From: a virus
Lineage: Duplodnaviria > Caudoviricetes
Virus record (IMG/VR): IMGVR_UViG_3300020045_002341
Location: 1 to 38,126 of that record
Length of the DNA: 38,126 nt
Strand: one strand, 5' to 3'
A program made the position numbers and the translations under genes. Shown here piece by piece: positions 1 through 38,126 of this stretch (position 1 is the stretch's first letter; the number at the start of each line of letters is the position of its first letter). The notes beneath the pieces were generated by a model, which saw nothing but the letters and a program-made list of their open reading frames with translations, was not told where the DNA came from and did not search any database.

Positions 1-121
1 CGAACCCTTTACAATAGATGTAGAATGTAATAGGCTATTGGTTAGTGATGGAGTCGCAAATATGCTTTGTGGCTTCATCTACTACCATTATATGGTTGAT
101 GCAAACATTCAAGTTAACCAA
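1..121. repeat. Terminal direct repeat (assembly overlap), identical to 38006-38126
   Basis: First 121 nt (CGAACCCTTT...GTTAACCAA) recur exactly at the window end, and an ORF reads through the junction. Confidence 0.97.
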
Positions 122-310
122 CTAAGCGGAACGTCTAGAACGTCGTCAGAAGTAAGTGAAAACATAAGCATTCAATCGCAAGTGTACGAAAGGTTTAATA
201 GTAGTGTTTACACGGCTAGAGCAATACAAGAATACATTTGTTTGAATAGTTCAATCGTAGTTTACAATGACTTCAATGGTCAACGCTTAAAACTTAACTA
301 CTCGTTATGA
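1..310 (+). CDS. 3' part of putative head-tail adaptor; gene starts at 37824 and spans the origin (163 aa)
   Basis: Frame from ATG 37824 continues through the repeat into ORF 38-310; lies between capsid and tail genes. Confidence 0.65.
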   Translation, partial: EPFTIDVECNRLLVSDGVANMLCGFIYYHYMVDANIQVNQLSGTSRTSSEVSENISIQSQVYERFNSSVYTARAIQEYICLNSSIVVYNDFNGQRLKLNYSL

Positions 311-1032
311 TTAAAACAGGAGCGCAATTCTTTGAAACTAACATACTCGGAAAAATCAACAGTGAGGTTAAGATAGCTGAAATAGTTCTATCTAGTCCTA
401 CACGTTGGGTTGTTCGTTTATGTGAACTTAAATGGCTGCGTACACCAGGTTTATTATTAACAGATAGCAACGAGGGATGGCTTGTAAATTCTATCAACAC
501 GGTTAATAACACAGTTGAGTTAACACCACCAAATGACACAGCCGTTTTAATTGCTCAACAAGTGGTAAATATTGATTTACCCGTTCTTAAAGTTGGTACA
601 CAATTAAACTTAAACGCTGAACAAACCCATAAAATGAATACTGTCGGTTCTCCTTTAGAGCCTTTATTTGTGTGGTTAGTTGAAACGATTAAGGGAAAAC
701 GTTTGCTTAAAGAGGAAAATGGGGGTGCTCAATATGAGTTTGTTTTTTGCGTGTTATTTACCTTGAATAGTCCAATTGAAGATACGTTTAATAATCAACG
801 TCACTTTGATGGTGTTGTACAGGCTACACAGTTAGTAGATGAATTAACGCGTGTAATGGATGAATCAAATGGAATAACGAGGGAAACGGCGGTTGATTTT
901 ATTGAATACAATCTATTTGGGAGGGAAACAAAACAAGGTATTGAAAAATATATCCTCGATGCTAATTTGTCGGGCATCGAGTGCAGGGTAACTGTAAGAG
1001 CGACAAGAAAAATGTGTAACTGCGAGTGTTAA
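307..1032 (+). CDS. Putative neck/tail completion (terminator-like) protein
   Basis: 241 aa between adaptor and major tail gene; synteny only. Confidence 0.45.
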   Translation: MIKTGAQFFETNILGKINSEVKIAEIVLSSPTRWVVRLCELKWLRTPGLLLTDSNEGWLVNSINTVNNTVELTPPNDTAVLIAQQVVNIDLPVLKVGTQLNLNAEQTHKMNTVGSPLEPLFVWLVETIKGKRLLKEENGGAQYEFVFCVLFTLNSPIEDTFNNQRHFDGVVQATQLVDELTRVMDESNGITRETAVDFIEYNLFGRETKQGIEKYILDANLSGIECRVTVRATRKMCNCEC

Positions 1033-1054
1033 TGCTCGCTTAATTTTATAAAAT

Positions 1055-2047
1055 ATGGCATTAGATGTTCAAGGATGTTGTGAAAAAGACATTCATTCAT
1101 TAGGTGTAGGCTGTTCATTAGAAGCAGTATCTTTCACTAACGTATTCGCTTTAGAGCGTTATAGAGATGGCTTCCAAGCCTTTCTACCCGCTCAAGACGG
1201 TGTAAAGACAATTGGCGAAACCATTCAAGACATGGTTGCTCAAACGTCTACAACGCATAACAATTTATATCCATTCCCACGTCCAACGCAAATTACATTT
1301 GTTCCAAGTGACGAAACTACTTCGACAGACCCAGTAGGATACGAGCAAGTTAACGGTGGTGGAAATATCTACATGGCAACGATCTCATTCATTGGCGACA
1401 ATGCTACTACTCAATTAGAGCGTAACATTAAATCATTGTTTGGTTGCAAAGATATTGATGTTGTTTTTGGTGACGATAATGGGGCAATCGTAGGACTCAA
1501 GAAATTAGGTTTAGATGCTGCTTTGTTTGGATGGCAAGTACAGCGTTCAACGGTTAAAATCAAGTTCGAGCGTGCAATTAAAGGAACAGACGTAAACAAA
1601 TTAACGCTTTCATTCCAAGTGTTGAAAGTTTCAGTTACTTCTCAATGGACTTCGATTATTCCAGCAGATGTACTTGGATATTCAGCAGAGGATTTAACGC
1701 CTTTACGTTACTTCACGGGGCGTTTAAGTACTGTTTCTGCTACTTCATTGAGCGTTCAATTTATCGGAGATTCAGCAGATGCAACGAAGAAATTGTATTT
1801 AAAAGGATTTACGGGTACTTCACCACAAGTATTGACGTTGGTTAACTTAACGGCTAATACGAGTACAGCGATTGCAAGTGGTAGTATTGTAGAAGTTCCA
1901 GTTGACGATTCATTAGTTACAAACTTAGTTGGTACAAGCTACACCGTTACAATTACTGCTGCTACAACTGGTGACGAATTAAAATTGGTTGCAACGGGTG
2001 TAAGTGGTTACGAAACTATCACTTCAAATATTGTTGAAGCGTTGTAA
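1055..2047 (+). CDS. Putative major tail tube protein
   Basis: 330 aa, beta-rich with Thr/Ser/Val-rich C-terminal Ig-like extension; upstream of tape measure. Confidence 0.65.
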   Translation: MALDVQGCCEKDIHSLGVGCSLEAVSFTNVFALERYRDGFQAFLPAQDGVKTIGETIQDMVAQTSTTHNNLYPFPRPTQITFVPSDETTSTDPVGYEQVNGGGNIYMATISFIGDNATTQLERNIKSLFGCKDIDVVFGDDNGAIVGLKKLGLDAALFGWQVQRSTVKIKFERAIKGTDVNKLTLSFQVLKVSVTSQWTSIIPADVLGYSAEDLTPLRYFTGRLSTVSATSLSVQFIGDSADATKKLYLKGFTGTSPQVLTLVNLTANTSTAIASGSIVEVPVDDSLVTNLVGTSYTVTITAATTGDELKLVATGVSGYETITSNIVEAL

Positions 2048-2049
2048 TC

Positions 2050-2262
2050 ATGGCTAACGTTATCACAGTAGACGGTGAGCGATTCAATGGTGATTATCTA
2101 AAGACTATTACCGATAGGATGGCAGTTAGACAATTAGAGCATTTGTATAGTTACGGAACTATCATGAAGGCTTGGAAGATTGCTAACGGGAAAACCGTTC
2201 CGAATGTGAAGAAAAGTAGCAAATCGGAAAAACCAATTGAAGAAAAACCAATTGAAGATTAA
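2050..2262 (+). CDS. Small hypothetical protein in tail module
   Basis: 70 aa ORF 2 nt after tail tube stop, followed by terminator. Confidence 0.6.
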   Translation: MANVITVDGERFNGDYLKTITDRMAVRQLEHLYSYGTIMKAWKIANGKTVPNVKKSSKSEKPIEEKPIED

Positions 2263-2266
2263 AAAG

Positions 2267-2293
2267 AAAGGCTTGCAGAAATGTGAGCCTTTT
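2267..2293 (+). terminator. Intrinsic terminator
   Basis: AAAGGCTTGCA-GAAA-TGTGAGCCTTT hairpin with T-rich tail. Confidence 0.7.
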
Positions 2294-2301
2294 GTTATTT
2301 T

Positions 2302-2371
2302 ACCACTTATCATCTTGTTTTACCTTTCGTACTAATTATAGTCAATACTAATAATTGTTTTTATATGTTTG
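2302..2371 (+). promoter_or_regulatory. Double-box promoter copy 1
   Basis: ACCACTTATCAT (2302), ACCTTTCGTACT (2322), -7 box TATGTTTG (2364). Confidence 0.65.
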
Positions 2372-2391
2372 TTGGTAAGTTAAAAAAAAAT

Positions 2392-2808
2392 ATGGGAAGC
2401 ATAGAAACCTTTACTTTCATTGAAAAATCAATGAAAAATCTTCTTGAAAGCGGAGAATCAGACATTATTGAATGGGAAAATGGAATGGTAAAAGAATACT
2501 GGGAAGATATTAGTTTTATTGCTAATGGGAAAATGAAGTCAGCAAATGAACTTTGGAATGAAAACAAAGAAAAAATCTTGAATTGGTCTAAAGAAGTTTG
2601 TATTGGTTTTAAAGAAAGAACTGAATACAGTCCACGTTTGCATGTTTATTTTTTAAATAAACTTGAAGAAATTATAGATGATTACAATGTTTTCATGTTA
2701 AAATATGATTTAAAAGAAAATAAAAACACTTGGTTTTTTGAAGCATTAGAAGTTGTCTATTTTTTAAAACATAACTTCATTTACGTTACGTCATCAATTT
2801 TTATTTAA
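2392..2808 (+). CDS. Moron-like hypothetical protein (start likely ATG 2392)
   Basis: Very AT-rich ORF with its own promoter, between terminators, inside the tail operon. Confidence 0.65.
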   Translation: MGSIETFTFIEKSMKNLLESGESDIIEWENGMVKEYWEDISFIANGKMKSANELWNENKEKILNWSKEVCIGFKERTEYSPRLHVYFLNKLEEIIDDYNVFMLKYDLKENKNTWFFEALEVVYFLKHNFIYVTSSIFI

Positions 2809-2817
2809 AATAAACCG

Positions 2818-2889
2818 TATATTTGCTTTAATTCATGTCAATGTTATTTTTGTTTATTGGAAAGCGGGGTTTTTACTTCGCTTTTTTTT
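2818..2889 (+). ncRNA. Putative ~60-nt sRNA unit (promoter to terminator)
   Basis: TATATTTG at 2818, no ORF, terminator AAAGCGGGGT-TTTT-ACTTCGCTTT+T tract at 2861-2889. Confidence 0.4.
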
Positions 2890-2901
2890 GTTTTTATAAA
2901 T

Positions 2902-3369
2902 ATGGCTTATTTGGACTTTACGGGAATTTACAGCTTCATTGATAGTGGTCTTTCATTATCAGAGAATGGAGCGTGGAAATATTCGTTAAGCAAGTCCGAT
3001 GTACAAAGGGAAATAATTAGAATGAATCAAGAGCAACTATATGAAGAGGGAGAAGATTCAAAAGGACGCTGGTTAGGATTATACAGACCATTTACAATAG
3101 TTAAGAAGTTAAAGAATAATAATCCTAAAGGACGAAGAGTTGACCATGTTACACTTTACGACCAAGGACGTTTTTACGCATCTATGAAAGTTAATTACGA
3201 TTCAGATTCTTTTGAGGTAACGGCAGACGACAGTAGTTACTATGACCGTCCGCTATTTGAAATATACGGCGAGGATGTAGTTGGATTAAATAGTTTCAAT
3301 CTTGAAAGACTTAGATTATACATAACAAAATATTACCATGAATACATTGCAGAAAAACTACTACGTTGA
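2902..3369 (+). CDS. Putative tail completion/virion morphogenesis protein (start likely 2902)
   Basis: Y-x-P-x-T-x-x-x-K and VTLYDQGRF motifs resemble phage neck/tail completion proteins; synteny. Confidence 0.5.
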   Translation: MAYLDFTGIYSFIDSGLSLSENGAWKYSLSKSDVQREIIRMNQEQLYEEGEDSKGRWLGLYRPFTIVKKLKNNNPKGRRVDHVTLYDQGRFYASMKVNYDSDSFEVTADDSSYYDRPLFEIYGEDVVGLNSFNLERLRLYITKYYHEYIAEKLLR

Positions 3370-3865
3370 TATTAACGAATTGCTATTATTCAAATGGCAA
3401 ACTTGTCAAAGTGGTAACGGTGATTTTTGGGTTTTAAGACGTTCAAATGAAGTGACTGAACAACATAATCGTAAATGGTTATTAGGTCTCTTTAAAAAGT
3501 CTGAATGCAACGAGGAAAACGATTTAACAGCTTGGAATTTAGTACAGAAATCATTTGTTGATAGGCTAGGAGTTCCTAATGCAAATAAGGAATTTGCAGA
3601 TTTACAACGAAAGCATACAAAAGCGATTTACAAGTACCTTTCGGAAAATGAAGATTCACCAAATAAAAGGATGCTATTAAATGATATTGATTTTTATCAA
3701 GATAAAATAGATTCATTATTAAAGGTAGGTGAAAATACACCAAAAAACACCGTCGAAGAAACGCTTTTAACGCTTTCGAAAGGCGAGGGAATGAAATTAA
3801 CAACACACAACACTACTGTACTAGATTTTCACCTATTACTAGAAAAATACAAGAACAATGGCTAA
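3338..3865 (+). CDS. Putative tail assembly chaperone
   Basis: Helical 175 aa protein directly upstream of and overlapping the tape measure gene. Confidence 0.45.
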   Translation: MNTLQKNYYVDINELLLFKWQTCQSGNGDFWVLRRSNEVTEQHNRKWLLGLFKKSECNEENDLTAWNLVQKSFVDRLGVPNANKEFADLQRKHTKAIYKYLSENEDSPNKRMLLNDIDFYQDKIDSLLKVGENTPKNTVEETLLTLSKGEGMKLTTHNTTVLDFHLLLEKYKNNG

Positions 3866-6800
3866 GCAAGGATTAAATGAAGTTTGGAAAGGTGATAAGT
3901 CACCAATTGCACAATTAACGGAAGATTTACGTATAAGCCGTTCTGAATTGGATTTGTACACCGTTTCCATAGAAAAGACTAAAGAAGCGTTACAAGGTAT
4001 TACAAATGAAGCTAAGAAAGCGAAAGCAAATAAAGATAGTGGTGCGGGATTAAGCGGTTTACAGGCTACAAACGAGGAACATAAAAAGGCTATTGCGTTG
4101 CTTGAAAAAGAGAAAGCTGCTAGAGAATCTTTGAGAACATTAAATGATAAGCTGTCAGTAACAAAGAAACAGCAAATAGCTGCTGAAACAGCATTGAATA
4201 AACAGCGTGAGCGAGCCTTAGCGCAAATAGCAAAAGAAAGTAGTGCATACAATAAATTAAAAGCTACATTGTCTAGGTTAAAACTTGAGTATTTAGAACT
4301 TGGAGCGCAAAACCAACAAAACACAACACGGGGAAAAGAATTATTGGTTCAAATAACTGCTTTAGATAAAAAATATAAAGACTTAAATAGAAGTGTAGGT
4401 AATAATCAAGTTTTTGTTGGTGAATATGAAAAGGGATTAGGACGTTTAAAAAATAGTTTTCGTTCACTAATCGGTTTGGCTGGTCAATTTGGTTTGACAC
4501 TTGGTTTTGCTGCTATGGGTCGCTCTTTAGCTGATACTGAAATAAAGCTTAAAGCGCAAAGGTTAGCTTTAGCAAATGTTTTGAGTAGTCAACATGATTA
4601 TGAAAAAAGCCTTAGGTATTTAAGTGAGTTAAGTAAGAGTTACGGACAGGATTTACTTGTTTTAACGGACACTTACAAAAATTTTATAGCTTCATCAGAA
4701 AGTTCAAATCTATCTTTATTTGAACGTAATAAAATATATGAATCAATCATTAAAGCTGGTTCATCATTAGCATTATCTAACGAACAAATAGAGGGTTCGT
4801 TACTTGCTGTTTCCCAAATGTTTTCTAAGGGAACGGTATCAGCTGAAGAGTTAAGAGGGCAATTAGGAGAAAGAATTCCTGGTGCATTTGGTTTATTTGC
4901 AAAAGCTGCGGGGGTGTCTGAGGCTGAGTTAGGTAAAATGTTGCAAAAAGGAGAAATACTTGCAAAAGACATACTACCAAAGTTTGCTATTGAATTAGAA
5001 AACGCCTATGGTGAAAAAGCTACACAAAACTTAAAGACAATTTCTGGAGCTTGGAATGTTGCTCAAACACAAATATCTGAATACATATCTAAAGCAAATA
5101 CGGCTGGGGGATATACAGAACGATTGGCTGCTGCTATTTCATTTCTAGGTAAAAATATAGGTGGTATAATTACGGGTATATCTTTAGTGGGTAAAGCATT
5201 TTTAATATACAAGACAAGAGTAATTGCTTTAAATATTGCTAATAAACTATTTGGAGATGGAACAGAACAAAATAATAGGTCTCTAAAAAACTTAGGCTCA
5301 AACTTGAAAAATGCTACTAGTGCTTCTAGTGGTTTAGGTTCTGCTTTAAAAGGGATAGGATGGACAGCTTTAATAGGTTTAATTACTGAGGTTGCACAAA
5401 GGTTTTATGATATAGCTTCTGGAGCAGCTTTAGCAAGACAAAGAACAGATGAATTTGCAAAAGCAGTAGATAGAGGGAATAAAAGTGGCGATAAAATTTC
5501 AGGTGGTTTGCTCGAATCTTTAAAAAAACAATTACAAACAATAGATTTATTAAATGTTTCAGAAAAAGAACGTTTAAGATTAAAAAAGGAAGCTTACAGC
5601 TTTACACAAGCTGAATTAAAGCTAAAAATAAACGAAGCTTCATTATTATATAAAACCTTGGAATCTAGTAGACAACAAGCGAAGTTAGATCGTGATAAGT
5701 TTGTTCGTGAAAATGGTATGTTTAATATTAATACCCAAGCACAACTACAAGTAGAGTATCAATTAAAAGAATCTGTTGTTACGGCTGTTACAGCAAGACA
5801 AAAAGAAGCTAGAACTGTTATTGAAAATCTACGTGGCGAATATTCTAATTTAAGCGATACACTTCATGATTTGTCAGTAGAGCAAAAAACAACAATTAGT
5901 AATACGGATATTGAAAGTAAAAAAGTTAAAGAAAAAACAAAAAACTATAAAGATGCAAATGACCAAATACAAAGAATGGTTTCGTTGTTGGCTGAGCTAC
6001 AACAAATACAGGACGATGTAAGTGTTTCGGAAAGTGAAATAAGACTTAACCAAGCAATACAAACAGAAATTGATTCTATAATTGAAACGGGGCAATATTC
6101 ACTTGAATTGATAAATAAAATAATTTTAGCACAATATGAACTTGAAAAGGCTATTATTGATAGACAAGCAACAGAAGAAATAGATTTAGCAAAAAATGAA
6201 GATGAAGTAATAAAAGCTGGTGAAAAAAGGGGTATTAAATTACTTGAATTAGAAGATAGAATTGCTCAAAAGAAAAAGGATATAAATGAAAAGGTAAATG
6301 ATGCTTTAGGAAATCGCGAACAAAAATGGATAGACCAACAGAAAAACGGAGCGAATGAAGTAGCTGAAAATGATAAAAAGTTACACGATGAAGAATTAGC
6401 AAGACAAAAAGAAATAGCTGATTTACGAAAAAAAACCGTAGAGGAATTAATACAAATGCAGATTGAAAAGTCAAAAGCAGTTGAAACGGCAATAGGTAAA
6501 GAAATAGACGCGAATAAAAAAGCACAAGACCAATTACAAGAACAGGCTAATCTAGGTGTTGATACGGCAAAACAATCTTTAGCTGAATTACAGAAAATAG
6601 AGATTGAGAAAACAAAAGCACAGGCAAAAGAAGCGAAGAAACAAGAGAGTTTAGAACGAATTAAGGTAGCTTATCAGTTGTTTGAACAGTTCATATCTAA
6701 AGGTGACAACGTGGCAACAGCGGGTGGAAAAACACTATCAGGAATGAGTGTATTAACCGCTTTAATTAATGGGTTTAAAAAATTCTTTCATGGTACGGAT

Positions 6801-7193
6801 GACACGGGTAAAACGGGTGGAATGAAAGACCAATACGGAAATATTACGGGTGTAACGCATGAGAATGAACAAGTATGGAGTGTTGCAGACCGTAAAGCAG
6901 TAGGATTCAAGTCGCGTAAAGAAATCAAGGAAGCGGTTAAATTGGCTGAATCAGGCGGTTTAAATCCTGTTTTTTATAATGCAAGCGTACGTAAAGATTC
7001 ATTCTCAATGGCTGAAAAGGTTCAAGAGAAAGAAAACTTTAAGCCTGTATTAAGTGCATTAGATAAGGTGTATCGTGCAATTGCTGAAAAACCTGACCAA
7101 ACATTTAGTGTTGAAATGGTTGACGGTATAGGAAAAGCCGTAGTAGCTACAATGAAAAAAGGGAATGATAAACTAACTAAAATATATTCATAA
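3858..7193 (+). CDS. Tail tape measure protein
   Basis: 1111 aa coiled-coil; tape-measure motif SQMFSKGTVSAEELRGQLGERIPGA. Confidence 0.92.
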   Translation: MAKQGLNEVWKGDKSPIAQLTEDLRISRSELDLYTVSIEKTKEALQGITNEAKKAKANKDSGAGLSGLQATNEEHKKAIALLEKEKAARESLRTLNDKLSVTKKQQIAAETALNKQRERALAQIAKESSAYNKLKATLSRLKLEYLELGAQNQQNTTRGKELLVQITALDKKYKDLNRSVGNNQVFVGEYEKGLGRLKNSFRSLIGLAGQFGLTLGFAAMGRSLADTEIKLKAQRLALANVLSSQHDYEKSLRYLSELSKSYGQDLLVLTDTYKNFIASSESSNLSLFERNKIYESIIKAGSSLALSNEQIEGSLLAVSQMFSKGTVSAEELRGQLGERIPGAFGLFAKAAGVSEAELGKMLQKGEILAKDILPKFAIELENAYGEKATQNLKTISGAWNVAQTQISEYISKANTAGGYTERLAAAISFLGKNIGGIITGISLVGKAFLIYKTRVIALNIANKLFGDGTEQNNRSLKNLGSNLKNATSASSGLGSALKGIGWTALIGLITEVAQRFYDIASGAALARQRTDEFAKAVDRGNKSGDKISGGLLESLKKQLQTIDLLNVSEKERLRLKKEAYSFTQAELKLKINEASLLYKTLESSRQQAKLDRDKFVRENGMFNINTQAQLQVEYQLKESVVTAVTARQKEARTVIENLRGEYSNLSDTLHDLSVEQKTTISNTDIESKKVKEKTKNYKDANDQIQRMVSLLAELQQIQDDVSVSESEIRLNQAIQTEIDSIIETGQYSLELINKIILAQYELEKAIIDRQATEEIDLAKNEDEVIKAGEKRGIKLLELEDRIAQKKKDINEKVNDALGNREQKWIDQQKNGANEVAENDKKLHDEELARQKEIADLRKKTVEELIQMQIEKSKAVETAIGKEIDANKKAQDQLQEQANLGVDTAKQSLAELQKIEIEKTKAQAKEAKKQESLERIKVAYQLFEQFISKGDNVATAGGKTLSGMSVLTALINGFKKFFHGTDDTGKTGGMKDQYGNITGVTHENEQVWSVADRKAVGFKSRKEIKEAVKLAESGGLNPVFYNASVRKDSFSMAEKVQEKENFKPVLSALDKVYRAIAEKPDQTFSVEMVDGIGKAVVATMKKGNDKLTKIYS

Positions 7194-8911
7194 TGGATAT
7201 TTACGGCGGTATAAACGAATCTGAAAAGCTAAATCCTGAGGGATGGGAGCAGTTCGGATTAGTTCGACAATTTGAAGTTCAAGATAATAGATTGACGGTT
7301 GATACAGGAAGCTTAACACTTTACCGTGAAGATAGGCAACTACTACACGATTGGAATTATTTACAATATGGTAGATTTATAAATTACCCTATCAAGATAA
7401 CGTCGGGGAACAACTATGTAGGTAGGTATTATTTAGACTTATCAACGCAAGTGTTTACAGATTCATCATTTACGGCAAATCTAGTTGTTCGAATGGGTAA
7501 TGACCATTTCTTTGAACGTGCAAAAGGCTTGTTATTTGAAGAGGTACGTGCAAAAGGCTTTATTTTAGATTCAATGCTAGTTAATTTCCCTTATCAAATA
7601 GTTCAGCAGTATACAACACTTGAAAAGGTTATTTTAGTTGCTACATTGATAGGATTGAGTCAAACTTTTATAAACATAATTAGGGATGCAGCGTATTTGA
7701 TTAATGAAATTGCAAACCCCACGAATGTAGCAGCTTTGATATTAAAGGCTTTAACATTCGCTATTTGGGTGACGGCAACAGTTGTGCTAACTATTCAATT
7801 GATTAAGGAAATAAAAGCATTAGTTTGCCCTAAGATAAGAAATTTAAAAGGGTGTTCAGATTATGATTTAATTGATGCTGGTTGTCGTTATTTAGGATTT
7901 ACATTTGCTAGTGATTACATGGTGCAATTTAAAGATAACACTTTCTTTTTGCCTGTTCCCGAAGCCGTACCAAGTAAATCGTACTTTGATTTTACACAAG
8001 ATGAACTTACAAATGTATTTCAAAATAAAGGCTATCCAACTGTATTAGATGGTGAATTAGGCTTTCTTTGGGGTTTAATTGACGATTGGTTACGCTTGCA
8101 TAATTTAGAGATATTTGTTCGTGATGGATTAGTAAGAATCGAAACACCCGAATATTTCAATAATACAGCAAATCTACAATTACCATACGCATTTAGTGAC
8201 CAGACAAATTCTCAAAAAGAATGGACGTATAACAACGAATTACGAGATGTTTGGCGAAGAAAATACTTAACATATCAAACTGATTATGTAGATACGCATT
8301 CTCCTGATATTGATGGTCCTGTTAGAACTGAATACATAACCGAACCTATTAATATACCAACGGGATTTGAGGATTTGATAGCGCATAAAGGAATGAATGA
8401 GATACAAAGTGGTTTTGCATTATTGAAGCGTAAAAACAAGTTATTACCGGGTGAAAAAGTATTGTTTGAAATAGCGAAAAAAGCAGACCAAATAATTAAC
8501 TTATTCGGCGGTTCATCAAATTTTGCAAGTGGTATAAATGAACGTCAAGGAATAGGAATGATAGGTTCACAATGGTATAGCGTACCTAAAAGAGTTTATG
8601 CGAATCGGTCAAATGGGAAACAGCCATCAGACTACTTGCAAAAACTTTCTTTGGACACGTTGTATTTAACGAATCATGCTCAATTTGATGTTAAGAACCA
8701 AAATTCAAAACGATTTGAAATTGAAATACCATTAACGCCAAATCAATTTGACATCTTTCAGGCTAATAATAGATTTTATTTCTTAACAGGCGAATTAGCA
8801 AAGTGCATGAGTTGTACATTTAAAGAAGCAAAATCCCAAAGAGTTGCAAGTATGATAGTTCAAATTGAAGATAATAGCGCGTTTAACACAAAAACAACTA
8901 AATTAGCATGA
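7193..8911 (+). CDS. Tail tip/hub structural protein
   Basis: 572 aa directly after tape measure; internal hydrophobic segment. Confidence 0.55.
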   Translation: MDIYGGINESEKLNPEGWEQFGLVRQFEVQDNRLTVDTGSLTLYREDRQLLHDWNYLQYGRFINYPIKITSGNNYVGRYYLDLSTQVFTDSSFTANLVVRMGNDHFFERAKGLLFEEVRAKGFILDSMLVNFPYQIVQQYTTLEKVILVATLIGLSQTFINIIRDAAYLINEIANPTNVAALILKALTFAIWVTATVVLTIQLIKEIKALVCPKIRNLKGCSDYDLIDAGCRYLGFTFASDYMVQFKDNTFFLPVPEAVPSKSYFDFTQDELTNVFQNKGYPTVLDGELGFLWGLIDDWLRLHNLEIFVRDGLVRIETPEYFNNTANLQLPYAFSDQTNSQKEWTYNNELRDVWRRKYLTYQTDYVDTHSPDIDGPVRTEYITEPINIPTGFEDLIAHKGMNEIQSGFALLKRKNKLLPGEKVLFEIAKKADQIINLFGGSSNFASGINERQGIGMIGSQWYSVPKRVYANRSNGKQPSDYLQKLSLDTLYLTNHAQFDVKNQNSKRFEIEIPLTPNQFDIFQANNRFYFLTGELAKCMSCTFKEAKSQRVASMIVQIEDNSAFNTKTTKLA

Positions 8912-9165
8912 TGAATTTAGACAACACAATAAAAGACTTACAAAAGGCATTATCTGAAATATTGCCAAATTCGGGATTAACACCCGAACAAAAAGCGAGT
9001 GTAGGCAAAATAATGAATGGTAGTGCTTCAATTGCTTCATTAATGGGTAAAATTGATATTGATAATACAAATATTGATAGCCTTTTAAAAGATGCTATTT
9101 CTAAGCAACAAACAATAGAACAACAATTTAACGATTTGAAAGATGGGATTAATAGTAATAGATAA
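8908..9165 (+). CDS. Hypothetical protein
   Basis: 85 aa ORF overlapping both neighbours. Confidence 0.6.
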   Translation: MMNLDNTIKDLQKALSEILPNSGLTPEQKASVGKIMNGSASIASLMGKIDIDNTNIDSLLKDAISKQQTIEQQFNDLKDGINSNR

Positions 9166-12100
9166 AGAGTATACGGATGAACAAAGCCGTGTTTACACTA
9201 ACTATTTTGCAAATGTAATTGACGAGAGAAAACACTCTATAACATTAGAGCTAAATTATAACGTTCTTATCGGTGGTTCTGTTGTTGTTGAAAAAGACGA
9301 AAATCATTTGTTTTTGCCAATTGGTCAAACTTGGGAATCTTACGGAATTGTTGAGGGTTGCACGATTACAGGAACTTACGGGGGGAATACTATTCCAGCA
9401 TTAACAACGGTAACATTTTGCGAGGACAGAACATTAGTGTTGAGTAGTGTGTTACCGGGTGCAAATGCTAACTATTCAACAGGAGAACTTTTCTTTGATA
9501 TTACACCCGAATCTATAGAGTTCTTTTTTAACTACGTTCCAAGTTCAGAAGTTGGAAATGAATTTTCTTTGATAGATGGAAATCCAAATAAGTATGTTGC
9601 AGATGGTGTTGATGCATTAACAATAGGTGGACCAATACTTGTAATGAGCCAATTGGGTAATACTTCGGGTGGCTGGAATAATACTCCCTATATTTTTAGA
9701 ATTGCTGATTCATCGGTTGGTAGAAAAAGATACGTTGTAGAATTTTCGGATAGACAACCATATTTCTTGAATGGTGAATTATTTGAATATGGCGATTGTG
9801 TAAAGCCGTGGTATAAATTCTCATTTCTATCTCAAACATCAAACCCATCAATTAGAATTTCCACAATAAGCTACGCATCACTTGGAAACACAGGTTTTTT
9901 TGGTGAATCTTTTAATGGCAACCAACCTAACTACTATGCTAGTGGTGTAATTGATGGTGTTTATGAAGTAGCAAGTACAACGCTTACTGTTTCCACGGAT
10001 GTAGTTTCAGTTGTAGATTACGTTGAAGATACTGATTTTATAGTTCGTGTTGATGGTAAATTTGATGCTACTTCTAAATTTGGAATTGCATTTTTTAGAG
10101 TTCCAAATCCTGATGAATATCAAAATCTAACATCACAAATAAGTTTTAACGCTAGTACTTGTATTGAAGATAATTTAATTGTTGGTGTTAATCCTGATAT
10201 AATTGGCTTACTAAATAGTTCAGGTGCATCGGTAAATATTACAAATGTACTTATACAACAGTTTGGTACATACGCATTGATTAAAGGTACAATTGAACCG
10301 CAACCATTATTTACGTCTTACATTTCGGACGTAGCGAATTATTCAAAATTATACAGATTAGCAGTTAAGGTTGAAGATTGGGAGCTTACAGGAGATTCAA
10401 TTAAGCCAGTTTGGTTGACAGCTTCTTACGGTGAATTGCAGAAATACATTCCGCCATTAGGCGCGTGGTTAGATGCTTTTGGCTACACTTTAACCGACCA
10501 TAAAGGAGATACAACACCGTTTGTGAGTGGAACGTATGGATTTGTTCCAGAATATTTAATAACCGAGGACAACGTTAATTTACAACTAAAACTACGTGTA
10601 CCGCGTCCAAGCACTCAAATAGCGCAAGGACGAACATACACAGGAGTTACAGTATCGGTTGTTGCAAAGCACGTAGTATTTGGAACAACATTTAAATTTG
10701 AATCTTTTGATTTACCTTTTGGAGCGGAATTAGGTGACGATACATTGTTATTTGACAACACAATAGGTAGAGGTTTTAAATATCCCGCAACTTCGCCAAA
10801 TAATGTAATTACAACTGGTCGCTCATTGCCTGAGGATAATGTAGATTCATTCGGCGTATTTATCGACTACGGAATTTTAATGAATTGGAAATACTGGGAG
10901 CAACAATTGAACGCAGCTATTGATTTTTATCCTAATCAAGACAAAGATTGGTTTCATTATCAAAGTGGTTTTTGGGTGCTAGATATGATGTTTGAATTGC
11001 AAACAACGGATGGTGCTTATGTTAATTTCGTTTCTTTGGAACATACGACATACGACGATTCTGACGTAGTTTCAACGATTGAGTTTTTCAAAGAAGATTT
11101 AACGCCAATTACAAAACCGTTGTTAGGTGAGAAATGTATAGTTAGAGCAACGCACGCAGCACCATTTGGTGACCCTTGGGAATCGGATGTTTGGGGAGAA
11201 ATAACGGTTGAGCCATTTGAAAATAGTCCAAGATGGTTATCTTCTAGCCTTTACGACGACAATATAGGCGGTGGAAATCCTTTGCTTTCAATGCCTTTAA
11301 ACACAAAGTTAAAGCGTACTTTGTCGGGTGATTTAGCTATATTTGAAACGGTTTTTGATGCTTCATTAATCAACACTTTAAATGGTATATCATTTACTAG
11401 CCGCGTTCAAGGAACTTCAAGAAAAGGTTTAGACGCTCAAAAATATTGGAATAGAACAAAAGTTTCAACGGAACTTGTTAAACCGCCACAAACATTCGCG
11501 AGTGACGATAGAAGTTTAAATGATTGTTGTGAGAAAAGGAAAGTTGTAGGTGATACAACAGACACGGATTCGTATAAAAATGACGTTACAAGCCATGTAA
11601 TAAGTGGTGAAAGTGTTACATTTAATCTATTTGACCACAACGGAGATACTGGTTTTGTAATTGCTTCACAACCATTCGCACAACAAGCTAATATCTTCTA
11701 TTGTACGTTGAATTGGCGAAATATACTTTCATTATACGGTGCTGGATGCTATCAATTACGCGCAACGGTTAACTATGCGGGATTAAATGAAGTAGTTGTA
11801 ATAGAATCATTTGATTTGATACATTATAGTGCAGAAGCGTGTGCGAATGATGTACGCATAATGAGTATTTTCAACAATGAAGATGTTCGAAACGGCATTA
11901 AATACAATGGAACAAATGTTTTAGATTCTATTCGTGTAAATGGTCAATTCGGATATTCGCAAGACAATCTAAATATTAGAAACTTCACAAAAACAGATTT
12001 CGAGCAAACCGCAATAACACGACAAGCAAGAGAAACTTATGAAATTAGAACGTCACAATTGACCGATAAATTCATTAAGATTCTAAGCTACCATTTGCAA

Positions 12101-12502
12101 CATGAAAGTTTTTGTTTGATTAGTGATTATTGTTTTGATAATCCACGTTACGACCTAAAAGATAAAGGTGTAATCGTTGTTGAAACACCTACTAAGGTTT
12201 ATTCAGAAACAGGAAGTAGAACAATTTCGTTAACGTGTAAATTCGAAGAAAAGATAATTGATAATATTTCTACATATTCAAACGATAACCCGCAAGCTTC
12301 ACCAATTGAAGTAGTATTTCAAAATAGCGGTTTTGCGACAGTTCAGAATACAGATGAAAGTTTTATAGTTACCTTTGATGCTTCAACGCCTTATGTTATA
12401 CCCGATTCGACGTATAACATATTTGTTGATGGTGTTTTAGATTCGTCGGGAACATTTATTTCTTTAGAGCCAGTTACAAACTTTAATATAACAGCAATAT
12501 AA
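9143..12502 (+). CDS. Large tail/baseplate structural protein
   Basis: 1119 aa beta-rich acidic protein in distal tail module. Confidence 0.6.
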   Translation: MGLIVIDKEYTDEQSRVYTNYFANVIDERKHSITLELNYNVLIGGSVVVEKDENHLFLPIGQTWESYGIVEGCTITGTYGGNTIPALTTVTFCEDRTLVLSSVLPGANANYSTGELFFDITPESIEFFFNYVPSSEVGNEFSLIDGNPNKYVADGVDALTIGGPILVMSQLGNTSGGWNNTPYIFRIADSSVGRKRYVVEFSDRQPYFLNGELFEYGDCVKPWYKFSFLSQTSNPSIRISTISYASLGNTGFFGESFNGNQPNYYASGVIDGVYEVASTTLTVSTDVVSVVDYVEDTDFIVRVDGKFDATSKFGIAFFRVPNPDEYQNLTSQISFNASTCIEDNLIVGVNPDIIGLLNSSGASVNITNVLIQQFGTYALIKGTIEPQPLFTSYISDVANYSKLYRLAVKVEDWELTGDSIKPVWLTASYGELQKYIPPLGAWLDAFGYTLTDHKGDTTPFVSGTYGFVPEYLITEDNVNLQLKLRVPRPSTQIAQGRTYTGVTVSVVAKHVVFGTTFKFESFDLPFGAELGDDTLLFDNTIGRGFKYPATSPNNVITTGRSLPEDNVDSFGVFIDYGILMNWKYWEQQLNAAIDFYPNQDKDWFHYQSGFWVLDMMFELQTTDGAYVNFVSLEHTTYDDSDVVSTIEFFKEDLTPITKPLLGEKCIVRATHAAPFGDPWESDVWGEITVEPFENSPRWLSSSLYDDNIGGGNPLLSMPLNTKLKRTLSGDLAIFETVFDASLINTLNGISFTSRVQGTSRKGLDAQKYWNRTKVSTELVKPPQTFASDDRSLNDCCEKRKVVGDTTDTDSYKNDVTSHVISGESVTFNLFDHNGDTGFVIASQPFAQQANIFYCTLNWRNILSLYGAGCYQLRATVNYAGLNEVVVIESFDLIHYSAEACANDVRIMSIFNNEDVRNGIKYNGTNVLDSIRVNGQFGYSQDNLNIRNFTKTDFEQTAITRQARETYEIRTSQLTDKFIKILSYHLQHESFCLISDYCFDNPRYDLKDKGVIVVETPTKVYSETGSRTISLTCKFEEKIIDNISTYSNDNPQASPIEVVFQNSGFATVQNTDESFIVTFDASTPYVIPDSTYNIFVDGVLDSSGTFISLEPVTNFNITAI

Positions 12503-13926
12503 TGAGTACAATAAACATAAATTTAACGGGTGTTGCGCCAATTGGAGATATATTCTACAACGGCGACGGAACAATAACAACTAACAGGATAGTTGACTGT
12601 GATAACAACACACTATCCTTTGAAAATGGAACGGTATTTATTTTTGAAGCGACGAACGCACCAACGGGCGGGGATGCTTCATTTAATATCAACGGCTATG
12701 GTACAACGTCAAGCGATGTAATTGAACGCGTTACAAACGGTGCTGCAACTACGATTTACGAATTACTAGGTGACGGTCAATTTTCTTATGGTGCTTCTGA
12801 CCCGTCATATTTAGGTAGTATTACTTCTTCTATTGGCGGATTGTATGTTAATAGCGCAACAACGGGTATTCGTTCAATTGGTGTAAGCGTAGGTGTGCAA
12901 GGTGAGGGAAATGTAGCAGTTTACGGAATAGGCACTTCAATCGGTGTTCAAGGTAGTGGAGTTTACGGTGGTTACTTTCAATCTCCATTAGCCGAATCTA
13001 CTGCTAACCGCGCTGTTATGGCATTAGGTGGCGCGTATATTGAGAGTTTCGGGGTTAACGGAACACCTGAAACATCGGCTATTTTAGAAGCGCGTTCGAC
13101 AACCAAGGGCGCGTTAATGCCACGAATGACCGAATCGGAAATGAACGCTATCACATCACCCGCAATAGGTCTTGAGGTGTTCAATACTACACGCGAGGAA
13201 AAGATGGTGTACACTACGGATTTTGGGTGGCATCCATGCGGTGAAATTAGACCGTATTGGGGTATGTATAACTATGAAAAGGTACAACCTACTCAAAATG
13301 GTGCGTTTGCTGTTTATAACAGTGTATCGGGTGGTACGAGTGGTTCAGCTTTATTAAACGCTTCAATTTCTCCACAAAGAGTTAGTGCTTTTTCAACGGC
13401 AACAAGCGCAACAGGGGAATACAGAAGAAATACAGGCTCGTTTTTCTTAGGCGCAACAGGAATTAAACAATACAAAACAGCGGTTTCATTTGACACATTA
13501 AGCGATGCAACGAATAGATACGTTGCTTTAGTCGGAATGTTTGGTTTTACAAATGGTTTAGGCGCAACGGGTGGATATGGATTCTGTTATGATGAGGGCG
13601 GAGTTTTCGCTTCGGCAACAGCTTCACCAAATTGGCTATGTATTTCTCGTGCTGCGGGTGCTTACACGGTTGTTGATAGTCTCATTCCCGTAACAACGAC
13701 AGCTAGTGGTGCAATGCAAGACCTAGAAGTGCGTGACGATGGAACGGGAGCTCATATTGAATTTTTTATTAACGGTACATCAGTTGGAGTCATTACAACT
13801 AATATCCCACCGAACACTCAAGCGATTGGAGTAGGTGAAAAGATAGCTAAGCAAGCGGGTACAACAGCACGTTTAATGTACGTTGATTATAGCGAATACA
13901 AAGAAAAATTTAATACAGCGAGATAA
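12502..13926 (+). CDS. Tail fibre/receptor-binding protein
   Basis: Gly/Thr/Ser-rich; SAILEARSTTKGALMPRMT motif typical of Bacteroidota fibre/surface proteins; beta-sandwich-like C-terminus. Confidence 0.7.
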   Translation: MSTININLTGVAPIGDIFYNGDGTITTNRIVDCDNNTLSFENGTVFIFEATNAPTGGDASFNINGYGTTSSDVIERVTNGAATTIYELLGDGQFSYGASDPSYLGSITSSIGGLYVNSATTGIRSIGVSVGVQGEGNVAVYGIGTSIGVQGSGVYGGYFQSPLAESTANRAVMALGGAYIESFGVNGTPETSAILEARSTTKGALMPRMTESEMNAITSPAIGLEVFNTTREEKMVYTTDFGWHPCGEIRPYWGMYNYEKVQPTQNGAFAVYNSVSGGTSGSALLNASISPQRVSAFSTATSATGEYRRNTGSFFLGATGIKQYKTAVSFDTLSDATNRYVALVGMFGFTNGLGATGGYGFCYDEGGVFASATASPNWLCISRAAGAYTVVDSLIPVTTTASGAMQDLEVRDDGTGAHIEFFINGTSVGVITTNIPPNTQAIGVGEKIAKQAGTTARLMYVDYSEYKEKFNTAR

Positions 13927-13950
13927 TTTTACACCTTTAAATAAAAAAAA

Positions 13951-14397
13951 ATGATTAGAACAACGAAAAAAGTAATGATTGACAGCCAATTAGGCGAATA
14001 CGATTTTGTCTATTTACAATGTGCTAACCCTTATTTCGACGATGAAAAAGACTTAGTTCAAGTTGATGTAAGTCAATCGGTAATTAAAGAGAGAGAAGTT
14101 AACGGAGTAATGAAAAGTTACTTCCATAAAATTAAAGGATATAAAGCATACTTCAAGCGTTCTACTTGGGATAGCCAATTTGGCGGTGTATCAAAAACAA
14201 ATTATGACACGCTATTTATTAGCACTATCGCACTTGTAAATGATCGTGAATTAAACAACACTTGGACGGGTCAAGAATTACAACGTATATCTTACTGGGC
14301 AAAACCAATGACTTTTAACGGTGAAACATTAGGGGGAATAACAGCTAGTGACTTGGAAATTGTAACACCTGAAATTTTAGCAACTTTAAACCTTTAA
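13951..14397 (+). CDS. Hypothetical protein (possible fibre chaperone)
   Basis: 148 aa after fibre gene. Confidence 0.5.
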   Translation: MIRTTKKVMIDSQLGEYDFVYLQCANPYFDDEKDLVQVDVSQSVIKEREVNGVMKSYFHKIKGYKAYFKRSTWDSQFGGVSKTNYDTLFISTIALVNDRELNNTWTGQELQRISYWAKPMTFNGETLGGITASDLEIVTPEILATLNL

Positions 14398-14400
14398 AAA

Positions 14401-14709
14401 ATGAAAGTATCTATTTCAGATGAAATAAGCCAATTCACAGGTGGAACGGTAATATTTAACGGTTTAGAGTATTTAGACACCACGGGACGAAACAATATAA
14501 CAATTCAAACAATTGGAAGTGGTGGAGGTTTAGCAACTATTTATTTTTCAAATGATTTAGATACTGATTTTCTTTTATACGACGATTTATCTACTAATTA
14601 CGATACTTCAAAATCAATTGATATTCGTCAATTTAATTATTTGTTTATGAAAATAGTAGTTAATAGCGGTGGTGATGGCACGGTTAAATTTAAAATAGTT
14701 CAACAATGA
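14401..14709 (+). CDS. Hypothetical beta-rich structural protein
   Basis: 102 aa ORF in tail region. Confidence 0.5.
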   Translation: MKVSISDEISQFTGGTVIFNGLEYLDTTGRNNITIQTIGSGGGLATIYFSNDLDTDFLLYDDLSTNYDTSKSIDIRQFNYLFMKIVVNSGGDGTVKFKIVQQ

Positions 14710-15215
14710 GTGATATAATTTATATTGGCTATGATTCTGTTACTAATATAGTAAACAGTTCAACTGGTTGGGCAAGTTATGTAGATACAGCCTATACAAG
14801 CGGTTCGCCTTTTTCTGTTTTAGCGGGTGTTACCGCTGCTTTACCTAATAATGCTGGGAATATAATTGATTCACAAAAACCATTGGATGTGCCTACTTTT
14901 TATGATGGTACATCTATCACGGGAAGAAATGGAGATTCATTAGATTTGCAAATATATTTCCGATGTTTGCCCGCCAATATAAATGGTGAATTAGACATTT
15001 GGATTGATATAGGCGGTTCGGTTGGGGTTTTATATTTGCAAACTTTTTTCTTTCGTGCAGCTAGTGAAAAAGGTATAATGTATGCTTTACCAAGTGCTTA
15101 CACGCTAAACACATGGCAAACTAACGGGGGGCGGGTTTATGTTAAACCTAGTGTTAACATGACGTTTTGGGGAATGAATTATAACTTTGACAGAACGCAC
15201 AAATCCACATTATAA
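14706..15215 (+). CDS. Hypothetical structural protein
   Basis: 169 aa beta-rich ORF overlapping the previous gene. Confidence 0.5.
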   Translation: MSDIIYIGYDSVTNIVNSSTGWASYVDTAYTSGSPFSVLAGVTAALPNNAGNIIDSQKPLDVPTFYDGTSITGRNGDSLDLQIYFRCLPANINGELDIWIDIGGSVGVLYLQTFFFRAASEKGIMYALPSAYTLNTWQTNGGRVYVKPSVNMTFWGMNYNFDRTHKSTL

Positions 15216-15247
15216 AAAAAATTGTAACTTTATAAAAAATAAATGAT

Positions 15248-15385
15248 ATGCCAGCAGTAAAAATTGTAACAGTTATCTTAGACGACAACACTACATTACA
15301 GTACGAATTTGACGAAAATCCAGACGTTGCAACTGTTGATTCGGCAATGGATGGAATTGGTGGACGACCTAAAGACCGCGACTAA
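15248..15385 (+). CDS. 45-aa peptide ending GIGGRPKDRD (not in ORF track)
   Basis: MPAVKIVTVILDDNTTLQYEFDENPDVATVDSAMDGIGGRPKDRD; TAATG coupling to next gene; TAACTTTA promoter-like box at 15225. Confidence 0.7.
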   Translation: MPAVKIVTVILDDNTTLQYEFDENPDVATVDSAMDGIGGRPKDRD

Positions 15386-15708
15386 TGAAATCAAAGCACT
15401 ATCGAATACTAATGTTTGGCTTAATAACATGGATATTATGCAACAATCTATGGCTCTTCTTTGGTGCTAAAACTTATTACATTGGCACTGCATTGATTAT
15501 CCTTTGTAGTGCCTATATTTTAAACGACATAACCACTATTGCAAAAAGAAAAATTATAACCTTGTTTTTCTTATTCGCTTCTTTTAATAACCTTGTAGAT
15601 GAACTATTTTTAGACCCTACAAAGTTTCAATTGAATGAATACCTAACAGCAATACTATACCTAACCTACCTAACATGGAAAAATTTGAAGAGTTCGCGCA
15701 ATGGCTAA
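15385..15708 (+). CDS. Small multi-pass membrane protein
   Basis: 107 aa, about 4 hydrophobic segments, NNLVDELF polar motif. Confidence 0.7.
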   Translation: MKSKHYRILMFGLITWILCNNLWLFFGAKTYYIGTALIILCSAYILNDITTIAKRKIITLFFLFASFNNLVDELFLDPTKFQLNEYLTAILYLTYLTWKNLKSSRNG

Positions 15709-15989
15709 AAATAATAGGTCTTGAATTAGGCTTACTTGTTGCGGGATTATTCGGAGCAATTGTATCAATGCCAAAAGAAAAAGAATTAAAATTTATGGGG
15801 CGCGTTATTTGGGTAATTTCAGGCTCAATGATCGCAAACTATTTAACACCTATTTTTAGCGCATGGTTAAACATGGGTGACAACACTAAATATGGTGCTG
15901 GATTTTTACTTGGGTACTTGGGTATTAAATCCGTTGAATTAGCAATAGTAAGAATAAAAGATAAATTCAAAAGCAATGAGAATAATTAG
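15675..15989 (+). CDS. Putative holin
   Basis: 104 aa, about 3 TM segments, basic C-terminus, upstream of endolysin. Confidence 0.65.
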   Translation: MEKFEEFAQWLKIIGLELGLLVAGLFGAIVSMPKEKELKFMGRVIWVISGSMIANYLTPIFSAWLNMGDNTKYGAGFLLGYLGIKSVELAIVRIKDKFKSNENN

Positions 15990-16188
15990 AAAAATTAGAG
16001 CGAAAACACCGCAAAGAGATAAAGCAATTGGTAAGATTTCAACAGTAATTGGAACAACGTGCGCTACTATATTAGCTTTAGGACTAGTAGTTAACCCTGT
16101 TGGATTGGTTGCACTAACAGTTGGTAGTGTTATATTCGGCGGAAAGGCATTATTTCACGCTACAAAAACAGTCGAAGATGTTAGATAA
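15976..16188 (+). CDS. Small membrane protein of lysis cassette
   Basis: 70 aa, basic N-terminus (IRAKTP), two TM segments. Confidence 0.55.
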   Translation: MRIIRKIRAKTPQRDKAIGKISTVIGTTCATILALGLVVNPVGLVALTVGSVIFGGKALFHATKTVEDVR

Positions 16189-16726
16189 GTTACAAGATTT
16201 CGACGTTCTATTTTGCTACGGTGACGGGTTGTTATCTAAAGCAATTAAAACGGTTACACAATCGGACTTTAGTCACGCTGCACACTTTCGATTAATCAAC
16301 GGTAAAGCGTTTGTTGTTGATGCACAAAAGAACGGATTAACAGCACGACCATTTGAAGAGTGGCAAGACGAATTTAAATACACGTTTATAGTAATGCGTG
16401 AACCGAACTTGACGGCTTTAACAATTGAGAATTACGCAACGCGTGAATTTGACTTGTTAGGAACGCGCTATGACTTTGAAAGCCTAACTATTCGACAACC
16501 GCGAAAGATAGTAATTGAAGCGTTGAATAAATTACGTAAAAAGAAAAATGATTCTTGGAACGAAAAGAGCGATGCTAATGAACTTAAACGCTTGTATTGT
16601 AGTGAGCATATAGCAACTGTACGAAACTTCGTAGAAAAGCAGTTAACACCGAAAGAATTACTATTTGAGTGCATAGCAAGAGGTTATACAAAAACATGGA
16701 AATATGAATACACAGGAAGCAATTAA
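16178..16726 (+). CDS. Permuted papain-like amidase (YiiX/YaeF-type NlpC/P60)
   Basis: DVLF...SHAA (His) precedes YDF...LYCSE (Cys), the permuted catalytic order. Confidence 0.75.
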
Positions 16727-17162
16727 ACGATTTGGACAACCAAACGAAGCAGGAACTTATTTAACGACTATTGATTTACCCTATCCTATGCGTATTGCGT
16801 GGGACGTAAATACAACTGTTAAAAAAATGCGATGTCATAAATTAGTAGCTGAAAACTTTAAGGCTGTATTTACTGAATTGTTAGAGGTTTACGGTTATGA
16901 AAAAATCAAAGAATTAGGAATTGATTTATTCGGTGGATGCTTTAACTTTAGAAAGATGCGAGGCGGAAATAGTTATTCAATGCACGCATGGGGTATTGCA
17001 GTTGATTTAGACCCAGCACGAAACAAGCTAAAGGAAACAAAAGCTACAGCACGATTTGCAAGACCTGAATATAAGCCAATGATTGATATTTTTTATAAGC
17101 ATGGATTCATTTCTTTGGGTGTAGAGAAGAATTATGATTTCATGCATTTTCAGATTAAATAG
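16704..17162 (+). CDS. Endolysin, M15 family Zn peptidase
   Basis: [10 protein letters not shown] and DFMHFQ motifs. Confidence 0.88.
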
Positions 17163-17207
17163 TTGAACAACGCGCGAAAGGCATCATAGGATAGTTGTTA
17201 CTATGTT

Positions 17208-17237
17208 AACCGATTGATTAATTCAGTCGGTTTTTTT
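17208..17237 (+). terminator. Intrinsic terminator after lysis genes
   Basis: AACCGATTGA-TTAAT-TCAGTCGGTT plus T tract. Confidence 0.8.
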
Positions 17238-17239
17238 GT

Positions 17240-17473
17240 TTAAAACGGTGTGTCTAAATGTTCTTCAATCGGTAAGTTATAATCAACATCAACTGTAATA
17301 GCCTGCAATTGTCTAAATGATTTACGTTGAGAGCCTAAAATATAACCTTTATCTTTCCATTTAGCGCATTTTAATACACCAAAATACCGAACACCACTTT
17401 CAAATGGCATTCGATATAATTCTTTTTTATGCCAAATGTATTTTTTGTTGGCGTAATAAAACCCTTTATTCAT
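17240..17473 (-). CDS. Hypothetical basic protein
   Basis: 77 aa ORF with A-rich upstream region. Confidence 0.65.
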   Translation of the reverse strand: MNKGFYYANKKYIWHKKELYRMPFESGVRYFGVLKCAKWKDKGYILGSQRKSFRQLQAITVDVDYNLPIEEHLDTPF

Positions 17474-17509
17474 AACGTTTTTACATTTTATATTGCTCTT
17501 AGCGATTAG

Positions 17510-18466
17510 TTATAGCCAATGATTAGAAACTGCAAACGCAAGAAAATTCATCTTCTAATTCCAATCTTCCTGTTCTTGGTAATTCGGCTAATTTTACCAA
17601 GTCATCTATTGATTTGTAATCTCTGAAAGAAACTGAATTATATTTCTTTTCCTCATTTCTAAACCAATCAATAAAACGAGTTCCGTAAATTATATTATTT
17701 ATTAAATTTTCATCTGATTTTTTCCAACACAATTCGCAATTGCCTAAACTTCCATGAATTGACAATTTAAAAGGTTGCTTATTCCAAAAATCGTTTAATT
17801 CTCTTTGAGATATTGGCATATAAAAATCAGTTAACAAAGGAAATATTCTTTGCTTTTCTTCTTTAATTTCCGCCCACGATATACGTTTAGGCATATCTTC
17901 TTTTCTGTAACCAATTGATTTTTTATAATTGTTTACACCAAAAACATCATCACAAAATTTCTTTGCTGGAGTAGTTTTTAAATTTTCAGAACAATAAGGA
18001 GCGTCAGGGTTCGGCATACCATCAAAAACACCTTTATTTTTATGCTCAATCATTTTAGAAAATGGCAAAGCATTCATATTCATCGTTTCAAAATCAACTA
18101 ATTTATAAGTAACACCTACATTCATTTCGTTAGAATAAACACCCTCAATTATGTTTAAATTAATTTTCCAATGCTTTACAATGTTTTTTAAAAAATCAAT
18201 CGTTTCTGGTCGTTCCATTCCTGTATTACAAAAAACAAAAACTTTATTATAGTGCTTATACTTTTCAGCGTGCAAAATATGATAAGCCATAAATGCAGAA
18301 CTACGACCACCCGAAACCGTAACCATTAAATTATCACTGGCTATAACACCAGTTTTGCAAGATTGCTGGGTTTGTTTTTCGTTTGAAATATTTTCTTTCA
18401 TTGTAATTTTATTTTTCGTTAGACATTTATTTTTAATAGTCGCAACCTCGCAAAGCTGAGGGAACG
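17510..18466. mobile_element. Integron-cassette-like unit C carrying PAPS-reductase-family gene
   Basis: GTTATAGCCAATGAT (17509) complementary 14/15 to ATCACTGGCTATAAC (18333-18347); attC-like hairpin 18344-18469. Confidence 0.7.
17523..18401 (-). CDS. PAPS reductase/DndC-like PP-loop protein (start likely 18401)
   Basis: VSGGRSS PP-loop, FCNTGMERPET, C-x3-LK, GNCELCWKK and terminal CVC. Confidence 0.85.
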   Translation of the reverse strand: MKENISNEKQTQQSCKTGVIASDNLMVTVSGGRSSAFMAYHILHAEKYKHYNKVFVFCNTGMERPETIDFLKNIVKHWKINLNIIEGVYSNEMNVGVTYKLVDFETMNMNALPFSKMIEHKNKGVFDGMPNPDAPYCSENLKTTPAKKFCDDVFGVNNYKKSIGYRKEDMPKRISWAEIKEEKQRIFPLLTDFYMPISQRELNDFWNKQPFKLSIHGSLGNCELCWKKSDENLINNIIYGTRFIDWFRNEEKKYNSVSFRDYKSIDDLVKLAELPRTGRLELEDEFSCVCSF

Positions 18467-18472
18467 TTAACA

Positions 18473-18480
18473 CAAAGATA
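18473..18480 (-). promoter_or_regulatory. Bacteroidota -7 promoter box, leftward
   Basis: TATCTTTG on minus strand, next to cassette C junction. Confidence 0.6.
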
Positions 18481-18505
18481 TGTAATAATATGTAAAAATA
18501 CGAAT

Positions 18506-18584
18506 ACCACTCATCACACATATTTACCGTTTATCATATTTTGTTTAAAAGTGCTTGCAATTGTTTAAAAGTGTTGTACATTTG
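18506..18584 (+). promoter_or_regulatory. Double-box promoter copy 2 (main rightward early promoter)
   Basis: ACCACTCATCAC (18506), ACCGTTTATCAT (18526), TTG at 18555, TACATTTG at 18577. Confidence 0.7.
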
Positions 18585-18607
18585 TAAGGTAATCAAAAAC
18601 GAAAAAC

Positions 18608-18910
18608 ATGAAAAAATCACTTTTAATATTATCCCTACTATCAACAACAGTAAACGCTCAAAAATTACCAGTTGACAAAGTAGCGCACTTGGGAGTAGGT
18701 TTTATATCTTCAAGCATGACAACGGCTATACTAACTCGATACGATGTTAAACGTCCAGCGTTAATCGGTTTCGGTGTTGGATTTGCACTAGGAGTAGGGA
18801 AAGAAATAGCAGACATCTACACGGGAGGAAATCCTGAGTTTAAAGATGCGTGTGCTACTATATTAGGTTCGGCACTTGGATGTTTTACAATTAAAATAGC
18901 AATTAAATAA
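18608..18910 (+). CDS. YfiM/DUF2279/VanZ-like membrane protein with signal peptide
   Basis: DKVAH...GKEIAD...D motif, N-terminal signal peptide. Confidence 0.65.
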   Translation: MKKSLLILSLLSTTVNAQKLPVDKVAHLGVGFISSSMTTAILTRYDVKRPALIGFGVGFALGVGKEIADIYTGGNPEFKDACATILGSALGCFTIKIAIK

Positions 18911-18913
18911 ATT

Positions 18914-19159
18914 ATGAGAACGGAAAAGGAGCTACTCCAATTGCTATTGGATAATATAGATAAGCTTGAAACGGGTTTATGTTATTTGACTTATTTTCTT
19001 TGGGTTTACCATAACTCAATTTCTTATGATGAAAAACAAAAAATAACTCTTTATATAGAGTTAAAAGCACCTAAAAAGAGAAAGGATTGTTTTCATTGGA
19101 AGCCTAATGAAAAACAGCCACGCATTGAATGGTTAAAGTCACAAATCGAAAAACTATAA
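18914..19159 (+). CDS. Hypothetical protein
   Basis: 81 aa ORF in early operon. Confidence 0.65.
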   Translation: MRTEKELLQLLLDNIDKLETGLCYLTYFLWVYHNSISYDEKQKITLYIELKAPKKRKDCFHWKPNEKQPRIEWLKSQIEKL

Positions 19160-19161
19160 TT

Positions 19162-19365
19162 ATGAAAATAACAGGACACGGAAAGACTACAATTTCCACT
19201 AAATCAAACGATGTAACTGCATCAAATACTATCGGTAATAAAACACTGCCAAAGATAATCCAAACGCAACCTAATAAGGCTTATTTCGAATGCTTAGTTG
19301 AATTTCCATGCGGTCGACGTGAGTACATTAGCAAGCGTGAATATTTACAATTAAAACACGGTTAA
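19162..19365 (+). CDS. Hypothetical protein (start likely 19162)
   Basis: AATTATG start 2 nt after previous stop. Confidence 0.6.
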   Translation: MKITGHGKTTISTKSNDVTASNTIGNKTLPKIIQTQPNKAYFECLVEFPCGRREYISKREYLQLKHG

Positions 19366-19366
19366 T

Positions 19367-19513
19367 ATGCTAGAAGAAAAAGGAACAAAAACCTTGCTTT
19401 TATTTAGCGGGTTAATCGTATTAGTCTTAATGGCAATATCGTTTTGCGTGGGTTGCTATGTAGGAGCGAAACAACAAGAGAAAAAGCAGTGTGTAATTAG
19501 AATTGTAGAGTGA
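19367..19513 (+). CDS. 48-aa single-TM protein (not in ORF track)
   Basis: MLEEKGTKTLLLFSGLIVLVLMAISFCVGCYVG...; fills gap between neighbours. Confidence 0.6.
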   Translation: MLEEKGTKTLLLFSGLIVLVLMAISFCVGCYVGAKQQEKKQCVIRIVE

Positions 19514-19656
19514 TGAAGCAAACACCATACATACGCGCTAAACGTAGAGAAATGTGAGATTGCAACTATCTGCACTATGCCGACGGGAAGCCAATTAAAA
19601 AGCTAATTAGATTAAACTCTAAGATGCAAGTAGTAACAATTGAAATTAAGGTATGA
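19513..19656 (+). pseudogene. Small ORF interrupted by in-frame TGA at 19555
   Basis: MKQTPYIRAKRREM*DCNYLHYADGKPIKKLIRLNSKMQVVTIEIKV*; TGATG and ATGA overlaps at its ends. Confidence 0.55.
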
Positions 19657-19883
19657 ACAGAACAACAATTACCGTCGAGTGGGAAAGTCACACCGATTTT
19701 AGAAACGCGCTTGAACACGTGGCAATGAGTAATGAAATAGGTGTTCATTACAGTTCAAAAAATTTTGTAGTAAACTCAATAACAGAAATAAATGGTAACA
19801 CAACAACAATATACAGTCGCTTTAAAAATTGTTATAGAATATTCACAGCAAGAATTGCAAAGATTAGCAATCGGAAACGCTGA
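19653..19883 (+). CDS. Hypothetical protein
   Basis: 76 aa; overlaps next ORF by 92 nt. Confidence 0.5.
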   Translation: MNRTTITVEWESHTDFRNALEHVAMSNEIGVHYSSKNFVVNSITEINGNTTTIYSRFKNCYRIFTARIAKISNRKR

Positions 19884-20214
19884 ATTAATGCGCGAAGCTG
19901 AAAGGATGAATTCTATAATGGAAAGAGTTGAAAACATGGTAATCATGAAAGAACTTAGAAAAGTGACGCGTGTTCGTGAAGTAGTTACAATTAGACAATC
20001 TTTAATGTGGTGGATACGTGAAAATACAGATTTGACTTTTAATGCAATAGGAAGCCTATTAATGGCAAAAGGAGCAAAAGATAGCACTAAACATTGTAAT
20101 GCACTTCATGCTCATAAAATTTGTAGTAAGGTGACAAGAAAAATTGACAGTAAACTATTTGAAGCTAAACAATGGGTATCTATTGAAATGGCTGGACTAG
20201 AAAAAAGAAAATAA
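19792..20214 (+). CDS. DnaA C-terminal-domain-like HTH DNA-binding protein
   Basis: RVREVVTIRQSLMWWIRENTDLTFNAIG...HCNALHA resembles DnaA domain IV. Confidence 0.65.
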   Translation: MVTQQQYTVALKIVIEYSQQELQRLAIGNAELMREAERMNSIMERVENMVIMKELRKVTRVREVVTIRQSLMWWIRENTDLTFNAIGSLLMAKGAKDSTKHCNALHAHKICSKVTRKIDSKLFEAKQWVSIEMAGLEKRK

Positions 20215-20216
20215 CA

Positions 20217-20498
20217 ATGGAAGAAGAACAAAACCGAGTGATAAAACAAATGTTATTGATTATCTTTACATTACAAAGTTGTTTGCACTTGCTTGATGAA
20301 CTACCAGAAAACAGTCCGTTTAAGCAACAAAGAAAACTTGAATACAACAAATGCTTGTTACAGTTGCAAAAGTTCGTTAAATCGTGTGAAATCGACTTAA
20401 ATAGCATTACGGCAATACTTGAGGGAAGCGAGCAAAACTATATCGACGTTGTAAGTAGCATTGATAAGTTCATTAACACAATAGAAGTTAAACTTTAA
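20217..20498 (+). CDS. Hypothetical protein
   Basis: 93 aa ORF. Confidence 0.6.
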   Translation: MEEEQNRVIKQMLLIIFTLQSCLHLLDELPENSPFKQQRKLEYNKCLLQLQKFVKSCEIDLNSITAILEGSEQNYIDVVSSIDKFINTIEVKL

Positions 20499-20510
20499 AA
20501 TCAAATAAAT

Positions 20511-20876
20511 ATGTTCAAATTAACAGGAACTTTAAAAGTCAAAAACGATACCGTTGTATTATCGGATAAATTCAGCAAACGTGAATTTGTAATTACCGAT
20601 AATTCGAGTATGTACCCACAAGATATTCTATTTCAACTAACGCAAGATAAATGTGCTTTGTTAGATAGTTTTGAAGTAGGTAAAGCAATTGAAGTATCAT
20701 TTAATCTTAATGGTAGAGAATGGATTTCACCACAAGGAGAAACACGTTACTTTAATACCCTTAACGCATGGAAATTAGAGGGCGCGCAAATTCCACAAAC
20801 AACACCAACGGCAAACGCACCGATTCCGAGTACACCAATTGGAAATGATGAACTAACGGATTCATTGCCATTTTAA
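20511..20876 (+). CDS. DUF3127 family SSB-like protein
   Basis: KREFVI...YPQ...SFNLNGREW...YFNTLNAWK with acidic DSLPF tail. Confidence 0.85.
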   Translation: MFKLTGTLKVKNDTVVLSDKFSKREFVITDNSSMYPQDILFQLTQDKCALLDSFEVGKAIEVSFNLNGREWISPQGETRYFNTLNAWKLEGAQIPQTTPTANAPIPSTPIGNDELTDSLPF

Positions 20877-20884
20877 CATTAACC

Positions 20885-20913
20885 AAGCGCGGGTGGATTC
20901 ATTCGCGCTTTTT
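20885..20913 (+). terminator. Intrinsic terminator
   Basis: AAGCGCGGGTG...CATTCGCGCTT plus T tract. Confidence 0.7.
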
Positions 20914-20983
20914 ACCACTCAACACTTTATCCAACCACTCAACACAATTTTAAACAAAACACTTTGAAGTTGGTGTATGTTTG
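20914..20983 (+). promoter_or_regulatory. Double-box promoter copy 3
   Basis: ACCACTCAACAC at 20914 and 20934; TATGTTTG at 20976. Confidence 0.75.
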
Positions 20984-21007
20984 TTGGGTAATTAAAAACA
21001 AGAAATT

Positions 21008-21241
21008 ATGGATTTAATAATGAAATTAATTAAAAACGAGCAAATAACAGATAAGGATTTAGCTTGGGAATTGTATGATATCTGCGATAGTGTTCATTCG
21101 AGTTGTAACTCTGATTGTCCTGTTTATGAATTAAACGGTAATAGCGTTCCAGATACAGCTAATGATTGGAAAGTAAATAGAGGTTGTGACTGTTTTAAAA
21201 ATGGTGATGAAATGTTATCCTTTATTCGTTCTAAAATATAA
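21008..21241 (+). CDS. Cys-rich hypothetical protein
   Basis: 77 aa, five Cys plus His, possible metal binding. Confidence 0.6.
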   Translation: MDLIMKLIKNEQITDKDLAWELYDICDSVHSSCNSDCPVYELNGNSVPDTANDWKVNRGCDCFKNGDEMLSFIRSKI

Positions 21242-21248
21242 TGTGACC

Positions 21249-21518
21249 ATGAAATCACTAACTAAACAACCAACACAAAGCGACCTTTTAACGCTTTCAA
21301 AATATGAAGCGAGTAGAAACATACGCGCGACACGTTTTAGCCATGCAGAACTATCGCAAATGACGTTAAAAAGCTATGTAGCTAAGAAAGGAATAGGTAG
21401 CAGAAAAGATGTAACACCTGACAACTTCGACCAGATTATAAAATTCAAGCGAGTTGGTGATGCAATGCAAGCGGTTGGACTGGTAGGAAATGAACCGACA
21501 CTTTTAATTTTGGAATGA
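21249..21518 (+). CDS. Hypothetical protein (start likely 21249)
   Basis: ORF coupled to the methyltransferase gene. Confidence 0.55.
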   Translation: MKSLTKQPTQSDLLTLSKYEASRNIRATRFSHAELSQMTLKSYVAKKGIGSRKDVTPDNFDQIIKFKRVGDAMQAVGLVGNEPTLLILE

Positions 21519-22219
21519 TGAAGAAATACAAAGTATTAAACCTATACGCTTGTCTTGGTGGCAATCGTTACAAGTGGGATGAAGTAGCAAAAGAAGCTGG
21601 AATAGATTTAGAGGTTACGGCTGTTGAACTTGATGGTGAATTATCAAGATTGTACCTGGAAAGATTCCCAAATGATATAGTTATTATAACTGATGCTCAC
21701 CAATATTTGTTAGACCATTACAAAGAATTTGATTTTGTATGGAGTTCTCCACCCTGCCCAAGTCATTCATCTGTTAGAATAAGTCAAAAGAATAGAGATT
21801 CTTTTACTGCTGTTTATCCGGATATGAAACTTTATGAAGAAATCATTTTTTTAGATAATTATTTCAATGGTAAATATGTAGTGGAAAATGTAATACCATT
21901 TTACGAACCATTAATTAAATATCAAAAAAGAGGAAGGCATTTATATTGGTCTAATTTCATGTTACCTAGCGATGTTAACGAAAGATTAGATGGCAAGGGA
22001 TTGATTTCTACAGCAAAAGATGAAGTAAATAAACTTTGTGCGTTCCACGAAATAGATAAAAACTTCCTTGATACTTACAAAGGGATTCAATCAAAGGTTA
22101 AATTAGTTAGAAACTTAGTTGATTATTCTGTTGGAAAAACAATATTTCAAACAGCTTTAGGAATATTCAAAAAACAAAACGAAAATCAAATTAGCATATT
22201 TGACCAAATACCGGAATGA
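21515..22219 (+). CDS. C5-cytosine DNA methyltransferase (short phage type)
   Basis: Motif I-like LNLYACLGG, catalytic SPPC, ENV. Confidence 0.85.
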   Translation: MMKKYKVLNLYACLGGNRYKWDEVAKEAGIDLEVTAVELDGELSRLYLERFPNDIVIITDAHQYLLDHYKEFDFVWSSPPCPSHSSVRISQKNRDSFTAVYPDMKLYEEIIFLDNYFNGKYVVENVIPFYEPLIKYQKRGRHLYWSNFMLPSDVNERLDGKGLISTAKDEVNKLCAFHEIDKNFLDTYKGIQSKVKLVRNLVDYSVGKTIFQTALGIFKKQNENQISIFDQIPE

Positions 22220-22599
22220 TGAAACACCCAGAATACGATTTACAAGTAGCGGTTTGTGAGTATTTGAATTTACAGTACCCAAAATTAATGTACACTAGCG
22301 ATACAATAGCTTCTATTAAGTTAACACCACAACAAGCAAGTCGAAACAAGAAGATTCAAAAGGATGGCTTTAAAATGCCTGATGTTTTGATATTCGAACC
22401 GCGTAGTAAATTCCATGGATTATTCATCGAACTAAAAGTTGATTCACCTTGGAAGAAAGATGGAACGCTAAAGAAGAACGAACACTTAGAGGGGCAATGG
22501 AAAACGATTTTAGACCTAGTTTCTAAAGGGTACTATGCCGACTTCGCAACGGGGTTCGATGAAGCAAAAGAAAAAATTGATTGGTATATGAATTTGTAA
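22216..22599 (+). CDS. VRR-NUC-like nuclease / resolvase
   Basis: E-x2-LQ...PDVLI...GLFIELK...Q PD-(D/E)xK signature. Confidence 0.8.
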   Translation: MMKHPEYDLQVAVCEYLNLQYPKLMYTSDTIASIKLTPQQASRNKKIQKDGFKMPDVLIFEPRSKFHGLFIELKVDSPWKKDGTLKKNEHLEGQWKTILDLVSKGYYADFATGFDEAKEKIDWYMNL

Positions 22600-22609
22600 G
22601 AATAATTCG

Positions 22610-22730
22610 TATATTTGTGAATAGTCTATACATCCACAGACTTAAAAAAAATTATTATAAGCCTTGGAATTTCAAACGGAGTGGATGCTGTTTGTCTTTT
22701 CAGGGCTTTATCATTTAATACATCCACTGA
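22610..22730 (+). promoter_or_regulatory. Promoter and structured leader RNA of replication gene
   Basis: TATATTTG at 22610; hairpin loops ATACATCCAC and AGTGGATG are complementary; second ATACATCCAC at 22718. Confidence 0.65.
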
Positions 22731-23612
22731 ATGGCACGACCAGAACGAAAAACAGTCGATTATTTTCCGCACTACATTAGTGACGGAAAGAAAATGTTCT
22801 ACATAGAACAAAAATACGGTAACGATGGATACGCTACATGGTTTAAGATTTTAGAATCTTTAGCAAGTACTGATAACCATTTCTTGAACCTATCTAATAA
22901 AATGGATTTACTATTTCTTAGCGCAAAATGTAGAGTTTCAGATTCAATCATTTTAGAAATACTAAATGACCTTTCTGAATTAGGAGAAATAGATGATTTC
23001 CTTTGGATGAATAAGATTGTGTACTCACAAAAATTTATTGATTCAATACAAGATGCTTATATGCGTAGGAATAATAAATGTATGAGTTACGAAGATTTCT
23101 GTATACATTTTTCTAGTTTATGTACTACAATAACTAAGTTACAGTATGATAAAAAGAACGGTAATACACAAAGTATATTAAACAATAATAAATCAAATCA
23201 TACTAAACAAAATAATATTAAAGAAAAAGAAAATAAATTATTACTCTTTGATTCATGGTGGCATCAATATTCTTATAAACATGATTCAGCAAAGTGTAAA
23301 GAATTATGGTGTAAACTTTCATTTGAAGAAATAAACAAAATTTTAGAAGTAGTTTCCGATTATGTTAAATCTACACCTGATAAAACATATAGGCTTAAAC
23401 CTATGAACTACTTGAAACGTGAAGCATGGAATAACGAAATAATAATTAAAACCTTAAACAATGGAACTACAAACAACCAACAACAGAAACGAACTCTCGA
23501 ACAACAAGCAGAAGACATTACAGCCAGAATTTTTGGCCATGGTTCAGGACAAAATCAAAACCCAACAAACACCGATAACGGTGTCGAAGACATTGATTTC
23601 GTCTTTTCTTAA
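22731..23612 (+). CDS. Replication initiator (DUF4373/Lin1244-like N-terminus)
   Basis: MARP...DYFPH...KYGNDGYATWFKILE N-terminus, Asn/Lys linker, F-x2-WW-x2-Y...P-x-NYL C-terminal domain. Confidence 0.8.
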   Translation: MARPERKTVDYFPHYISDGKKMFYIEQKYGNDGYATWFKILESLASTDNHFLNLSNKMDLLFLSAKCRVSDSIILEILNDLSELGEIDDFLWMNKIVYSQKFIDSIQDAYMRRNNKCMSYEDFCIHFSSLCTTITKLQYDKKNGNTQSILNNNKSNHTKQNNIKEKENKLLLFDSWWHQYSYKHDSAKCKELWCKLSFEEINKILEVVSDYVKSTPDKTYRLKPMNYLKREAWNNEIIIKTLNNGTTNNQQQKRTLEQQAEDITARIFGHGSGQNQNPTNTDNGVEDIDFVFS

Positions 23613-24261
23613 AGAAGATAACGAGTTTTGCGCTTTGGATTTAGATAGACTCGCAAAGGCATTTGTTTACATTACACGCGTTTACTATGGCTTAAATCCT
23701 GATAACGTTGCAGACGATGTTTACCGTGTTGTAATAGCTGAAATAATCAACAAATATAAAACGCTTACTTTTCTACAACTTAATTTAGCATACTCAGAAC
23801 GCACGATTGAAAAGCGACAAGGTGTTTCCCTTACTAAGGGGGAGTTAATGCAACCAATCGAAGATATGTGGCATAAAAAGGGGGTTGTTGAATCTATTGC
23901 GAAACAAAACTTATCAGATTTTGAAGAAAAACAGAACGCTTTTCAAATTGCACAACAATTCAAAGAAGACGCAATGAGTATTTACTTACAAGATTTAGCA
24001 AATAAAAACAAGGTTTACAGCGGTTCGGATTTTCAGGCAAGTTCTTTCGCTAAAAACTTTGAGGAACTATTTACACCTGACGAATTAGAAGCGTTTAAAT
24101 TGGATGCTAAACGTTTACACCGTGAACTAAGTTTTCAATTTGAAAATTCAAAGGAGATTATCAATTTACCGCCAGCTGGTGAAGATAAGATTTATTGCAA
24201 GGTACTACTTAACAACGCCTTAAATCGTGGAATGAATGGATATTTACTAATTAAAGATTGA
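23461..24261 (+). CDS. Hypothetical protein, possible helicase-loader-like partner
   Basis: 266 aa after initiator, 152-nt overlap; function from synteny only. Confidence 0.45.
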   Translation: MELQTTNNRNELSNNKQKTLQPEFLAMVQDKIKTQQTPITVSKTLISSFLKEDNEFCALDLDRLAKAFVYITRVYYGLNPDNVADDVYRVVIAEIINKYKTLTFLQLNLAYSERTIEKRQGVSLTKGELMQPIEDMWHKKGVVESIAKQNLSDFEEKQNAFQIAQQFKEDAMSIYLQDLANKNKVYSGSDFQASSFAKNFEELFTPDELEAFKLDAKRLHRELSFQFENSKEIINLPPAGEDKIYCKVLLNNALNRGMNGYLLIKD

Positions 24262-24264
24262 GTT

Positions 24265-24450
24265 ATGACAGATGAAGAAAAAGCATTTTTTAATGCTAAA
24301 AGTCTAAAGTTAGAGATTGATTATACAAGAAAAAAACTTGCTTTGACTAATAAACTAAACGAATTAAATAGTCAGTATAGTAAAGATTTAAAGGATTTTA
24401 TTTCAGAAATTGAAGAGTATAAAAAGCAGAAAAATAGAAACATTAATTAA
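24265..24450 (+). CDS. Hypothetical coiled-coil protein
   Basis: 61 aa ORF. Confidence 0.55.
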   Translation: MTDEEKAFFNAKSLKLEIDYTRKKLALTNKLNELNSQYSKDLKDFISEIEEYKKQKNRNIN

Positions 24451-24502
24451 CGGGGAATTATGAAAGAAGAACTTTTAAAAATGGGTTACTCATTAAAGTA
24501 AA

Positions 24503-24782
24503 AACCGCTTATAAACTAAAATAATTAATATGAAAAATGAAATTTATGCAGTAATAGCATACAGATATGGAGATAATGAAAAGCACTCTTATACAATTGG
24601 CGTGTTCAATAAAAAACATGCAGCTATAAAGTGTGCTGATAGTCATACCGAATACAGAGATGGTAAATATTCATGTGTTGTTGAAAAGTGTTTGTTAAAT
24701 GAATTTGATAATATTTCAAGTGACTATACAACTGAAATTTACAGAACAAAGTCAAGGGGGTCAATTAACCGCTTATAAACTA
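24503..24782. repeat. 16-bp direct repeat AACCGCTTATAAACTA flanking ORF 24530-24778
   Basis: Exact copies at 24503-24518 and 24767-24782. Confidence 0.85.
24530..24778 (+). CDS. Hypothetical protein
   Basis: 82 aa ORF. Confidence 0.65.
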   Translation: MKNEIYAVIAYRYGDNEKHSYTIGVFNKKHAAIKCADSHTEYRDGKYSCVVEKCLLNEFDNISSDYTTEIYRTKSRGSINRL

Positions 24783-24837
24783 TTCTAACCGTCCATCACA
24801 ATATTGAAAAATTGCCCGTGGTGAATGGTTAGATTTG
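24768..24837 (+). promoter_or_regulatory. Double-box promoter copy 4
   Basis: ACCGCTTATAAA (24768), ACCGTCCATCAC (24788), TAGATTTG (24830). Confidence 0.7.
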
Positions 24838-24858
24838 TTGAAACTTAAAAAAGGAATT

Positions 24859-25386
24859 ATGAAAACATTAAATTTAAGAGATGAAAATTATAATTGGAAA
24901 TCATTTCAATATAATGATTTATCTGAATTAAAATCTGAATTAGAAAATAGGAAAATTTTAATTGGTGACGATGCTTCGATTGGTGACGATGCTTCGATTG
25001 GTAACCGTGCTTCGATTGGTGACGATGCTTCGATTGGTAACCGTGCTTCGATTGGTGACGATGCTTCGATTGGTGACGATGCTTCGATTGGTGACGATGC
25101 TTCGATTGGTAACCGTGCTTCGATTGGTGACGATGCTTCGATTGGTGACGGTATTAAACTAATTACAGGAATTTACTTTAATGGCTCAAATCATTCAGTT
25201 ACATACGTTGGAGAAAATAAAATTTCAATAGGATGCAAATGTTTTTCAATTGACGAATGGAAGAATAAATTTAAAGAAATTGGAGAAAATAACAATTATT
25301 CCGAAGAGCAAATAAAAGAGTACGAAAATTACATTTTACTAATTGAGCAATTTGTTAAAATACAAGAAGAAGCAACAACAATTTAA
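24859..25386 (+). CDS. Hexapeptide-repeat (left-handed beta-helix) protein
   Basis: (IGDDAS/IGNRAS) x10 followed by SIGC...W domain. Confidence 0.8.
   Translation: MKTLNLRDENYNWKSFQYNDLSELKSELENRKILIGDDASIGDDASIGNRASIGDDASIGNRASIGDDASIGDDASIGDDASIGNRASIGDDASIGDGIKLITGIYFNGSNHSVTYVGENKISIGCKCFSIDEWKNKFKEIGENNNYSEEQIKEYENYILLIEQFVKIQEEATTI
24961..25150 (+). repeat. 18-bp coding tandem repeat, about 10.5 copies
   Basis: ATTGGTGACGATGCTTCG x7 and ATTGGTAACCGTGCTTCG x3. Confidence 0.95.
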
Positions 25387-25396
25387 ACTAAGAATT

Positions 25397-25963
25397 ATGA
25401 ACGAATTAGAAATTGACTTAGGCGTTACGATTGTCCCTAAGTCAGACCAATTAAACGCGGATGATTTAATTGCTGGAGCGCGTACAATTCGAATACGCGA
25501 CATGAAGCAAACGGAAAGCGAAACGCAACCGATTAGTATTTACTTTGATGGTGACAATAATAAGCCTTATAAGCCATCAAAAGGAATGCGTAGGGTATTA
25601 GTTCAACTTTGGGGAACTAAAGGTAAAGAGTATGTTGGACGAAGCCTAACACTATTTCGGGATGAAACAGTTAAATTTTCTGGCGCAGAAGTAGGTGGAA
25701 TTGTTATAAGCCATGCAAGCCATATTCAAGGTGTTAAAAAGCTATCTATTACAGTTGCAAGAAGTAAAAAAAAGATGTTTACTATTACACCTATTGACTA
25801 TATCGCACCTGCGCCAATTGACCCGACAAATGCAATTAGTATTTTGAACGAATCGAAAACATTATCTGAACTTAAATCGAATTGGAGCAAGTTAAATAAA
25901 GATGAACAATCTTTACCAATTATATTGGCTGTTAAAGATAAATTGAAAGGAGAATTAGCATGA
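25397..25963 (+). CDS. Putative recombination (single-strand annealing-type) protein
   Basis: KSDQLNADDL motif; coupled to YqaJ exonuclease; function inferred from pairing. Confidence 0.5.
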   Translation: MNELEIDLGVTIVPKSDQLNADDLIAGARTIRIRDMKQTESETQPISIYFDGDNNKPYKPSKGMRRVLVQLWGTKGKEYVGRSLTLFRDETVKFSGAEVGGIVISHASHIQGVKKLSITVARSKKKMFTITPIDYIAPAPIDPTNAISILNESKTLSELKSNWSKLNKDEQSLPIILAVKDKLKGELA

Positions 25964-26607
25964 TAGCATACAAAGATATAATTCAAGGTAGCGAGGAATG
26001 GCACGCTATTAAGTGGGGTAAAATTGGTGGTACACTTTCGAAAGGATTGTTTGTTAAATCAGATACACTATTAATTGACATACTTTCACAGCGTTTAGAA
26101 GAATTTGACTTTATCGAATCGTTTACATCCGATGCTATGGAGCGAGGTAATGAATTAGAGCCAGAAGCGCGCGAGTATTTGAATCAATACACAGGTTTAA
26201 CATTTGAGGAATATGGATGGTTACAAAGCGAGAAAAACGAATTACTAGGTATTTCACCAGATGGAATGACAAGTGATGAAACAATGGCTTGTGAAATTAA
26301 ATGTTTTGGACGTAAGAAGCACATGGAAGTACTTTTAAGCCAAGAAATACCTTTAGAACATATTGCACAATGTGTTCATTATTTCACGGTCAATCCAAAG
26401 TTACAGAAGCTATATTTTATTGCTTACAGACCCGAAGCACCTAAACACTTCATTAAAGAGTTAACACGTGAATCAATGCTTAATTTTGGAACTAAAGCTA
26501 AGCCGGTATTAGAATCAATAGATGAAGCTATAAAAGTAGCACTAAAAGAAGCAAACACATTACTCAAGCAAATTAACGAGAAAACAAAACAACTAAACGA
26601 TTTTTAA
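25960..26607 (+). CDS. YqaJ/lambda-exonuclease family protein
   Basis: QGSEEW...G-x2-LEP-x-AR...SPDG...EIKC...Q motifs. Confidence 0.9.
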   Translation: MIAYKDIIQGSEEWHAIKWGKIGGTLSKGLFVKSDTLLIDILSQRLEEFDFIESFTSDAMERGNELEPEAREYLNQYTGLTFEEYGWLQSEKNELLGISPDGMTSDETMACEIKCFGRKKHMEVLLSQEIPLEHIAQCVHYFTVNPKLQKLYFIAYRPEAPKHFIKELTRESMLNFGTKAKPVLESIDEAIKVALKEANTLLKQINEKTKQLNDF

Positions 26608-26608
26608 C

Positions 26609-26842
26609 ATGGAAAACGGAAACACACCAATTAACCCTACAGAAATATATAGCGAACGTGGATTTAAAATTGGAAAATACGATGGCTTAACAAAACGAGA
26701 ATATTTTGCAAGTTTGGCTATGCAAGGTATGTTGTCAAATTCATCTTTAGTCAAATCAATAAACACAAGAGATGGAATCGAAATATTATCAGAAACTTCA
26801 TTAATATTTGCAGACGAAATTTTAAAACAACTTGATAAATAA
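26609..26842 (+). CDS. Conserved phage hypothetical protein
   Basis: GLTKREYFA-x2-AMQG...AD motif common in phage early genes. Confidence 0.7.
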   Translation: MENGNTPINPTEIYSERGFKIGKYDGLTKREYFASLAMQGMLSNSSLVKSINTRDGIEILSETSLIFADEILKQLDK

Positions 26843-26847
26843 ATAAC

Positions 26848-27045
26848 ATGGAAAACGACAGAAAAAAAGAGGTTGAAATTATACTAAAATCAATCGCGAA
26901 AGATTTGATTACCGATTCTACTATTATTGCAGAGGGGGAAATGAGCAAGAAAGCGAGGGATTTAATGGTTGCTAATTGTGAAAGATTCATTGACTACAAT
27001 AAGCAGTTGGATATTTTAAGTGGGAAAAATAGTGTTAGGGGTTAA
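26848..27045 (+). CDS. Hypothetical protein
   Basis: 65 aa; stop codon lies inside GTTAAC at the cassette junction. Confidence 0.6.
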   Translation: MENDRKKEVEIILKSIAKDLITDSTIIAEGEMSKKARDLMVANCERFIDYNKQLDILSGKNSVRG

Positions 27046-27328
27046 CGGTTTCGGGCTTTGCGTTCGGCAGGGCTTAGAAGCACAAAAGATTAATTAACAA
27101 CTAAAATTCAATAGAATGAAAAAAGATGGATTAACAAACGAAACCCCTGCTAATGCAAAACCCGTGTTAGCGGTTCGTACCTGTGAAGGTTCATGTGAAA
27201 TTCACAAGGGCGAAGTGATACCTGTAATAATTGAAGGACACGGATGGGATGGCACAAATTTCAACTATTGCCAAGGGGCAATAGAGGAAGATGAACGCAG
27301 GGGATTTGTCTTAAGGCATGACCGATAA
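27046..27328. mobile_element. Integron-cassette-like unit A
   Basis: Hairpin 27043-27169; GTTAGCGGT (27166) complementary 8/9 to ACCGATAAC (27321). Confidence 0.7.
27116..27328 (+). CDS. Cassette-borne hypothetical protein, possible Zn-binding
   Basis: 70 aa, C-x3-C-x2-H...C; start inside hairpin loop. Confidence 0.65.
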   Translation: MKKDGLTNETPANAKPVLAVRTCEGSCEIHKGEVIPVIIEGHGWDGTNFNYCQGAIEEDERRGFVLRHDR

Positions 27329-27769
27329 CGGTAAGTATATGGCAAGTTGAGGATTAAAATGTGCTACCCTATTGAGCCACACGAAAGTAAATTAACAGCA
27401 CAAATATTGCAAAATGGAACGACACCCCCAATTTGCTATATACATTGTTATAGGGCGTTTTAATTTTATCACAATGAGCTTAGTAACATTTAAAGATGGC
27501 AAAAAAGAATTTAAACTTGGAACTGTTTCAATGAATTGGCTTGAGAAAAGAGATGTTTTTGATAAATTTCAAGAAGACCATGACCAATACTCGGAAATAA
27601 TTTTTAAAACAAGTAAGCATAACGTAATCGAACTATCATCTGAAATTATAAAAGCAGCAAAAAGCGACCCTATGTTAAGGGCTGATATTCATGATAAATT
27701 ATTGGAATTTGCTGAATTTGTAAAAAATAGTAATGGGCTAGTGTGTACGCTTTCTTAAATGCCCTATAA
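27329..27769. mobile_element. Integron-cassette-like unit B
   Basis: Hairpin 27326-27450; GTTATAGGGCGTTT (27447) complementary 13/14 to AAATGCCCTATAAC (27757). Confidence 0.7.
27414..27758 (+). CDS. Cassette-borne hypothetical protein (alternative start 27474)
   Basis: 114 aa ORF; stop overlaps the inverse core site. Confidence 0.65.
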   Translation: MERHPQFAIYIVIGRFNFITMSLVTFKDGKKEFKLGTVSMNWLEKRDVFDKFQEDHDQYSEIIFKTSKHNVIELSSEIIKAAKSDPMLRADIHDKLLEFAEFVKNSNGLVCTLS

Positions 27770-27789
27770 CACAAAAACAAGTCGCATTT

Positions 27790-27859
27790 ACCACTCAACA
27801 CACAATACAACCGTTCATCACAATTTCGTTAAATGTTCGGTTGGTTGTGCTTATCTTCG
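27790..27859 (+). promoter_or_regulatory. Double-box promoter copy 5
   Basis: ACCACTCAACAC (27790), ACCGTTCATCAC (27810), TATCTTCG (27852). Confidence 0.7.
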
Positions 27860-27877
27860 TTGAAACAAAAAGAAATT

Positions 27878-28132
27878 ATGAAAATTCAAGTAAAAACAAC
27901 AACAGTAAAAACTAAGCAAGTAGAAATAGAATTTCCTTACTACACAAAAGATTTATGTCACTATTATAAAGTAGTTAATGAAAAAACTATTATACAAGTT
28001 ACAGAAACAGATTATCTTCCATCTATTTGTTTTTCTTATTTAGACCATGCTTTAAAATATAAAAAAACAACAGAATCACAGTTTAATAAAGCATATAACA
28101 AGGTGTTAAGTAAAATCTCTAAATACATTTAA
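27878..28132 (+). CDS. Hypothetical protein (start likely 27878)
   Basis: GAAATTATG start downstream of promoter. Confidence 0.65.
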   Translation: MKIQVKTTTVKTKQVEIEFPYYTKDLCHYYKVVNEKTIIQVTETDYLPSICFSYLDHALKYKKTTESQFNKAYNKVLSKISKYI

Positions 28133-28134
28133 CT

Positions 28135-28551
28135 ATGAAAGCATATTTGACAAAAGGACTTATCCTAAACAACAAAGTAGTAGCCGATTTAATATCACAA
28201 GGCACGTTTAACGAAATGAATTTTAACGATTCAATCGATATTATGGATGTTCATTTAAGCTATGAAAAGGACGGCATGAGTAAACTTAGCATCGTCTTTA
28301 CAAATGTTAACTTTACCGAAACTAACTATTGTTTTGATTGGTTCGGAAACAATGAAATTACATTAGACCTTTCACACACTTCGCAAGGTGTGTCTTGGGA
28401 TTGCTCGCTTGATTACGATTTTTGCAAGGAAACACGCGCTTACTTCGATGAAATTGCGAAAGAGGTTAACGAGTACTACTATGACGATATTTGCGACATG
28501 GAGGACGATTACAATGAGAACTCAAAGTACGACAGAATTAGTGGTAATTAA
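28135..28551 (+). CDS. Acidic hypothetical protein
   Basis: 138 aa, Asp/Glu-rich C-terminus. Confidence 0.6.
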   Translation: MKAYLTKGLILNNKVVADLISQGTFNEMNFNDSIDIMDVHLSYEKDGMSKLSIVFTNVNFTETNYCFDWFGNNEITLDLSHTSQGVSWDCSLDYDFCKETRAYFDEIAKEVNEYYYDDICDMEDDYNENSKYDRISGN

Positions 28552-28653
28552 AAAAAACATATAATTGCAGGGTATAGACACGAAAGGCATAAGGAATCTA
28601 ATAAACTATATTAATACAGAAAATTGTGTGCAATTATTTTAAAAACAAAAAAC

Positions 28654-29214
28654 ATGAACAACGAAACATTAAAACGCGACCTTGGTAGTAGGTTAATATA
28701 TGGGGTGAAGGTTCAATATGAAGGAATATTGAATGGTAAAGAACGTAGTAAATCCATAAAAGAATGGAATGAAAAAAACAAGGATGTTCATTTTCTTGAG
28801 TCTGAACCACTTATTTTGCCTGATGAAATAATCGGGCTTAAAATAGCAACTTTAAAAAGGATTACCCAATATAAAAAACATTGGGTTGCAGAAGCTGGGA
28901 TAAAACAGTATAAAAAGTTTTACAATGGAAAAGGATTAAAGCCAATACTCTTTTCAACCTCATGTCTTACCAAACCAATCACAGTAAGCACTTACAACAA
29001 TGGAAAGCCGTTTGTGCCGATTGAGGAAATGGCAAACATTGGCTCAATATACTATGGAGGATTTGAAGAGGCAAAATTCGCTATTGAATGTTTAGAAGCT
29101 GGATTAAGCCATGAAATGTATGATTCATGGATGGTTGAACTACTTCAAAAGTGGCATATCAACTACCGCCTTTCACCCGACCAATTCATTGAAGCAACTA
29201 ACGAGTATGAGTAA
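28654..29214 (+). CDS. Hypothetical protein (start likely 28654)
   Basis: RLIYGVKV...KPIL motifs seen in Bacteroidota phage early genes. Confidence 0.6.
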   Translation: MNNETLKRDLGSRLIYGVKVQYEGILNGKERSKSIKEWNEKNKDVHFLESEPLILPDEIIGLKIATLKRITQYKKHWVAEAGIKQYKKFYNGKGLKPILFSTSCLTKPITVSTYNNGKPFVPIEEMANIGSIYYGGFEEAKFAIECLEAGLSHEMYDSWMVELLQKWHINYRLSPDQFIEATNEYE

Positions 29215-29425
29215 GAAAATAGAATACAGATGTGATTTATGCCATGATGTTCAAAAAGATTTGACTGTTATTAAGTGTTTTTATTGGGATTCAACAATCA
29301 AAAATGAAAATAATAGTTTTGGAAAATATGTACTAAGCACAATCTTAGATAAATCTGGAACACATATTTGCGATAGATGTTTAAATGTAACAGCGCAACA
29401 CGCGCAAACGAACGTAAAAAATTGA
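29207..29425 (+). CDS. Zn-finger-like protein (start likely 29207)
   Basis: CDLC...HICDRC. Confidence 0.65.
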   Translation: MSKKIEYRCDLCHDVQKDLTVIKCFYWDSTIKNENNSFGKYVLSTILDKSGTHICDRCLNVTAQHAQTNVKN

Positions 29426-29429
29426 AGTG

Positions 29430-30347
29430 ATGAAAACATTAACTAAAAAAGATTTACCAATTGGAACTAAGGTTGTTCCGCATGATAAGACGGCAGGATA
29501 TAGTATTGATAAATGTCCAGAATATACAAAATTTAAAAACCAAGGCTTTCTATATGTAGTAGGACATCATCAAGGATACTTATACCTTTCATCTGAAACA
29601 ACAGGAAATATTAGTTTTTACAACTACTCCGATGTAACTCTTTACCAAGAAAAGCCAAAAGTAAAGAAGTCGGAATTGCTTGAAATGATTAAGGGATTGG
29701 AGTCAAAAGTTAACGATTTAAACATTTCTATTTCAGATTTACAGATTAAGAATTTTTCAGATATGAATGCTAATGCGGGTTTGAATCATTTTTCAGCTGT
29801 AGATAAGCCTAAATTTGAGGTTGGTAAGGTGTATAAAGGTGAAAATGTTATTTTTATGTGTACACTTTTAAATGATGGAAATAAACCTTTTGGTTATGGT
29901 ATTGCATTTGGTGATTGGATGGAAAATAATAACGAAGACCATTGGGACACATCATCAACAGAAGCGACAGAACAAGAATGGTTTGAAGCATTATCTAATT
30001 ACGCAATTGAAAATGGGTATGTAAAGGGTGTTAAGATTGGTGGTTTTGAGCTTACGGGCGGTTATTTCAATAATGGAAAGAACACTTATTTAACTGCTTA
30101 TTGTTATGGAAGAATTGATGCGGACGGTATTGAAATTATGCAAGACGGCAAATGGATTCCGTTAGACAAACCACAATACGAAATAGGTGCTACTTATGCG
30201 TTTGCGGATGGTGAATATTATTTTGAAAACTCTAATTTTTTAATTGGACAATTAGAAAGAGTTGATTTTGATGAAGAATATCCATTTGTAAGAAAAGAAG
30301 GTGCTATTTGGAAATACGCAAGAAGAATTGGATACACTTTGAAGTAA
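29430..30347 (+). CDS. Mosaic multi-domain hypothetical protein
   Basis: Three [IV]G-x-x-[VY]-initiated modules plus a coiled coil. Confidence 0.65.
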   Translation: MKTLTKKDLPIGTKVVPHDKTAGYSIDKCPEYTKFKNQGFLYVVGHHQGYLYLSSETTGNISFYNYSDVTLYQEKPKVKKSELLEMIKGLESKVNDLNISISDLQIKNFSDMNANAGLNHFSAVDKPKFEVGKVYKGENVIFMCTLLNDGNKPFGYGIAFGDWMENNNEDHWDTSSTEATEQEWFEALSNYAIENGYVKGVKIGGFELTGGYFNNGKNTYLTAYCYGRIDADGIEIMQDGKWIPLDKPQYEIGATYAFADGEYYFENSNFLIGQLERVDFDEEYPFVRKEGAIWKYARRIGYTLK

Positions 30348-30355
30348 GGAAGATT

Positions 30356-30637
30356 ATGGGAATAAAGAAAAAATGTAGAGAATTAAATAAGGCAAAAAAT
30401 CTATTTGTTAAGTGGTTGAAGGATAATAATGCAGAAGATATTGATGTTTTTGAAGGCTCAAATTTACCAAGTGAAGGCTGGGATTATTACCGTAGTGTAT
30501 CTGCTTTTATTGGAGAAACGCTTTATATGGTTTACTTTACTATGTGGAATGATAAGATAAAAATCGACTATTCAGATGGAGAAAACAGATATAATGAAAT
30601 GAGTATTTATGAGTTTTGTCAATTAATTCATAATTAA
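30356..30637 (+). CDS. Hypothetical protein
   Basis: ORF with ATTATG start. Confidence 0.6.
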   Translation: MGIKKKCRELNKAKNLFVKWLKDNNAEDIDVFEGSNLPSEGWDYYRSVSAFIGETLYMVYFTMWNDKIKIDYSDGENRYNEMSIYEFCQLIHN

Positions 30638-30649
30638 AAACGAATCAAA

Positions 30650-30925
30650 ATGAAAGACTTGAAACAATACTATTGCAAGGTTACGCAAGAAGAAGCAAAT
30701 GAAGCGCGTGAATTACTTATTAAGGCAAATGAAAAGATTTGGAAAGATTGCCTTTCATTTGAAGTATATTATGGAATATGTTATTTACAATGTGATTCAG
30801 ACAATAAATATTGGTTTACTGATAGCGATATACACTTATGCCAATATACCAAAACAACCTACCCACAATTCAAACAAATGTTAATCGACAAAATTAAAGA
30901 GAATGAAAAGAGAGATATTATTTAA
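30650..30925 (+). CDS. Hypothetical protein
   Basis: 91 aa ORF. Confidence 0.6.
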   Translation: MKDLKQYYCKVTQEEANEARELLIKANEKIWKDCLSFEVYYGICYLQCDSDNKYWFTDSDIHLCQYTKTTYPQFKQMLIDKIKENEKRDII

Positions 30926-31340
30926 AGCGAAGCGCGTAGATAACTGCGAATGGATTGAGGGTTTTTATTGGTGCGAAAAGTTTAAAGAGTTTCCGGAAAA
31001 ACATTGGGTTATTGAAACTTATAAGGACAAAAAAGGATTTCATCAACACGGAACACAAGTCCACCCCGAAACAGTTTGTCAGTTTACAGGAAAAGAAATT
31101 AACGGTATTAAATTATTCGAAGGTGATAAGGTTAAATCATTTCATTTTAAAGGAGTTAATGATCATGGTAGAGGTAGAAAGAATTACTTTTTAGAACATG
31201 TTATTTTATGGAACAATGAATACTCATGTTGGATGGCTTCTTCCGATGGAACAACAGAATTAAAACCTGGAAATGTTCAGTTATTTGTGTTTCTTAAAAA
31301 CATGATTGAACCAAAAATAATTGGAAACATACAAGACTAA
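30903..31340 (+). CDS. YopX family protein
   Basis: MKREILFKAKR...ETVCQFTG...LFEGD...IIGNI. Confidence 0.85.
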   Translation: MKREILFKAKRVDNCEWIEGFYWCEKFKEFPEKHWVIETYKDKKGFHQHGTQVHPETVCQFTGKEINGIKLFEGDKVKSFHFKGVNDHGRGRKNYFLEHVILWNNEYSCWMASSDGTTELKPGNVQLFVFLKNMIEPKIIGNIQD

Positions 31341-31492
31341 TGAAAGCAATTGACACGAAACGAGGGCAAATGGTTATCTATAACGGTAACGAGTTTGAAG
31401 TACTAGAAACACGAATTAAAAACATAGTGATTAGCAATGGTAGTTTAAAACTGATTGTTAGTTACGATAAAATTGAAATGGTATGCAAGTAA
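31340..31492 (+). CDS. 50-aa hypothetical protein (not in ORF track)
   Basis: MKAIDTKRGQMVIYNGNEFEV...; TAATG coupling. Confidence 0.6.
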   Translation: MKAIDTKRGQMVIYNGNEFEVLETRIKNIVISNGSLKLIVSYDKIEMVCK

Positions 31493-31827
31493 ACGAATTG
31501 AGAATTGGGAATTGGATAACTTCTAAATCAAGTAGGATTCCATTTCAAGTAACGATAGAAGATTTTGTTTTTATTCTTGAAAACATTGAACATTATAAGC
31601 CTATATTTGTAACAGAAGAGCATCTATTTAATTTAGGAGCAACCGTTCAAGATTCTACAATAGTATTAGAAATTGAAACAGATATTAAGATTGTTTTTGA
31701 ACGTGATACTAGAGCGTTCTTTCTGTATTTTGATAATGGTTATAATGGTGTAGATATAGGCTATATTCATAAATTACAAAACCTAATTTTCGAATTAAAA
31801 GACGAAGAACTTGAAATTAAACCGTAA
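31483..31827 (+). CDS. Hypothetical protein
   Basis: ELRIGNW...IHKLQNL...EEL motif family of Bacteroidota phages. Confidence 0.7.
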   Translation: MQVNELRIGNWITSKSSRIPFQVTIEDFVFILENIEHYKPIFVTEEHLFNLGATVQDSTIVLEIETDIKIVFERDTRAFFLYFDNGYNGVDIGYIHKLQNLIFELKDEELEIKP

Positions 31828-31892
31828 CTTTGTTTTTCATAATTTCAATTTAGGTTTAACATTACCCACTTTAATCGGTGGGTTTTGTTTTT
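31825..31892 (+). ncRNA. Putative ~55-nt sRNA unit (promoter to terminator)
   Basis: TAACTTTG at 31825, TTTTTCATAATTTC, terminator ACCCACT-TTAATC-GGTGGGT+T tract at 31864-31892. Confidence 0.45.
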
Positions 31893-31909
31893 ATCACTAT
31901 ATTTATACT

Positions 31910-32176
31910 ATGGAACAAATAGAGCAAAAAACAAATGACGCTATTTTTAAATCGGACTTTACAGATAGACCGAAAACAAGTAGCGATATGAAAACAGAAA
32001 TTGAGCGATATTCAAGGCTTACAAATGAAGATTTAAACGCTATAATGTTGATTGAATTAAAGCTCATGAATCGTAAAGTAGGCAAAATAAATTTTATACT
32101 TTCAACCGTTTTTACACTTTCAGTTGTAGTTATTTCATCTTTCTTTATTTATTACTTATTTAAAACTTTAGTGTGA
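31910..32176 (+). CDS. Hypothetical protein with C-terminal TM helix (start likely 31910)
   Basis: Hydrophobic C-terminus; coupled to terS. Confidence 0.6.
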   Translation: MEQIEQKTNDAIFKSDFTDRPKTSSDMKTEIERYSRLTNEDLNAIMLIELKLMNRKVGKINFILSTVFTLSVVVISSFFIYYLFKTLV

Positions 32177-32637
32177 TGCCAGCTAGAAAAATGACAATAG
32201 AACTTTTTACAGAATTATGTATTGAAATTCAAACATCTAATAAAGGATTGCAAACGCTTTGTAAAAATCATAATTCAAGTGCTTCTGCTTTTTATGATTT
32301 GTTAGATAAAAACAAAGAATTAACCGATACATACGTGCGCGCGAGGGAAAGACAAGCGGATTTTTTAGCCGATGAAATAATTGAAATTGCGGACGATGGA
32401 ACAAACGATACATTAACCCTTAAAGCTGCTAATGGCGAAGAATACGACAAGGAAAACACTGAATGGGTAAACCGTTCAAAGCTACGTGTTGAAGCGCGTA
32501 AATGGACAGCTGCTAAACTTCGACCTAAAAAATATGGTGATAAACTAGATTTAACATCTGATGGCGAAAAACTACAAAATACACCTACTTCTATAAGCGT
32601 TGAAATAGTCGCTTCAAAGGATATTGATGAAGATTAA
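32173..32637 (+). CDS. terS: Terminase small subunit (Sf6 gp1-like)
   Basis: ARERQADFLADEIIEIADD...RSKLRVEARKW...PKKYGDK. Confidence 0.9.
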   Translation: MMPARKMTIELFTELCIEIQTSNKGLQTLCKNHNSSASAFYDLLDKNKELTDTYVRARERQADFLADEIIEIADDGTNDTLTLKAANGEEYDKENTEWVNRSKLRVEARKWTAAKLRPKKYGDKLDLTSDGEKLQNTPTSISVEIVASKDIDED

Positions 32638-34120
32638 ATTTAAGGCAACGCAAGTATTCCATGACATTTGGAACGCTATACACGAAACAATAATTGATAA
32701 CGGAAATGTAAAGCGTAAATATCGGTTATTTGAAGAAGTAGGGGGCTCACGTTCTTCTAAAACATGGAGTAATTTTCAAGTTATCTACTTGTATTCAGTT
32801 CAAAACAGAATGAAGAATATAGTTGTTATGCGTGACACGGCCAGCGATTGTAGAGATAAGGTAGAAACAGATTGGAGACAATGGTTGAAAGACCCTAATC
32901 TAAGAATAAAGGAATATGAAGATGGTAAAATAAGCGTTGAACAATTAGACGAATATTTAAAGGTCGAAGATTTAAGTCAATATATGGTAGAGAATAAGTC
33001 TTTGCACACTTGGACAAATAAGCAAACGGGTTCTTTTATAACTTTTACGGGTACAGATGATGAAAATAGAGCAATTGGTAAAAGTCAGCACGTTTTATGG
33101 GTAAATGAGCCTTATATGTTTAGTGAGGAGGTTTTTAAACAGCTTTCACAGCGTACAAGCGATTTTATAATTGTAGATTGGAATCCGAAAGCAAATCATT
33201 TCATTGAAAAACAACGTTTAAAGCCTGATACATTTACGCATCGTTCAAGCTTACTTATGAATCCATTTTGCCCAATTGAATCAAAGAAGCAAATACTATC
33301 TTACCAACCAATAAAATACGCTAGAGCGGTTTTAAATGGACTTTTTAATAATCAAGATAATGAATTTGAATTAAGAAAAGCATTAGATTATGATTTCGAA
33401 AATAACCCATTACAACTATCTAAAAGAGATTTAAATGAACTTCTCAGATGCAAGAATAATGAAGAAAGATTAACGGCTAGTGATTACCATTACAAAGTTT
33501 ATTTCTTAGGTGAAAAAGCTGAAAAGCCAAATCGAATATTTAATTGGAGAAAAATATCGAAATTAGAATTTGATGAATTAACACCTAAAGCAGAATGTAT
33601 TGGTGTTGACTGGGGAAAAGTTGACCCATGGGGAATATTGCATGCTAAATATATTGACGGTAAACTTTATTTAAGGGAGTTAAACTATCAAAGTGAGAAC
33701 GAAATACGTAATTCAATCGGAGCAAACGAAAGTGTTCAAATAGGCAACGACGATGAGGGGATAGGTATAGTAGTATGGAAGTTTAATAAGTTAGGAATAA
33801 AAAAAACAACACCTATTATTTGCGACAATAATAGACCACTTAAAATTGCTGGATTAAGACGTGCTGGATGGGAGAAAGCATTACCAGCATCAAAACCTAA
33901 AGGTTCGATTATAGATGGTATTGGCTTGCTTGAAAACTTAGAGGTTTACTACACAGAAGATTCACCAAATATTGAATTAGAGCAAGAAAATTATTCTTAT
34001 AAAACGGATAGATACGGAATACAACTAGAAGATACAGAGGACGCAAATAATCACACTATTGACCCAGCTAGATACGTCGCTTTATATTTACAATCAATTG
34101 GTATTATAAAGTCTGTATAA
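32624..34120 (+). CDS. terL: Terminase large subunit (PBSX/SPP1-like)
   Basis: Walker A GGSRSSKT, Walker B LWVNE, DWNP, nuclease GVDWG-x2-DP and DANNHTIDPARY. Confidence 0.92.
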   Translation: MMKIKFKATQVFHDIWNAIHETIIDNGNVKRKYRLFEEVGGSRSSKTWSNFQVIYLYSVQNRMKNIVVMRDTASDCRDKVETDWRQWLKDPNLRIKEYEDGKISVEQLDEYLKVEDLSQYMVENKSLHTWTNKQTGSFITFTGTDDENRAIGKSQHVLWVNEPYMFSEEVFKQLSQRTSDFIIVDWNPKANHFIEKQRLKPDTFTHRSSLLMNPFCPIESKKQILSYQPIKYARAVLNGLFNNQDNEFELRKALDYDFENNPLQLSKRDLNELLRCKNNEERLTASDYHYKVYFLGEKAEKPNRIFNWRKISKLEFDELTPKAECIGVDWGKVDPWGILHAKYIDGKLYLRELNYQSENEIRNSIGANESVQIGNDDEGIGIVVWKFNKLGIKKTTPIICDNNRPLKIAGLRRAGWEKALPASKPKGSIIDGIGLLENLEVYYTEDSPNIELEQENYSYKTDRYGIQLEDTEDANNHTIDPARYVALYLQSIGIIKSV

Positions 34121-35327
34121 TAATCAATGCTTCTTCTTTGCTATACCCAGCCTTAACTAATGTTTCGATTGTTTTAGCTTTATTTAAAGAAACATCGGAA
34201 TTAGCTTTTTTATCTTCTTGAAGTGCTGGAATATGTGAATAGTCAAGTTCTAGCCATTCGCCATCAGGCATCTTTAAACCTTTAGTAAATGTAGAGCAGA
34301 AATCTTGTGAAAAAGGAATAATCCCGTCTTGATAAGCCATCTTTAATCCCTCATTCAAATTAGCTTGTATCTTTGATTTCTCTTTACTAAAGATGTTATC
34401 ATTTAATCCAATTGAATCAATTAAACGCTTCATATCTTCGCTTATTTCTTCAAATAACATCATTTGATTAATTGGATAAGCGGTGTGCTCCCAGCTTGCA
34501 GGTGTTTTAGTAATTGCTATTGAGCTTTGATTGTCACCATGTCCATAATCTTCTTGTGAAAATTGCTTACTTAAATCTTTTCTATCATCGGAATCCATAG
34601 CTATTGGACCTATCATATCTTTTCCACCACTAGATACAAAACCTAAAGCACCACGCTTATTTATATTTGCATTTCTAAATCCATAAGCACCACGAATATT
34701 AGTAATAGGCATTTGATTTGCTACAATTGGCGAAATACCTTTAAATGGATTATCTGGGTCAATATTCTTGTGATGGATTAATTCGGACGCTTTGTAATAC
34801 TTTGTTTCACTTCCGTAATTCTCTAAACAATAACGCTTAATTATAGAATCAATATCGTACTGCTCAAATCTCAAATTATTTAATTCAATCTTTATTTTTT
34901 CAGGTGGTAAATTGTTCAATATACTTGGTGCATCTGTTAATGATGAACCCCAAATAGGGTAAGTAATACGATTTCCATAAATCAAATAATGTAACGCACA
35001 CTCAATTTTAAATTCTTCGCCACTTTGAATAGGATTAGGAGATTCTAGTAAAGCCACAAATTTAGAATCTTCAATAATCTTTCCTTTTTCCGTTCCGTCC
35101 ATTTTCTTATGCACAAAACGACCATTTGAAAACATCTTTGCAAATCGGTTAAAAACAATGTATATTTCAGGTGTTGTTGAATACAATTGGTACTCGTTGC
35201 CAATAACATCTAACCACACTTCTTTTTGATTACCATCGAATTTTAAAGGTTGCTGAACATATGTTTTTGTGAATGAATCAGTACCGCGACCAAAAGATAG
35301 TTTGAATTTACCGAATTGAATATTCAT
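34104..35327 (-). CDS. Portal protein (HK97-like), inverted orientation
   Basis: LLESPNP-x-QSG-x-EF...YGN...LPP...ELIH...GISP motifs; 407 aa. Confidence 0.88.
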   Translation of the reverse strand: MNIQFGKFKLSFGRGTDSFTKTYVQQPLKFDGNQKEVWLDVIGNEYQLYSTTPEIYIVFNRFAKMFSNGRFVHKKMDGTEKGKIIEDSKFVALLESPNPIQSGEEFKIECALHYLIYGNRITYPIWGSSLTDAPSILNNLPPEKIKIELNNLRFEQYDIDSIIKRYCLENYGSETKYYKASELIHHKNIDPDNPFKGISPIVANQMPITNIRGAYGFRNANINKRGALGFVSSGGKDMIGPIAMDSDDRKDLSKQFSQEDYGHGDNQSSIAITKTPASWEHTAYPINQMMLFEEISEDMKRLIDSIGLNDNIFSKEKSKIQANLNEGLKMAYQDGIIPFSQDFCSTFTKGLKMPDGEWLELDYSHIPALQEDKKANSDVSLNKAKTIETLVKAGYSKEEALIIIQTL

Positions 35328-35348
35328 AGCTTTTAATTATATTTACAT

Positions 35349-35375
35349 CAAATGTATTGATTTTAATTATATTTG
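35349..35375. promoter_or_regulatory. Back-to-back divergent promoters for portal and head operon
   Basis: TACATTTG on minus strand (35349-35356) and TATATTTG on plus strand (35368-35375). Confidence 0.65.
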
Positions 35376-35378
35376 TGT

Positions 35379-35474
35379 ATGAAAAACGAAAAAGAACGTG
35401 TTAAAGTTGATGTTAAAAGCATTAAAAAAGACCGTGAAAAGGTAGTTAAAGGTGATAAAATCGTGAAAAAATAA
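35379..35474 (+). CDS. 31-aa Lys-rich peptide (not in ORF track)
   Basis: MKNEKERVKVDVKSIKKDREKVVKGDKIVKK; ends 4 nt before protease ATG. Confidence 0.5.
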   Translation: MKNEKERVKVDVKSIKKDREKVVKGDKIVKK

Positions 35475-35478
35475 AGTT

Positions 35479-36282
35479 ATGGATAAACCTACTTTTAATA
35501 ATAAGTCAGAGGAAATTAAGTGGTTAGTTGAAAATAAAGAGTTTTTAATTAACCAAAAGAAATCTTCAAATAAACACGCTGACATAATTCAATGTTCACC
35601 TGAATTAGTAGCTAAATCTAGCTCAAATAAAACTGAATCTACTACATCTGTTGATAATAGACTACAAGTTAAAGCTGTTATAAATACAACGGGTATAATT
35701 GATTCGCACATGGATTGCCATATTGAGGGCATTTGGACTAAATCCCTAAAGGAACAATCTTATATGCTTTGGTTGCAAGAACACGAATGTGAGTTTGAGT
35801 ATATCATTGCAGATTCAAAGAGCGACGAATTAAAAGCAAGCGTTAAAACAATGAGTTGGAAAGATTTAGGTTTTAACTTCGATGGTAATACACAGGCTTT
35901 AGTATTTGACGCAAAATTGAATAAGGAGCGTAACGAATTTATGTATAAGCAATATGCAAACGGCTGGGTTTTAAACCATTCGGTTGGAATGAGATATATT
36001 AAGTTGTATTTATGCGTTGATTCAAACGAACCTGAGTATACCCAAGAAAAAGAAGCATGGGATAAATACTATCCAATTGTTGTAAACAAAGAAGTAGCAG
36101 ACCAAAGAGGTTATTTTTGGGCTGTCACAGAAGCGAAGATAATTGAGGGTAGCGCGGTTGTAAAAGGTTCAAACTATGCAACACCAACGCTTTCAGTAAG
36201 CAATAAAAAAATTGAAGCCGTCGAAGACACTTCAAAACAAGAGCCGTCAGAAGACACTCAAAAACGAAGAAGACTTGTATAA
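35479..36282 (+). CDS. Prohead protease-like protein
   Basis: DSH-x-D...WLQEH...HSVG...EGSAVVKGSN resembles HK97-type protease; precedes capsid gene. Confidence 0.75.
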   Translation: MDKPTFNNKSEEIKWLVENKEFLINQKKSSNKHADIIQCSPELVAKSSSNKTESTTSVDNRLQVKAVINTTGIIDSHMDCHIEGIWTKSLKEQSYMLWLQEHECEFEYIIADSKSDELKASVKTMSWKDLGFNFDGNTQALVFDAKLNKERNEFMYKQYANGWVLNHSVGMRYIKLYLCVDSNEPEYTQEKEAWDKYYPIVVNKEVADQRGYFWAVTEAKIIEGSAVVKGSNYATPTLSVSNKKIEAVEDTSKQEPSEDTQKRRRLV

Positions 36283-36321
36283 GTCGAATTAAACAATTTA
36301 TTCATTTAAAAAACTTGTAAG

Positions 36322-37575
36322 ATGTTCGAAAAGAAATCACAGGAAGAAATCGACAAAATGACGGCTGAACAGTATGAAGCTTATGTTGTCGCTAAAGAAA
36401 CACACGAGGCTGGACTTCGTCAAAAAGAGATTGCAGATGCTATTGCAGAAGCAACAAAAAACAACGCAAGCAAAGAGCAAATTGAAGCGTTAGAAACTCA
36501 AAACAAAGCAATTGTTAAGGAATTAGAAGCTTTTGGATTGAGAATGAAAGCAATCAATGAAAAGCCATCTAATTTGACAACTGAAAAAACAGACTTAGAA
36601 AAGTTTATTTCTCGTGAAAACAAGAAAGATGCTGGATGGGAAGCTACAACCGTTAAGGCTGCTGCATTAATGACAACTGCTAACGTTATTCCTAACGTTG
36701 CTAGTGGATTCAATCAGTTGTTTGGTAACTACATTGACCCCGTAATTCATTCTGCACCTAAGCAAGATGTGTTCATTATGGGATTAGTTGATACACAAAT
36801 GGCACCAGGTTCTGAATCTGTATGGTATGTTGAACGTGTTAATGAAGATGGTGACGCTGCTTTTATCGCAGAGGGCGCATTGAAGCCTTTAGTTGATGGT
36901 GATTACCAAGAACGTAAAGTTGATATGAAAGAAGTTGCAGAGCGTTGGAAAATGACTAAGCGACTAATTAACCACGCTCCATCAGTAGTAGGTGATTTCA
37001 GAACACATGCAGACGAATTAATCCGTTTAAAAATGGACTCTGGTGTTTTAACTGGTGATGGTACTGGTAATAACTTGTCTGGTATTGCTGCTTTGGCTGC
37101 TCCATTTGTTGTTCCAACTCAATTGGCTAACTTCTACCCATCAGCAACTATCTTTGATGCTATTATGGCTGTTGCTACTTATGTACGCTTAAACAACTTT
37201 AAAGGTCAATTAACTTGTGTTTTAAATACGGTTTGGAAAGCTAAATTCTTTGGTAATAAAGAAGCTACAACAAATAACTACATCATGCCATCTTTCGTTG
37301 CTCCTGATGGGACTTCTGTTGGTGATGTAATGGTAGTATTTGAAAATGGTATGGATGCAGATTCAATTTTACTTGGTGATTTAAAACGATTTAAAGTTCG
37401 TATTGCTGAGGACGTGGAATATGCTGAGGGTTACGAGAATGATGATTTCTCTAAAAACTTAGTTTCACGTAAATTAGAATCTTTCTTAGCTTGTTATTTA
37501 CCAGCCAACTATGCTGGGGCAATTATTTATGATGATATTGCAACGGTATTAACAGCAATTGAAGTAGCACCTTAA
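36322..37575 (+). CDS. Major capsid protein (HK97 fold)
   Basis: Coiled-coil delta-like N-terminus, AEGALKP, LTGDGTGNNLSGI, LLGDLK. Confidence 0.92.
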   Translation: MFEKKSQEEIDKMTAEQYEAYVVAKETHEAGLRQKEIADAIAEATKNNASKEQIEALETQNKAIVKELEAFGLRMKAINEKPSNLTTEKTDLEKFISRENKKDAGWEATTVKAAALMTTANVIPNVASGFNQLFGNYIDPVIHSAPKQDVFIMGLVDTQMAPGSESVWYVERVNEDGDAAFIAEGALKPLVDGDYQERKVDMKEVAERWKMTKRLINHAPSVVGDFRTHADELIRLKMDSGVLTGDGTGNNLSGIAALAAPFVVPTQLANFYPSATIFDAIMAVATYVRLNNFKGQLTCVLNTVWKAKFFGNKEATTNNYIMPSFVAPDGTSVGDVMVVFENGMDADSILLGDLKRFKVRIAEDVEYAEGYENDDFSKNLVSRKLESFLACYLPANYAGAIIYDDIATVLTAIEVAP

Positions 37576-37598
37576 TTATAAATTAAAAACAAGTAATC

Positions 37599-37805
37599 AT
37601 GGCAGAAGCTAAAGAACCAACGTTAAACTCTAAAGAAATGTTAGAGAATGCTGGAAAAGAAAACAGAAAAGTAAGATACAACGAGCGAATGCAAGTTGAA
37701 ATAATTGCAGATACTAAGCACTACAAAAAAGGTATGGTAATTAATCCACACACCGTAGTAGGTGAGCAATTAATTAAAGATAAGATTGCTAAATCTGTTA
37801 AATAA
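37599..37805 (+). CDS. Small head-associated hypothetical protein
   Basis: 68 aa directly after capsid gene. Confidence 0.6.
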   Translation: MAEAKEPTLNSKEMLENAGKENRKVRYNERMQVEIIADTKHYKKGMVINPHTVVGEQLIKDKIAKSVK

Positions 37806-37823
37806 CCGAATAAAACAATAAAG

Positions 37824-38126
37824 ATGGTCACAACACCGAGTTTATACACAGGAAAATACCAGATAGCACAAGACACGCTAACACAAAGTAAGCTTCAAAA
37901 GTACATTGATTTGTACGAGCCTATCTATTTAGCAAAGGTTTTTGGTGCTACATTTTCCCAGCAATTTACAAGTGTTCCAACTGACCCAGATTTATTGTTT
38001 ATTTTCGAACCCTTTACAATAGATGTAGAATGTAATAGGCTATTGGTTAGTGATGGAGTCGCAAATATGCTTTGTGGCTTCATCTACTACCATTATATGG
38101 TTGATGCAAACATTCAAGTTAACCAA
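37824..38126 (+). CDS. 5' part of putative head-tail adaptor (continues at position 1)
   Basis: MVTTPSLYTGKYQIAQ...LQKYIDLYEPIYL; open to window end and in frame with ORF 38-310. Confidence 0.7.
   Translation, partial: MVTTPSLYTGKYQIAQDTLTQSKLQKYIDLYEPIYLAKVFGATFSQQFTSVPTDPDLLFIFEPFTIDVECNRLLVSDGVANMLCGFIYYHYMVDANIQVNQ

Follow-up and report, generated by a model that had tools for sequence, protein, structure and literature searches.

The origin of integron cassettes is a long-standing open question. Gene transfer through phage-borne attC sites has been described (Qi et al. 2023, PMC9892861); in that account the sites of Polaribacter phage P12002L were read as divergent mosaic remnants, one of them, attC1, gave no recombination with IntI1, and polarity, start codons and a cognate enzyme were not described. 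The phylum Bacteroidota has been reported to be almost free of integrons (PMC9024848), and recombinases of the type considered below, found near attC sites, were judged not to be IntI (Cury 2016). The I2 helix is held responsible for the handling of single-stranded sites by the integrase, and an enzyme lacking it is expected to perform a harmful second exchange (PMC7790495). With IntI1, loss of the extrahelical bases favours recombination of the top strand (PMC5027507).

The window analysed here is the whole of phage record IMGVR_UViG_3300020045_002341, 38,126 nt in length and classed as complete, with terminal repeats. A preceding sequence-only reading proposed that it carries integron-like cassettes and knew of no description of such a route in phages, a statement overtaken by the work of Qi et al. 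(2023). Reversed gene polarity and a linked enzyme are absent from that account (PMC9892861), and our literature search found no paper on the present system. Our comparisons add, as judged from sequence, that the GTT end is also a point at which hairpins and gene bodies reassort, and that a single gene occurs as a cassette with four arm pairs.

Results

Three cassettes, A, B and C, of 957, 283 and 441 bp, were delimited from AA^C to AA^C, the caret marking the cut point (Table 1). The inverted repeats lie where they had been placed, and the coding strand reads TAACG...TGTTA in all three. Stem mismatches are mostly G:T on the coding strand, as proposed, the non-Watson-Crick pairs comprising ten G:T, three C-A and one A-A. 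The flank of GTT does complement the 3' end of its own gene (14/15 nt in A, 8/9 in B and 13/14 in C), whereas its match to the end of its own hairpin is only 6/15, 5/9 and 9/14, respectively; across the full 15-nt arm the decayed cassette B reaches 9/15. As a measure of chance, 6 of 1,761 GTT sites in the window attain at least 13/15, and four of these six are both ends of A and C.

Table 1. Cassettes and associated features in the window (positions in nt; AA^C, cut point)
Feature	Position	Strand	Basis or remarks
Cassette A, 957 bp	17510..18466	-	AA^C to AA^C; also in contigs L001 and L170
Hairpin A, attC-like, 126 nt	18344..18469	-	71.2 bits, host-only model R1; 94% identity with hairpin of a different gene in L005/L006
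PAPS-reductase-like ORF, 292 aa counted from in-loop ATG	17523..18401	-	PF01507, phrog_424
Outer arm at the 5' side of cassette A, 15 nt starting at GTT, codes for VIASD	18333..18347	-	14/15 complementary to 17509-17523
3' outer arm of cassette A, ends AAC, shares last base of stop codon	17509..17523	-	Arm comparison
TATCTTTG, promoter-like box directly upstream of cassette A	18473..18480	-	Resembles Bacteroidota -7 promoter box; putative
Sequence following cassette A, a degenerate attI-like site or a secondary target	17488..17512	-	85% common to L001 over 26 nt; within background, host attI matrix
Cassette B, 283 bp, outer arms decayed	27046..27328	+	AA^C to AA^C
Hairpin B, 127 nt	27043..27169	+	94.6 bits vs 21.4 on opposite strand (R1)
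Cassette B ORF, 70 aa, no family assigned	27116..27328	+	TAA stop is the junction
Cassette C, 441 bp	27329..27769	+	AA^C to AA^C
Hairpin C, 125 nt	27326..27450	+	64.6 bits vs 11.5 on opposite strand (R1)
Cassette C ORF, 114 aa, no family assigned	27414..27758	+	ORF list; alternative Met at 27474
Sequence following cassette C, a degenerate attI-like site or a secondary target	27767..27790	+	First 14 nt also 3' of cassette A in L170; within background, host matrix

Folding of the two strands gave -9.9/-9.4, -13.4/-13.9 and -10.0/-9.0 kcal/mol with DNA parameters, and z-scores of -3.3/-0.9, -2.4/-3.0 and -2.8/-1.4 as RNA (A, B and C); folding energy by itself gives the coding strand no clear advantage. 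A covariance model built solely from Bacteroidota chromosomal sites (R1) recovered exactly the three hairpins from the window (65-95 bits), with no other match above 22 bits. In the alignment of host sites (n=43), 91.7% of cells are paired, with two-sided changes at 20 of 25 pairs, and slid controls give 36-48%. The core pairs A2-T, A3-T and C4-G are retained in 43/43 host sites, and the core is paired in all three window sites. The outer arms measure 15 bp and carry a G:T at position 11 in 35/36 viral and 88/95 host cassettes.

The attC signature assigned to these repeats thus stands for its AAC/GTT core, far-end arms, G:T skew and length (125-127 nt, within the 57-141 bp attC range), and fails for the extrahelical bases and the two-sided spacer. 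No extrahelical base is conserved in the 20-bp stem of the host sites, none occurs in A or C, and the one in B lies on the other arm; the asymmetric spacer noted earlier consists of a G:T beside the core and, beyond it, 4-5 nt that are left unpaired on the 5' arm alone. Because of these missing bases, the lopsided spacer and the 15-bp outer arms, the hairpins are not classical attC sites. An Rfam scan returned one irrelevant match (E 0.78), and blastn of hairpins B-C against GenBank phages gave three short unrelated matches.

The cassette A product, with a weak SspD match (E 6e-8) and 425 homologues, is PAPS-reductase-like and likely has a role in DNA modification. For ORFs B and C, PADLOC and NCBIfam named nothing beyond a weak LmuC score (E 0.008); structure matches of ORF C in the Atlas were all unnamed, and a search for viral relatives of ORF C and ORF 28135 found none.

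That these are mobile units is borne out by junction-exact exchange in three relatives (G016, L001 and L170). In the complete relative G016, homology ends at 27047 and restarts at 27788, with a different cassette of ~400 bp between, and stops at most 2 nt from the cut point, whose position inside TAAC is borrowed from integron chemistry and left ambiguous by sequence alone. Cassette A occurs in three contexts, in this phage, in L001 (94.8% over 973 nt) and, with other flanks, in L170; the left flanks have nothing in common across the three. The L001 copy has a box 12 nt upstream similar to TATCTTTG, a putative promoter element that resembles the Bacteroidota -7 box. The flank pattern 3' of cassette A, searched elsewhere, was matched only by the L001 contig, and neither a circle, an empty site nor an excision joint was seen. 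On these alignments, the units are exchangeable at fixed junctions.

Hairpins are not permanently tied to their genes, since the two reassort at the GTT end. Hairpin A shares 94% identity with the L005 hairpin, which precedes another body, and 75% with that of L001, where the body is 98% identical; hairpin B has a counterpart in L025 at 93% identity, and its first 20 nt recur exactly in 25 viral and 122 genome loci among the matches listed. Nine copies of one gene body are 90-97% identical while their hairpins fall to 51%, the arms diverging up to TGTT, and one ordinary phage gene, which also exists outside any cassette, takes cassette form with four different pairs of arms.

These exchanges could in principle reflect cassettes made once by site-specific recombination and now swapped within the lineage by phage-encoded homologous recombination over similar hairpins and flanks, with no host enzyme acting. 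The genome encodes a YqaJ-type exonuclease, its array ends are degenerate, and the near-identical 3' arms of hairpin A and the L001 hairpin would suffice for a crossover; bodies that share an arm pair belong to different clades (L204, L290), and G016 lacks the whole block from 17238 to about 18500, cassette A included, with borders unrelated to AAC. The abrupt end of flank homology in G016, the unrelated left flanks of cassette A and the mere ~5 nt of homology left at TGTT in the nine-copy family nevertheless make this account unlikely.

The absence of a tyrosine recombinase from the phage was confirmed, a six-frame search of the record, which is classed as complete, giving no PF00589 match. 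The relatives and this recombinase-free genome support the proposed recourse to an outside enzyme, which would act in trans. Among 100 Bacteroidota genomes, scanned as the earlier reading had suggested, the site family occurs in 55 and a linked recombinase was found in 34, 29 of them with sites (odds ratio 8.9, p 1e-5, uncorrected for kinship); in 26 of the 55 genomes with sites no enzyme match reached the threshold, and five genomes with the enzyme have no site. In 5/5 genomes checked the best enzyme match stands at the head of the array, one of the five being broken. The host enzyme lacks ~41 residues of IntI4 that correspond to the IntI-specific insertion (I2); linked enzymes score 175-231 bits with TIGR02249, under the cut-off of 265, and are closer by sequence score to XerA. 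XerC/D score far lower than the array-linked enzyme. A related enzyme directly follows the array in 2/10 phage records, and the host integrase as a single query against viral contigs gave one weak 31% match. Array ends share a motif common to host and many phage ends (p 7e-15); viral array ends as a group are above background against host attI ends, and the two in the window are no better than 14% and 25% of 521 background sites.

Reversed polarity extends well beyond the three window genes, to 90/93 phage-side cassettes with genes on the folding strand, whereas host cassettes are classical in 84/86 and have folding-strand genes in 2/86. The gene is mirrored and the site is not: a mirror-image site is excluded, crossover end and G:T polarity being alike in hosts and phages. 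Flipped host bodies would turn the position-11 G:T into A-C, found in just 1/36 viral cassettes, and are rejected as the main source. The N-terminal peptides attributed to the hairpin arms were found in the three ORFs, and the in-hairpin ATGs are in frame and are likely starts. That of gene C is predicted to be the least secure; codon 21 of this gene is another Met, immediately past the hairpin, and most structure matches start there. An open ATG in the GTT frame occurs in 30/75 phage-side and 3/78 host hairpins (p 2e-8), and, alongside this comparison, A at -3 in 30/49 versus 17/52 (p 0.005). A leader-length tree (26/121 proteins, 19 changes) was kept out of the proof because its start calls are unverified.

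Discussion

The units are, in our judgement, probably exchangeable cassettes of an integron-like system common to Bacteroidota and phages, in which a host I2-less tyrosine recombinase likely cuts and joins folded ssDNA. The TAACG...TGTTA strand would fold and be cut at AA^C, yielding circles (957, 283 and 441 nt) whose stem would be lengthened by about 11 bp through pairing of the outer arms. The host, or another phage infecting the same cell, would provide the enzyme in trans while infection proceeds. With no extrahelical bases, the opposite strand could also be cut at its own AAC, and excision between two such points would fuse a gene body with the hairpin of the adjacent cassette; this may explain the observed swaps. 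The folding strand would offer phage genes an A-rich loop with ATG upstream and stop triplets downstream, a plausible reason for their placement on it since Bacteroidota need no Shine-Dalgarno, and phage promoters would drive reading of the cassettes. How an I2-less enzyme would avoid the harmful second exchange receives no account from this scheme. Also counting against it are the G016 borders away from AAC, the background-level scores of the two array ends in the window, the genomes with only sites or only the enzyme, the similar folding energies of the two strands, and the failure to see circles, excision joints or empty sites.

We regard as very improbable the view that these are ordinary attC sites under a classical IntI, with genes inverted through chance top-strand insertions. 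The AAC/GTT core, G:T skew and ~125-nt length are compatible with attC (PMC5027507), and 5/6 phage attC sites were recombined by IntI1 (PMC9892861); against this stand the lack of conserved extrahelical bases, the one-sided spacer, linked enzymes without the IntI insertion and below the TIGR02249 cut-off, the near absence of the position-11 A-C expected after inversion, the failure with IntI1 of the P12002L site of the same layout, and the single complete integron reported by IntegronFinder in Bacteroidetes proper. Still less credible are mRNA structures that regulate how small phage genes are translated or how stable their messages are; these would suit coding-strand folds with G:U-compatible pairs around a start codon but leave the far-end arms and junction-exact exchange unaccounted for, match no Rfam family and conflict with a folding strand that is antisense in 84/86 host cassettes, although a secondary RNA role may exist beside recombination.

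The cassette system proposed here would let phages that have no recombinase of their own acquire accessory genes, often methyltransferase-like ones, and shuffle them. As it is common in a phylum reported to be nearly integron-free, a large pool of mobile genes may escape standard tools. Because one gene is found both free and in several arm pairs, and the linked enzyme lacks I2, cassette origin and the role of I2 become testable on natural substrates. More tentatively, and with rather more doubt than belief, we suggest that roughly half of Bacteroidota have a second, I2-less integron branch with an enzyme that would cut bulge-free hairpins at both ends. Phages would repeatedly turn their own genes into cassettes, in which the hairpin supplies a start codon and leader that can be interchanged and the outer arm supplies a stop codon; if so, a gene that exists both free and in a cassette would expose the birth of cassettes, and integrons as they were before I2.

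With classical integrons, above all sedentary arrays of homogeneous ~125-nt sites, this system shares the AAC/GTT hairpin, the AA^C cut, the pairing of ends on circularisation, the one-strand G:T skew and host arrays beside a tyrosine recombinase and attI-like site. It differs in conserving none of the 2-3 extrahelical bases of the classical L'' arm, in replacing the unpaired 5-6/5-6 spacer with a 4-5-nt bulge on the 5' arm, in its 15-bp outer arms with fixed G:T, in a linked enzyme without I2 and in hairpins that reassort with gene bodies; and while the classical cassette carries a top-strand gene ending at attC, the phage genes here lie on the folding (bottom) strand. Phage CALINs (PMC9892861) are alike in having attC-like sites in lytic phages without integrase and methyltransferase cargo, and P12002L_attC1 stands at the head of an 816-bp unit around methyltransferase gp35, in reversed layout and with a 13/15 far-end match; R1 gave this 49-nt site no score, so its kinship with the window sites rests on motif and arms. 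The solitary cassettes at attG (Loot et al., bioRxiv 10.1101/2022.09.11.507474) also lie outside an integron and use a resident promoter, as cassette A stands alone behind its promoter-like box, although that work concerns IntI1 and classical attC in bacterial chromosomes, without reversed polarity. XerC/D acting on CTX phage (PMC7790495) likewise involve an I2-less tyrosine recombinase that works in trans on a folded phage single strand, but their target is dif and a whole genome is integrated, whereas here the enzyme is a separate, array-linked one and the units are single genes.

The hairpin family

The hairpin cassettes of this phage are real, mobile and integron-like, yet lie outside the classical integron definition. 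Checked on the window sequence, the three hairpins (TAACG to TGTTA on the coding, or folding, strand), their unit lengths, far-end complements and N-terminal peptides all agree with the sequence-only reading, as do the stem mismatches, mainly G:T on the coding strand (10 G:T, 3 C-A, 1 A-A). A far-end partner complementary at 13/15 or better exists for six of 1,761 GTT sites in the window, four of these being the ends of cassettes A and C; the outer arms of cassette B, the two ends of its gene body, have decayed (9/15). Folding energies, compared on both strands of hairpins A-C, left the choice of strand unsettled.

Exact matches to the initial 20 nt of hairpin B lie in 25 viral loci and in at least 122 genome loci among the matches listed (some 380 by estimate), nearly all Bacteroidota as judged by title. 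Across 43 distinct aligned sites, taken from host loci only, the stem is 91.7% paired (36-48% in slid controls), with two-sided changes in 20 of 25 pairs. A covariance model built from these host sites only recovers hairpin B at 94.6 bits, A at 71.2 and C at 64.6; no other window match exceeds the 21.4 bits scored by B's opposite strand. It returns 6-15 matches in each of five near-complete phages, a few of them opposite-strand repeats, and the proposed Bacteroidota scan located sites in 55 of 100 genomes (an even phylum sample, seed genome left out).

Gene polarity and its signals

A scripted search of the compared loci, requiring a far-end match of at least 13/15, yielded 216 cassettes (180 distinct), and polarity was counted in the 179 distinct ones with an ORF of at least 40 aa. 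The reversed gene direction claimed for the window extends to the phage-side members of the family: the ORF lies on the folding strand in 90 of 93 viral and metagenome cassettes (metagenome contigs being presumed phage) versus 2 of 86 from host genomes, both sets having been seeded with the same 20-mer or the cassette A protein. Seven phage records, examined over eleven regions that overlap the set of 93, contain 49 confident cassettes, all of them reversed and 29 starting within the hairpin. Crossover end and G:T polarity are identical in host and phage-side groups, and thus the gene has turned, not the site. Many phage cassette proteins in loci L159-L167 have DNA methyltransferase-like N-termini, judged by eye.

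Among phage-side hairpins, 30 of 75 contain an open ATG in the frame reading GTT as Val, compared with 3 of 78 from hosts (p 2e-8), enrichment being mild in the second frame and absent in the third. An A at -3, reported in the available text of PMC6847099 to favour initiation in Flavobacterium, which is without Shine-Dalgarno sequences, precedes 30/49 phage-side in-hairpin starts versus 17/52 host loop ATGs. In 39 of 86 host bodies a stop triplet, antisense there, finishes 13 nt short of the far AAC end (background 6%); phage-side bodies have one 13-14 nt before that end in 55 of 94, and the TAA of TAAC serves as stop for 21 of 90 phage genes. In-hairpin ATGs and end-of-body stop triplets thus let the folding strand supply both start and stop, which, we infer, drives the phage polarity.

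Exchange, capture and hairpin swapping

Another cassette at the same junction, as the sequence-only reading anticipated, is present in G016, a complete relative: one different cassette of ~400 bp (83-nt hairpin, outer arms 11/15) lies between 27047 and 27788, the genomes being 83% identical up to the former position and 96% from the latter. Counting against mobility, neither an empty site nor a circle was seen among the sequences compared. Gain and loss borders coincided with the junctions in this swap, but the block missing from G016 (17238-~18500) has non-AAC borders. That block faces the terminator after the endolysin gene, and cassette A in L001 is likewise convergent with late genes. Two other loci, L001 and L170, also carry cassette A, each next to a left flank unrelated to the others; the 14 nt 3' of it in L170 are identical to those after cassette C in the window. 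The 3' half of a mini-hairpin in L330 (Table) resembles the reverse complement of the window flank after cassette C.

Relatives of the PAPS-reductase-like cassette A protein were parsed in 157 of 161 loci (129 distinct). Fifteen of the 129 occur as cassettes, which use four arm pairs between them, and the free/cassette state needs six changes on a FastTree tree, five forced by strong branches. Free relatives start 'MKENLMVTV'; in cassette form the hairpin leader substitutes for the first codons and the body ends at the stop codon, and in locus L227 the gene's own start is readable in the 5' arm. Two of the arm pairs have their outer 6 nt in common and may have one origin. The sequences suggest three to four captures of this gene family, a reading rather than a strict count because arm ends are shared and the relatives also show losses (L202) and gene conversion.

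The evidence for hairpin swapping is confined to a single gene family. Hairpin A shares 94% identity with a hairpin on an unrelated body in L005, and the L001 copy of cassette A has a body 98% and a hairpin 75% identical. Among nine copies of a sister cassette, body identity is 90-97% and the outer arms do not vary, and hairpin identity drops to as low as 51%, the differences extending up to TGTT; one host pair retained its hairpin (95%). If excision took place between two top-strand AAC points, a body would become fused to the hairpin of the neighbouring cassette, and IntI1 recombination without extrahelical bases shifts toward the top strand (available text of PMC5027507). The swaps could alternatively stem from a second strand exchange or from recombination over short homology.

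The candidate recombinase

The record has terminal repeats and a completeness rating of 100%; terminase, portal, capsid and tape-measure genes indicate a tailed phage, whose host is probably a member of Bacteroidota, since the hairpin family occurs there. As claimed, no tyrosine recombinase is encoded: PF00589 is unmatched in a six-frame search of the window, and none of 54 window ORFs scanned matched a site-specific recombinase. The intergenic motif starting TTACCACTCA, which is also conserved in G016, lies upstream of several early operons; together with its box it probably serves the phage as a promoter or regulatory site.

The host enzyme that had been postulated was sought by motif scan, and a tyrosine recombinase was found in 11 of 80 host loci fetched with flanks, with the array downstream on the same strand in eight and the enzyme pointing away in three. 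Six enzymes tested score 194-241 bits with NF040815 and fall below the TIGR02249 cut-off, with split matches; by alignment, ~41 residues of IntI4 are missing. The enzyme occurs in 34 of 100 genomes (29 with both, 26 with sites only, 5 with enzyme only, 40 with neither), an odds ratio of 8.9 with each genome counted as independent regardless of kinship. Since host genomes have several arrays but mostly one enzyme gene, action at a distance appears to be normal in hosts. Enzyme relatives directly follow the last junction in two of 10 phage records, and in none of the five at least 90% complete. As a group, 33 viral array ends resemble the 17 host ends (p 7e-15), one viral end sharing an 18-nt match with a host end, but neither end in the window rises above background. 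In L164, from phage G008, the same 28-nt site terminates two arrays.

Features of the window and of compared loci
Feature	Location	Strand	Remark
Cassette A	window 17510-18466	minus	hairpin 18344-18469
Cassette B	window 27046-27328	plus	hairpin 27043-27169
Cassette C	window 27329-27769	plus	hairpin 27326-27450
Block of cassette A, 77-aa ORF (17240-17473) and promoter-like flank	window 17238-18500	minus	absent in G016
Repeated intergenic motif starting TTACCACTCA, then TAnnTTTG-like box	window 18505, 20912, ~24786, 27788
Hexapeptide-repeat protein	window 24835-25386		repeat copy number unlike G016
Portal gene	window 34104-35327	minus	alone between plus-strand terminase and head genes
Phage-borne recombinase	L156 1198-2031	as cassette genes	after last junction; intact
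Phage-borne recombinase	L157 1101-1902	as cassette genes	after last junction; frameshifted
Short TAACA...TGTTA mini-hairpin	L330 2526-2571		after its cassette
Family site, cultured Polaribacter phage P12002L	L032 39122-39245		36.5 bits
Family site, cultured Polaribacter phage P12002L	L032 14502-14625		30.6 bits

Relation to integrons

We consider it probable that these are exchangeable integron-like cassettes common to Bacteroidota and their phages, likely cut by a host recombinase that is without the IntI-specific insertion. As to the novelty suggested for this phage route, no account of the system was found in the literature searched, which had most subscription papers and bioRxiv supplements outside its reach and included the accessible parts of PMC4889954, PMC9024848, PMC7790495, PMC13616975, bioRxiv 2022.02.06.479319 and bioRxiv 2022.09.11.507474; phage CALINs, however, are already published (Qi et al. 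2023, PMC9892861, accessible part). In that text P12002L_attC1 is inactive and attC2 active with IntI1. We find attC1 at the head of a reversed 816-bp methyltransferase unit, the far end of which attC2 overlaps. The two further P12002L sites (Table) are absent from the tests in the accessible part of Qi et al., and this phage offers a ready-made experimental system.

Gene-body ends pair over ~15 bp; among cassettes selected for good far-end complementarity, outer-arm position 11 is G:T in 35 of the 36 viral and 88 of the 95 host ones. A G:T pair directly follows the AAC/GTT core in 41 of the 43 host sites; beyond it the 5' arm bulges by 4-5 nt, and then follows a 20-bp stem, in which no conserved extrahelical base was seen among the 43 aligned. 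Identity with integron attC, as first proposed, fails at classical membership, because classical attC carries 2-3 extrahelical bases and a spacer of 5-6 nt on each arm (PMC5027507, available text), but the overall logic is the same, with a 5'-arm bulge in place of the two-arm spacer.
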